Shown piece by piece: positions 1 through 56,220 of a DNA stretch of 56,220 nt (position 1 is the first letter of the stretch; each line of letters opens with the position of its first letter). Source of the stretch: Oligoflexales bacterium. GTDB lineage: Bacteria > Bdellovibrionota_B > Oligoflexia > Oligoflexales > Bog-1112. A program made the position numbers and the translations under genes. The notes beneath the pieces are model-generated. The model did no database searches, was not told the DNA's origin, and saw only the letters and a list, made by a program, of their open reading frames with translations. The stretch covers positions 1 to 56,220 of the forward strand of contig JBGCDR010000152.1 of the NCBI GenBank assembly GCA_045105515.1. The letters run 5' to 3'.

Positions 1-114
1 GCGCATGGGCACCCCCAAGATCTTTTGATTTTCCGACAATTATAGCCTTTTTAGAGAAACTGGGGAAATTCGCTAAAGATTATAGTGCTCTAAGCCTTAC
101 ATACAAAGGCGGCG

Positions 115-300
115 GTGTGTTTCCAATCAGGCACTACATACAAGCAGTATAGAGGTAGTGGGAAAGATCATGGGCCTGTACCAAGACCAAATATTAAATA
201 TAATGAAATAAACAAAAATAGCAAAACTGGGCAGACTTTTACAGGAAAACCAAAATATAGAGCCCCTAAACCTAATGAAAAACCAAGTGAAGGGAAATAA
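115..300 (+). pseudogene. Orphan C-terminal tip of a polymorphic toxin, Ntox24-like (predicted RNase)
   Basis: KQYRGSGKDHGPVPRPNIK...KPKYRAPKPNEKP resembles the Ntox24 C-terminal KQYRGxGKxHG.xPRPNVK pattern. The frame is closed by stops shortly upstream, so only the tip remains. The stop lies 6 nt before an immunity-like gene. Confidence 0.55.
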
Positions 301-306
301 AAGGCT

Positions 307-777
307 ATGGACGAAAATATTTTTTTAGATGATTTCAACAATTGGTCCAATGAAAATAATGATTTTTCTTTTAACGACTATATTCAAAGTATATTTTCTA
401 GCAAACAGCTATCCCCAGACCTTTTTTATGCTTTCATGAGACTTTTTTGGCCTGAATTCATCCTATCTAATGGATTCGTATTTTTAAAAGATCCTAATTC
501 ATCAGAAAAATTAGAAAAGTTAATTAAAGGAGGCAAAGATGTTGAGTATTGGGCTAATTTACTAAATGTAGACGGATTTTTTACTGGGACACAACAAGAA
601 GGTGAAGATAATACTATTGAAATATCTAAACGAATCGCAAAATCTCTAGCTTCATCCTGGCATACAAAGCTAAAAAACGAATATCCTAATTTAAAATTCA
701 TTGTTAAAGACTTTTTTGACGAAGAAAATCAAGAGGTTTTTTTGACGTTTTATCAAGTTAAATTTGAAAAATCTTAA
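307..777 (+). CDS. Putative immunity protein for the upstream toxin tip
   Basis: Acidic, aromatic-rich 156-aa ORF (LFWPEF...F...; W..KL..EYP..KF.V) directly after a toxin C-terminus; very AT-rich. Confidence 0.6.
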   Translation: MDENIFLDDFNNWSNENNDFSFNDYIQSIFSSKQLSPDLFYAFMRLFWPEFILSNGFVFLKDPNSSEKLEKLIKGGKDVEYWANLLNVDGFFTGTQQEGEDNTIEISKRIAKSLASSWHTKLKNEYPNLKFIVKDFFDEENQEVFLTFYQVKFEKS

Positions 778-843
778 TAGATTTTTTCAACTAGATAGGT
801 TTTAAATAGGAATTAAGATACGGGAGAAAAAAACAATAAAGGT

Positions 844-1260
844 CTAACTTTCTTGAACAGCTTTCTTCTTAAATTTGGATATAATCAGCTCTTTGCAATT
901 GATTTTTTTGATCAATGTATAAACAAAATCGATTGTATTGATATAAAACCCTTTATCGTTATATAGATGTCTTATTTGCGGATGGTCATCGTAACTCATT
1001 AAAAATGGATCGTTGATTTAGCCAATATTTCCTTTAGTTTAAGATGGTCACAATTGGAGAAAAACTTATTATATAATAGGTCAGCTTTCTTGTAATAAGG
1101 AGGATCAAAGTAAATAAAACTATTTTCAATTTTTAGATATTTAGACCCCCCTGAGAAGAAAATTATTATGCAAAACTTTTACTTTTTTCTTATGTTTTTC
1201 TATTTGTTTGTTTCTCGAAATTAAAGTTATTTTGTTAAATCTACAATCAATCGGGAAGAA
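844..1260 (-). pseudogene. DNA adenine methyltransferase (Dam/D12-class) remnant, 5'-truncated, two frameshifts
   Basis: Manual minus-strand translation gives three pieces: IDCRFNKITLISRNKQIEKHKKKVKVLHNNF, then (shift ~1160) SFIYFDPPYYKKADLLYNKFFSNCDHLKLKEILAK, then (shift ~1018) NDPFLMSYDDHPQIRHLY...KELIISKF...stop at 844-846. DPPY is at 1095-1106. Confidence 0.85.
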
Positions 1261-1353
1261 GTGGGGCACGGAAGACTATCAAATTGCAAATCACCAAAAC
1301 TCTTTTATATTGACCGCTTACAGATTATATTGAAGATGTAACTTATCGCATCA

Positions 1354-1539
1354 ATGCAGTATGGCGCTGCTTCCGTGGCATTGGAAAGTGCAGGAGAAGG
1401 ATATTACTATATTAAATCTAAGCACTCTGAGTTTGTAATGGATGTGTCAGCAGAGAGTCAAAGCAACTGGGCTCCCGTTCTTGTTTATCCACAGAACTGG
1501 AAAAACAATCAAAGATTTATGTTTACTGACGCAGATTAG
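1354..1539 (+). pseudogene. Ricin-B-type beta-trefoil lectin domain fragment (C-terminal remnant)
   Basis: LESAGEGYYYIKSKHSEFVMDVSAES...NNQRFMF matches one RicinB_lectin_2-type repeat (GYY.I...SG..LDV...NQ.W/F). Too short for a full trefoil. Confidence 0.65.
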
Positions 1540-1550
1540 GAGCACCTTCA

Positions 1551-2783
1551 ATGAAAAAATTCAATCGCATATTAATATCGTTATCTCTTATTTTAGCTTC
1601 CTCTAAAGCCTCTGCTACCGATCTTGGTGGCACAATGAATCACTTAAGCAGCAAGAGCAATAGGGATAAAGCTGCTGGTATGAGTCATTCTCATAACGCA
1701 GATGGTTCAAAAAGAAGTAAAGCAGAAGGCTCAGCCATTAGCAGGGTAAACAGAAGCGGAAGCAGAAGCCACTCAAGTGGTGGAGTAAATGCATCTAATA
1801 ACTCCATCCACTATATTCAAAACCATCAAAATATTCATCAGCGCCCAAAGCTCAGTGAACGGGGTAGCTACGCGGAAACCTGTTTTACAGGGGATACACT
1901 CGTAACCGTAAGCAAAGAAAAAAGCACAGAGTTAATTCCTATTAAGGACGTTCAGGTTGGTGATTCTGTAGTTTCTTGTTCGATAGAAGACGGAAGCAAG
2001 CTATGCCATCCAAGGGAAGTCCTAGCAAAGTCAGAAGTACCAATTGAGGACCATCTTTTAGCTATAGGCTTGAAAAAAGGCGAAATAAAAACAACGTTTG
2101 AGCATAAGTTTTATGTGGTTAATGAAGGCTGGGTACCAGCGGAGGACCTACAAATTGGAGATCAATTATTATCTGAAGGTGGCGAAGTAGTAAATATCAA
2201 GAGTATTGAGCAACTAGAAGATTTTGAGGGGTCTACTACGGTCTATGATCTCAAAGTGGATGCTGAAGAGGATCACGACCATAATTACTTTGTCGGCACT
2301 GACAGAGTCCTGGTTCATAACTGTGATATTGCAATAGCTGGTGTAGCTGCAAATCCTGCTGCAGTAGCCCCTGGAGTAATTGCAAGGGGCTGGATGACAA
2401 AGCTAGCTGCTGGGGCCCAATATACAGCTACTGTAGGTAGCGTGGGCCTCACAATGATGAATAAAACCGATGATAATGATGACACGTCTAGAGTGTTTGA
2501 GGAAAATCCTAAACATAGAAAAAATGTAAGCCAAGGAAAGGGAGGTTGTGCGAATCCTGAGCCTACAAACCCTCAAAAAGCCCTAGACAACTCTGTCGAA
2601 ATGGAAGGTAATTCTTCCAGAAGGGTTAGTGTTGATAAAGAAAACGGAGAGTTCTCAGTTTTCGATGAGCACACATCAGGAAAATTTCATGGGCATACAA
2701 GAAGTTGGGATCAACTAAATCAGAGAATGAAAAATGCATTAATAAAATCAGGCAAGGTAACACCAAGGGGCAAAATTAAGTGA
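1551..2783 (+). CDS. Secreted polymorphic toxin: Sec signal peptide, HINT autoprocessing domain, C-terminal BECR-type nuclease (CdiA-CT NC101-like)
   Basis: RBS AGGAG; signal MKKFNRILISLSLILASSKASA; HINT from CFTGDT (1881) to VLVHN|C (2316-2324). C-terminus PTNPQKALDNSV...RRVSVDKENGEFSVFD...FHGHTRSWDQL...NALIKSG.V..RGKIK. Confidence 0.85.
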   Translation: MKKFNRILISLSLILASSKASATDLGGTMNHLSSKSNRDKAAGMSHSHNADGSKRSKAEGSAISRVNRSGSRSHSSGGVNASNNSIHYIQNHQNIHQRPKLSERGSYAETCFTGDTLVTVSKEKSTELIPIKDVQVGDSVVSCSIEDGSKLCHPREVLAKSEVPIEDHLLAIGLKKGEIKTTFEHKFYVVNEGWVPAEDLQIGDQLLSEGGEVVNIKSIEQLEDFEGSTTVYDLKVDAEEDHDHNYFVGTDRVLVHNCDIAIAGVAANPAAVAPGVIARGWMTKLAAGAQYTATVGSVGLTMMNKTDDNDDTSRVFEENPKHRKNVSQGKGGCANPEPTNPQKALDNSVEMEGNSSRRVSVDKENGEFSVFDEHTSGKFHGHTRSWDQLNQRMKNALIKSGKVTPRGKIK

Positions 2784-3121
2784 GCAAGCTTATATATGAA
2801 AATCCAAAGAAGATAACTAAAAAACAAGCTTTGGGATTATTATCTACAGGGGATTCAGACAATGTAAGAAGTGCATTAATTAGTATTTCACTTCATGAGT
2901 CTGATTGGAGATGGGCACAAAATGAATGTCTAAGATTTTTGAACCATGAAGATAAATCGATTGCATCTACAGCTATCATATCTATAGGGCATATTGCTAG
3001 AATCCATGGCTCAATTGACAAGAAGGAAGTTTTTGATGCCTTTGAAGCAATTTCAAACAGGGAAGAATTAAATGAGCAAATAGAAGATACGATTGATGAC
3101 ATAAAAATTTTTGTTAAATAA
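2780..3121 (+). CDS. Cognate immunity protein (helical, HEAT-like)
   Basis: GTGA overlap with the toxin stop; 113 aa with ALISISLHESDWRWAQNECLRFLNHED...AIISIGHIARIHG. Confidence 0.75.
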   Translation: MSKLIYENPKKITKKQALGLLSTGDSDNVRSALISISLHESDWRWAQNECLRFLNHEDKSIASTAIISIGHIARIHGSIDKKEVFDAFEAISNREELNEQIEDTIDDIKIFVK

Positions 3122-3248
3122 TCATAATTCTGTTTTTCAGGGAATCATTGATTATTTGCAAAAAAGCTTTGATATCATCCTAAATGACCAGGAAGATTTT
3201 AAAGAGCCAAGTCAGTCCTTTGCCTAATAATGTATGTAGGATTAGCAA

Positions 3249-3548
3249 ATGATAAAAAATGAAAAGAAAAATAGAAAAGAAACTCTAAGAAAACTTCGCG
3301 AAAAGAAGAAGAGTGATTTAATTGCAACTCTGCCTTTCGCACCAGAAGATGCGAAAAGTTTTTTCGACTTCTTAAATGATAAGCTACCCGAGTTCGGTTG
3401 TAGTCACTCTTTTAAAATAGTCAAGGAGTTCTGTTCTGATAAAAAAATTAATTTCGAAAACATTGAACCTTGGCTCAATAGCAATGGAGCATGGTGCGAT
3501 TGCGAGGTTATTGCAAACGTAGAGCAAGAATACGAGTCATTAATATAA
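3249..3548 (+). CDS. DUF2695 domain protein
   Basis: FDFLNDKL..FGCSHSF...WL..NGAWCDCEVIANV motif; AGGA RBS. Confidence 0.75.
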   Translation: MIKNEKKNRKETLRKLREKKKSDLIATLPFAPEDAKSFFDFLNDKLPEFGCSHSFKIVKEFCSDKKINFENIEPWLNSNGAWCDCEVIANVEQEYESLI

Positions 3549-3774
3549 GTAAGTTCTTGTGTTCATGAGTATTTACAAATTAGTTCTTAATGAGATGACT
3601 GCTTAGTATGATGAAAGTTAACCTTTCAATAATTTTTGGGTAACGCACTCTATAAATTAATTAATCAACTTGATAACCAGCCTTAAGACATATACTCACC
3701 ATATAGTGTGGTCCGAGGGCTGCCCAGGGAGGCAGCATAATTAAACCTTTTTTTACACGCCTAATACTATTAAA

Positions 3775-5103
3775 TTACTTCCAAGTCATCACCAGTATTA
3801 GCTCGTCGCCTACGATCATCTCCCACTGATAATATCTCTGAGTGGTAGTGATATCCTTATGACCATGTACCTGGGAGACTTTAAAGAAGTCGTTAAATTC
3901 GAAAGTTTGGATTGTGATATGAAGCCTTCTAAAATCATGAAGACTATAAAGGTTGAAGGGATAGTTGGAGTCAAGATTTGATTGGGACTCAAGAAATTTT
4001 GCAACTTGGTCATAGGTAACTTCGTCATTCTGATATTCCTTCAATTTGACCATCCCAACCAAAAATTTTGCTAACTCTCCAGATGTGCAACAAGCAATAT
4101 AAGGCCCGGTTTTTGGATCATCTGATTCGCCACCTATCGACCTTAAAATAGCTAGATTTGATATCTTAGCCTTTTTAGCAATTTCAACATGCAAGAACAG
4201 CTTTGGTAAATCTGTTTCCTTTATGGACTTAATGAGAGGATTGGTCTCTAGATACTGTTCAATTTGCTTCTTTCCAACCAAGTCCCCTTGGTTGCACAGC
4301 CAGAGCTTCAGAAACCCTAATTCCAAATGCGGCACAAAGAGTTATTACCCATCTTGACCTTCCTCTTAGTAGGGTTGAAATCCAGCTATTAATCTTACTC
4401 CAATCAGGAAGCTTGTCACCAGGAAGTATCTTTTCCTGATTCTTTGAATTCTCAGGCTCATTGAGGATAGTTGGATATTCGGTAAGTACCCCTCTGTAAA
4501 TTAGAAACTTAAGATACCTTCTAAGTGCAGTTCTAGTTGTATTCCTTGAGCGAGCTGTCTTCATCTTAGCTTCAATGAAACGATTGAAATCTGGAATGAG
4601 CCTACTCCATTTCTTGACATCGTTTTCCCTCATTCTGATGGTAAAGAATGGAAAAACATGCTGAGCAAGCAGTGCCAGATATGATTGGACTGTGGATTGC
4701 CGAGCAGTCTTATGACACCATTTAATGAATTCTGCTTGGTGCCTTAGGAAGAAGTCAGGCAAGTAAGCATCAGGTCTTTCTGTGGTCTGATTCACCCTTT
4801 CCTTCCACATGTTGAGTTCATGGGTGATAAAGTCAGAATTCTTCCCGCCAAGCCAAAAGCAGAGCTTCCTAGGAGTTCTGAACTTACCTTCACCGAGAAG
4901 TTTTATGATACATGGACCTGCTTCTTCTGTCCCCTGAGGACAAACCAGACTGAACAGACCACAAGTGGTGGGCCAGGCTGGGTATGCTCATGCCTGAAAT
5001 AGTTCTGTTTCTTGTTATTCCGTCTTGGGTAACTGCCATATCTAAGTAAACCGAATTCAAAATAGGTGGCTTCTTTGATAATTGTTCGGCCAAAGGTTGT
5101 CAA
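3775..5103 (-). pseudogene. Tyrosine recombinase/phage integrase, frameshifted
   Basis: Catalytic R in FGIRVSEALAV (ORF 4259-4810); HDFRR and HGHKDITTTQRYY in ORF 3775-4335. Removing one G from the G4 run (4284-4287) joins them. A probable N-terminus in 4903-5103 needs a second shift near 4905. Confidence 0.8.
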
Positions 5104-5262
5104 ACCTTTGAAAACAGCTCTAGGGATTTGGGAAGAAGAAGAAATAATTATTCATTATTTTAGTATGTTACAAAATTGGTAGATGAATATATCTAACGAT
5201 ATTTCGTTATTTTGCATAATTTTTTACAGGTAATTTCTAATTTTATGCAATGATTTTGAGAG

Positions 5263-5349
5263 TGGTACCAGCTCCCGGACTTGAACCGGGACGCCCTTGC
5301 GAGCATTGGATTTTGAATCCAACGTGTCTACCAATTTCACCAAGCTGGC
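5263..5349 (-). tRNA. tRNA-Leu (CAA)
   Basis: Reverse complement GCCAGCTTGGTGAAATTGGTAGACACG TTGGA TTCAAAA TCCAA ... long variable arm, GGTTCAAGTCC T-loop, ends ACCA; 87 nt. Confidence 0.97.
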
Positions 5350-5675
5350 TCATAAAGAGATAAACTTCTACCTACTTTGAAGGATGCATTTACCTCGGTA
5401 GATATGTGTAAAGCGGACCATTCCAGTTGTCTATAGAAAACTATTTTACCTAGTCCGCGATTAAGGCAAAAGCCTCTAAAAATATGCATAACATACTGTA
5501 ATAACTATATTATAAAAACTTACTCGCCTAGCAAAGCAATCAAGCAACAGTTATTGTTTCCTCCTTGATATAGTACGGATTTTCATAGGAAATTCTTTCC
5601 CAAATACATTTGCCTAAAATCGCCTAAGCTAATTAGTAGAACTAAACATGCAATAAAAATTGAAAGGGGTGTGTT

Positions 5676-7412
5676 ATGCCACTGCCCTCAAATATGGTAT
5701 CTAAGCTTGGTGGCTTTGCTGAATTTATCATATCTCCTAGCTTTGTTTGGATATGGTGCGGATTCATTGGACTTTATGCGCTAAAATGGTTGACCAATCT
5801 TTATTGGAAAAGCTCAAAAATAAAGTCCCATCTCAGAGACGTGCTAAAGGTATTAGCCTCATTTAAAAATACTGGAGAAATGATAGAAAACTTCAATACC
5901 GTGCATGGAAGGTTCATTCAATCTAGTACCCTCACTACACCGTGGCAAGCTTACCAACATTCACTATTAAAAATATTTGCCGAACAAAACAAAGAAAGTG
6001 GAAATGTCTCGAAGGCAGCACAATACAAAGCAATTAGAGCAACCCGAGACAGCTCTGAGTTCTTTTGCCCACAAACAATCATCTACCCAAGCATCGACCA
6101 AAAACTTTATGCAGCAATTCCTAATCACTTAAGCGGCATGGGCATTTTAGGAACTTTTTGCGGCCTTTCATGTGGCATTTACCTAGCTAGGCATGGCCTT
6201 GCTGGAGGAGCAATGCATGAAATACAGCACGGTCTTGCTCAATTACTAAGTGGAGCATCATTAGCATTTTGGACCTCTATCGTCGGTATTTTTACATCAA
6301 TTGTATTTTCTCGCATCGAACGTAATCGAATGGCAGGAATGGTGGATCTAATAGCTAAGCTCAATCATACCTTTGGCGGGCTAATCCAAACGATAAGCAT
6401 AGAGCAATTAACAAATAAGCAGCTAAGCCAAAACCATCAGCAAAATATCAATCTCGAAAAAATTGTCCAAAGTTTAAAAATAATATATCAAGATCGAGCG
6501 GATGCTAATGAAAAGGTATTAAAACAAATTGCTAAGGAGTTCCACGACACCCTTACCGAATCCTCTGGCAAAGAAATAAAGTATATTGCGACAGCATTCC
6601 AAAAAATTCACGAAGGTCTAAGGGAAACAAAAGATGCTCTGAATTCATCTGGAAAGTATCTTTTGGATTCGGTAGAAGCAAGCACTAAAATGTTTAAGAA
6701 AAATCTACACGAACTCTCTCACCAGTTTCAATCTAACTTTCATTTAACTAATGAGAGCGTGCAACAAACCTTTAAGGATTCTGCAAAAGATATACACATA
6801 TCTCTGCAGAAAAGTGCGTTTGAAATGAGTGATGCAATCAGGAAACCAGCTCACGAACTCGGACAATCCTTTAAGATCCTACAGCAGCAGATTCAAATAA
6901 CTGGGGAAAATATCTCAAAAACTAGTGAGCAAAATGCTGAGAATACTAAAAAAGTTATGGAATCCCACGCAAAACTAAGTGAGTTTATCAACCCACTGAT
7001 CCATGCAGCTCATGCCATATCAAAAGCTTGTAATGAGGCTCAAGCCTCACTTAATATGTCTTCAAGTGCTGCAATAAAAATATCAGAAGCCGTAAAGCAC
7101 ATGGATCAAATCAATAGGCAAACAAAAAACTCTTGGGAGGCCTATTGCAAACGTTTTGAAGGAGTTGATCAAAATCTCAATCACATATTTCAACAAACCA
7201 ACACGAGCCTTCACTCTTATTCAGAAAAAGTTAAGGGTTTCACTTCAGAATTAGACAAACACATGAGTAAAGGTGTAGTAACCCTTGCTGGAGCGGTTGG
7301 AGATCTCAATCAAGCTATCACAAGCTTACCAGAAGCAATTAAATCAGTACGGAAGAATGCAATCAATCTAAATGAAAAAGAAAAAATCACCTATCCAGAT
7401 ACGCGGGTTTAG
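5676..7412 (+). CDS. zorA: Zorya ZorA-like protein (MotA/ExbB-like TM domain plus long cytoplasmic helical tail)
   Basis: N-terminal TM, periplasmic domain, AIPNHLSGMGILGTFCGL and LLSGASLAFWTSIVGI helices, then a ~360-aa coiled-coil-like tail; followed by a MotB-like gene. Confidence 0.8.
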   Translation: MPLPSNMVSKLGGFAEFIISPSFVWIWCGFIGLYALKWLTNLYWKSSKIKSHLRDVLKVLASFKNTGEMIENFNTVHGRFIQSSTLTTPWQAYQHSLLKIFAEQNKESGNVSKAAQYKAIRATRDSSEFFCPQTIIYPSIDQKLYAAIPNHLSGMGILGTFCGLSCGIYLARHGLAGGAMHEIQHGLAQLLSGASLAFWTSIVGIFTSIVFSRIERNRMAGMVDLIAKLNHTFGGLIQTISIEQLTNKQLSQNHQQNINLEKIVQSLKIIYQDRADANEKVLKQIAKEFHDTLTESSGKEIKYIATAFQKIHEGLRETKDALNSSGKYLLDSVEASTKMFKKNLHELSHQFQSNFHLTNESVQQTFKDSAKDIHISLQKSAFEMSDAIRKPAHELGQSFKILQQQIQITGENISKTSEQNAENTKKVMESHAKLSEFINPLIHAAHAISKACNEAQASLNMSSSAAIKISEAVKHMDQINRQTKNSWEAYCKRFEGVDQNLNHIFQQTNTSLHSYSEKVKGFTSELDKHMSKGVVTLAGAVGDLNQAITSLPEAIKSVRKNAINLNEKEKITYPDTRV

Positions 7413-7426
7413 TTTCGAGGATCATT

Positions 7427-8275
7427 ATGAATAAAAAATCCTATGATAGCGAGAATTCAAACGAAGCCCAACAAGGTTTCTGGATATCTGTAAGTGATCT
7501 CATGGCTGGACTAATCTTCATTTTTCTAATTATCCTAACTGTCTTTTCAATTCAGTTTAAAAAAGAACAAAATAGTTTTATTAAAGCCAAAGCCGAACTC
7601 CAGTCTCCCGCAAAAACAAGGCATCATATTCTTTTAGATTTAAAGAAAATACTCAGTAAAAATGGACTTGAGGTAGAGACTTACCCCGAAGAAGGGATAC
7701 TGCGTTTAACCGAACAAACCTTAAGTTTCCCAGCTGCAAAAGCCTTTCCCAATGCCGACAAACTTGGAAATCTCGGAAAAATTGCAAAAGCTTTGACCAT
7801 GGTTCTCCCCTGCCATAGTGATTATCATCGACGAGTGCTAAGCCCTGAGCAAAATTTCGATCACCCTGAGTGGTGTCAACCAATAGAACTAGAATCAAGC
7901 TATAAATGTAAAACCAAATTCAAGGGCTCAATTGAAACAGTCATGATTGAAGGTCACACAGATGCAATGGCTGTTAAAGCAGGAGCAGGTTACCGAGACA
8001 ATCTAGCTCTATCAGCGGCAAGAGCTACAACCGTTCTGCGGCTTCTCAAATTGTGCGACAATCGTTTGGGTGACCTATTTAATCAAAAAGATCAACCGAT
8101 CATAGGAGCCAGTGGCTACTCAGACCTCAGGCCACTCATCAAGCATGATCCTAGAAATCATAGAAATAGAAGAATAGATGTCCGACTTGTGATGGATTTA
8201 CCTGATAATGCTCTGGAACCTGACGATTCCTTGACAAAAAGAAAAACGATCAGTCCTCCAGATCGTCAGCTTTAG
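7427..8275 (+). CDS. zorB: Zorya ZorB-like OmpA/MotB family protein
   Basis: FWISVSDLMAGLIFIFLIIL (conserved TM Asp), then IEGHTD, NLALSAARA and NRRIDVR OmpA-C motifs. Confidence 0.85.
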   Translation: MNKKSYDSENSNEAQQGFWISVSDLMAGLIFIFLIILTVFSIQFKKEQNSFIKAKAELQSPAKTRHHILLDLKKILSKNGLEVETYPEEGILRLTEQTLSFPAAKAFPNADKLGNLGKIAKALTMVLPCHSDYHRRVLSPEQNFDHPEWCQPIELESSYKCKTKFKGSIETVMIEGHTDAMAVKAGAGYRDNLALSAARATTVLRLLKLCDNRLGDLFNQKDQPIIGASGYSDLRPLIKHDPRNHRNRRIDVRLVMDLPDNALEPDDSLTKRKTISPPDRQL

Positions 8276-8910
8276 TGGTAGAAAAGGAACTTAGATCTAT
8301 GTCTCTTGCAAATCAGAGGTTCTTTCTTAAAGAAAGCGTTGAAAAGCCAAATACCCTGCACCTTGATGTTCCTGCACCACCAATAAACCTTTTCAATACC
8401 GTTAAAGATCTAAAGAGTATCTGTGCTGGATACCTCGGCACTGAGCGTACCATTGCTAGTTTTTTTAAACTTTTGCATATGTGCGGGCTCGATAAGCACA
8501 GCATATACCGAGAGCGATTCTGGAAGGCTTACTTAAAAGCTGGCTATATCAACCAAGCATGGCTCATATTAGCACCGACAGCCGAGATTTTAGCTCTTAA
8601 TAAACTGGGTATCAAAAACTACCAATTTGGTAAGCTGCATAAGTGTCGCCGTATTGATGAAAAACATGTGGTTCTCTTAATGCGCCTAGACAACCTTCTT
8701 ATTGCAGAATGGAGCCACATCGGAAAATGTCGGTTTTGGTTTCACAATAATTTAAACGTGCCTGGTCTATTCAAACGTTCATACCGGAGAGAACAACTGA
8801 TTGATTTCGCAGATTATATACAGCAACATTACTTTTCCTCAAAAGGGCTCTGGCAAAAGGATGCCTCTGCTTGGATGAGTGCAAAAGCTCATATCCCTAC
8901 GATTATTTAA
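8275..8910 (+). CDS. zorC: Short ZorC-like EH-signature domain protein
   Basis: GTG start overlaps the zorB stop (TAGTG). RERFWKAY...AWLIL...LLMRLDNLLIAEWSHIGKCRFW...QH....GLWQ matches the EH_Signature pattern; only 211 aa. Confidence 0.7.
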   Translation: MVEKELRSMSLANQRFFLKESVEKPNTLHLDVPAPPINLFNTVKDLKSICAGYLGTERTIASFFKLLHMCGLDKHSIYRERFWKAYLKAGYINQAWLILAPTAEILALNKLGIKNYQFGKLHKCRRIDEKHVVLLMRLDNLLIAEWSHIGKCRFWFHNNLNVPGLFKRSYRREQLIDFADYIQQHYFSSKGLWQKDASAWMSAKAHIPTII

Positions 8911-8926
8911 ATGCCAATAGCTAAGC

Positions 8927-9316
8927 TCAAGCCTTAGCCTGAAGACACTCTCCTATTTCTTCTTTAAAATTTTCGACAAATGTCGGATTATTAAACTGCA
9001 GCGGTTTTAAAACATACGACTTTGCCCCTAATGAAATTGCTTTATTGAGTTGGTCAGTCTGCTTAATAGCAGTGATAACCAATATCCTTGCATCTTCTGT
9101 AAGCGCAAAGATCTCTTCTAATGCCTGCAGACCACCCATGTTGGGCATAGTCAAGTCAAGGGTCATTAAATCAGGTTTATGCTTTTCAAAGATGTTCACT
9201 GCATCACTGCCATTCGAACCTTCAGCCACGACAGTGAATTTCATAGTCTCCTCAAAAAACTTTTTCAACTGAAGCCGAATTAGTAAAGCATCATCAACTA
9301 CTGCTACTGTTTTCAC
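8927..9316 (-). CDS. Single-domain CheY-like response regulator
   Basis: VVDD...LMTLDLTMPNMGG...VITA...YVLKP receiver motifs. Confidence 0.9.
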   Translation of the reverse strand: MKTVAVVDDALLIRLQLKKFFEETMKFTVVAEGSNGSDAVNIFEKHKPDLMTLDLTMPNMGGLQALEEIFALTEDARILVITAIKQTDQLNKAISLGAKSYVLKPLQFNNPTFVENFKEEIGECLQAKA

Positions 9317-9345
9317 ATTTACCCCTTCTAAGCTTGGATGGGTAT

Positions 9346-10317
9346 CTATCGCACAAGATCAATTGCCTCTTGGGAAAGACTAGCTCCATATCGACTAATC
9401 ACATCACTTGCTAAGGTTGCTGCAATGCGTCCGCACTCATCTAAAGGGCGCTTATTGCTTTGACCATATAGAAAGCCAGCTGCAAACATATCACCAGCTG
9501 CCGTGGTATCTACCACCTGCGTGGAAATGGGAGAAACTTTAACTTCTTTATCATCTTTTCGGATAAGAGCACCTTCAGATCCTAATTTTATAACTGCTGT
9601 AGCACCTTGAGAAGCAATAACTTTGGCTGTTTCTTTGGGCTCCGTTCCCCAAAGAAGGTGAGCTTCTTCTTTATTGGCAAAAACAATGTCAGCATGATCT
9701 TTAATGATTTCAAGGAAGTCATTTTTGTGATTATTGACGACAAAAGGATCAGCTAGGTCAAATGAAATAATGGTATTAGCATCTTTAGCAATTTTTATTG
9801 CTTCAAGAATTCCCTTTTTTTGGCCTTCTGTGTCCCATTGATAGCCACAAAAATGAAAGTAATCTGCATCAGTAAGCTCCTTGTGTGGAATATGAGAACT
9901 ATTATACAGCCGGCTAGCTCCCAAATAAGTCACCATAGTGCGTTCACCATCAGGAGTTACTAAAACCATACAGGTTCCGGTAGCTTCTTCCTTGGTGACA
10001 TTAAGGTGTCCATTGATGCTTAATTCCCCAAGTCGCTTCTTAATTTTTCCGCCAAAATGGTCTTCTGCCACCATACCTGCGAAGCAAGTTTTTTTCCCTA
10101 ACCTCGCCAAGGCTCGCATTGCATTCATGGCTGATCCACCCAACTCTTCGCCTTTGCTCTTTCCCTTGAAGGCCGAGAGCAAAATCTCTTGAGCAGATCG
10201 ATCCACCAAGTGCATATTGCCTTTGGTTAAATTATGCTCTTTTAAATCTTCATCAGAAGCATCGAAAATAATATCAACCAACGCGTTACATATTGATACA
10301 ACATCATAGGATTTCAT
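9346..10317 (-). CDS. PfkB family carbohydrate/adenosine kinase
   Basis: GGSAMN, FANKEEA and VDTTAAGDMFAAGFLYG motifs. Confidence 0.9.
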   Translation of the reverse strand: MKSYDVVSICNALVDIIFDASDEDLKEHNLTKGNMHLVDRSAQEILLSAFKGKSKGEELGGSAMNAMRALARLGKKTCFAGMVAEDHFGGKIKKRLGELSINGHLNVTKEEATGTCMVLVTPDGERTMVTYLGASRLYNSSHIPHKELTDADYFHFCGYQWDTEGQKKGILEAIKIAKDANTIISFDLADPFVVNNHKNDFLEIIKDHADIVFANKEEAHLLWGTEPKETAKVIASQGATAVIKLGSEGALIRKDDKEVKVSPISTQVVDTTAAGDMFAAGFLYGQSNKRPLDECGRIAATLASDVISRYGASLSQEAIDLVR

Positions 10318-10582
10318 TCATTACACCCTTGGAGATTAAGTTTATGCAGATGATATTGACTGGCAGACACCGAATAAAGCCGCCTAATCATTAAGACCCC
10401 AAAGAAAAAATATAGGCTAATAGGCTAATTTTTCAAGGATCGATTCCAGTTTACTAAAATTGGCCATATTTTTGCTGACCATTACAAAGTCGCCTGTTAG
10501 GATTGGGGCGCTCATCAATCAAGGCCCAGCTTTTACTTTTTTATGTCAGTAAGTAGCTGATGCAGACATACCTGAGGAAACT

Positions 10583-11599
10583 ATGAACGCTAAAACCCAT
10601 TCCTTTTTCACCCTAACACCCGATAAAATCCTTAATTCAGTAGAATCATTGGGAGTGAAATCAACTGGCCGCTGCCTACAACTGAATAGTATGGAAAACA
10701 GAGTCTATGAGGTAGAGCTTGATTTAAGTAGGGAGGAAGAAGCTGAAGTCAAGAGCAGGTATGATCGCTACCGAGTGATAAAATTCTATCGTCCAGGCCG
10801 TTGGAAGGAAGAGCAGATCCAAGAAGAGCATGACTTTCTCTGGGAACTAAAGGAAGCAGATATTCCAGTCGTCGCTCCCCTGAAAGATGACTCTGGTCGA
10901 AGTCTTTTTCACATAAAAGAAGATGATCTATGGTTTACTGTTTTCCCAAAGGTTGGAGGAAGAATAAACTACGAAAGTTCGGACTCTGAACTCCAAATCC
11001 TAGGACGGGCTCTTGCACGTTTGCATGCAGTCGGAGCTATAAAAAAAGCAAAATCTCGGATTGTTTTAAATCACGAAACTTACGGCGTACGCAATATAAG
11101 CTTCCTTACCCAAAACCAGTTTTTACCCTTAGACCTTGAATCACGCTATCAAAGAGCAGCTGAAAGCATCTGTGAATTATCTGCAAAACTATTTGAAAAA
11201 ATGGACAACCAGAGGATTCATGGTGATTGTCATCTTGGGAATATTTTGTGGGGCAGTGAAGGTCCATTATGGGTTGATTTTGATGATATGGTTATGGGAC
11301 CACCTGTTCAAGATGTTTGGCTTATGGTAGCCAGCCAAGACGATGATGGCAAGAGACAACGTGAAGTCTTTTTAAACGCTTATGAAGAAATGGGACACTT
11401 TGATCGCAACAGCCTAAAACTTATCGAACCTTTGAGAACACTTCGGTACATACACTATAGTTCCTGGATCGCTAGAAGGTGGGATGACCCATATTTCAAG
11501 AAGTCTTTCCCCCATTTTAATACTTGGAATTATTGGATGGAGCAGGTAGGCGATTTGGAATATCAACTAAATCTCATTAAGAATGAAATCAAGTCTTAA
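10583..11599 (+). CDS. srkA: Stress response Ser/Thr kinase SrkA/RdoA family
   Basis: LNSMENRVY, KFYRPGRW...EEHDF, RIHGDCHLGN, VDFDD, ARRWDDP.F. Confidence 0.9.
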   Translation: MNAKTHSFFTLTPDKILNSVESLGVKSTGRCLQLNSMENRVYEVELDLSREEEAEVKSRYDRYRVIKFYRPGRWKEEQIQEEHDFLWELKEADIPVVAPLKDDSGRSLFHIKEDDLWFTVFPKVGGRINYESSDSELQILGRALARLHAVGAIKKAKSRIVLNHETYGVRNISFLTQNQFLPLDLESRYQRAAESICELSAKLFEKMDNQRIHGDCHLGNILWGSEGPLWVDFDDMVMGPPVQDVWLMVASQDDDGKRQREVFLNAYEEMGHFDRNSLKLIEPLRTLRYIHYSSWIARRWDDPYFKKSFPHFNTWNYWMEQVGDLEYQLNLIKNEIKS

Positions 11600-11622
11600 T
11601 CAAGGATGTCAGGAAAAACATT

Positions 11623-12489
11623 TTATTTTTTTATGAGATTATAAATAACTGACTCTTTAGCAAAGTCAAAGTCAATGTTTTTATAGCTAACTTGCTGGCT
11701 GTATTTCTTTCGCGCTTTTTTAAGTTCTTTATCAGTTCGCTTTGGATCATGATGTGACAGCAAAGTACGTTTTGCCCTACTTTTAATACTGTTTTCCAGA
11801 GCTTGCTTCATAGATGAATGGCCCCAACCAACAAATTCCTTATACTCTTTTTCTGTGTACTGTGCATCATGCACCAAAAGATCGCATCCGTTTGCAAAAT
11901 CTATAAACTGATCATTTATAGGTGATGGCCTTGCCTCATGATCACTTGCAACCACTAAAGAAATACCCGTTTTCTCATCTTCAAATTTATATGCATAGGT
12001 AGTGGCCTCATGCCAGCCATGATCAAGAGGACAGTAGGAAATTTTAAGTCCAGACACCTCAATACTATCCTTAATCGTAATAAAATTTACCTGCGATGGC
12101 ATACTATCCACACCTGCAAAGGGCGAATAACTACCGTCAAATAGTAAGTCAAGATTTTCTTTCATCGGCTCAGTCGAGAGTGGTGAATAGAGGTTCAAGG
12201 TTGATGTCGGAAAGTAAATTGGATGAAAAAATGGGAGCCCTTGGATATGGTCCCAGTGAAAATGCGTATAAAAAATATGAACAGTCAGGCTTTCTTGTCC
12301 AGCTAATATTCTCGGCATAAGCACTTCACCTAAGTTGGTCACTCCAAAGCCAGTATCAATAATAATAAGCTCACTTTTGTGCAATAGCTGCATACAGCTA
12401 GTATTTCCCCCGTATATGGCGGTATCCTTGTGGGGTGATGATATTAGGCCCCTGGTTCCCCAAAATTTTAATCGCAATGTAGAACCCAT
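11623..12489 (-). CDS. MBL-fold metallo-hydrolase (phosphodiesterase/RNase Z-like)
   Basis: FWGTRG, GGNTSC, THFHWDHIQGLPFF, HDAQY, WGHS, HHDP. Confidence 0.85.
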   Translation of the reverse strand: MGSTLRLKFWGTRGLISSPHKDTAIYGGNTSCMQLLHKSELIIIDTGFGVTNLGEVLMPRILAGQESLTVHIFYTHFHWDHIQGLPFFHPIYFPTSTLNLYSPLSTEPMKENLDLLFDGSYSPFAGVDSMPSQVNFITIKDSIEVSGLKISYCPLDHGWHEATTYAYKFEDEKTGISLVVASDHEARPSPINDQFIDFANGCDLLVHDAQYTEKEYKEFVGWGHSSMKQALENSIKSRAKRTLLSHHDPKRTDKELKKARKKYSQQVSYKNIDFDFAKESVIYNLIKK

Positions 12490-13370
12490 TCTTCACCTTC
12501 TTTTGCAGGAACAACCTCTATTCCGTGCTCTTTTGCTTCGTCGATGACACTTGCTACCTTGGCCTGGACCATGTGATCCAAATCTTCTGGTGCATGATGA
12601 AAAAGTATTAAACGCTTAACATTTGCATCGATACAAAATTTGAGTGCTCTTTGAGGAGTAGAATGTCCCCAATCAGGTTTAAGATTTTCCTCGGTGAAAT
12701 GTGTATCGATGACCACAGTGTTACAATCCTTCAAGAAACTAACCAATCCTTGATTAAATTCTTTTTCGAATTTTTTTGGATCATCCTTGGCTTTTTCCTG
12801 CATATTTTCTCCCATATAGTTACCGTCTTCAATAGGAGCATTATCTGTGACCACTGCTACAGAATCATTTTTATAAGTTAGCCTATATGCTAAAGTGATA
12901 CCCTGATGGTTTATCTGATATGTATTGACTTTAACCTTTTCTTCTATCACAAATGAGCTTCCAGCCTTTATTGACTTAAAAGTTTGCTTTGCTTTCAATG
13001 CTTCCAATGGCACTGGAAGATTGTCCAGACGGTGAATTCCAAAAAAAAGATCATTAAAGTTTGCCTTCGATGTTTTGGAAGCAAAGAAAGTTACTTCATT
13101 GTTTTCATTATAGAGGGGTTTAAAGAAGGGAAATCCCAAAATATGATCCCAGTGGGTATGGGTAATTAGAAAGTAATACCTACTCTTATTAGCATCTGCA
13201 GATTTAGCCCTATGAGCAATTCCTGATCCTCCATCTAACAGTACACAGAAATTTTCATCGGGAAGCAAAAATTCCATAGATGTGGAATTACCACCAAAAC
13301 CCAAGAGATCAGATTTGTGAGTTGGTCGTGAGCCCCGAACACCTAAAAATTTCAACTTCATTTGACTCAT
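12468..13370 (-). CDS. MBL-fold metallo-hydrolase (paralog of the downstream gene)
   Basis: FLGVRGS, GGNSTS, THTHWDHILGFPFF, WGHS, FHHAP. Confidence 0.85.
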   Translation of the reverse strand: MSQMKLKFLGVRGSRPTHKSDLLGFGGNSTSMEFLLPDENFCVLLDGGSGIAHRAKSADANKSRYYFLITHTHWDHILGFPFFKPLYNENNEVTFFASKTSKANFNDLFFGIHRLDNLPVPLEALKAKQTFKSIKAGSSFVIEEKVKVNTYQINHQGITLAYRLTYKNDSVAVVTDNAPIEDGNYMGENMQEKAKDDPKKFEKEFNQGLVSFLKDCNTVVIDTHFTEENLKPDWGHSTPQRALKFCIDANVKRLILFHHAPEDLDHMVQAKVASVIDEAKEHGIEVVPAKEGEEWVLHCD

Positions 13371-13376
13371 AATTTC

Positions 13377-14309
13377 CTAAACTTTATACGCATCTACTAA
13401 TTTATTTGCTCCCACGATAAACCAAGCTACATGTTTTGATTGGTTTAGTGAAAGATCCTCAATATTATTCACAAAATAAGAAATCTGTATTTCCGTTTTA
13501 TGGACAACCTTAAATAGCACCTGACCACAATCTCTGGCGAAGCTATTTTGAAGTAACTCAAGTAAGAAGCCTGCATTTAACTCGAAACTAGTTTTTAGTT
13601 TGTATATTAGCCCTAAACGAACTCCATCAGCAACGAAATTCAATTCTGATCCTGCTACCTTGCCTAACAATTGTTTTGCTACAAAGCTGTTAAATCTTCC
13701 TAGCTCCTCTGACAGTTTGGAATTTATCTGGTATTGCTTGAGGACCTTTTCCATTCCAGGGCTAAGACCTTGGGTCAAAGAATCCAAATTCTCACTGATG
13801 CCTCCCCAAGGCATAGCATCAGATAGATCAAGTTCTTTAGATCCCAAAGCATTCAACAAAATCAACCTCATTAGTGGCATTTCAAAATAGTCATTTTTCT
13901 TTAAAATACCTACGTCTATACCTCTAGCTAACAAGTTTTTTAAGCTCGTTTGCTCATAAGTGGAACTAGCAAACGAGTCTAAAGATCTAAGTACGAAAAG
14001 GTTGGCAGACTGAGTAAGTTCTCCGAGTTGTTTAGCTGTTAAAAGTACACTCGGATCAATCAAAGTCAATAAAGCTTTCCTAACACTCTTCAAAAGCTCC
14101 ATATCGAAAGGTAGTTTTTGCCCAAATGCTGATACACTTGCAGCAAAAGCTTTCAACTGCCGCTCTTTTACGGTATCAGAATCTGACAAAAATTTAATAG
14201 TAGGTTCCACTAATTCTCTGCCTAAAGTTTTATACAAGTTCGGATTCAATCCGGCATCGGCAGATTCTAAATAAAAATTTAAAATCCATATTGAATAGAA
14301 GTGGAGCAA
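13377..14309 (-). CDS. Hypothetical protein
   Basis: 310-aa ORF co-oriented between pgsA and the MBL pair with short spacers; no recognisable motif; start uncertain. Confidence 0.6.
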   Translation of the reverse strand: MLHFYSIWILNFYLESADAGLNPNLYKTLGRELVEPTIKFLSDSDTVKERQLKAFAASVSAFGQKLPFDMELLKSVRKALLTLIDPSVLLTAKQLGELTQSANLFVLRSLDSFASSTYEQTSLKNLLARGIDVGILKKNDYFEMPLMRLILLNALGSKELDLSDAMPWGGISENLDSLTQGLSPGMEKVLKQYQINSKLSEELGRFNSFVAKQLLGKVAGSELNFVADGVRLGLIYKLKTSFELNAGFLLELLQNSFARDCGQVLFKVVHKTEIQISYFVNNIEDLSLNQSKHVAWFIVGANKLVDAYKV

Positions 14310-14352
14310 AGAAAGGCTAAGTCATTTAAACAAGACCCATAATGGCAAGATT

Positions 14353-14925
14353 TCAGTTTGAATTAAATTCTTTCCAAAATCCTTTAATATACAAATATGC
14401 TGAGTAAAGACTAAAGGAAAGTGCGGCCCAAATACTAAGCATACCAACCTCTCTGAATGGCCAGCCAAATAAGGGGGTGTTCACTAGTAAGCAGACCAAA
14501 GCCACATCCAGGAATAAAGTTTTCCATTTCCCAAGCGAGCTTACCTTAATGGTGATTCCATTCTGTTGGGCAACCAGCCGAATTCCCGAAATGGCAATTT
14601 CACGACATAGCAAGGTTCCTGCCATCCATGCCCAGATCGCTCCTGAATGAGCCACCAAGACCAGAGCTGATGCAGTAAGCATCTTATCTGCTACTGGGTC
14701 GAGTATTGCTCCCAAGCGGCTTTCCACTGCAAACTGACGAGCGATAAACCCATCCAGCCAATCAGTGATAGCAGCTAAAGTGAAAAGCACCGCACAAAAA
14801 AGATTTAAGCTACTAAAATTAAGAGGATACAATACTAGTAACAATGGTACGACTGCAATACGAAAGAGCGTCAACTGATTAGGTAAGTCTTTTATCCAAT
14901 TGGGAGGACTGTCAATTTTTTCCAT
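14353..14925 (-). CDS. pgsA: CDP-diacylglycerol--glycerol-3-phosphate 3-phosphatidyltransferase
   Basis: LPNQLTLFRI, TDWLDGFIAR...LGAILDPVADK, GKWKT. Confidence 0.92.
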   Translation of the reverse strand: MEKIDSPPNWIKDLPNQLTLFRIAVVPLLLVLYPLNFSSLNLFCAVLFTLAAITDWLDGFIARQFAVESRLGAILDPVADKMLTASALVLVAHSGAIWAWMAGTLLCREIAISGIRLVAQQNGITIKVSSLGKWKTLFLDVALVCLLVNTPLFGWPFREVGMLSIWAALSFSLYSAYLYIKGFWKEFNSN

Positions 14926-15182
14926 TTACCATCTCTACGCACCTATTTTTTAACACATTAGCTAATAATATGCCTTCTATTATAGCAGGTCATTGGAGCT
15001 CTGAGCTTTAATTAAGCCGAAAGCACCATCCATATCTCTCATGAAGTTTAAGTATCAAAATAATTTGTTCAACTAAAAAAACCCAGCTTGTGATTCTATA
15101 TCAATTGTAAAGCAATGATAAACCTATGCTCGCTTCATGTTTCTTGCTACATGTACTGCTCAAGGAAAGTGCTAAACAAGGG

Positions 15183-16829
15183 ATGAGCATGATGGGCAGC
15201 TTTTCAAACTCTCTTAATCAAGAACAGCTTACGATCACTACAGAAAACCTAGTTATTGGTACCGGGGTAGCTGGGCTTATGGTAGCACTAAAATTGGCAA
15301 GAACAAGTAAGGTTCTTGTCATTGCCAAAGGCTCAACAGATCAAAGTAACTCCTACTGGGCCCAAGGTGGAATCGCCTCAGTGTTCAGTCAAGAAGATAG
15401 CTTTGAGGAACATGTTCAAGATACTCTTGTTGCTGGAGCTGGGTTGTGCCACCAAGATGTGGTGAAAACCATTGTTGAATCAGGCCCCACCGCAATTAGA
15501 GACCTTTTAGAAATTGGAGTTAAATTCACAAAATTAGAAGGTACCAATGAGCAGTCTCAAACTTATCACTTAACCAAAGAGGGTGGGCACTCAAGGAGAC
15601 GGGTTCTTCATGCTGACGACCTTACTGGTGAAGCTCTTATGAAGGCTCTCATTATCGCTGCCAAAGGAAATCCCAATATTACCATTTTCGAAAACCAGTT
15701 TGCCGTAGACCTACTTTCGACTGACAAGTACTTTCCAAGTTTTAGCGGCAACTATTGCTTAGGTGCATACGTACTAGACCTAAAAACCAGTAAAATTTAT
15801 CAAGTTAGAAGCAGTAAAACTTTTCTTTGTACCGGTGGTCACGGCCGCTTATACCTTTACACCTCTAACCCAGAGGGTGCCACTGGAGATGGCTTAGCAA
15901 TGGGCTGGAGAGCTGGCTGCAAAGTTGCAAACCTTGAGTTTATGCAGTTTCATCCAACTTGCCTTTTCCACCCAGAAGCGAAAACTTTCCTCATTTCCGA
16001 GGCTGTTAGAGGCGAAGGCGGTATATTAAAGAATGTAAAAGGTGAAGACTTTACCAAAACTTACCACCCAAAAGGGTCTTTAGCCCCTCGTGATATTGTA
16101 GCAAGAGCTATTGACTCTGAGCTAAAACGGACTGGAGAGCATAGGGTATTTTTAGATTTGCGTCACATGGGTGCAGAAAAAATCAAAAAGCTGTTCCCAA
16201 ACATCTATAAGACCTGCCTCGCTTACAGCATAGATGCAGCTGTAGATATGATTCCAGTGGTACCAGCTGCACACTACAGCTGTGGAGGGCTCGTGATAGA
16301 TAGCTGGGGACGTACATCCGTCAATCACTTATATGCAATAGGTGAAGTGGCATGCAGTGGTTTGCATGGAGCAAACCGCCTGGCTTCTAATAGCCTATTG
16401 GAAGCTTGTGTCTTAGCTGACAGAGCAGTTCAAAAAGCTGTTGAACAAGGTCCCCATGGATATGATTCCTCTCCTATACCTGCATGGGATGCAGGTGAAA
16501 CCTTGCCACCAGATGAACAAGTTTTACTGTCCCATACTTGGGATGAAATCCGCCGATTAATGTGGAACTATGTTGGCATCGTTAGAAGTGAACGACGCTT
16601 ACAGAGAGCTTTTGCCAGAATTCAAACCATAAGGCAGGAACTCGACACTTATTACTGGGAATACAAGGTGAATGATCGCCTTTTAGAAGTACGAAACCTT
16701 GCTGAGATCGCTTGGCTTACAATACGCTGCGCCATGTCTCGCAAAGAATCACGCGGGATTCATTTTATTATTGAGAATAAAAATTCATTCAAAGACTCTC
16801 TTCCTAAAGACACGATCATCTGTCACTAA
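15183..16829 (+). CDS. nadB: L-aspartate oxidase
   Basis: IGTGVAGL, SYWAQGGIA, EGGHSRRR, QFHPT, SEAVRGEG, GLHGANRLASNSLLE, ESRG.H. Start among ATGs at 15183-15192 (ORF open from 15126). Confidence 0.95.
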   Translation: MSMMGSFSNSLNQEQLTITTENLVIGTGVAGLMVALKLARTSKVLVIAKGSTDQSNSYWAQGGIASVFSQEDSFEEHVQDTLVAGAGLCHQDVVKTIVESGPTAIRDLLEIGVKFTKLEGTNEQSQTYHLTKEGGHSRRRVLHADDLTGEALMKALIIAAKGNPNITIFENQFAVDLLSTDKYFPSFSGNYCLGAYVLDLKTSKIYQVRSSKTFLCTGGHGRLYLYTSNPEGATGDGLAMGWRAGCKVANLEFMQFHPTCLFHPEAKTFLISEAVRGEGGILKNVKGEDFTKTYHPKGSLAPRDIVARAIDSELKRTGEHRVFLDLRHMGAEKIKKLFPNIYKTCLAYSIDAAVDMIPVVPAAHYSCGGLVIDSWGRTSVNHLYAIGEVACSGLHGANRLASNSLLEACVLADRAVQKAVEQGPHGYDSSPIPAWDAGETLPPDEQVLLSHTWDEIRRLMWNYVGIVRSERRLQRAFARIQTIRQELDTYYWEYKVNDRLLEVRNLAEIAWLTIRCAMSRKESRGIHFIIENKNSFKDSLPKDTIICH

Positions 16830-16847
16830 AAAGTCAAAGTGAACAAG

Positions 16848-17354
16848 TTACATGCCTAATTCTTCTAGCGAATCCTTATTCTGTTCTGAAGGCTGTGGTT
16901 TGCGGCTAGGTTTATAAACCTTTGCACTAGGTTCAAGATTTGCTAATTGATCTGCTGTACAAATTCTCACCGAAGAAAAAACCAGCGCATAAAGGTCCGC
17001 CTGTTCTTTGGGTGCTTTATTTAAAGTTAGACCACTACTTTCTGCGTGAGCATGGCGGATGCCTACTGAGTATACCTTGCCATTTTTCTCAGCTTTGATT
17101 GGAAGGGTTTTCGACTGTATTACAAAGCCAGACTGTTCTAGTTGCTTAATGATTAAGTCTCGTTCAAACCCTCCGCAACGAACTGCAGCATGGACCCGCG
17201 TCCTTTCACAATCAGGGCAACGCCTCCCAGCCCATCTCACTGCAAATTCATTGGTGTATATCTTTGAACCATCTTTAAGCTTTTTTCCGCTGAAGATCCA
17301 TGGCTTTTCTATTTTACAATAGATACATAAGCGAGATGGAATACTATTATCCAT
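16848..17354 (-). CDS. Hypothetical protein with N-terminal CxxC...CxxC zinc ribbon
   Basis: CIYC...WAGRRCPDC; AGGAG RBS. Confidence 0.65.
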   Translation of the reverse strand: MDNSIPSRLCIYCKIEKPWIFSGKKLKDGSKIYTNEFAVRWAGRRCPDCERTRVHAAVRCGGFERDLIIKQLEQSGFVIQSKTLPIKAEKNGKVYSVGIRHAHAESSGLTLNKAPKEQADLYALVFSSVRICTADQLANLEPSAKVYKPSRKPQPSEQNKDSLEELGM

Positions 17355-17392
17355 AGAATCTCCTTAGTCATTGGATCTTTTTTTAAGGAAAC

Positions 17393-17419
17393 TTAACGAC
17401 AAAAAAAGAATTAAATTGA
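17393..17419 (-). promoter_or_regulatory. Putative sigma-28 (FliA) promoter
   Basis: Minus strand TCAA-N15-GTCGTTAA, ~40 nt upstream of the 17354 start. Confidence 0.4.
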
Positions 17420-17509
17420 TAATATTTTAACTTTTGTGAACCCTTTGTGACAGTCCATGATGGAAAGCAGGAGTCGGCGAGGTCGTTCTGGTCAAATGGA
17501 AGGCAAACC

Positions 17510-18646
17510 ATGTTAAGAAAGCAACGTAATCCAAGTAATTCATATGATCTATGGCAACTTGTAGACATGCGTAAATTTGAAGACTTAGGCAATAGTAGCA
17601 GAAACATTCAAATTATTTGTGATATAGATAAAACCTACTTGGAAACGACTTTTGAATCCTGGGTAAAGATGGCTCGCATAGCTTTTGAAGATGCTGAAGA
17701 CAAAATCACGGTTTCAGGAGCAAGTGATGTTTTAATGGCAGGTCGATGGGGAAATCTAAATGAACCCCTTGCAAGCGAGCAAGATGAAGGTCAGTTCCCA
17801 AGGCCTCTACATTTTGTATCTTCCTCACCCTCACAGCTCAGGGCAGTGCTAGAGGAAAAATTATCATTGGATGGACTCGATTGGTCCTCAGACACTTTCA
17901 AAAATCAGGCCTACAACATTAAAAAAGGGCGCTTTGATCTTTTAAAACACCAAGTGGCTTATAAGACGGCCGCTATTCTCAAACTTATGGAAGGCCAAGC
18001 GGACGGTATCTCTTATTTTTTAATTGGAGACAATGCAGAATCTGATCCTTTCATCTATTTAGGAATTAAGTTACTCATTGAACGCCGTTTATCTCCGCAG
18101 ACATTTGAGTCATATCTTGAAATTTTAGGAGTTGAAAATTCTGTTTCCCATACCCTCTGGCAAGGAATAAAACGTATACCAAAATGTAAGATTGAAGCCA
18201 TCTTTATCAGAAATCTTTCAGCATACAATTATTTTGGTGAGTCTCCCCTTACCGATCCTATTTGCCTGTTCGAATCCTTTTTTGATGTAAATCTTTACTT
18301 TCTCCTTCACAAACTCATTGATTTCGAAGTTTTCTGGGTAGTTACTAAATCGCTGCACAATAGGCATGGAATATCATTACATGAAATCACCCAAAAAATT
18401 TCCGAATGCCTTAAATCAGGTCTTGCAGCTGATTTAGCAAAAAAGCTCGAAAATATCATCGAGCCCTATCAAGACCTAGAGAGACCAAATTTAGGATTCA
18501 GGCCTGAAAGTATTAAAAGAGTTAAATTTGATACATGGAATAATTTAACTGAGAAAGAAATAATGGAACAAGCAAAAAAATGGATGGCAAAAGCGGTTGC
18601 CAATAGAAAATCTCCTAAAAGAAGTAAAGAAGCACCCAATTCATAA
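17510..18646 (+). CDS. HAD-superfamily phosphatase, App1/DUF2183 (phosphatidate phosphatase)-like
   Basis: ICDIDKTYL (DxDxT), LHFVSSSP, LIGDNAESD; GGAAGG RBS before ATG 17510. Confidence 0.7.
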   Translation: MLRKQRNPSNSYDLWQLVDMRKFEDLGNSSRNIQIICDIDKTYLETTFESWVKMARIAFEDAEDKITVSGASDVLMAGRWGNLNEPLASEQDEGQFPRPLHFVSSSPSQLRAVLEEKLSLDGLDWSSDTFKNQAYNIKKGRFDLLKHQVAYKTAAILKLMEGQADGISYFLIGDNAESDPFIYLGIKLLIERRLSPQTFESYLEILGVENSVSHTLWQGIKRIPKCKIEAIFIRNLSAYNYFGESPLTDPICLFESFFDVNLYFLLHKLIDFEVFWVVTKSLHNRHGISLHEITQKISECLKSGLAADLAKKLENIIEPYQDLERPNLGFRPESIKRVKFDTWNNLTEKEIMEQAKKWMAKAVANRKSPKRSKEAPNS

Positions 18647-18652
18647 TTTTTA

Positions 18653-18679
18653 TTAAGTTTTAGCAATTTTTGCCGAATT
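18653..18679 (+). promoter_or_regulatory. Putative sigma-28 (FliA) promoter
   Basis: TTAAGTTT-N11-GCCGAATT versus consensus TAAAGTTT-N11-GCCGATAA, ~30 nt upstream of the response regulator. Confidence 0.55.
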
Positions 18680-18711
18680 GTGTGCTACGGGAATAAACTG
18701 CGAGATTCAGT

Positions 18712-19149
18712 ATGAAATATGAGTTTCCTCTAAAAGTAGCTATCATCGACGATGAACCAGATATAACTGAACTCTATGTAATGGCCTGCGAGCGTTTGCC
18801 TGACCTTGATCCCTTGCCTTTTTCAGATCCATTAAAAGCGTTGGAAGAAATTGGAAAAAATCGAATACCTATTGTATTAACAGATATTGATATGCCCATT
18901 CTAAAAGGTGATGATTTAATAAAAAAATGTGTTGAGAATTTTGATTGGAGCATAGATTTTTATGTATGTACGGCTCTAATAAATATGACAGTAGCTCACC
19001 GTTGCTTCAGACTCGGTGCTAGACAAATCCTCATAAAACCAGTTGGTTTAAATCTCGTTACCGAGGCTCTGATGAAAGCAGTGGATCGATACAAAATTTG
19101 GAATGAAACCATTAGCCAAATTCTCGACCGCAGATCCGCCTCCAGATAA
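18712..19149 (+). CDS. Single-domain response regulator
   Basis: IIDDE, LTDIDMP, VCTA, ILIKP. Confidence 0.88.
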   Translation: MKYEFPLKVAIIDDEPDITELYVMACERLPDLDPLPFSDPLKALEEIGKNRIPIVLTDIDMPILKGDDLIKKCVENFDWSIDFYVCTALINMTVAHRCFRLGARQILIKPVGLNLVTEALMKAVDRYKIWNETISQILDRRSASR

Positions 19150-19459
19150 TAATTTAAGCTCTTATCTTCCCTATAAATATTTTTAGTAAGTCCAATAAAT
19201 TAAAATTAAAATATAATTTTTCTAAAACGCATTCGGATTGGTTTTTAAAAAATAATACTTATCTTGTGATTATCTAAACTTACTAAGAATCTAAAAGCAT
19301 CTAATAAGAATAATTGATAGTTTAAAAGGCAAGTGGTAAAAAATCAAAAAAAAGAATTTTTTTGAACAAAGGTAAAACGATCTATGCATATTAATGAAAT
19401 ATGGATATCATTATAATATACATATTAAATATCATAATTAAGATCCATTGAGAGGCGTC

Positions 19460-21376
19460 ATGGATATTTTCTCCTTTACAAACATAACAATCTTGCTAGG
19501 GTTTTTCATTATCTGCTTAGCATCTTCTCAAATGGGTCTAGGGTTTGCGAAGATTCGTCTTCCCACAATCACTGGATACCTTTTTTTAGGTATTTTGATT
19601 GGACCTAATCTACTCAGTTTTATTGACTCAAATCATGTGGGGAAGCTTAGCTTTGTTGATGAAATTGCTCTAGGGTTTATAGCATTTTGCGCGGGATCAG
19701 AGCTATTTTGGAAAGATATTAGGCCCCAAATAAAAACTATTCTTACTATTACTACCGGTATTTTGGTCACCACCTTCATTTTATGTACCTATGCATTCTA
19801 CGCACTAGCTAGCCAAATCTCTTTTATGGCAGATTTTAGCTCTAGTTCAAAGATAGCTGTTGCGATTTTAGCAGGATCGATTTTGATAGCCCGTTCTCCG
19901 TCATCAGCCATTGCTGTAGTCAAAGAATTAAAGGCTAAAGGACCTTTTACTCAGGTAGCTTTAGGGGTTACTGTTGTTATGGATATAGCTGTAATAGCAA
20001 TTTTTACCCTCAATGAATCTGTAGCTCAAATACTCCTTACTGGAAGTTCACTTGACTTGAGCTTTCTAATACAGCTTTGTACAGATCTATCATTATCAGT
20101 ATTCCTTGGTTTAGCACTCAGTAAAGCCATAGGACTAAGCATAAATTTAAATTTGCCAGCAATTGCAAAGGTATTCATTGTTATAGGCTTTGGCTATTCT
20201 GCATTCTTCCTCTCACATATCATAGGAGAAAATTTTTCTATCCATTTGGAAGGAATGCTTTCTTGCTTAGTTTGTGGTTTCCACGTGGCAAATTTTTTCC
20301 AAGGACGTAGAGAATTTTTGAAGATCCTTAATCAGGCCTCACCGGTCATTTACATTGCATTCTTCACCCTGACGGGGGCCTCTCTGACCCTAGGAATCCT
20401 TAAAAAGGTTTGGTTTATCACCCTTATTTTATTTGGTGTAAGAATATGTGGCATCATCATTGGTTCAATCATATCTGGAAAAGTGAATAAGGATGATTCC
20501 AAAGTTTTAAAAATTCGTTGGATGTGTTTTGTAACCCAAGCTGGAGTAGGATTAGGACTAGCAAAGCAAGTAAGTGACACATTTCCTAGCTGGGGCAGTG
20601 CATTTACCACTATTTTGGTATCAGTGATTATTATCAATGAAATTATCGGCCCTATCTTTTTTAAATGGGCCTTGTTTTTAGCAGGAGAGGCTAAATCATC
20701 AGCAAAAAAATCAGAAAAACATACGATACCCAATGCAATTATTTTTGGTGAAAACAACAATGCATTGACGCTATCTCGGCAATTGTGCGCCCACAACTGG
20801 GAAGTTAGGCTTATTGCTTTCGGTTCGATGGATATAAACTTTGAACATGACAACTTTACGAATATCACAGTTGACAAAATTGATAACTCTGCTCTAAAAA
20901 AGGTTAATGCACATGATAATGACACTTTTGTTTCGATGTTAAATGATGAAAACAATCTGCTTGCTGCAAACATGGTAAGTGAAAAATTTCCCGATGCTCA
21001 CCTTATCATTGCATTAAGGCAAAGAGATAACATCAAAAATTTCAATGAATTCAATGCATCTATTGTTGATCCCACCACCGCCCTCATAAGTCTGCTAGAC
21101 CATTACGTGAGGACACCTTCAGCTGTTTCGATCCTCTTAGGCTATGAAGATGATCAAGATATCATCGATTGTGAACTAAAAAATCTCTATTTAAGAGGAA
21201 AAACACTTTACGAACTAAACTTGCCTCATGATATTTTAATTTTATCTATAACTCGAAAAGGAAGGGTTATCGATTTTCACTCTGGCTTCAGGCTCGAACT
21301 ACATGATCACTTGACTTTGATTGGTGATATTAGCAGCCTTGAGATCGCAAGATACAAATTAGGCGAATCCTTATAA
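19460..21376 (+). CDS. Cation:proton antiporter (CPA2/Kef-like) with C-terminal TrkA-N/TrkA-C (RCK) domains
   Basis: About 12 TM segments, LPTITGYL, ARSPS, VVMD, QAGVGLGLA; C-terminal GKTL.EL.LP.DILILSI.R.G. Confidence 0.85.
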   Translation: MDIFSFTNITILLGFFIICLASSQMGLGFAKIRLPTITGYLFLGILIGPNLLSFIDSNHVGKLSFVDEIALGFIAFCAGSELFWKDIRPQIKTILTITTGILVTTFILCTYAFYALASQISFMADFSSSSKIAVAILAGSILIARSPSSAIAVVKELKAKGPFTQVALGVTVVMDIAVIAIFTLNESVAQILLTGSSLDLSFLIQLCTDLSLSVFLGLALSKAIGLSINLNLPAIAKVFIVIGFGYSAFFLSHIIGENFSIHLEGMLSCLVCGFHVANFFQGRREFLKILNQASPVIYIAFFTLTGASLTLGILKKVWFITLILFGVRICGIIIGSIISGKVNKDDSKVLKIRWMCFVTQAGVGLGLAKQVSDTFPSWGSAFTTILVSVIIINEIIGPIFFKWALFLAGEAKSSAKKSEKHTIPNAIIFGENNNALTLSRQLCAHNWEVRLIAFGSMDINFEHDNFTNITVDKIDNSALKKVNAHDNDTFVSMLNDENNLLAANMVSEKFPDAHLIIALRQRDNIKNFNEFNASIVDPTTALISLLDHYVRTPSAVSILLGYEDDQDIIDCELKNLYLRGKTLYELNLPHDILILSITRKGRVIDFHSGFRLELHDHLTLIGDISSLEIARYKLGESL

Positions 21377-21395
21377 ATATAATTTAAAAGCTCCA

Positions 21396-22187
21396 CTAGA
21401 TGCGGCCTAGAGCCTTATAGTATAAAAGCCCCGCATACTCATGCACAGCATGACTAATTTGAGACAAATTTTGGGGTAGAGGTAATAGGCTACCATAGGA
21501 AGTTACAAAATCTGAGGAACCTAAATAGTGGGAAGCTCTAGGTGTAACTTTGAACCCTTGTTTTTCAAAACAAGCAATTGCCCTTGGTAAGTGTAGAGCA
21601 GAAGTTACTAAAATTATAGGGTATGCATCAATCCACTCGCCACTATCTTCAAGCATCTGCCTTGTTAGCAATGCATTCTCAAATGTATTTCTTGATGATT
21701 TCTCGACAATCGCATCCAAAACTTGAAGATTTTTAAGTACCGATGCCATAACAATCCCTTCTGCCGGAACTCCTCTTTCTGGTTTCGGTAGACCCGCACT
21801 AGAAATGATCGGAATTTTCCCCTCAAACTCATCATAAACTTGCTTAGCTTTGTAAGTTCGTGCAAGAGCATCTAAACTAAGTCGAGGTTTATCCCAAATA
21901 CCATGTTCAGAAACCCCACCTCCTAGGACTACGATTGCGTTTACCTGGCCACCTTCTCCTTGAGGAAGATTCTCCACTTCATAACTATGTGACTCCAACG
22001 GATAAATAACTAACTGTTTGCTTGGTTCGATACTCAATAAGTAAAACAGAAACAGACAACAATAAATTAACCATGGATATTTCCTGAATTTATTGGCTGC
22101 AATAAAAATTCCTAGGATTAAAATTGCAAGTGGAGAAACCAAAATTCCAATAATTTTTTGTAATACAAACACTAGTTTTCCTTTCAA
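21396..22187 (-). CDS. YdcF/DUF218 (ElyC-like) membrane protein
   Basis: AIVVLGGG, E.SSRNTFENA, LVTSALHLPRA, HEY.G. Confidence 0.88.
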   Translation of the reverse strand: MKGKLVFVLQKIIGILVSPLAILILGIFIAANKFRKYPWLIYCCLFLFYLLSIEPSKQLVIYPLESHSYEVENLPQGEGGQVNAIVVLGGGVSEHGIWDKPRLSLDALARTYKAKQVYDEFEGKIPIISSAGLPKPERGVPAEGIVMASVLKNLQVLDAIVEKSSRNTFENALLTRQMLEDSGEWIDAYPIILVTSALHLPRAIACFEKQGFKVTPRASHYLGSSDFVTSYGSLLPLPQNLSQISHAVHEYAGLLYYKALGRI

Positions 22188-22428
22188 ATTAAAAATATAT
22201 GTCCAACACCATATTTGACAATGGAATAAACTTTATCAGATTTGCCAATATAAATCTCTTTAATCCATCAAAAAATCATAGAAACATATGTACAATTTAC
22301 TTACTAATAAAAACTATAATCGAACATATCTAAATTTAATGAATAGGATAGTAGTATTGAAATTTTTAATTTTCAATGATAAGGATATATTGCTTTGCAT
22401 TAATATATATCCTTTGCGAGGATTAATT

Positions 22429-24348
22429 ATGAATCCCTTAAAAATTATTTTTATGATCATTCTAGCTCTCGCAAGTTCTAGAATTTCCTATGCTACTGAC
22501 TGGAGATCCATATTTGCATTAAACTCTAGACCAGCAAAAATTTTTGAAAGAATTTGTAAAGATAAGGAAGAATTCCCCATAGACCAACAATTAATCGTAG
22601 AGAAAATTCTGGGTGATGCAAAGATAACCATATCTAGTCCAGAAGACTGCTATCCAGCCTGGAAGAAAGTTAAAATCTTAAAAAACCTTAATCTTTCTGA
22701 ACTTAATCTCAGCTCAATAGAAGTATTAAGGGACTTCAAGCTTCTCAAAGAACTTGACTTAAGTAATAATTATATCCACGATGCTAGTCCCTTAAAGAAC
22801 ATGAAAAAGTTGAAAAGTTTGGATTTATCAAATAATTGTTTAAGCGATACGAATTCCTTTAGTCATTTAAAACTCAAATTTTTGAACTTAAATGACAATA
22901 TTATCGACCCAAATACGCAAAAAATATTTACAGAAGTGACTAACGCTTCCCTTAATTTAAATATATCTAACCAGCATCCAAATAAAGCTAATTGCTCTAG
23001 GCAAAACGATTTACCTAACGAGAATTTTCCAGGTCCAGCTAAGGACTTAATTGATGCAAAACCAAAAGATGATGAACATACTTTAGCTTCAAGTTATGTA
23101 GAAGACATCAAACTTATTCAAGAACAATCTGTAAGCTCAGAATACATGGCTGATCCGAATATAATTGATGAACTTTTACTAAAGTTAAGGGAATATCAAG
23201 TTGCTCTAGTCGATGTCATAATGCTAGAAGAGATAACAGACAGTATCTCGTTATTTGAAGCTTTTTCAAATCTGGGTTTAACCAACATTAATCAAGACAC
23301 TGTAATTCAGTCTTTATTTACTTTTCTCGGCTTACTTGAAGATCTTGAAAACTCGATACCTAACTTGAGGATAAGTCCTTTCAGAGATTATCACAGCTCG
23401 GATTTACCATTAAATATTCTGAAACAATATCGTTTCAATCCAAGCCTTCTACAGTATTCGAGTCAGACGACACCTTACAAACAAAGGCTTCAGGAGCTCA
23501 AGAACACTAGCTACTATAAGGAAAACTACTATGCTGATTTCTATCGCAAGATTACCAAGAAAGTCTTTGAAGAAGCAGTTTATCCCAATGGGGAAGATAG
23601 AATTTTAGAATATAAAAAATCAGATCTCATTCTATTGCTAGCATCAATCAAAAATGAAAATTGCGGTAGTGCTGATCAAAGGTCTCTATCTTGGAATCTA
23701 AAGGCAATTGAGCGTGAGCCTTTTACAACTCGAGGGCAGCCAGACACTTGGTTCGAAGAACTTCAGTACAAATTATTTAAACTCTACGAGAAATATGATG
23801 ACCTTCCATACGATAAACAGGTGCTATTACTCAGTTATTTATTACATGGAGGTAGGCATTGCAGTGACGCAAAATGGAATGCCATTAATGGGGCTTTTAT
23901 GAGCTTTTGCCCAGATGCAGCAAGGGAAATTCAAGAAAGTCATATTGCTGGCGGATCATTCCGTCAAGTCAATAACGCAATTTTAAATCACCTAAATATT
24001 CTAAAAACCGAAATGCTTACTAAATTTATCAATACTTATATTGAAGAAAAATCTGAATATCGCGAAGAAACGTGCACCTATTTCAATACTACTTGGGATC
24101 AACTTGCACCCCAAATTGGCTTAAATACTCTAGGGAGCCGCTACTCAGCTTACCTTATTCGCCAAGCTTCCGCGGATTTTCCGCAAAAATATTATGACTT
24201 ATTTACTCCACAGATGTTATATAAAGCTGCTTCTGAAGATTTACTTAGAATCATTCGAAAAAGCTACTTAGGACCTTTGTCACAACTCATACCGAACCAA
24301 GAATTTTTGCTTATAAGTCTATTCCGCTACTATGAAGCAATATATTAA
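22429..24348 (+). CDS. Secreted leucine-rich-repeat protein with large helical C-terminal domain
   Basis: GAGGA RBS before ATG 22429; signal peptide ending SYA; internalin-like LRRs (LKELDLSNNYI, LKSLDLSNNCL, LKFLNLNDNII). Confidence 0.75.
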   Translation: MNPLKIIFMIILALASSRISYATDWRSIFALNSRPAKIFERICKDKEEFPIDQQLIVEKILGDAKITISSPEDCYPAWKKVKILKNLNLSELNLSSIEVLRDFKLLKELDLSNNYIHDASPLKNMKKLKSLDLSNNCLSDTNSFSHLKLKFLNLNDNIIDPNTQKIFTEVTNASLNLNISNQHPNKANCSRQNDLPNENFPGPAKDLIDAKPKDDEHTLASSYVEDIKLIQEQSVSSEYMADPNIIDELLLKLREYQVALVDVIMLEEITDSISLFEAFSNLGLTNINQDTVIQSLFTFLGLLEDLENSIPNLRISPFRDYHSSDLPLNILKQYRFNPSLLQYSSQTTPYKQRLQELKNTSYYKENYYADFYRKITKKVFEEAVYPNGEDRILEYKKSDLILLLASIKNENCGSADQRSLSWNLKAIEREPFTTRGQPDTWFEELQYKLFKLYEKYDDLPYDKQVLLLSYLLHGGRHCSDAKWNAINGAFMSFCPDAAREIQESHIAGGSFRQVNNAILNHLNILKTEMLTKFINTYIEEKSEYREETCTYFNTTWDQLAPQIGLNTLGSRYSAYLIRQASADFPQKYYDLFTPQMLYKAASEDLLRIIRKSYLGPLSQLIPNQEFLLISLFRYYEAIY

Positions 24349-24365
24349 TAGCAGATGTATTCAAA

Positions 24366-25295
24366 TTAAAGGCTAGCATTAAGTAATTGTAGGGTGAGGT
24401 TACTCTGTACATTGCTCTGAGCAAGAAGAGCTGTGGAGGCCTGTGACCTAATCTTAGCTTGAACCATATTTGTCACCTCCTCAGCATAGTTAGTATCAGT
24501 AATTTTCGAGCGCGCTGCAGAAATATTCTCTTGATACACATCAATATAGTCTAAAGCTCGATTTAAACGCGACTGTAATCCACCAAAAACAGATCTTTGG
24601 GTAGCAAGGCCTGCGATCGCTTGATCATACACAGTCGCATAGATTTCGTCATCTTCTGGTAAGAGCATTTCCTCAACCTCTTCAAGCTCAATACCTTCTT
24701 CATCATTTGAATCTTGCAGCAATTCGCTTGCACTATTAAGGCCTAAGGTTTGGGTTGAGGTATCGACCGTGCTAAATCCTTCAAATTTAATAGTATTGAT
24801 GTCATCATCAGTTTCTTCACCTCTGAAAGGATCCCCTACCCTGAAAATTAACGTTTCAGGTGCTTTCTCGGAAGAACCATTTAAAACAGGGATACCATTA
24901 AACTCTGTCGTCTGAGTGATTCTATTGATCTCATCATGAAGGGCTTCATATTCGATAAATAGATACCTTCTTTCTTGATCGCTTACTGTAGTACTAGCTG
25001 CTGCAATATTTACTTCCTTCATACGAGTTATCATATTATTTATTTCCGCCATCGAAGATTCGGCAGTTTGTAATAGTGACATCGCATCGTTAATGTTTCT
25101 CTTAGAAGCGGTCAGCGCTCTTATTCTAAATTCCATTTTTTCCGAAATTGCTCGTTCGGCAGGTCTTGGATCTCCAGGAACAAAAACTGTGCCTGAAGCT
25201 AAGCGTGATAAAGAGTTTGTTTCCTCTTTTTTAGCTTTCGATAAATAGCGTCTTAAGCGGGATGATAATGTCTTATCACTAATATTGAATCCCAT
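24366..25295 (-). CDS. Divergent flagellin
   Basis: SLSRLASG, RNINDAMSLLQTAE, TEFNG.PVL, RSVFGGLQSRL, ENISAARSKITDTNYAEE. Confidence 0.85.
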   Translation of the reverse strand: MGFNISDKTLSSRLRRYLSKAKKEETNSLSRLASGTVFVPGDPRPAERAISEKMEFRIRALTASKRNINDAMSLLQTAESSMAEINNMITRMKEVNIAAASTTVSDQERRYLFIEYEALHDEINRITQTTEFNGIPVLNGSSEKAPETLIFRVGDPFRGEETDDDINTIKFEGFSTVDTSTQTLGLNSASELLQDSNDEEGIELEEVEEMLLPEDDEIYATVYDQAIAGLATQRSVFGGLQSRLNRALDYIDVYQENISAARSKITDTNYAEEVTNMVQAKIRSQASTALLAQSNVQSNLTLQLLNASL

Positions 25296-25302
25296 TTACT
25301 AT

Positions 25303-27252
25303 CTAGCTCGCATTTTGTGTCTCAGTATCTTCAGTAGATACAGTAGGTTCTCGATCGCCCTCAGTAGCCATGTGTTCAGCCTCGTCAACTATAGGTTGAG
25401 AAGGCCCAGCATCAGTTTGGGTACTTTGGTCACTATCATTATTCTTTGCACCACCATTATCGAGGGTTTCAGTTAGCTCCCCTCGTCCGACATCTGGACT
25501 GTATGAATACAGAACTTGCTCCAAAGTTTCAGAAGTATTTTGGAGAATTGCTAAGCGCTTATTGAATTCGTAGATATTCGCGCTTGGCACAAATGTGTTT
25601 TTAGTTGAAGATCTTTTCAAATCGTTTCTCAGGGAGTTTGATTTTTCCGCAACCTCGTTTGCCTGTTCAGAAACATTTTCCAGCATTTGATGACTCGAGC
25701 TTATAAGCTGCTCATTATGTGTAAGGCTTATGTACTGCCTTGACATCATTCGGGTTACACGTTCACAGTCTACAGTAAGTCGATTAGTATGTTCGAGAAT
25801 CTTGTTCGCTTCAGACGACATATCAGCAGATGATTTACTTAGAGTCCCTATTGCTTTATCGAGGTCGTTATCTGATTTAAGAACATCTGCAACCATATTA
25901 ATTAATCTTTCAAAGTGTTGAAAGAGGTCACTGATCTCTACATAACCAATCTTTGTATCCTTAATAGAGTTCTTGTATATCTTCACAAATTCAGAAATCG
26001 ATAAGTTGGCAACTCGAACCATTTCTTTACCTTTATTGAGTCGCGATGATGCTAGTTCCGCCTCATTTTGGATAGTTAATAGCAACTCAGTAATTGAGCT
26101 AGTAGCTGTGGATGATCGGGCTGCTAACTTCCTAACTTCCTCCGCTACTACAGCAAAACCCTGTCCCTGCTCTCCTGCCCTTGCAGCCTCAATGGAAGCA
26201 TTAAGAGCTAGAAGATTAGTTTGCTCAGCAATATCATCAATCACATCAATAATATTGACAATTTCTTCCGCCCTCTCTGACAATAGCCTTACCAAATCTG
26301 ATGCAACATTCACATCCTCTTCACTGTGATTAATCTGCTCACTTATATCACTGATCAAATGCTCTCCAGCTTTTGAATGTTCAATAAATGAATGAAGCTG
26401 TTGCTTTATTTTGTTTGCCTTAGCATATATTAGACCTTCAGATTTAAGTGCATCTTTAACCAACTTGATGCTCTGAGTACATCCTAGTTTCAAACGATTC
26501 ATTGAATTATTGAATGAAGTAAAACAATTTTTCAAAGTTCTTAGGTTGTTAGATAATGTATTCCATTCCAGTCGGTTGGAACTTGATCGAATAGTGCTCT
26601 CATTTGTTTGAGATACAAGGGTAATCATCTGTTCTTGCGAATCCTTGATGATTTTTTTTACGACTTGAATTTCCTTGTTAACCACCTTTATCCGACTATA
26701 GAGTTCAAGAACCACTTGGTATTGATTATCATCAGAATTGTCTGCTAGTAGTTCATTAAGATTTTCAAATGGTGCCTTCATTAATTCTTCGATGGATTGG
26801 GTACTATCTTTAACATCAGAGATTACTTGGCTAAGGGCCATAATTTGATAATTCTGTAATTCTCCTGCTTTACTATCAAACTTTTGTCTCGCATTGACTT
26901 GATTCTTAGATTTACGCCTCTCTCCAACAACTATAAATAATAAGAATCCGAGGCTAAGTCCTATTGAAATACTCAAAGTTAGTAAAATTGTAAGACCTGA
27001 ACTGGTAACCAAATGATGACTTTGAATCAGTTTAGATGCTTTTTGATTAAGTTGAGTAACTGTCTCATCACTTGTCAATTCTCCTTTACCATATGCCAGC
27101 ACAAGGGTATCAAACGCAGCACCCAAATTTTTATTTGCTGAAAAATTTAGAAAATTATTGCTGCGAATATCAGCTAGTGTAATGATCCCAAGAGTGCATA
27201 GAAAAAGAGCAATCATCAAAAGACGCTTGCTATAGGCTAAGTTACTGTACAT
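25303..27252 (-). CDS. Methyl-accepting chemotaxis protein
   Basis: Two TM helices; [37 protein letters not shown] signalling tip. Confidence 0.9.
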
Positions 27253-27311
27253 ATTACTCTCCTCGCTTTAAGTCCAGGCATTATTAGGACTTAGACGCTT
27301 TGTTTTAGAGC

Positions 27312-27338
27312 TTATCGGGTTGTAATTGCTGAGGATGA
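27312..27338 (-). promoter_or_regulatory. Putative sigma-28 promoter for the MCP-flagellin operon
   Basis: Minus strand TCAT-N15-CCCGATAA; MCP and flagellin genes are canonical FliA targets. Confidence 0.5.
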
Positions 27339-27408
27339 AATCCTTACTAATTTCATCGAGACTAGTAATAGTTAATTTAATATACTGATAAAATAGGATA
27401 GATAATTA

Positions 27409-28104
27409 ATGAAAAAGCCATCTTACCTGCTTATGGATATTGAAGGCACAACAACTTCCATTGACTTCGTGCACAAGACTCTTTTCACTTACGCAAAAAA
27501 CAATATACAAACATTTCTTGAAGAACATCAGCATGATGAAAAAGTGAAAATTTGTTTGAATGAAGCAAAAAAAATCATTCAGCAAGAGGGAAAGTCCGCA
27601 AATTCATTGAACCAGATTATTGGAGCAATGTGCACATGGATTGAGGCAGATCGTAAAATAGGACCTCTTAAAACTCTTCAAGGATATATATGGCGAGAAG
27701 GGTATGAAACGGGAAAATATGTCTCCCATATCTACGAGGATGTCTTCCAAGCGTTTAAAAGTTGGCAAGAGCTGGGAATTAAACTAGGGATCTATTCGTC
27801 AGGTTCAGTGAGTGCACAAAAACTTTTATTCGCTCATACAGAATATGGAGATATAAACTCATTTCTGAGCTTTTACTTTGACACAGGGGTCGGACATAAA
27901 CGGGAATCTATATCTTACGAAGAAATCAGCAAGAAGCTTGAGGTCGAGCCTCAGAAAATCTTATTTTTATCAGATATAGTTGAAGAATTAAATGCTGCAA
28001 ATATTGCCAGCTTATCTACAGTCCATGTAGTTCGGCCTGGCACCGAAGAGCGTGGTTACCCAAATGCAGTTTCATCTTTCACAGAGCTCAAATTTGATGC
28101 CTAG
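27409..28104 (+). CDS. mtnC: Enolase-phosphatase E1 (acireductone synthase)
   Basis: MDIEGTTTSIDFVHKTLF, DRK.GPLKTLQG.IW, IYSSGSV.AQKLLF, LFLSD. Confidence 0.92.
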   Translation: MKKPSYLLMDIEGTTTSIDFVHKTLFTYAKNNIQTFLEEHQHDEKVKICLNEAKKIIQQEGKSANSLNQIIGAMCTWIEADRKIGPLKTLQGYIWREGYETGKYVSHIYEDVFQAFKSWQELGIKLGIYSSGSVSAQKLLFAHTEYGDINSFLSFYFDTGVGHKRESISYEEISKKLEVEPQKILFLSDIVEELNAANIASLSTVHVVRPGTEERGYPNAVSSFTELKFDA

Positions 28105-28169
28105 GCCAAACTCTCATCCCAAAATTGCGCAGCCGCTGTAGTAAGCAAACTGTTGAAATCTAAAAATAG

Positions 28170-28709
28170 CTAAGTGGTGCGATAAAGCCTGGCACTAAGA
28201 ATGCCAGCAAGCGCACCACATAAGTGACTTTCCCAAGAAATAAATTTTTGCCAAGGTGCCAATCCATATATGAGTGATCCATAAGCTAAAAGAATCAAGA
28301 TCGCTACTAAAATATACTTGAGTTTACGTTTAAACCAGGCCATGAATATCAAGTGACTCCAAAGACCAAAAACGACACCAGAAGCTCCGATATGAACACC
28401 GTGTCCTCCGATCAGCCAGGTCCCAAAGCCCCCTAAAACAGCTAAGAAAGCAAGCAGTCGCAACAAATGCTTACCTTCCAACAAGCAATAGAAAACGCCA
28501 AAAACGATCAACAGAAAACTATTGTTAAGCAAATGGGGTATATTGCCATGCAAAAAAGGCGCGCATATGATCCCATATAAACCTTGTGGCTCTCGAGGAA
28601 TAATTCCTAATGTTACAAGCGGAAAAAACAAACTGAAGCCATAAATTAGCCACATAAGCACTACAACCCGGACCAAAACTTTTAACTCTCGCCAAATACT
28701 TCTAAGCAT
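28170..28709 (-). CDS. Rhomboid family intramembrane serine protease
   Basis: PFLHG..HL..N, HIGASG, SWESHLCG. Confidence 0.9.
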   Translation of the reverse strand: MLRSIWRELKVLVRVVVLMWLIYGFSLFFPLVTLGIIPREPQGLYGIICAPFLHGNIPHLLNNSFLLIVFGVFYCLLEGKHLLRLLAFLAVLGGFGTWLIGGHGVHIGASGVVFGLWSHLIFMAWFKRKLKYILVAILILLAYGSLIYGLAPWQKFISWESHLCGALAGILSARLYRTT

Positions 28710-28874
28710 AACATCATCATCTCTTTGAAATGATTGGGATTATTTTCGCATTCCATGCAAGCCGTTCTCACGAATAAGTATCTGTGTCAAGGATTTTACA
28801 TGCAAGTTATATCTCTCTTGGGTTATGATGGCATCTGTGGCTAAGTTGCTGACAGGATACTCTGGCATTGAATC

Positions 28875-29270
28875 ATGATTGACCGCATAAAAAAAATATT
28901 AAGATACCAAGCCTATGAACTCCAAAACCGTATCTGGGAACGGCAAGAGCCAAAGCGTCAAGCAAGTGATGAATTCTTCAATAGCTGGAATACTAACCCT
29001 CCCCCAAATGAGGAAACTCATCAACGAGATGCTACTCAAGCCCCAGAAGACACCCTTGAAAGAGAATATTATGAGAATCTTGAGCTACCAATCAATGCTA
29101 GCTTTGATGAGATTAAGCTCAGCTACCGAAACTTAATTAAGAAATATCACCCTGATCGGTATCACTCGGACCCGAGTAAACAAGTACTTGCTGAGCAAAT
29201 CACGGCGAAACTCAACGCCGCATATCAATATTTTGAAAGCAAAAAAAACCAAAACAAGGGGAACTACTAA
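28875..29270 (+). CDS. J-domain (DnaJ-like) protein
   Basis: YYENLEL...IK.SYR.L.KKYHPDR...LNAAY (HPD motif). Confidence 0.88.
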   Translation: MIDRIKKILRYQAYELQNRIWERQEPKRQASDEFFNSWNTNPPPNEETHQRDATQAPEDTLEREYYENLELPINASFDEIKLSYRNLIKKYHPDRYHSDPSKQVLAEQITAKLNAAYQYFESKKNQNKGNY

Positions 29271-29680
29271 TGATGGAAGACTACAGTTTCAAGGTAAAAC
29301 AATTCCTTTTAGACATGGGTCTCACGATTGAAAAAGAAGACTCCTCGGAAGAATTGTTTATCGTAAGTGATCCTGAAAACGGCATACAAAACCTAGTAAT
29401 TGACTGCGAATACCCAGTACTTATTATCGAACAATTGATAGCTAAGCTTCCTGAAGCTGCTAAAAATAATCCCAATACGCTCAAATCATTTCTTCAAATG
29501 AATCGCAAACTAGTGCATGGGGCTTTCAGCCTCGATGACACTGGTGAGCACATTATTTTTCGCGACACCTTGCAATTGAAAAATTTAGACTTAAATGAAT
29601 TGGAAGGTTCTATTAATGCGCTCTCGCTGGGATTAGCAGAGCACGGAGAGCATATCATAGCCGCAGTTGAAGCTCATTAA
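29270..29680 (+). CDS. YbjN/CesT-like (T3SS chaperone fold) protein
   Basis: TAATG coupling; acidic 136 aa with LQMNRKLVHGAF.LD..G..IIFRDTLQLKNLDLNELEGSIN. Confidence 0.7.
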   Translation: MMEDYSFKVKQFLLDMGLTIEKEDSSEELFIVSDPENGIQNLVIDCEYPVLIIEQLIAKLPEAAKNNPNTLKSFLQMNRKLVHGAFSLDDTGEHIIFRDTLQLKNLDLNELEGSINALSLGLAEHGEHIIAAVEAH

Positions 29681-29713
29681 AACAAGCCCTCAAAACGACG
29701 GAGTAGAAACAAT

Positions 29714-30433
29714 ATGGTCGGTATATTCAAAAGATTGTTTAGAGTCGCAGAAGCGAAAACCCATGCAGCAATCGACTCCATGGAAGATCCAATCAAACTA
29801 ACTGAACAAGGGATTAGGGATCTAAAAAAGGATTTAGAAGCTAGTTTAAAAAGCCTAGCTGAAGCTAAAGCAGTCCTTATAAAAATGCGCAATGATGCGC
29901 AAGCCAATAAGGATCTAGCGGCATCATACGAAAACAAAGCTGTATTGCTTCTAAAAAAAGCCCAGTCCGGAAGCATAGATCAGTCCGAAGCTGATCGTCT
30001 AGCAAGCGCTGCGCTTGAGAAGAAAAATCAAATTATTGAGCAAAGCTCACCAGTGATGCAAAGCATAAGTCGCCAAGATGAGCAGACCAAAACTTTCGAG
30101 CTTAGGGTCAACGAACTCAAGAACAGTATTTCCAAGTGGGAAAACGAACTTACTACTTTAAAAGCAAGAGCAAAAGTAGCCGCAGCTTCAAAGAAACTGA
30201 ACAAGCAACTTGCTCAGGTTGATTCAAGCGGGACCATGGCATTACTTGAAAAAATGAAGCATAAAGTCTCAGAAGAGGAAGCTCTTGCAGAATCCTATGG
30301 AGATATGGCCAAGCTTCCTAATTCAGTTGATGATGAAATCAATAAAGCGCTGAATTCAACAGCAAACATTGAAAACCAGAAAAAAACTAATGATTCTCTC
30401 TCAGAACTTAAAGCACGGCTAAATATGCCGTAA
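29714..30433 (+). CDS. pspA: PspA/IM30 (bacterial ESCRT-III) family protein
   Basis: GIFKRLF amphipathic N-terminus, EDPIKLTEQGIRDL, LKARAKVA, L.ELKARL. Confidence 0.9.
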   Translation: MVGIFKRLFRVAEAKTHAAIDSMEDPIKLTEQGIRDLKKDLEASLKSLAEAKAVLIKMRNDAQANKDLAASYENKAVLLLKKAQSGSIDQSEADRLASAALEKKNQIIEQSSPVMQSISRQDEQTKTFELRVNELKNSISKWENELTTLKARAKVAAASKKLNKQLAQVDSSGTMALLEKMKHKVSEEEALAESYGDMAKLPNSVDDEINKALNSTANIENQKKTNDSLSELKARLNMP

Positions 30434-30488
30434 AATATAGGCATTCAATCTTTCGAATGCTAAAAAATCCATCGGAGGTAAATTAAAC

Positions 30489-31151
30489 ATGGCTTTTGGT
30501 CTGATTATGCTGGCGCTATCTTGCATGTGCGCCTACTTTTACTTCTACCATATGAGGGGCAAACTCGACCCACAATTAGCAGCGGGAAGAGATCAAAGGC
30601 TAGAAGAAAAAGCCGCCGTTATGCGAGCTAAAGTTAATGCATCGAGACCGAGAACTTTGACTTATGCTCACCCAGGCAGTTTTGTGAAGCTCCGCGACGT
30701 TGGTTTATTGATGCTAAACATTGATGGAACAATCAGAGAGAAACACATTTATAAAAGCGGAATACAAAGATGGCATGAACTAATCTTAGATCAAGGAAGC
30801 ACTACTTATTCTATCAGTACCATTCCTAGAGATGAAACTTCGGTATTAGTTAGCTTAAAGCATCCAACATTCTCAGAACTGGGTACAGATGAGTCTGACT
30901 TCAACCGAATTCGAGAAGGTGATGAAAAGAGTTTGAGCTATGAGGGCACCAACTTTAGTATGGAGCATAGTGCATCGCATTCCTACTGCCCTAATTCAAA
31001 CGAGCTGGAAGGTGAACCGTGCCTCATCTGGAATTTTGCAGATGAGTCTAAGTCTTTGTATATATCGATAGTTAGATGGCAGAATAGTAATTTCTCAATC
31101 CACTACAAAGTTCGAGTTCCCTATTCCCAAATAGAAATACTCTCCGTTTAA
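30489..31151 (+). CDS. Membrane-anchored DUF4178/DUF2491-like beta-rich protein
   Basis: N-terminal TM; W.EL.L, LSYEGTNF, IWNF.D...LYISIVRW pattern; follows pspA. Confidence 0.55.
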   Translation: MAFGLIMLALSCMCAYFYFYHMRGKLDPQLAAGRDQRLEEKAAVMRAKVNASRPRTLTYAHPGSFVKLRDVGLLMLNIDGTIREKHIYKSGIQRWHELILDQGSTTYSISTIPRDETSVLVSLKHPTFSELGTDESDFNRIREGDEKSLSYEGTNFSMEHSASHSYCPNSNELEGEPCLIWNFADESKSLYISIVRWQNSNFSIHYKVRVPYSQIEILSV

Positions 31152-31182
31152 AAATTCATCGTCAGTTATGCTGGAGCCTCAA

Positions 31183-32043
31183 ATGAAAGAAAAGTTTTTT
31201 CCCTATATCATCATTCTTATGTTTGCTATCTCTTTTTATAGCATTTTTAAATCTTTGACTGATGATGGATCTCCTGAGAGAGATAAGAATTACAATGTTA
31301 ATATTACCCAGATGATAACTGCTGAGCAGGGCCTGAACTTAAAAGCGGTTGGAGAGCTTTTAAAGAAGGCAAAAGATGCTGCTGAGTTTGAAAAGCTCTT
31401 GAACGATCCTAATTCAGGTGTGAATAACCTAGACCTGAATGGGGATGGAAAAGTTGATTACATCAAGGTCACAGAATTCGGAGAGGATAAAATCCGAGGC
31501 TTCTCCTTGACAACAGAACCAAGCAAGGGTGAGGAACAGGAAATTGCGACCATAAAAATAGAAAAAGCCGATGAGCAGGGTAATGCTGTAGTCGAAACAA
31601 AGGGAAATCCACAAATATATGGATCTAATCACTACTACCAATCAAGTTGGAGTGGAATTGGCACGGGCCTTATGCTAGGGTATCTATTTGGTAGTCACAG
31701 ATCCTATACCTCTCCGTTTTCCTATGGGAACTACCCCTACTCTTATAGCCCCTACAGAACTGTTCCAAATGATACTTATGCTCGCAGAACAGGCCGTATG
31801 ATTCCAGATGGGTCTTATAAACAAGCTAGAACTGGTCGCTATGAGCATATCAATTCTCCTAACTCAGGAAAAACTGCGTCATCCATAAAGACTCCATTGA
31901 AAAATCCCAGCCGATCGCAAAAGTCCTTTCAAACCAGACAGGTTAAACGTAAAAAAAGCCCTGTATTTGGAAGGAAAAAGTATACACCTAGGCGAAAGCC
32001 CATGAGAAGTAGAGGTTTTGGTGGTGGAAGAAGGAGGCGTTGA
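31183..32043 (+). CDS. Membrane protein with DxNxDG Ca-binding motif, Tyr/Ser-rich segment and basic RG-rich tail
   Basis: N-terminal TM; NNLDLNGDGKVDYI; GTGLMLGYLFG; ends SRGFGGGRRRR; GGAG RBS (alternative start 31168). Confidence 0.7.
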   Translation: MKEKFFPYIIILMFAISFYSIFKSLTDDGSPERDKNYNVNITQMITAEQGLNLKAVGELLKKAKDAAEFEKLLNDPNSGVNNLDLNGDGKVDYIKVTEFGEDKIRGFSLTTEPSKGEEQEIATIKIEKADEQGNAVVETKGNPQIYGSNHYYQSSWSGIGTGLMLGYLFGSHRSYTSPFSYGNYPYSYSPYRTVPNDTYARRTGRMIPDGSYKQARTGRYEHINSPNSGKTASSIKTPLKNPSRSQKSFQTRQVKRKKSPVFGRKKYTPRRKPMRSRGFGGGRRRR

Positions 32044-32708
32044 TGAATAGTGAGAATAGTTTCTTCATAAGCGAAGAATTAAAACAACAATATGCGGGTT
32101 TATTTCTTCTCTACGAGATGGATAAACCTCTTCATGAAAAACCTAAATTTCAAGTGGACCTTACTGACGATTTAGGCATATTAGAACCCGTTTTTGCTTG
32201 GCTGCTTGAAAAGGAATATGTAAACATTTCTTCTAAGTACCTTTATGAAATTACGGAAAAAGGTAAGGATATCCTTGAACAGTTTAAAAAGCGCTACGAA
32301 TTATTTTTAAAAGAGTTTGATGTTTTTTGTGCAGTTGATTTAGAAGAGGGTGATTTCGCTTTTCGTTACTATCATGAGTTTGACAGTGAGCACGATTGGC
32401 AAGAATTTCTTCACGAGGATCGCTGGGATGACCTAAGAATTGCTGTGGCAGAGTACAAAGGTTGGGACTTTATAGAAATCATATTTATGAGCTTCCTGAG
32501 CGAAGGAAGATTTGGAAAAGGACTAGACGGTAAATTCTCCCATGATCACCTATTCGGGTCCATATGGGATGAAATTCACAGGATTGCCACAACTTCTATA
32601 CGGATGAAATCACTTGCATATGAAGATTCAGGCGAACTTATATCAGGCAATGACGTTGTAAGTGATATGATTAGCCAGGGTAAAGAACTATTAGCAGAGT
32701 TGCAGTAA
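32043..32708 (+). CDS. Hypothetical acidic protein (possible winged-helix N-terminus)
   Basis: TGATG coupling to the previous gene; YEITEKG wing-like motif. Confidence 0.7.
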   Translation: MNSENSFFISEELKQQYAGLFLLYEMDKPLHEKPKFQVDLTDDLGILEPVFAWLLEKEYVNISSKYLYEITEKGKDILEQFKKRYELFLKEFDVFCAVDLEEGDFAFRYYHEFDSEHDWQEFLHEDRWDDLRIAVAEYKGWDFIEIIFMSFLSEGRFGKGLDGKFSHDHLFGSIWDEIHRIATTSIRMKSLAYEDSGELISGNDVVSDMISQGKELLAELQ

Positions 32709-32715
32709 GTCTCAC

Positions 32716-34104
32716 TTACGGCTCAACAAGAGGCTCCAAGATCCAGAAAAGGCTATTTTTGAAAAGACTTTTTCTGTTTTCCAAGGAAGCTGGAGCATTT
32801 GTCACGCCCCCCAAGAGTAAAAAGGTCTGGGTCACTACCGGAGGATTGTTTTGATCTCCATCATATGCAATCAAAGCAGTACTGCCTCCAGTGCGTGTAG
32901 CTAAAACCTGTTCACCCTCTCCAATAGGCATAACTTCTTCGTCAGGATCTAGGTTATAAGAAAAATTTTGCACATCCCCGTAAGGACCATCCACAATTGG
33001 ATGAATTGGTCCGTTAATTTCTATACCTACTATCGAGCTTCCATTAACCGACGAGGCCTCTAAATGACAAAGTTGAGAGAACTGGGATTGCTTTTCAGGG
33101 CTTAAATTCTGATTTATTGAATATGCAATATCATCACCTATAAAATATAAAGGAACGCCTGATTCATAAAGGGAGGTAAAAATCTCAACCGTAGCATCGT
33201 TTAGCCCACCAATTTGATAAGAATGGTCCATCCAAATCGCTAAAGCTGCAGACTTTGCAGATTCTATATCAAATTGAGCTTGCACCACAGTTTCTATTTC
33301 TAGTGTTAGGCCTAAAATACTATCAGCATTGAGCTCGTCGATATAATCTTGGAGCTTAGTAGTCTCTAATACCCTATTGATACTTGCGCTGTTTCCTTCG
33401 TTTTGTATGAGTAGAATGCGATAATTACCCCCTACACTTTTGCTTACATTCGAGAATGTAAGACTTTGAGCTTGAACCTGTTCAAGCTCTGGCTCCGGAA
33501 CCTGACTTTGTAAATCGTCATTAGGAATTTGCTCTGGTTCGGTGTCCTGAATCGCAGTGGTAGTTTGGGCTAATTTTTCTGTAATGATGAGGGGTTTTCC
33601 TATATTTTCCATCATCTTTTCCCCACTCACCTCATAGGTTAAGGCTTGGACTTCATCTTCCACACTTTTAAGAATAAAAATTATTTTGAAATCTACCGGA
33701 GGAGCATCAAGCTTAAAGACATGAGTATTTGCACGAAGCTCAGGGCTCATAGATTCCATTGCAGGATCTTCACCTGCTCCAGCGAGACGAGCGTTGAGAA
33801 TCAATTTATTTGGATCGATTAGTTGATCATTATAATCCTTAACTTGGCAGCCTATTTCAAGAATTTCAGGATCCATTACGCAGCTTAAATAAGCCCCAGA
33901 AATCACTGAAGGAGGAATGGCAGTGATTTCTTCTTCTTCTTCAGAATCTTCTTCACTGATCACATTCGGGTTTTCATCAGCTTCACTGTTTTCCTCTAAA
34001 TTTGAGCTGTTAGCCCTGGTCGTTTGAATGGCGCCAAAATCTGACTGGCTTGAGCAAGCAGAAAGTAAATATGCTAGCAGGATATGCTTAATCGCTGTTC
34101 CCAT
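32716..34104 (-). CDS. Hypothetical lipoprotein
   Basis: Lipobox LLSAC; acidic linker; PPSVISGAYLSC motif. Confidence 0.7.
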   Translation of the reverse strand: MGTAIKHILLAYLLSACSSQSDFGAIQTTRANSSNLEENSEADENPNVISEEDSEEEEEITAIPPSVISGAYLSCVMDPEILEIGCQVKDYNDQLIDPNKLILNARLAGAGEDPAMESMSPELRANTHVFKLDAPPVDFKIIFILKSVEDEVQALTYEVSGEKMMENIGKPLIITEKLAQTTTAIQDTEPEQIPNDDLQSQVPEPELEQVQAQSLTFSNVSKSVGGNYRILLIQNEGNSASINRVLETTKLQDYIDELNADSILGLTLEIETVVQAQFDIESAKSAALAIWMDHSYQIGGLNDATVEIFTSLYESGVPLYFIGDDIAYSINQNLSPEKQSQFSQLCHLEASSVNGSSIVGIEINGPIHPIVDGPYGDVQNFSYNLDPDEEVMPIGEGEQVLATRTGGSTALIAYDGDQNNPPVVTQTFLLLGGVTNAPASLENRKSLFKNSLFWILEPLVEP

Positions 34105-34235
34105 GTATCAGTTCCTTTTCGGCGGTTTTTCCCGTCAAGTCCGAGATCGGCCCTTATATACAAAAGAACAAGGTAGTTTATAAATATCAATAATAACGAA
34201 TAGTTAAAGAGATCAAAAAAGCTTACCTAAAAGTT

Positions 34236-35090
34236 TCAATTGCCATCCAATGAGAGAAATTTCCAATGGAACTTATGAGAATCGGTATTATTGATGATAG
34301 TGAGAAAAGGATAGAGAATGGATTTTGGCTTAAAACCTATAGCCAAACCAGCTTCCTTAAGCATCGGTAAGTCATTAGCACCATCTCCTAATGCTAAGAC
34401 CTCGCTTGAAGATATGGACAAGTCTTTGCATCGCTTCAAAAGCCAAGCTCGTTTTTCCTCAGCATCAACAATGGTTTCTAGCAGCCTACCGGACAACTTC
34501 TGATCTTTAAATTCGAGCTTATTAGTATGTACGTATTTTACGTTAAGTTTTTTTGCAAGAATACTCAGCATTTGAATAAATCCGCCAGAGACCATATGAA
34601 ATTCTATTCGCTGTTCCTGACACCACTGCACAAAAGAATGCGCTTGAGGATAGGGTTCGATCGCATCAGCAATTTTTTGAACTTCAGTAAATTCTAAACC
34701 TACAAGCAAGCGTAGCCTGGTCTCAAGTGCTTGTTTAAAGTCGAGCTTACCTAGCATCGCTAATTCCGTGATTTTGTGAACTTCCTTCAAGCAACCCTTA
34801 GCTTCTGCAAGCTTTTCTATGGATTCACATGGAATTAAAGTCGCATCAACATCAGAAAATACAGCTTTCGGTAAAAAACCCTTTGGTTTAATCCCCATGC
34901 TAATTTGTGGGGTCCATTGCGCACGTAAACTAGTCATTAAGTCGTCATAGTCTTTGCCAGAATTTAAGCTGAGTTCGCAATATCGCCAATCAGCATATTG
35001 TTCCCAACTTACCTTCCATGGAGACAATAAGGATTCACCATTTCTACATGACATTACGAGGTATTTAGCCATCAGATGTGCATTCCTCAT
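34236..35090 (-). CDS. serB: Phosphoserine phosphatase
   Basis: SDVDATLIPCE, ITE.AM.G.LDF, VSGGF, GDGANDLPM. Confidence 0.9.
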   Translation of the reverse strand: MRNAHLMAKYLVMSCRNGESLLSPWKVSWEQYADWRYCELSLNSGKDYDDLMTSLRAQWTPQISMGIKPKGFLPKAVFSDVDATLIPCESIEKLAEAKGCLKEVHKITELAMLGKLDFKQALETRLRLLVGLEFTEVQKIADAIEPYPQAHSFVQWCQEQRIEFHMVSGGFIQMLSILAKKLNVKYVHTNKLEFKDQKLSGRLLETIVDAEEKRAWLLKRCKDLSISSSEVLALGDGANDLPMLKEAGLAIGFKPKSILYPFLTIINNTDSHKFHWKFLSLDGN

Positions 35091-35313
35091 TGATTACATC
35101 AAGAAAACTGTTTGTTAGAGCTAAAATAGTATGATCCAAAAGCTCATCTGGTATATAAGACTAACATTGCAGCCAACTGCAAGTAAACCTATACGAAGCA
35201 ACTTAGCCGAACCTGGAATTTGAGTGAAGCATCATTTTAATCTTATTTATTTTTTCGCAAGAGCTTTACCTAATTTTGAAGCAAAGAGAGATTACCATAA
35301 GGACTAGGGCATA

Positions 35314-37350
35314 GTGACGAACAAAAGACGCATTCTGATTACATCGGCTCTACCATATGCAAATGGTGACATTCACATTGGACATATGGTCGAACACCTC
35401 ATCACAGACTTTTGGTCTCGTTTCCAAAAAATGCGTGGACACGAATGTCTAGCCGTTTGTGCCGATGATACCCATGGTGCTCCCATTATGGTTGAAGCCA
35501 GGCGCTTAGGCATAAAACCTGAAGAACAGATTGCTTCAATGCACGAAAAACACATCCAAGATTTTGCTGATTTCGATGTAATTTATGACAACTATCATAC
35601 AACCCACTCACCTTTAAATAGGGAGTTGTGTGAAGAATTTTATCTAAAGCTAAGAGACAACGGACACATTGAAAGACGCTCCATCAAGCAGACCTATTGT
35701 GAGCACGATAAGATGTTCCTCCCGGATCGTTTCGTGAAAGGATCTTGCCCGAAATGCGGTGCAAGTGAGCAATATGGTGACAGCTGTGATTCATGTGGAT
35801 CAGTGTATCACCCAGTTGAAATGAAAGATGCTCGCTGTACAATATGTGGAAATCGCCCGATTGAAAAAGAATCTGAGCACCATTTCTGCCGTTTGAGCAA
35901 CTTCTCAGACTTCTTAAAAGAGTGGGTTCCAAAGCATACATCTGCAGGAGTAGCAAAAAAACTATCCGAGTGGCTTGACAACGAATTGCAAGACTGGTGC
36001 CTTACGAGAGATGAACCTTATTTTGGCTTTGAAGTGCCCGACGCCAAGGGCAAATACTACTATGTCTGGTTTGATGCGCCTATAGGTTACATCGCATCGA
36101 CCTGGGACTGGTGCAAAAAAAATAATCGTAGCTTAGATGATTTCTGGCGTAACGAGCAAACTGAGATTTACCACAACATAGGTAAAGACATCATCTATTT
36201 TCATTCCCTATTTTGGCCTGTCATGTTAAAAAACGCAGGTTATAACACTCCCAGAGAAATCTTTGTTCATGGCATGCTGACCGTCAATGGTGAGAAGCTA
36301 TCGAAATCGAAAGGCACATTCATCAACGCAAGAACTTACCTGAACCATCTTGATCCATCTTATCTCAGATACTACATGGCGTGTAAATTGAATGCTAGCA
36401 TATCAGACTTAGACCTCAATTGGGATGACTTCCTCACTCGAGTAAATTCAGACTTGATCGGCAAAATCACCAACATCGCTTCACGCGGTGCACAAATGTT
36501 GCAAAAAAGACTCGATGGAAAAATCGGGGTGGTTCCAAAAGTTGGTAGAGAGCTTATCGTCAAAGCCCAGGAAAAGTCTGATATAATTGCTAAATTGTAC
36601 GAAGAAAGACAATTTGCGAAAGCAATCCTTGAAATTCGTAATATCGCTGATCAAGCAAATAAATATTTTGATGAAATGACTCCATGGAAACTTATTAAGG
36701 AAGATCCAGAAGCTACCAAAGGAGTATTAAACACAATCCTTAATCTATTTCGTATTCTTAGCATTTATCTTAAACCAATTCTCCCGAGCTACGTAAAGAA
36801 AGTAGAAGATTTATTTGGTGAGGATCCTTATGTTTGGAATGATGCTAAAAAAATCATTGAGAACCGAACTTTAAACTCCTTTTCACATCTGTTGCAGCGA
36901 GTCGATGCTAAAAAAATTAACGCAATCACTGAAGATTCCAAAGCTGAGCAAGATAAACGCAAAACCAATTCCATCAAGACTGAAAGCAATGAAGAGTCCG
37001 TTGATGAATCTCCCATAGAAGCAGAAATAGAGATTCAAGATTTTGCTAAAATTGACCTAAGAGTAGCAAAAGTAAGTAAAGCTGAAAGTATCCCAAAAGC
37101 TTCTAAACTCCTCAAACTAGAGTTAGATCTTGGTCCAATTGGTAAGCGTACTGTTTTTGCGGGGATTAAATCTGCCTATGAGGCTGCAGACCTAGAAGGC
37201 TCACTGGTCGTCGTCGTAGCAAATCTAAAAGCTCGGAAAATGAAATTTGGAACCAGTGAGGGAATGGTGCTTGCAGCAGGCCCAGGTGGAAAAGACATCT
37301 GGCTTATCAATCCTCAGACAGGAGCAAAACCAGGAATGAGGATAAATTAG
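35314..37350 (+). CDS. metG: Methionyl-tRNA synthetase with C-terminal tRNA-binding domain
   Basis: TSALPYANG.IHIGH, Zn knuckle, YVWFDAPIGY, KLSKS, DLRV...SEGM. Confidence 0.97.
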   Translation: MTNKRRILITSALPYANGDIHIGHMVEHLITDFWSRFQKMRGHECLAVCADDTHGAPIMVEARRLGIKPEEQIASMHEKHIQDFADFDVIYDNYHTTHSPLNRELCEEFYLKLRDNGHIERRSIKQTYCEHDKMFLPDRFVKGSCPKCGASEQYGDSCDSCGSVYHPVEMKDARCTICGNRPIEKESEHHFCRLSNFSDFLKEWVPKHTSAGVAKKLSEWLDNELQDWCLTRDEPYFGFEVPDAKGKYYYVWFDAPIGYIASTWDWCKKNNRSLDDFWRNEQTEIYHNIGKDIIYFHSLFWPVMLKNAGYNTPREIFVHGMLTVNGEKLSKSKGTFINARTYLNHLDPSYLRYYMACKLNASISDLDLNWDDFLTRVNSDLIGKITNIASRGAQMLQKRLDGKIGVVPKVGRELIVKAQEKSDIIAKLYEERQFAKAILEIRNIADQANKYFDEMTPWKLIKEDPEATKGVLNTILNLFRILSIYLKPILPSYVKKVEDLFGEDPYVWNDAKKIIENRTLNSFSHLLQRVDAKKINAITEDSKAEQDKRKTNSIKTESNEESVDESPIEAEIEIQDFAKIDLRVAKVSKAESIPKASKLLKLELDLGPIGKRTVFAGIKSAYEAADLEGSLVVVVANLKARKMKFGTSEGMVLAAGPGGKDIWLINPQTGAKPGMRIN

Positions 37351-37353
37351 GTA

Positions 37354-38187
37354 GTGCAAAAATCATATTCCCTGGAAGAGCTGCAATCTAAGCAGTTCAA
37401 TGACCTATCATGTGAAAATTCTAGGATATTCCTCCTTAGCTTGATCCATCACTTAGAAGATTCGTGGGATAATGAGCCACTTCGCTTGCAACTAATTCAA
37501 CTGTTTTTGAGCTGCCTACAATCATCTCTTCTTCCAAAGTCTTTAGAAAAGCATGACCTTAAGACGTTAGTTTCAGCACTACATACCAAGCTAAGCCTCA
37601 AACAATTCCTAAGCTTTGCAGTGCCTCTAGAAAGGAGCTTGGGAGGCCATCTTAGCGAACACCTTTATGTGATTGATTCACAAGATAGATCTAAACAAAA
37701 AAGTAGAAAGAATGGCTCCACCCCCCTATTTATAATTGCCGATAACCTTAGGTCTGCTTTCAATATCGGATCAATTTTTCGAACCGGAGAATGCTTGGGG
37801 GCTGAGCATATATATCTTTGCGGATACACAGCAGACCCTGAAAAACCGAGAACCAAAAAATCTGCGATGGGCACAGAAGACTTGGTAGCTTGGTCCTGGC
37901 AAGCCAAAGCTAGCAATGCCATCAGATCTTTACAGAAAAAAAACATCAAATGTGTTGCCCTAGAAACTGCTTTTCCAAGCACTTCCATGTTTGAATTCAC
38001 ATTCCCAAAAAATTGTGCGCTTTTACTTGGTAATGAACGTTACGGGTTGGGTGCAGAGCTATTAGACTTGTGTGATCATACCATTCACATCCCCGTTTAT
38101 GGTCAGAAAAATTCCCTCAATGTGGGAGTTGCACTGGCAATTGCTGGGTACGAATATAAAAGACAGCACCAGCTTACAAAGTATTGA
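37354..38187 (+). CDS. TrmH/SpoU family RNA methyltransferase with N-terminal extension
   Basis: DNLRSAFNIGSIFRT, LGNERYG, SLNVGVA. Confidence 0.85.
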   Translation: MQKSYSLEELQSKQFNDLSCENSRIFLLSLIHHLEDSWDNEPLRLQLIQLFLSCLQSSLLPKSLEKHDLKTLVSALHTKLSLKQFLSFAVPLERSLGGHLSEHLYVIDSQDRSKQKSRKNGSTPLFIIADNLRSAFNIGSIFRTGECLGAEHIYLCGYTADPEKPRTKKSAMGTEDLVAWSWQAKASNAIRSLQKKNIKCVALETAFPSTSMFEFTFPKNCALLLGNERYGLGAELLDLCDHTIHIPVYGQKNSLNVGVALAIAGYEYKRQHQLTKY

Positions 38188-38724
38188 CTAGCGTTTCTCA
38201 AGGTAGTTTACCAACTCTTTTGGTACAGAACGAATTTGTTGCTCCACTTTCGAGTCGGTCAGCTCGTCTTGATCATTAAAGTGATTGTGCACCTCAGCAA
38301 CAGATATTGATCCAGGTAAAACCAACGATCCAAGATGGGAGCACACACCTTTAAGATGCTCCAAAGCTTTCACGGCTCCAATTGCTCCACTAGCAACTCC
38401 TAGGAGTGATATTGGTTTTCCTGCAAGAGCAGAAGGGTAACCCAAATTCTCAATAACGGCCATCAGCACGTAAGAAAAGCAACCATTGTACTCTGGGGTA
38501 CACATTATCACCCCATCAGCATTTTTTACCTGATTAGCAAGGTCTTCTCTAATCTCATCAGAAAATGGCTCTCCAAGAGCAGGAACTTTAAATCCTGTTG
38601 GATCAATGACATCAACTTTATACCCACAGCCATGTAGCTCATCTAAGATTACCTTCATTGCTCTTTTAGTCATACTTCCTGGTCTTACACTGCCACAAAT
38701 GACCACTATTCGAAGATCAGACAT
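38188..38724 (-). CDS. NADPH-dependent FMN reductase
   Basis: GSVRPGS, ADG....TPEYNG, GKP, GAIGA. Confidence 0.88.
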   Translation of the reverse strand: MSDLRIVVICGSVRPGSMTKRAMKVILDELHGCGYKVDVIDPTGFKVPALGEPFSDEIREDLANQVKNADGVIMCTPEYNGCFSYVLMAVIENLGYPSALAGKPISLLGVASGAIGAVKALEHLKGVCSHLGSLVLPGSISVAEVHNHFNDQDELTDSKVEQQIRSVPKELVNYLEKR

Positions 38725-38927
38725 CCATTGCTCCTCGCTGCCTATTTTTTAGATAGGTTTTTTGATTTCATGATCGCTTATAATAGCATATACGTTAGCG
38801 CAAGGTAGGATAAGGTGATGGCTGGAATGCACAAGATTCACGAAAAAATAAAATCGCTAGCATTCTTTAATGCTATAGATTGTGAACATCCCACCAAAAT
38901 CCCAGGCAGTACATCATTAGGTAACTG

Positions 38928-39194
38928 TTAAATACGCTTCCTGATTTTTCTTTCCATTTTTCGCACAAAGCCTGACAGCACATCCTTCCGGCTGCCCAAG
39001 GTAGTTACAGGAGTCTGTAAAATCCTTGCTGCTGCAGAATAATTACCGTCTCCTTCTTCAACTGCACGTGCTATGAGGGCAGCTTCAAACATCTGAACGG
39101 TTTCTTTCATCCCTTTTTTCTTGGCAACGTCGAAAGCTTCATTATCGACCACATTAAAAATCACGGAATCAGCTGTTTTTCTTACTTTATTCAT
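38928..39194 (-). CDS. Small Fis-type HTH protein
   Basis: FE..LI.RA.....GNYSAAARILQTPVTTL; GGAG RBS. Confidence 0.7.
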   Translation of the reverse strand: MNKVRKTADSVIFNVVDNEAFDVAKKKGMKETVQMFEAALIARAVEEGDGNYSAAARILQTPVTTLGSRKDVLSGFVRKMERKIRKRI

Positions 39195-39540
39195 GAATAA
39201 ACGTCTCCCAAAAAGAACATATCAAAAGATGAAAAAAGGCTCATTAAATAGTGAACTTGGATTTCTATTCAAATGGATCTGCCTTTTCAAAATATAATTG
39301 CAGTTTTCTTCCAACCAAATCTCAATAAGCCTATTTAGAGTTCTAAAGGCTTTCTCCCAGCTTATCTAAATCTAGTGGGCATACACCTTAACCCAATTCT
39401 AAAAATTTTTTAATAACAAAATGAACATTCGCACAATTTCATACAAGCATCTTAGCTGCCAGACCAAAACAAACTTGTAAATCTTGAAATACCTTTTGTG
39501 AGACACTCAGAAGACCGTGAGGATTGATCTATAAATGCCA

Positions 39541-40755
39541 TCATGCACGGGTATATGACCTTGCAAGCTGATTATTCGTCCTTCGTTTACCTAGTTCTTT
39601 TTGAATCAACCGCAACTCACGGGAAGACTCTCCAAGCACTGCAGTGTTCTCCCTGGCACGACGAATTAGAAAAGGTACTAATTTAGGCACAGGAGCAAAA
39701 GGAACATACTTACAAACATCATGTCCTTGATAAGCTAAATTGTAAGTTATATGATCGCTCATCCCCAAAAGTTGAGCTGCTACTGCTTGTCCCCTTCCAT
39801 ACCTATTTAGATTATATTTCTTCTTAAAATGACAAAATTTTTGTACTGAGTTTTCGTTATGAGTTCCAAGAAAAAGTGCACAAAACTGGGCTTTCTGGAG
39901 ACACATCTCTAATGCTTGGTTAAACTGCCGATCCGTGTCATCCTTGCTTGTACATATAGGACTTTCTATTTTTAGCTGCTTAGCTCGTTCTCGCTCTTGT
40001 TCCATATAAGCTCCTCGAACAAGCTTAACTCCAAGATAAAAATTATTCTTTTTGGCCAAGTCAAAGCAAGTACTTAAGAAATCAAGTCGCTTCTTTCGAT
40101 ACATTTGGATCGTCGTATAAACGACTGCACGTTGCCTATTAAACTGGCTCATCAATTTAATGCTAATTTTTTCAATTTCATCTTGGATCCAGGACTCTTC
40201 AGCATCTACCAAGATTGCACAGTTAAACTCTAAGGCACAGGTACAAATTCTTTCTAGCCTTCTTTTGAACCTGAGGTAATTCTGTTCCTCATAAAAGGCC
40301 AACGATTCCTGTGCTTGGACTTTCTCCAGCAATGCAGAACTCACGATCCCAGTCAGTTTAATAACGCAAAAAGGGTAAGGTAAACCTGCTTCCTTAGCAC
40401 GCTTTGTTTCAATAATTTCAATGGTTTTAAGAGTATTTTCCTCAAACTCAGAATCATCATCTGAAGCTTCTACCGCATAGTGGAGAGCAGTTGCTATTCC
40501 ATTCTCCTCCAACTTGCGAGCCTTAAGCAAGCACTCACTTAAATCCTCACCACCACAAAACTGCCCAAAAAGTGACCTTTTGATAATCCAAGAGATTGGA
40601 AGACCCCATGATAAGGACTTTTCAAGTAGAACGCCTCCAAGACGAACAAGCTTTGGGTAGCTCATCACCTTAAACAGATACCATGCTTTTCTAAGCTGAA
40701 CTGACGAAAGATTCTTAAAAGCCACATCAGTGTTCTGCAAATCGATTTTAGCCAC
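39541..40755 (-). CDS. Monofunctional proline dehydrogenase
   Basis: QFCGGE, VDAEESWIQD, GVKLVRGAYM, GTHNE, AQLLGMSD, KYVPF, LIRRA.EN. Confidence 0.9.
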   Translation of the reverse strand: MAKIDLQNTDVAFKNLSSVQLRKAWYLFKVMSYPKLVRLGGVLLEKSLSWGLPISWIIKRSLFGQFCGGEDLSECLLKARKLEENGIATALHYAVEASDDDSEFEENTLKTIEIIETKRAKEAGLPYPFCVIKLTGIVSSALLEKVQAQESLAFYEEQNYLRFKRRLERICTCALEFNCAILVDAEESWIQDEIEKISIKLMSQFNRQRAVVYTTIQMYRKKRLDFLSTCFDLAKKNNFYLGVKLVRGAYMEQERERAKQLKIESPICTSKDDTDRQFNQALEMCLQKAQFCALFLGTHNENSVQKFCHFKKKYNLNRYGRGQAVAAQLLGMSDHITYNLAYQGHDVCKYVPFAPVPKLVPFLIRRARENTAVLGESSRELRLIQKELGKRRTNNQLARSYTRA

Positions 40756-40868
40756 GATTCCACCAAAAATATTTTAAACATTTGCGTTTTTAATTTTTTA
40801 GCATGGTGTGTCTAAAATTGGAATCAGATTTAATATAAAAAAGTTTTAATAACGATATTTGATCGCAG

Positions 40869-42140
40869 TTAATGAGGAGAGACAAGGTCATAAGAATCCA
40901 ATACCATTTTGCTCACGACCTCCAGAGAAGCCTGATTTCTAGCATGGACATAAGCTAATGGTTCATTTTTTGATAAGAAATCACCTACATGCTTAATTTT
41001 CGTTAGGCCAACAGCATGATCAATCTTAGCATCCACACTTGTTCTTCCTCCGCCAAGTGTTGTAACAGCTAAACCAAGTTTTCTCACATCACAAAAACCA
41101 ACTACCGCATCTTTCCCTGATAAGACCGGATGAACCAAAGGAGCATCCAACATCTTTTTAGGGTTTTCTAGATAGCTAGTGTCAGCTCCTTGCAATGACA
41201 TTAATTCGCAAAATTTCTCAAAAGCTTGGCCATTATCCAGATATCTTTCAAGCCTTTCCTTAATCTCATGATAACTTTGCCCAGGAAACCCTAGTTGAAT
41301 CATCCTGCTTGCTAAATCAAGGCTAAGATTTTTGGTATCCTCTGGCCCTTTTCCTTTTAGGACTTCGCAGCATTCCAAGACCTCTAAAGCATTTCCCGCG
41401 CTTTCTCCTAGAATTGACTCCATAGAGTTCAGACAAACCTCCACCCGTAAACCACATCGAGCTGCTACTTCGCGCAAGCATAACACCAAATTTTTAGCTT
41501 CCGCCATATTTGTGAGGAAGGCTCCAGAGCCAAACTTAACATCCAAGACTAAAGCTGAAATACCTTCAGCAAGTTTTTTCGACAATATAGAGGCCGTTAT
41601 CAAAGGAATTGAGGCAACGATCGAACAAACATCACGGATTGCATATAATTTCCGATCTAAAGGTGCCAGCTCCTTTGTCTGGCACATTATAAAACCATTA
41701 TATTTATAAAGCTGCCTCTTTGCTCGGTCCATGCTCATAGTCATGCACATACCGGGGACTGACTCTAACTTATCAACAGTACCGCCTGTATGTCCAAGCC
41801 CTCGCCCGGAAACCATTGGAACTTTTAATCCTTCTAAAATACAAAGAGGATATAAGATCAAAGAGGTTTTATCTCCCACACCTCCAGTGCTATGCTTATC
41901 AACTACCTTACAGGGATCTAATCCTTCCCATGTAAAAACATGGCCAGAATTTTTTGCTAGGAGTGTAAGGTCGGTCACTTCGTCGAGGCTCATCCCTTTA
42001 AAGAAACAGCTCATTAAAAAAGCACTAACTTGGTAGTCAAAAACCTGCCCATCCAAGAAAGCTCCAAAAAAATCTTTCAATTCTTGACTCGTGAGCTTAT
42101 TTCCTTGCTGTTTCTTATAAATAACATCCTGAGGCAGCAT
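40869..42140 (-). CDS. pdp: Pyrimidine-nucleoside/thymidine phosphorylase
   Basis: DKHSTGGVGDKTS, SGRGLGHTGGT.DKLES, SILSKK, LDVKFGSGAF; GAGGAG RBS before 42140. Confidence 0.9.
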   Translation of the reverse strand: MLPQDVIYKKQQGNKLTSQELKDFFGAFLDGQVFDYQVSAFLMSCFFKGMSLDEVTDLTLLAKNSGHVFTWEGLDPCKVVDKHSTGGVGDKTSLILYPLCILEGLKVPMVSGRGLGHTGGTVDKLESVPGMCMTMSMDRAKRQLYKYNGFIMCQTKELAPLDRKLYAIRDVCSIVASIPLITASILSKKLAEGISALVLDVKFGSGAFLTNMAEAKNLVLCLREVAARCGLRVEVCLNSMESILGESAGNALEVLECCEVLKGKGPEDTKNLSLDLASRMIQLGFPGQSYHEIKERLERYLDNGQAFEKFCELMSLQGADTSYLENPKKMLDAPLVHPVLSGKDAVVGFCDVRKLGLAVTTLGGGRTSVDAKIDHAVGLTKIKHVGDFLSKNEPLAYVHARNQASLEVVSKMVLDSYDLVSPH

Positions 42141-42233
42141 AACTTCTCCTCTGTATTCAGATGAAAACAAGCGGTGGCCACCGCCTGCACCATAAAGAAA
42201 CAGATTTCCATATACTTGGCAATGAGTTTCCAG

Positions 42234-43085
42234 CTACTGAAGGACATTTTTTAAGTATGCATTGAGACAGTTTTTTAATAGAAATGCCACTGTCATTGGT
42301 CCAACCCCGCCAGGTACAGGAGTGATAGCACCTGCAACCGACTTTACGTCATCAAAGTCTACGTCTCCCGATAAAACTTTGCCATCTCGATGGATTCCAA
42401 CATCAATGAGAATAGCACCTTCTTTAATCCAATTTTTACCTACAAGATGCTTCACACCTGCAGCTACAATGACAATGTCTGCATGCCTCGCAATACCACT
42501 AGGATCTACAGAAGCCTTTGTAAGCACAGTTACCGTGGCACCTTCTTGAATTAGCATGGTAGATAAAGGAGCTCCAACTAGTAAGCTGTAACCCACCAAG
42601 ACTACTCTTTTCCCTCTAAGAGAATCATAATCTTTTAAAAGCTCCATGATTCCCAAGGGAGTGCAAGGATAAAGCCCTGGTAATTTAGTTAATATCGCAC
42701 CTTGATTAAAGCTAGTTAGCCCATCGACATCTTTGCTAGGATGAATCATCTCTAAGCTTTGACTGCGGCCAAGGTGTTTGGGAATGGGAAGTTGAAGCAA
42801 GATTCCATCGACTCCAGAGTCTTTGTTGAGATTATCAATGAATAGGTTTAACTCAGATTGAGTAATTGAATCAGGTTTTTGGTGGACCTGACTATTCATT
42901 CCAACTTCCTGACAAGCTTTTTTTTTTTGATTTACGTATACCTTACTAGCTGGATCATCTCCAATTAATATCACAGATAAGCAAGGGGGCCTTTTGCCTT
43001 TACCAATCTCTGCCTGTACGACTTCCTTTATGCCTACCCGAATTGCCTGTGCTAACTGAATTCCATCAAGTATTTTTGCTACCAT
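42234..43085 (-). CDS. folD: Methylenetetrahydrofolate dehydrogenase/cyclohydrolase
   Basis: YV..KKKAC, GILLQLP, KDVDG, PCTP.G, DVGI, TPVPGGVGPMT. Confidence 0.95.
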   Translation of the reverse strand: MVAKILDGIQLAQAIRVGIKEVVQAEIGKGKRPPCLSVILIGDDPASKVYVNQKKKACQEVGMNSQVHQKPDSITQSELNLFIDNLNKDSGVDGILLQLPIPKHLGRSQSLEMIHPSKDVDGLTSFNQGAILTKLPGLYPCTPLGIMELLKDYDSLRGKRVVLVGYSLLVGAPLSTMLIQEGATVTVLTKASVDPSGIARHADIVIVAAGVKHLVGKNWIKEGAILIDVGIHRDGKVLSGDVDFDDVKSVAGAITPVPGGVGPMTVAFLLKNCLNAYLKNVLQ

Positions 43086-43241
43086 AAATATCAAACCTGC
43101 TGCAAATATTAAACACCGCTATTTTATCATTTATAAGTTCTATAGCCAATTAATAAGGGTTCAGTTATCGCTTGCCTTTGAATTTAAGCTACCAAAATCT
43201 TGAAACTATATCGCAGTAATCTAGCTTACCTAAAGTAGCAT

Positions 43242-43268
43242 TCAAAATAATGTTCTTTTTTCCGATAA
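43242..43268 (+). promoter_or_regulatory. Putative sigma-28 promoter
   Basis: TCAA-N15-TCCGATAA ~35 nt upstream of 43303; overlaps the palindrome CCGATA-AGG-TATCGG. Confidence 0.5.
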
Positions 43269-43302
43269 GGTATCGGTAAGAAACACATCAATTGGATTAC
43301 TC

Positions 43303-44166
43303 ATGTTTTATAGGAATATAACCAGTCTGATTTTTTTGCTTATAATAACCCATCGATCCATATTTGCAAAAAATCTACCTTCTCTATCAGATTTAAATAT
43401 TCCTTTAAGAAAAGCAGGTTCAATCACAGGAACGAAACTAATTGAAAGACTTCTGTGTGAGCCTATTTCCAAAAGAGAGAACTTGATTATGCAACAACTC
43501 AAAATTGGAAATATCCCGGATTTTTTGAGAGATTTAAAGCCCATTCATCTAAATTATCAACTCAACCAGCAAGGTAAACATAAAAAATTACTAATAACTA
43601 TATTTGTAATGCCTGATTATTTAGCTGTCGGATCAGATGAAGACTTTGTTAGAGTTCCATTGAATTTACCTAGTGCTATTGAACTTACAAGACTATGGAA
43701 TTTTATTCTTCCGACCACAAAAATTGTTGATTTAATATACGCACATGCAGATTGTAAAATTCCTCCCCATCCTTTATCACCCGGTCCAGAAATGACATCA
43801 CCGGGATATATGCAGGATCATAATTACAAAGTTGATCAAGATACTCCTAACTCTGCAACAAAAAAATCGTTAAAAGCAGGCCACAAAAAAGATATAGTTA
43901 TTTCAAATCGTCTCCTGGAGAAAAAAAATAGAATTGCTATCTATGGGTGGCACAAACTTTCCGGAAAACCCATTCAACCATTAAGTATTGTACATAAATC
44001 CGATTATGCTGATTATAGTCACGGAGTACGCCTGGTATATAACAAAGTTTGGTTAAAGAACAAATGGATTCCTATCGACCAAATCTTAAAGAGTAAGAAG
44101 CTCTCTTATACAATTAGTCACGAAGGTCCCGTTTCTGTAAATCAATCTCTTTCAAACTGCGACTAA
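43303..44166 (+). CDS. Exported hypothetical protein with enzyme-like motifs
   Basis: Signal-like N-terminus; GNIPDFLR, PDYLAVG, AGHKKD, IYGWH, PIQP, YADYSHG. Confidence 0.7.
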   Translation: MFYRNITSLIFLLIITHRSIFAKNLPSLSDLNIPLRKAGSITGTKLIERLLCEPISKRENLIMQQLKIGNIPDFLRDLKPIHLNYQLNQQGKHKKLLITIFVMPDYLAVGSDEDFVRVPLNLPSAIELTRLWNFILPTTKIVDLIYAHADCKIPPHPLSPGPEMTSPGYMQDHNYKVDQDTPNSATKKSLKAGHKKDIVISNRLLEKKNRIAIYGWHKLSGKPIQPLSIVHKSDYADYSHGVRLVYNKVWLKNKWIPIDQILKSKKLSYTISHEGPVSVNQSLSNCD

Positions 44167-44352
44167 AGGAACTATGTCATATTGTCGTAGTTGTCATCCA
44201 TTCAATTTTTACCGTAAAATTTTTTGTTACTGTTTTTAATTTTAGGGCCAAAAAAAGCTATTATTTACTAAAAAATAAAGTTAAATTAAACGCAATGGGG
44301 TCTTGAAAACTGAAAAAAGTGTGTTAGTGCCTTCCAAAGGGAGTGAATAATT

Positions 44353-44805
44353 ATGAATGAGGCTATTACGCCTGAGACTTATAAAAAAAGTCCGAATTTA
44401 GACCAAATAGAATTCTCAGAAATTTCAGCAGAAGAACTAGTTTTTTTTGAGCAAATTCTTATTAAAAAACAAACTGAGGTCATAGCGGAAGTCAATCAAC
44501 TAATAGCATCTGGAAATATCCAAGCTGATCTTAATGAAATGAAAGATGATGCTGATTACGCTAATTATTCTCTTAGTCAAAATCTCACGTTTAAAATGAT
44601 AGATCGCCTAAGAAAATTAAACCTTGAAATTACTCATGCGCTCAAAAAAATACCAGCCGGTGACTTCGGATATTGTGAAGGAACAGGAGAACTTATTCCC
44701 CGTAAAAGACTGCTAATTAATCCATGGGTAAAATACAGCGTTGAATATAAAAGCCAGCTAGAGAAAGCAAAGAAAAAGACAGGAAGAGGTTTTCAAGACG
44801 AGTAA
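44353..44805 (+). CDS. dksA: DksA/TraR family RNA polymerase-binding protein
   Basis: Coiled-coil tip DDADYA (DxxDxA); FGYCEGTGELIP.KRL..NP. Confidence 0.8.
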   Translation: MNEAITPETYKKSPNLDQIEFSEISAEELVFFEQILIKKQTEVIAEVNQLIASGNIQADLNEMKDDADYANYSLSQNLTFKMIDRLRKLNLEITHALKKIPAGDFGYCEGTGELIPRKRLLINPWVKYSVEYKSQLEKAKKKTGRGFQDE

Positions 44806-44825
44806 TCAATGGCTTCCTATTGATT
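44804..44825. terminator. Hairpin between convergent genes
   Basis: AATCAATGG-CTTC-CTATTGATT inverted repeat between dksA and the phosphatase gene; weak U-tracts. Confidence 0.35.
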
Positions 44826-44830
44826 GAAGG

Positions 44831-45661
44831 TTATTTTAGCAAAGGCCCATATCGTTCTTTCATATCTAAAAAATACTCGCTCTCAGAAATTTTCTCGATA
44901 AATTCGATATTTTCTTTACGAAACAACAGTTTATTATAGCGAGTATATTCATATTGTGCAGGATTTAAATCCCAATTGAGAAATTTCTTTTTCTCCCCTT
45001 TTATCCACTCACCACCTTGCAGATACCTAATTGCCATACTGACCATACCGGTTCTATGTTTTCCTCCAAAGCAGTGGATCAAAACAGGTTGGTTTGCCTG
45101 ATTGAGTGCAAGTTCGAGTACTCGTTTAAAGGACTCAGTATCTCCTAAATTTTTCGCGTTTAAGCTTCCCTTAAAGTACTTTTTAGCTACCGCACCTAAT
45201 TTACGTTGAGCATCTACCTTTCGATCTTGAGCGGTCTTTGACGGATCATATCCATCAAGGTAGGTATGTTCTTCAGGAGGGCCAAAACTATGATGAAAAG
45301 TATATCCATAGGTAGACTGTAAGGCATATTCTTCAATAGCAAAACTCAAAGGCCATTTATATCCATGGGAATTCATGTAAATAATTGTCTTGGGTGCAGG
45401 CAACCCTAGATCTTCTAGTTGCATCATTACTTCATCAATACCTTTACGTCCAAGCGCACCACTACGATATATCGTATAATTTTCATTATTAACAACAACA
45501 CCAAAATTGTAAAGCCACAGCTTTTTTAATTGTCCGAAACTATTAATTAAAGGCTCAGACAAAACCTCAGTGCTTGTAAAATACATTCCTGCAGAAAACA
45601 GCATATGCAACAAGAACAAACCAGGCATAACTTCTAGTAAACTTAAAGACTCTCGCACCAT
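44831..45661 (-). CDS. Protein tyrosine/dual-specificity phosphatase family protein, probably exported
   Basis: IYRSG; PVLIHCFGGKHRTG (CX5R); hydrophobic N-terminus. Confidence 0.8.
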   Translation of the reverse strand: MVRESLSLLEVMPGLFLLHMLFSAGMYFTSTEVLSEPLINSFGQLKKLWLYNFGVVVNNENYTIYRSGALGRKGIDEVMMQLEDLGLPAPKTIIYMNSHGYKWPLSFAIEEYALQSTYGYTFHHSFGPPEEHTYLDGYDPSKTAQDRKVDAQRKLGAVAKKYFKGSLNAKNLGDTESFKRVLELALNQANQPVLIHCFGGKHRTGMVSMAIRYLQGGEWIKGEKKKFLNWDLNPAQYEYTRYNKLLFRKENIEFIEKISESEYFLDMKERYGPLLK

Positions 45662-45728
45662 CTCGATACCCCGATTACAACAGCAAATAAAGGCAAATGC
45701 CTTTTGAATTGATCATCACCGTTGATGG

Positions 45729-45755
45729 GGTTCGGTCACTTTATAGGAAAGTTAA
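45729..45755 (-). promoter_or_regulatory. Putative sigma-28 promoter
   Basis: Minus strand TTAA-N15-ACCGAACC upstream of 45661. Confidence 0.35.
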
Positions 45756-45815
45756 ACAAATAATAAAAATTCTATTGTTTTCAGGATATTAAGTTTAGGA
45801 AAAGTATATTAGAGA

Positions 45816-45841
45816 ATATGGAGAGCCAAGACTCTCCATAT
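45816..45841 (-). terminator. Stem-loop downstream of the acyl-CoA dehydrogenase
   Basis: Perfect 10-bp inverted repeat ATATGGAGAG-CCAAGA-CTCTCCATAT just after the stop at 45869. Confidence 0.5.
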
Positions 45842-45868
45842 GCAGGAACTGCATTATTCCTAAAGCAC

Positions 45869-47788
45869 TTATGCATGCAAATGTTCACTTTGTTTATGAT
45901 CAAATTCTTTTAGAGTGTCATGAATCACTTCATCTTCATCAACTATTTGTGCCAGCAAGCATTTGACCTTTGGAAGACCCTGATAAACAAACCGTTCAGC
46001 CAGCCTTTTGCGATCATGATGAAAGGGAATATCACTGATTAGAGCATCCGCTAACGCCTCGTAGCACTTCATTTCGCATATGCGCTCAGCATGCAGTAAA
46101 GCTGGTCTCAAGTTATCAAATTTCAATTTTTGATTTTTTAGGGCTTTTAGCATATTAAGAAGATCAGCTTTGTTTTCAAATGAAAAATTCGGCTTCAAAT
46201 TTGCGGTTAATAACTTAACCAAAATTGAAAGAATTGCTCGACAAACCATATGCTGGATCACGTAGAATTTCTTTTGCAATGGGTTGCGTTCCCAAATCTT
46301 TTTGTAAGAGATACTCATGTAACTCTCGACAAATTCCTTAGGCTCATTAATGATGCCTTTGATCGTATCCTTGACACACATCAAAGCTTGCATTTGCGAC
46401 GTGCCCTCATAAAGCGAGTATATCAAACTCTCCCTCACCCACTTTTCTGCTGGGTATTCTGTAGTAAACCCATAGCCCCCAAGCACCTGCATTGCACGCC
46501 TTGCAAATTCTACAGATTTCTCGCCAACCCAGTATTTCAACAGCGGAGTTAAAGCTCGGCCTTTCATGCGATATTCACTGATTTCCTTATCAAGCTGCTT
46601 ACGAGTTCTCTCATCCATATCAGTGGTAGCTTTGTAGTTTTCACCTGCATACATCATAGCTCGGCTAAATGTTGCTTGATACCCAAGGCTACGGGTTGCT
46701 TTCAACTCTACTTCAAGATCAAGAAGCTTTTCTGCTACTAATTCGTGTTGGGCAATAGGCTTTCCCCAGGTTTCACGCTCACTAGCGTACTCCTTAGCCA
46801 TGCGCCAACAGGCTTCCATCAAACCAACCCCTTGAAAACCGACTCCAAGCCTAGAATCGTTCATCAGGTCCAGCATATACCTATATCCCTGCCCATGCTC
46901 ACCGATTAGCCATGCTTTTGAACCATCATATGCCAACTCGCAGGTAGCGGATCCATGTAAGGCCACCTTTTCCTCGATTTTTGTGATAACAATATTATCT
47001 TTGCCTTCCAGCTTACGCGGACAAAGGAATAAACTGAGGTGCTCTAGCCCAACAGCACCTTTTTTATTTTTAGCAAGGACTAAACTTAATTCGCCGTTCC
47101 CATTAGAAATAAACCTCTTACTACCATAAATCCGATAGCTGCCGTCCTCATCTGACTCTGCATAAGTTCTCAATGCTGCTAGGTCAGACCCAGCATCTGG
47201 CTCGGTAAGAGCCATATTGCCGGAAAGCTCTCCTGACGCTATACGAGGAATATATTTATCCTTTATTTCTTGGCTTCCATACTGCTCAAGAATATGAGCT
47301 ACAGTTCCGTACCATGAAGAATTTAAGAGGGTGGATGGACAAGCTCTATTAAGAACTTCACAGCCAATCATATCAAAAATCAAGGTGCCACCCATTCCTC
47401 CATATTTTGCCTTGATTGAAAGGGCGGGAGCCCCAAATTCTTTCAATACTGCAAGATTTTCTTGCATCGCTTCAGGTAATATGACTTCTCCATTTTCAAG
47501 TTTTACCTTGGCCTCTTCAAGTCCTTTTGCCTTAGGAGCTATGCTATTTCCACAAATCTCACCAAATGTTTCTAAAACCTCTTGCCATACTTTTTTATAT
47601 GCTTCGCTATTCTCAGCATTAACGCATTCTTTTTCAGAATCAGGAAGCCAGTTGAAAAGCTTTTCAAAATCTAGTCTATCTGTCACATGAAATACTAGAT
47701 CATCATTGTCGAGGTAGTAGTTTTTATTTTTCAAGATTTGCTCCTTAGTCGGCAAATGGGCGCCTTGGTTTAACGCCAGTGAATTCAT
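45869..47788 (-). CDS. Acyl-CoA dehydrogenase
   Basis: MALTEPDAGSDL, GSKRFIS, IEEK..LHGSATC, QVLGGYGF, YEGTSQMQ. Confidence 0.92.
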   Translation of the reverse strand: MNSLALNQGAHLPTKEQILKNKNYYLDNDDLVFHVTDRLDFEKLFNWLPDSEKECVNAENSEAYKKVWQEVLETFGEICGNSIAPKAKGLEEAKVKLENGEVILPEAMQENLAVLKEFGAPALSIKAKYGGMGGTLIFDMIGCEVLNRACPSTLLNSSWYGTVAHILEQYGSQEIKDKYIPRIASGELSGNMALTEPDAGSDLAALRTYAESDEDGSYRIYGSKRFISNGNGELSLVLAKNKKGAVGLEHLSLFLCPRKLEGKDNIVITKIEEKVALHGSATCELAYDGSKAWLIGEHGQGYRYMLDLMNDSRLGVGFQGVGLMEACWRMAKEYASERETWGKPIAQHELVAEKLLDLEVELKATRSLGYQATFSRAMMYAGENYKATTDMDERTRKQLDKEISEYRMKGRALTPLLKYWVGEKSVEFARRAMQVLGGYGFTTEYPAEKWVRESLIYSLYEGTSQMQALMCVKDTIKGIINEPKEFVESYMSISYKKIWERNPLQKKFYVIQHMVCRAILSILVKLLTANLKPNFSFENKADLLNMLKALKNQKLKFDNLRPALLHAERICEMKCYEALADALISDIPFHHDRKRLAERFVYQGLPKVKCLLAQIVDEDEVIHDTLKEFDHKQSEHLHA

Positions 47789-47939
47789 TGAAACTAGTTC
47801 GTTAAATTGTATGAGACCAATGCAATGGAGGACAGTTATTTTTTAAAGTGTGCAGAAGACTTTTCTATGAACTTAATCTTAAATGCGGCTTTTTAAACAA
47901 AGTTTTGAAGTATGAGGAGGGAATTCTCCTATCGAGTCA

Positions 47940-48428
47940 CTATGAACCTTGTTGACTTATCCAGTCCTTGTAAGACTCAGAACATTTTTCCAAATTTTGC
48001 TCCCACTTCGGATGTGAAGTGACAAACTCGTAAATCTGCTCTTTGTGCTTTGCACAGGATTCTACGCCTATTTCATTCAAAGTAAAGGCAAAGCGATAGG
48101 ACCATTTACTATAGATATCTTCAGGATCATCTAAGTAAGTCTTCATGATATCAATGACTTCGTCTCCAAAACTCTCAACAAGCTTTGTATAAACCCTTTG
48201 ATTTAAAGAGCTAAAGGGGGCGTAACCTCTAATTCTGGCAATATTTCGCTTACGAGCAAAATCCTTTTTAGAGTCCTGAACTCGCTCATAAACCCATTCA
48301 CCATCGGTCACTTTGCCTTCAGCAATAACATCTTCTGCAATTTTTCTTAGCTCTGACTTAGGTAGCTTATGTTCAGGATCTAGGTCATTAATCGCTTCAA
48401 ATACAGCAGCCTGTAATTCCATATCCAT
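47940..48428 (-). CDS. Hypothetical protein
   Basis: 162-aa ORF with GGAG upstream; no motif recognised. Confidence 0.55.
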   Translation of the reverse strand: MDMELQAAVFEAINDLDPEHKLPKSELRKIAEDVIAEGKVTDGEWVYERVQDSKKDFARKRNIARIRGYAPFSSLNQRVYTKLVESFGDEVIDIMKTYLDDPEDIYSKWSYRFAFTLNEIGVESCAKHKEQIYEFVTSHPKWEQNLEKCSESYKDWISQQGS

Positions 48429-48666
48429 TTTTTTTCTACGCGCTCCAAATAATCGAACTTATTCTATTTTTTACTTGATTAATATAGCCGCACCCAAAGT
48501 TTAGGAATATTTTCACTTACGTCAAGAAAATAGTCTAAAAAGGCTACTCACTGACTCATTTGGTATATCTCTTTTACTACGTTTTTACAATTACTTGTGT
48601 CTCAATCAAGATCACTTTAGGGTGTGTTCTAATATTCTAAGGTGCCTAATAATGCATCATGGCTGT

Positions 48667-49686
48667 TTAATTCCCAGGATTACTCTCCATGCTTTTTTCC
48701 ATATTTGGGCTAGATTCTTCTGGAACGTCTTCTATGATTCCCAAGTGCAATATGCGATCACCTGCTTGAGCAACCGGATTAATACTTTTACCAACAATGA
48801 TCCCTCCTTCAAGAGACTTATATTTATGAATTGTCTTACCAAAAAGGTCAGACTGCACTGCTATCAACTGATCTTTTTCCACATGGTCGGCTAACTTGGG
48901 GGCCACCTCTAAAAGCCCTCCCTTCTTGGTATGCATCCAGTATGAGCGGCTACAAATGACGGGACTTGCGTTTTCTGTAATTTCGAGATCCTTAAGAAAC
49001 TCTAAATAGCTAAGTATCTGCATAACACCATTGGTTGACGACTCTATTAGGCGTTCTTGAAAAATATGTGGATTTCCCACCTCAACGGTAATAGCTGGAA
49101 TATTGAGGGCAGACGCAGTATTTCTAAAAGTTCCATCATTTGAATTGTTATGAACAATAATCTGTGGATTCATCAAAAGGGACATCGCTCTTTGAAGCCG
49201 ACTAGTTAAATCTGCACGGACATAAAAGGTATTAATCCGACCAAAACTGGCTGTATGAAGATCAATAAGATAGTTGAATTTCTTGAGTAATTTTTCCCGA
49301 ATCTGATAGGCATATTGCTCCGCTGGCTTCCCTCGTTTTTTACCAGGCATGACTCGGTTTAGATCCCTACCATCATTAAACTCTCTTTGTCCTAAAAGAA
49401 ATCCAGGAATATTTAAAACTGGTACTCCAATGATCGTGCCATGCAACTGCGATGGTTTAATATGTTTAATGATTCTATGTATTACGCTCACACCATTCAA
49501 TTCATTACCGTGAATAGCTGCAGTAATTCCAATTGTTTTCCCTTCGTATTTTCCTTTGATAACAATAGCAGGAATAGAGATTAGATCTCCCACTCCATTA
49601 GCGATTGTTACGATACGTAAAAAGCTAATTTGATTCTTAGGCAAAGATTCCAGATCAATATTTTCACAACGAATCACGGTTCCCAT
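48667..49686 (-). CDS. Succinylglutamate desuccinylase/aspartoacylase (M14-like) peptidase
   Basis: AAIHGNELNG, RDLNR.MPG, IDLHTAS, ITVEVG; C-terminal biotinyl-like domain. Confidence 0.9.
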   Translation of the reverse strand: MGTVIRCENIDLESLPKNQISFLRIVTIANGVGDLISIPAIVIKGKYEGKTIGITAAIHGNELNGVSVIHRIIKHIKPSQLHGTIIGVPVLNIPGFLLGQREFNDGRDLNRVMPGKKRGKPAEQYAYQIREKLLKKFNYLIDLHTASFGRINTFYVRADLTSRLQRAMSLLMNPQIIVHNNSNDGTFRNTASALNIPAITVEVGNPHIFQERLIESSTNGVMQILSYLEFLKDLEITENASPVICSRSYWMHTKKGGLLEVAPKLADHVEKDQLIAVQSDLFGKTIHKYKSLEGGIIVGKSINPVAQAGDRILHLGIIEDVPEESSPNMEKSMESNPGN

Positions 49687-51121
49687 CTTCAATTTCCTTA
49701 AGGAGCTGCTTGTCATTATCAAACGATTTAAAAAGCTTAGTTTTTAATTCCCCTTTTTTATTGATAAGATTAATTGCCATCCGGTCAATAGCATTTACAG
49801 CTAACACCAACTGTACATACCCTTCAATTAACTCATCAAATGATAATCCGAGCATATTGAATTCTTTGTAGTCAGTAAGGATCAACCTTGAGCAATCAGA
49901 CTCCCAGTGATTATCTCCCTTTTTTATTGAAAGATTCGTGCCTAGAACAGCCCAAGAATCCAAAGCATCATCGAGGGTACGGGGAAGGGGTAAACGAGCT
50001 CTCCTTCCATATAAAGAAAGTGGTTTAAATCCTTCGTCACCATAACAACCCATCATTCTTAGATCAGCTGCGTAGATACGATTAGACTTATTTGGGACTG
50101 TCCCGACGTGATAAAATTTACCTTTTTGGGTATCTGAGCTCCAAGAGGAGTTACCGATCAAGCTTTGCACAATAAATTGTTCATATTTAAGGTCTTGGTC
50201 CATAAAAGCATCAAGCTCACCCTTATTGGTGATCGTGAAAACTCCATGTCCAGCGTTTGCATAAGGTACCTTGACAACAGCATGCCCACCAAAGCGTTTA
50301 AGCCAGAATGGTATCTCGTGGATTCCCACATCACAGATAGTCTCAGGAGTATGAATCTTAAGGCCTGTCCCTTCCAAGCTGGCATTAAAAAGTTCATATG
50401 CTTTTGCTGCAACAATCTTATTTCGACCACCTGCTAGGCAGCTGATAATGGGGTTTAGGATCTTAGTCTTAGTTTTAATAGGGATTCTATTCCAAGGTTT
50501 CTGGGTTACATAACGGAAAACCGCCTTAATGGGGATCCACTCTTGATTCCAGCAAACCTGATAAAAACCATGCTCTAGCTTAATATAGTCCTGCTCATCA
50601 TTATAAAAAGGAACGAGTAACACAGTCTCATTGGTTTCATCAGCAATACTTGCTGCATACCCTGAAGCCTCCATATAATTTTTATCATAGAAAACGGCAA
50701 TCTTTCCATCAGCCTTTCCACGAAGAAAAGGCAGGAAAGTCCTCTTGATGAGGTGCTTGTAACAGCCTTTTTCGTCTTCAAACGAAAACTGCGGCATTGA
50801 TTTTTGCCCAGATGGGCATGAATTAGTTTCCACAACGATCATATGCCTGTTGCCAGTAGGCGTTGCCACATGAAATAAGTCTACTCCAGCCCATTTAAAA
50901 TACTTTGGCTTATAAAAAATACAGTCTGAAAGCGCCTGTGAATCAACGTTTGGCTTCAAGTGACAATAACGATTTATGATTTGATCAGTCCGAAGACCAC
51001 GAAAGTAGGAAACCATGGGGTGCGGCTGAGCATTAACGACTTTTGTATAATAATGAGATTCTTGGTCAAAGGAGCCCGGATTAATGAGCTCTACCGATTT
51101 ATGCTCCATATTCTTTTCCAT
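49664..51121 (-). CDS. Circularly permuted ATP-grasp (peptide ligase)-like protein
   Basis: GVDLF...VVETNSCPSG early in the protein; later AVVKVPYANAGHGV, FIVQ, DLR. Start uncertain (51109/51121/51178). Confidence 0.65.
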   Translation of the reverse strand: MEKNMEHKSVELINPGSFDQESHYYTKVVNAQPHPMVSYFRGLRTDQIINRYCHLKPNVDSQALSDCIFYKPKYFKWAGVDLFHVATPTGNRHMIVVETNSCPSGQKSMPQFSFEDEKGCYKHLIKRTFLPFLRGKADGKIAVFYDKNYMEASGYAASIADETNETVLLVPFYNDEQDYIKLEHGFYQVCWNQEWIPIKAVFRYVTQKPWNRIPIKTKTKILNPIISCLAGGRNKIVAAKAYELFNASLEGTGLKIHTPETICDVGIHEIPFWLKRFGGHAVVKVPYANAGHGVFTITNKGELDAFMDQDLKYEQFIVQSLIGNSSWSSDTQKGKFYHVGTVPNKSNRIYAADLRMMGCYGDEGFKPLSLYGRRARLPLPRTLDDALDSWAVLGTNLSIKKGDNHWESDCSRLILTDYKEFNMLGLSFDELIEGYVQLVLAVNAIDRMAINLINKKGELKTKLFKSFDNDKQLLKEIEDGNRDSL

Positions 51122-51260
51122 TGTTTTAAAATTGTTTATGCGGCCCCATTGGAAAATCATCCAAGCGGTGATCTCCAATGCTCTAGCTCAATTGTTCATA
51201 ATAATTTATACAATAGTATCGTATGACACAAACGAAGGATCGTCACCTCTAGGCATAGAT

Positions 51261-52316
51261 TCAACTGGGCAATTGGACCCGCCTTCCACACCGCGAGTCA
51301 TACAAATGGAGGTTTTTTCTTTCACAGTAAAGCTTGAGGGAATCCCCCTCCTTTAAACTTGGCTGATATGGAATGCTGCAGGAAATGGTGTGCTGAAAGC
51401 GTGTTTTTAAGCGGATCAAAAGCTGTGAACCAAGAGACTCTAATTCCTCCACTTCCCCGTCACAAGCAAGGCTATCTTGGGATTGTCTTTCCAGAGAAAA
51501 ATGTTCAGGCCTAATACCTAAAGTCAGGTTAGTTTGATCCTCCCAATCTCTGGTCAAACTAGCAAGTGAACCGCTCAATTTACTAACTGCCAAAAAGTTC
51601 ATTTTATTGAAACCAAAGAATTCGGCAACAAAGCGATTAGCAGGCTGCTCAAAAATCTCCATAGGGCTTCCCACTTGCTGCACTGAACCGTGATCCATTA
51701 CCACAATTCTATCTGCTAAGGTCATTGCTTCTACCTGGTCATGGGTCACATAAATTGTGGTAATAGGCAGCTTCTGGTGGATCTTTTTTATCTCTTGGCG
51801 CATCTGCGTTCGCAAGGCCGCATCAAGGTTACTGAGTGGTTCATCAAATAAAAAAACTTCAGGGTTGCGAATCATTGCACGCCCCATTGCAACTCTCTGT
51901 TTTTGCCCTCCGGAAAGCTCCTTTGGTTTGCGTGCTAAAAGAGGTTCAATTTCTAGGAGACTAGCAATCTCTTTCACTCGCTTATCAATAAGTGTTTTAG
52001 CTACTTTTTTAATTTTCAGAGACAAACATATATTCTCTCTAACAGTCATGTGTGGATAAAGGGCATAATTTTGGAAAACCATTGCGATATTACGTTTCTG
52101 GGGAGCAAGCCCATTGACAACCCTACTTCCTAGGCGGATTAAACCATCAGACACTTCCTCCAGACCAGCAATCATCCTTAGCAATGTGGATTTACCACAT
52201 CCAGATGGGCCTACCACTACAACAAACTCTTTATCAAGGATAGATAGATTGAGGTCAGCGACAACAATATGCTCACCATAATGTTTTCTTACATGTTCGA
52301 ACGAGATTTTTGCCAT
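51261..52316 (-). CDS. Carbohydrate ABC transporter ATP-binding protein (MalK/UgpC family)
   Basis: [51 protein letters not shown]. Confidence 0.93.
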
Positions 52317-52339
52317 ACTTCTATCCTAGTTTGTTTGTT

Positions 52340-53245
52340 TCAGGGTACCTCTTGTCCCTTTGCAGCACAATACACTTCGAACCATTCTTGGATTTCGAGC
52401 CGAACCTCACAACTTTGAACTAAGTTCTCTATTCTTTTTATACTACTCGTTCCTAAAATAGGAATAATTTTAGCTGGATGTGACTTAAGCCAAGCAATAA
52501 CCAGTTGATCAAAACCAAGGTCTTTCTTTTTGGCTAAGTTCATAAGAGTTTGATTGAGTGGAAGAGTTGCCCCAAGGTCAAACATCTGCCCTCCGGCAAA
52601 TGGAGACCAAGCTATAGGTTTAAGCTCATGCTTTTGACAATGATCTAAGGTACCATCATCGAATGAGTTCAGACAAAGGGGGCTAATCTCAACTTGGTTT
52701 GCCAATAATGGAAAATCAAGCCAGTGCTGCAAAGCATCAAACTGAGCAGGGGAAAAGTTTGATACTCCCACTGCTCGCACTTGCTCCTTACGAATCATCT
52801 GATTTAAAACCTTCGCTGACTCACGAAAATCCATAAAAGGATCAGGTCGATGTATTAAAAAAAGGTCAAGATAGTCAGTATGCAGTTTTTCTAGACTACT
52901 TCTGACGGACTTCTCGAGATGCTCAGGCCTGGTATCATAATGCTTAATATAGGTTCCCGGATTATTGTCTGAGATAAGTTGAATCCCAGCTTTAGAAATC
53001 AGCTGCACTTTGTCCCTTATGCTCTTTCTTTGCTTTAGAATTTCTCCAAAACTCATCTCACAACGATAATCACCGTAAATATCTGCAAGATCAAAAGAGC
53101 TAATTCCAAACTCAACACAGTAATCGAACACCTCGAAAATCTCATCTAGCTTGGGGGTGCCTCGATCCCAAATACGCCACGTGCCATAGATGATTTCTGA
53201 TAATTCTAGCCCTTCCTGTTTTAAGGGCTCTTTTTGTACCTTCAA
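52340..53245 (-). CDS. Aldo/keto reductase (YdhF-like)
   Basis: FD.ADIYG.Y, LIHRPDP, GVSNF, NQVEIS, AWSPFAGG. Confidence 0.9.
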   Translation of the reverse strand: MKVQKEPLKQEGLELSEIIYGTWRIWDRGTPKLDEIFEVFDYCVEFGISSFDLADIYGDYRCEMSFGEILKQRKSIRDKVQLISKAGIQLISDNNPGTYIKHYDTRPEHLEKSVRSSLEKLHTDYLDLFLIHRPDPFMDFRESAKVLNQMIRKEQVRAVGVSNFSPAQFDALQHWLDFPLLANQVEISPLCLNSFDDGTLDHCQKHELKPIAWSPFAGGQMFDLGATLPLNQTLMNLAKKKDLGFDQLVIAWLKSHPAKIIPILGTSSIKRIENLVQSCEVRLEIQEWFEVYCAAKGQEVP

Positions 53246-54402
53246 ATTCTTTTCCCCTCTGCTAGCGGTGTTGCAGGTGCTGAATCTGGAATCCTTCCCA
53301 ACTCCTGGGCTAAGGAAATGGTCTTCAAATGCGGGATGATATATTTACCCACCATTTCGCACTCTTCTTTATGAGGATAGGAAGAAAATATAAAAGCGCG
53401 AATCCCCATATCCTGATATTTTTTTAGTTTTGCAACGATCTGTTCGGGAGTTCCTACTAAAGCTGCTCCACAACCAGATCGAGCCTTCCCTACACCTGTC
53501 CAAAGCAAAGGTTCTGCATAACCATCAGAATCGGCTTGTTCTCGCAGATCGCTTTGCAGTGATACTCCTTTTGACTTAGCGTCCAGAGCTCTATTTCTAA
53601 TCTTTTCTCCGTGTTTAATATCAAGCTTAGATACCAAACTCTGAGCATACTCCTTTGCTTCTTTTTCTGTTTCCCGAACAATCATATGAACCCTAAGTCC
53701 GTAATCTAGTTTGCGATCAAATTCATTGAAAGCAAAGTGACCCAAGCTATGCATTTGGTTTAAAAGAACTTCTTCACGATCAGGCCACATAAGATAAACA
53801 TCACAATGCTCAGCGCATAATTTTAAGGCATGGTCTGAGTAACCACCAAAATAAAAAAGTGGTCCTCCACTCTGATAGGGTTTTACAGGGTCTGTATTAG
53901 CGATACTGCAGCTATAAAATTCTCCTTTGAATCCCACTCTTTCCTCTTGAAAGCCCTGCTTTAAAATTTCAATAGCCTCACGAGAGCGTTGGTATCTTTT
54001 CTCTGATGAAAGCTTTTCTCCAGGCATATCTGAAGAAATGATATTTATGGTCAATCTACCATTTAAAATATGGTCTAAGCTAGCTAGATACCTTCCTAAC
54101 ATGGGAGGATAAAATTCTCCACAACGGATGGCGATCAATAGATTTATCCTTGATGTCATTGGTGCAACAGCAGCTGCAAAGGCTAAGGGATCCTGTCCCA
54201 CTTGATAAGAAGAGGGGCATAATATGTTGCGAAATCCAAATTTTTCCGCTGTCAACAGTATGTCTTTAGTATGGTTAAAGGTACTTTTATATTGATCCTC
54301 AGGCACGCCTAGATAGCGATAATCATCATTACATATCGGTGCAAACCATGAAACTTCGGTTCCATCAAGGTGATTTGATCGAACAATTATATCTTGACTC
54401 AT
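53242..54402 (-). CDS. LLM-class (luciferase-like) flavin-dependent oxidoreductase
   Basis: AE..GF.N.L, LDHILNGRL.INII, YFGG.S, LVGTPEQI. Confidence 0.88.
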   Translation of the reverse strand: MSQDIIVRSNHLDGTEVSWFAPICNDDYRYLGVPEDQYKSTFNHTKDILLTAEKFGFRNILCPSSYQVGQDPLAFAAAVAPMTSRINLLIAIRCGEFYPPMLGRYLASLDHILNGRLTINIISSDMPGEKLSSEKRYQRSREAIEILKQGFQEERVGFKGEFYSCSIANTDPVKPYQSGGPLFYFGGYSDHALKLCAEHCDVYLMWPDREEVLLNQMHSLGHFAFNEFDRKLDYGLRVHMIVRETEKEAKEYAQSLVSKLDIKHGEKIRNRALDAKSKGVSLQSDLREQADSDGYAEPLLWTGVGKARSGCGAALVGTPEQIVAKLKKYQDMGIRAFIFSSYPHKEECEMVGKYIIPHLKTISLAQELGRIPDSAPATPLAEGKRI

Positions 54403-54544
54403 GTCATCTCCCTATCATGCAGGAGCGAATTTTTTAAATTTTTTTTAAACCTGGCATTTTTAATTAACATCGAATTGCGAGATTAGCAAGTATGGAACAG
54501 CTAGGCTTACTTTAATAATATTTTACGTGGAAATTATGTTTTAC

Positions 54545-56022
54545 TTATACTGCCACTTTTCGGTTAGCGGTAGCTTTTTTATCGGGAAGAGTGATTACAA
54601 AACAAGTATTTTCATAGCTATGATCCACAAAAATCTTACCATGATGGGCTTCGATTACTTTTTTAACGAAACTCAGCCCTAAGCCTGTTCCCTTGCCCTT
54701 TTCTTTAGTAGTAAAACTACGCTCAAAAATGCTAGATTCAAGATGCCTTGAAATTCCAGACCCACTATCGATGACCCTAATAACAAAATCTGAGGTTTTT
54801 TCTTGAAGACTTTTATACTAATCCAACGATCTTCTAAAGCTTCGATTGCATCACAAGAATTACTCAAAAGATTTACAAAGGCCATGACCAATTGATTTTC
54901 AACTCCATAAACAAACTCTGTGTCCGAACATTCATATATTATTCTACTAATCCCGGTTACTTTGGTTTTTTCGCTACACAGCTCAATTGCGTCTTCAAAG
55001 ATCTTTTTTAAGCTAATCTCCTCATGCTTAGGATCAGAAGTATGGTAGATTTCACCTAGATAATTATCTAGAATAGCCCCTATTCTTTTGGAACTCACAG
55101 AAATCTTATCAACTGATCGCAATATTTTCTCTTTAGGAAGGTCGGGGTTATCAATATGATGTAACATGAGTTGGTTGTGCCCTTCAATAACCGACAATGG
55201 GTTGCGAATGTCATGGCATATTTGCCCAACAGCAAACCCGGCCCTAGCCACTTGTGTCAAGTAGTTAACTTCATCTTCGAGTTTACCTACCTTCTTAGCA
55301 GCAGCATTTTGCATCTGAAAAGTCATACGCATAATTTCAACCACAAACGACAAACTCATCAATGGAAAAGTATTATAGAGCAAAAAAAGCATCCGGAACA
55401 CATCATGTAAACCAAGAATTAAGTTGAGGCCTACACCTAAAATGATCCATTTGTCTCGACTCGTTTGAAAAACATGATACAGCAAATGTAAGCTAAATAA
55501 GGCTCCAGATATGCCAATTATTCCGAATAAAGCATCACAAAATTGATTACCAACTCCATTATACTGGGCTATAAGACTCACATATGCTGAACGAGGAGAA
55601 GAACCATAATTATAGAGGATAGTATCACTATCTGAAAATATAGACTGCCAAAATGCTCCAAGACATATTAATGAAAATCCTATGAAGAGATATTCATAGT
55701 ACGCAAATATTCTAGGTGCCTTGGTATATTTACGTAAAGTGTTTAAATATATTGTATTGGTAAATACCCCCAAAAAAATTGCTGCATGAGAAAGTTCATA
55801 CATCAAATCTCTAAAAATTCCGAAATAGGCATAAATAATCGAAAATGAGTAACCAATAGAGCATACACACAAATACAATAGAGGTTTTGCGTAATCGAAG
55901 TCTGTTTTTCTGTTAATAAAAAAAGCAATAATGCCTTGGTAAGCCAACAAAAACATCACAATCAAATTTATAAAAATCCCAAGATATACGGGTGCATAAA
56001 ATTGAAAGTCAAATAAATTCAT
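54545..56022 (-). pseudogene. Multi-TM sensor histidine kinase with a 1-nt frameshift (or sequencing error)
   Basis: H-box ICHDIRNPL and N-box NLLSNSCDA are in the ORF frame. The G1/F/G2 boxes (VIDSGSGI, FTTKEKGKGTGLGL) continue in the -1 frame after the A6 run (54796-54801) to a stop at 54545-54547. Confidence 0.85.
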
Positions 56023-56220
56023 AATGTAATTCTTATCTTAACTATACGAATACCTAATACGTATCGCATAAATTTTCTTATAACTTGAATTCAATAAGAA
56101 AATGCAAAAATAATCTTGCCGTCCAGAATTCAAAACAAATTTGTGCTTGAAAAAAATATTTTCATCAAAATTCCCCTTCCTAAGATGTGTTTAAGAGCTA
56201 ATAAGAGAAAAATCTTAAGT

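Follow-up and report, generated by a model that had tools for sequence, protein, structure and literature searches.

A nuclease-free zorABC operon with a half-size ZorC in Oligoflexales, possibly recruited into the motility regulon

The genome of an uncultured Oligoflexales bacterium (G000, 91% complete) carries, within the 56,220-nucleotide stretch analyzed here (the window), a zorA-zorB-zorC operon. We tentatively interpret it, at close to an even call, as a type I Zorya descendant that has no nuclease, keeps its place beside tRNA-Leu(CAA) in several Oligoflexales genera, and has likely been domesticated as part of a motility regulon, in which it would serve as a proton-driven sensor anchored in the wall instead of destroying DNA. 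Reuse of the defense machine in the motility program appears likely because the genes stand intact at the same spot in related genera and carry the same promoter palindrome as flagellar motor genes. Among the readings offered by a first-pass annotation of the window, that of a domesticated motor gained most, through the fixed locus, the housekeeping neighbors, and the flagellar-type palindrome; its non-defense function is itself putative.

The operon and its half-size ZorC

The zorA gene (positions 5676 to 7412, forward strand) encodes a 578-aa protein with a membrane motor domain and a helical tail. It is followed by zorB (7427 to 8275, forward; 282 aa) and by a half-size zorC (8275 to 8910, forward; 211 aa from GTG), and both the 14-nt gap and the TAG/GTG overlap described in the first-pass annotation are present in the sequence. 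The operon is also closed downstream, as had been claimed: a convergent response regulator with a single receiver domain (8927 to 9316, reverse strand), which lies outside the module, ends at 8927, 16 nt after zorC, leaving no room for zorD. This neighbor was seen only in G000 and in its sister species of the same genus (G001, genus g1; 3' end read). On the other side, tRNA-Leu(CAA) (5263 to 5349, reverse strand) is divergent from zorA and is a conserved landmark of the locus. The best-matching PADLOC models were ZorA1 for the zorA product (E = 1e-32), ZorB1 for the zorB product (E = 3.5e-60), and ZorC1 for the short ZorC (E = 5.3e-40, model positions 310 to 456 of 462 only), and all NCBIfam Zor scores were under the curated cutoffs. 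In the comparison set beforehand as a refutation test, the open reading frame at 8275 to 8910 matched EH_Signature above the cutoff (Pfam E = 1.8e-13).

The true start of zorC is probably ATG 8299 rather than the coupled GTG, giving a protein of 203 aa: the sister species and the closest ZorC homologs begin at the Met of this ATG, and a purine-rich, SD-like stretch lies upstream of it. Of the earlier claim of a natively short, GTG-coupled ZorC, the shortness stood and the coupled start is probably wrong; we regard the shortness as native because it is conserved, not because of any coupling to zorB.

Short ZorC covers only the C-terminal EH module of the ~470-aa ZorC. In the size class of 116 to 370 aa, all 14 matches were 142 to 230 aa long and shared 45 to 86% identity with short ZorC; among the 150 matches listed by an unrestricted ZorC profile search, the best 9 were likewise of 142 to 230 aa, and the first full-length protein ranked 15th. 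In a tree of 164 rows, the 27 short EH-domain proteins formed one side of one branch (support 98; 99 after the C-terminal motif that defined the group was trimmed). The architecture is conserved in relatives: in 6/6 operons read, the match to the full-length profile began at the same point, position 304 to 307 of 465, and the N-terminal half (profile positions 1 to 303) had no match anywhere in G000. A frameshifted or fragmentary zorC was rejected on the basis of the equally short homologs, their common cut point, and this missing N-terminal half.

Conserved residues of the short proteins included R79 (27/27), W83 (27/27), E145 (25/27), H185 (26/27), and W193, and the EH residues were invariant across proteins sharing just 30 to 50% identity. 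The Glu400/His443 pair of the EH network (E. coli numbering) was kept, with the counterparts of Asp332 and Trp458 uncertain. A QQHYF surface motif, invariant in short ZorCs, is missing from full-length ZorC, and a Trp invariant in 111/111 full-length rows is lost in the short ones. The short protein is basic (pI 9.7), and its 203-aa form was modeled at a pLDDT of 88, with 8r68 as the sole significant fold match (E = 4.8e-5; residues were matched to 8r68 by sequence alignment). A PDB sequence search with the short-ZorC alignment returned nothing significant, one with the full-length alignment reached 8r68, and an ESM Atlas search gave no usable match.

Between G000 and G001, pN was 0.075, 0.076, and 0.077 and pS was 0.80, 0.86, and 0.89 for zorA, zorB, and zorC, respectively (gyrB for comparison: pN 0.052, pS 0.78); pN and pS are reported in place of dN/dS because synonymous sites were saturated. 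These values indicate that all three genes are under purifying selection. The first-pass annotation had held that full-length closest homologs and relaxed selection would mark a decayed system; the closest homologs were short and selection was purifying, arguing against decay.

Motor proteins, effector searches, and known systems

The stator residues are intact, as first described: ZorA P149, T160, and S201 correspond to the ion-path residues P136, T147, and S184 of E. coli, and ZorB keeps the transmembrane Asp24 and a peptidoglycan-binding domain with H177, N192, L195, and R199. ZorB also has four invariant cysteines and an Asp as the counterpart of Tyr151. The best PDB relatives of ZorA were 8qyy (E = 1.2e-22) and 8qyd, and the best solved relative of ZorB was 8vvn, the ZorAB of the Shewanella ANA-3 type I Zorya. 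MotAB has a homologous 5:2 ion motor core, and separate MotAB sets are encoded in this genome; in contrast to these, ZorA is long-tailed and ZorB had no match to MotB_plug, which is present in the MotB proteins of the same genome. No part of ZorA is better conserved than its tail tip (about aa 481 to 560; 93.8%). This tip matched ZorA1 models in 6/6 ZorC-bearing loci, 3/3 other type I-like loci, and 0/5 ZorC-less loci, a co-retention suggesting that the EH module and the tail tip interact.

Defense by type I Zorya depends on the termini of ZorC and on the calcium site. Here, Glu86 and Glu89 of the E. coli calcium site are replaced in ZorA by A92 and H95, and the Glu89 position was Glu in 0/22 rows of the reduced clade versus 35/41 other rows; in E. 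coli, E86A/E89A in ZorA ends defense (PMC11946911). Compared with the E. coli NCTC9026 type I system (PDB 8qyd, 8r68; PMC11946911, PMC11890865), the module shares the A-B-C gene order and keeps the ion-path, wall-binding, and EH residues. Unlike that system, it is without ZorD, its calcium-site Glu89 is lost, its chromosomal locus is fixed among housekeeping genes, and its promoter motif recurs at flagellar motor genes. E. coli ZorC also has required N-terminal helices and a globular domain at the C-terminal end, the latter needed for DNA binding as well (PMC11946911), and the short ZorC lacks both. Canonical type I loci from the same order (G034, G076) and from one viral contig (L154) encode a ~470-aa ZorC of the same PADLOC subfamily (PDLC00622), 31% identical across the EH module, followed by a 970- to 1130-aa SNF2 ZorD, and fall outside the reduced clade. 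A similar arrangement, zorABC of Vibrio cholerae VPI-2 (vc1764 to vc1762), is presented in the accessible portions of its published descriptions as a three-gene, truncated type I system with no zorD reported and no activity demonstrated (10.1101/2024.04.05.588314; PMC12409362). By those same descriptions it sits in a mobile defense island, whereas the locus here is fixed, and they include neither a half-size ZorC clade nor a motility link.

No ZorD was found in the operon, in G000, or in four relatives (59 to 94% complete). All 30 ZorD-model matches in the five genomes started at model position 440 or beyond (at least 440), and the best scored 285 bits versus 864 for a true ZorD. SNF2-core proteins occurred in 5/5 genomes, but they lacked the N-terminal half of ZorD, and 9/14 control genomes also gave matches to this model. 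The single PADLOC model for the HNH nuclease ZorE (PDLC00645) had no match in G000, G001, G003, or G012; in G010, it matched partially inside a 2137-aa frame. ZorG (DUF2894) was found in 0/5 genomes (model matched in 1/14 controls), and ZorF (DUF3348) was found in 0/5, but its model matched no control genome either. The suggestion of an effector encoded in trans accordingly gained no support from the ZorD, ZorE, and ZorG searches of G000 as far as recognizable effectors are concerned.

Inheritance of the locus and the flagellar-type palindrome

The tRNA-Leu(CAA) gene lies upstream of the zor genes in 7/11 loci, the neighbors are housekeeping genes, and GC3 of the zor genes resembles that of these neighbors; the locus appears to have been passed on vertically. 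The case for such descent comes largely from synteny, because the ZorA+ZorB tree is mostly open and the clade has an SH-aLRT of only 80 (GyrB was missing for G003, G006, and G024 in the species- versus gene-tree comparison). The zor genes lie on the 5' side of the tRNA, and integrase-like remnants and toxin genes lie on its 3' side. Membership of a tRNA-anchored mobile element was rejected on account of this 5' position and the lack of a duplicate of the tRNA 3' end, the sole such repeat seen being a 27-nt internal match on contig C65. A phage-borne origin was also rejected, with 1/120 candidate viral-contig stretches a relative, and that one a canonical ABCD system.

The module is patchy, occurring in 7/16 family members. 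Flagellar genes were present in 7/7 members with it versus 4/9 without (P = 0.034, with kin not independent), and FliM was found in 78/95 genomes of the order, most of them without the module. The relatives line up in a reduction series, from ABC through AB with shorter tails (334 to 439 aa) and G009, whose ZorB is without the transmembrane Asp, to G021, which has ZorA alone. ZorC is missing from the loci of five relatives, and four keep ZorAB without any effector. ZorC is an accessory component, some lineages having the motor without it, and this retention of ZorAB in relatives that have lost ZorC weakens the proposal that the EH domain is the sole effector.

Upstream of zorA, the palindrome TAGGAAA-N3-TTTCCCA (5586 to 5602, forward), a putative operator that also occurs at the promoters of fliM, fliL, and both motB operons, is followed after 22 nt by a putative -10 element, TAAGCT (5625 to 5630, forward); TATAAT appears to occupy the same 22-nt spacing at both motB promoters in genus g1. 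A simple sigma-70 and terminator scan of 5200 to 5700 yielded no sites. When a matrix built from four zorA promoters (including the window's own site and two sites chosen by eye) was run against 3560 upstream regions, fliM ranked 2nd, motB1 4th, motB2 5th, a flagellin gene 9th, and fliL 21st, whereas 30 column-shuffled matrices gave no rank better than 21 for fliM, motB1, or motB2. Conversely, a flagellar-only matrix ranked zorA 8th, the second-best nontraining site. About half of the top 25 promoters precede non-motility or unknown genes, and the other seven flagellin-domain genes fell outside the top 25. G001 keeps the sites at fliM, fliL, both motB operons, and zorA, and the zorA promoter footprint is 87 to 93% conserved versus 13 to 30% for adjacent spacer DNA. 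Farther out, weaker palindrome sites occur at zorA of G010 and G012; the palindrome is absent at zorA of G003, L051, G006, G009, and G017; and searches at fliM, fliL, and motB of G010, G012, and G006 and at motB of G003 did not find the motif. The canonical zorABCD of G034, a genome in which no FliM or flagellin was found, is also preceded by a weak site (11.7 bits). The palindrome link is firm in genus g1 only, and we infer co-regulation of zorABC with flagellar motor genes mostly within this genus.

Alternative explanations and proposed mechanism

The module could instead be a minimal antiphage subtype timed to swimming, in which the motor senses phage, short ZorC traps DNA at entry, and host nucleases or membrane depolarization finish the response; the promoter link would then reflect risk from flagellum-binding phages. 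We consider this possible but on the unlikely side. The motor, the peptidoglycan-binding residues, the tail tip, and the EH network are all retained, and the patchy distribution is typical of defense genes. Precedents come from the accessible text of two reports: in type III Zorya, two DUF proteins take the place of ZorC/D/E in defense (PMC8565338), and MotAB-dependent defense against a flagellotropic phage has been described (PMC12643550). However, deletion of any gene abolishes E. coli type I defense (PMC11946911), the calcium site is lost, conservation is at the housekeeping level in a fixed locus outside defense islands, and four relatives retain effectorless ZorAB. A split system with an unlinked effector not recognizable as ZorD/E/F/G, for example an ordinary host SNF2 ATPase or an unannotated nuclease, is a good deal less probable: SNF2-core proteins are available in every genome, the assemblies are incomplete, and the QQHYF gain and Trp loss could mark a new interface, but the SNF2 matches lack the ZorD N-terminal half under a model that also hits controls, neither ZorE (one model) nor ZorG turned up in G000, and a true ZorD would need to be missing from five independent assemblies.

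A type I system in slow decay and without present function, in which ZorD was lost first, half of ZorC next, and later ZorC altogether, the tail, and ZorB, would account for the reduction series and for the long terminal branches of G006 and G009. Against it stand open frames, a pN of ~0.08 at saturated synonymous divergence in all three genes, EH residues invariant among divergent proteins, and the conserved promoter footprint. Decay is very improbable overall; pN/pS largely refutes it for this window, and it may still fit G009 and G021.

For the favored reading of a domesticated sensor, the following sequence of events can be proposed. A transcription factor would turn on zorABC together with motB and fliM through their common palindrome. 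ZorA5B2 would then assemble, grip peptidoglycan upon compression or deformation of the envelope, and rotate by proton flux, as the retained residues and the activity of E. coli Zorya suggest, and the ZorA tail tip would dock short ZorC. In the weakest step, the basic EH module may keep hold of nucleic acid but leave it uncut, linking the envelope mechanics of a swimming cell to the nucleoid or to signaling. The EH residues required for E. coli defense are intact, which counts against domestication and is equally compatible with defense. A more specific version is possible yet doubtful: an antiphage rotary motor would have become, in Oligoflexales, a housekeeping device of swimming cells, a proton motor anchored in the wall that is independent of the flagellum but turned on with the flagellar stators, and its long tail would connect envelope contact with the chromosome by way of a minimal EH DNA clamp.

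Here, selection has preserved the motor and the tail tip but, of ZorC, the EH module alone, a natural dissection of Zorya, and the confidently modeled 203-aa ZorC offers an object for studying EH function by itself. Pipelines requiring ZorD likely miss such loci. If the promoter link is real co-regulation, it would tie a Zorya motor to the motility program, whether for a non-defense role or for swimming-timed defense. Domestication, if true, would be an exaptation from defense to motility, the reverse of the usual stator-to-defense story, with living intermediates in ABCD, ABC with a half-size ZorC, AB, and A.

Gene content and the search for an effector

As the first-pass annotation had claimed, the sequence contains the zorA, zorB and zorC open reading frames (5676..8910), spaced as stated and flanked by the tRNA and the response regulator; the window is contig C152 of the G000 assembly (6.3 Mb; 90.9% complete, 4.8% contamination). 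By profile the ORFs were assigned to ZorA1, ZorB1 and ZorC1, the third matching ZorC models over their last third only. The proposed 211-aa ZorC from a zorB-coupled start held for its shortness; the start itself is more likely the ATG at 8299, for a protein of 203 aa. A 410-aa Pretoxin-HINT protein, a 113-aa ORF overlapping its gene and a DUF2695 gene, together like a polymorphic toxin-immunity set, occupy positions 1551-3548, on the tRNA's 3′ side; two overlapping minus-strand ORFs at 3775-4810, with tyrosine-recombinase-like motifs by eye and no Pfam match, are probably the remains of an integrase next to the 3′ end of the tRNA.

Short-ZorC operons were also read in the sister species (G001), in genomes G003, G010 and G012, and on metagenome contig L051. 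No same-strand gene follows zorC within the operon in G000, G003, G010 or L051; the G001 contig ends 290 nt past zorC, inside a convergent gene, and in G012 only short ORFs without Pfam matches follow. This gene content bears out the claim that the operon carries no nuclease/helicase effector. Across the five genomes (59-94% complete), the ZorD model gave 30 matches, all to the SNF2 core only (best, 285 bits), compared with 864 bits and near-full coverage for a positive reference, the true ZorD of G034. That ZorD belongs to a canonical type I Zorya (L012:6657-9755) and ends in an HNH domain, not the Mrr-like nuclease of the PADLOC models. Its N-terminal 450 aa and HNH end found nothing in G000 by tblastn, nor did searches of G000 for ZorE (one model) and DUF2894; DUF3348 was found in 0/5 genomes in a search without positive control. 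The suggestion of an effector encoded in trans thus gained no support from ZorD in the five genomes or from ZorE/DUF2894 in G000.

Short ZorC and the ZorAB motor

That ZorC is natively short is supported by its own branch of 27 proteins and by the same cut point in six operons. A word-index search returned 14 relatives, all 142-230 aa (candidates limited to 116-370 aa), and a length-unrestricted profile search returned 1188 proteins (E ≤ 0.001); among the best 150 listed, the top 9 were short and a ~470-aa full-length ZorC first appeared at rank 15. When 164 EH modules were placed in a FastTree, the 27 bearers of a QQHYF-type motif (all 139-230 aa) made up one side of a branch (support 98). 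Because this motif had defined the group, we repeated the tree without the C-terminal part (support 99). Short matches outside the group appear to be pieces of full-length proteins. In all six operons the match to the full-length profile starts at 304-307 of its 465 positions, suggesting a single truncation in an ancestor; the ZorC N-terminal half was not found in G000. The AlphaFold2 model (pLDDT 88.3) had E. coli ZorC as its only significant fold match (8r68; E 4.8e-5, TM 0.47). Alignment and spacing pair R79, W83, E145 and H185 with E. coli R335, W339, E400 and H443; the counterparts of D332 and W458 are uncertain. With a pI of 9.7 the protein is basic.

Mapping the window's ZorA onto the E. 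coli protein shows P136, T147, S184 and R108 to be kept. A92 and H95 take the place of E86 and E89, described as calcium ligands in PMC11946911; the E89 column holds Glu in 0/22 clade rows (a single ragged row has Asp) versus 35/41 other rows. ZorB keeps D24, H177, N192, L195, R199 and four cysteines, and the core probably still works like ZorAB. The system differs from type I Zorya in having no ZorD found, in ZorC length and in the lost calcium site. At a locus without zorC (L032:7022-8876, G009), ZorA is cut to 334 aa and ZorB has no transmembrane Asp but an intact wall-binding domain, apparently an ion-dead motor remnant.

The last 120 aa of ZorA matched PADLOC ZorA1 models in 6/6 ZorC-bearing loci (E 3e-12 to 6e-10), 3/3 other type I-like loci and 0/5 ZorC-less loci, suggesting that the tip is retained for the sake of ZorC, although the losses may not be independent events. 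Between G000 and G001 the tip (aa 481-560) reaches 93.8% identity, more than gyrB. For these species pN was 0.075, 0.076 and 0.077 for zorA, zorB and zorC (pS 0.80-0.89, saturated) and 0.052 for gyrB (pS 0.78), using the G000 copy that pairs with G001. G000 has two divergent gyrB copies (C286:16759 and C74:60198); the C286 copy is placed apart from the sister species, which suggests contamination or transfer.

Distribution and descent of the locus

Among 95 genomes of the order, the short-ZorC profile had seven matches, five short and two full-length with ZorD. All five short-ZorC genomes belong to the window's family (16 genomes); the sixth operon lies on the metagenome contig. ZorB and ZorA profiles added five loci without zorC (G006, G009, G017, G024 and G021). 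The G024 zorA is cut by a contig end, and G021 (87% complete, 1130 contigs) has zorA alone, no zorB being found in its genome. At the G021 locus (L047:318-2156), a 612-aa ZorA is directly followed by an unrelated 812-aa gene and preceded by a palindrome-like promoter site outside the training set.

A tRNA-Leu(CAA) lies upstream of the zor genes in 7/11 loci, immediately so in five, and with one gene between in G006 and G017; it is missing in G003 and G009, and G021 and G024 could not be judged. G006 and G017, from different families, share a convergent downstream GDSL-motif gene (by eye). Neighbors of the locus are housekeeping genes, and zor GC3 agrees with them in G000 and G012. These loci group together in the ZorA tree (22 rows, SH-aLRT 80), which joins G010 with G000, G001, G003 and L051 (95); likewise, GyrB unites G010 with G000 and G001 (96). 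Vertical descent with losses is likely, resting mainly on synteny since the concatenated ZorAB tree was mostly unresolved.

A shared promoter palindrome and possible functions

Five aligned zorA upstream regions contain a palindrome-like block. Identity between G000 and G001 is 87-93% from ~5593 up to the start codon versus 13-30% at 5503-5562. Of the 17 perfect copies of the core in G000, seven are intergenic: the zorA site and six more, three of which lie before fliM, fliL and motB. The palindrome is a putative operator common in the genus to fliM, fliL and two tandem-motB operons (G000 C45:24945, C108:20031, C178:29579 and C311:395; the same genes in G001 on C24, C79, C51 and C425). At fliL, a sigma-54-type promoter follows the site after 14 nt (by eye). 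G000 has many stator genes (C178:26875-29512, C311:482-2045, C74:7417-8903), with tandem motB-motB pairs, and G001 has 8 MotB-plug matches; a flagellin-domain gene lies 16 kb downstream on the window's contig (24873-25283).

A matrix built from four zorA sites only (G000, G001, G010, G012) ranked fliM 2, motB1 4 (tied with its divergent neighbor), motB2 5, a flagellin 9, fliL 21 and a third motA 108 against 3560 upstream regions; with 30 column-shuffled matrices, fliM, motB1 and motB2 never ranked better than 21. Among the 25 best promoters, many serve unrelated or unassigned genes. The reverse matrix, from six flagellar sites picked after the first hits were seen, placed zorA 8th, behind only one other site not used in training. 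In both species the two motB operons carry TATAAT ~21-22 nt after the palindrome, zorA carries TAAGCT at 22 nt, and G010, G012 and the untrained G021 carry TAnnnT 23 nt after a palindrome-like site (background ~6%). We take this geometry to resemble that of a class II activator site. Searches did not find the motif at fliM, fliL or motB of G010, G012 and G006, at motB of G003, or at zorA of G003, L051, G006, G009 and G017; before the canonical Zorya of the non-flagellated G034 there is a weak site. In most other families fliM has no promoter of its own, with coding sequence directly 5′. Within the family, flagellar genes occur in 7/7 module carriers versus 4/9 noncarriers (Fisher P = 0.034; FliM alone, 0.06; flagellin checked in four members only), an association that is weak given that FliM is nearly universal in the order (78/95). 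A literature search found no description of a palindromic operator at fliM/fliL/motB.

Motor residues are intact, the EH module is conserved, the tip and ZorC are retained together, the promoter motif is shared in the genus, and the searched genomes (59-94% complete) hold no recognizable nuclease. ZorAB would assemble as a 5:2 proton motor whose ZorA tip may contact a short ZorC that would bind nucleic acid, and the operon would be co-expressed with stators. Decay of the system is very improbable, and a partner in trans that escaped recognition is unlikely. A minimal defense timed to swimming is less doubtful but still not what we favor; we tentatively prefer a domesticated sensor in the motility programme.

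The full-text literature searched, including few subscription papers, mentions neither a conserved half-size ZorC nor this clade nor a motility-regulon Zorya, although locus tables of PMC11946911, PMC11890865 and PMC8565338 may list such operons. 10.1101/2024.04.05.588314 and PMC12409362 report a likewise three-gene zorABC on V. cholerae VPI-2, without demonstrated activity. The module in this family is a real, conserved and undescribed variant of type I Zorya that may have been domesticated as a sensor within the motility programme.
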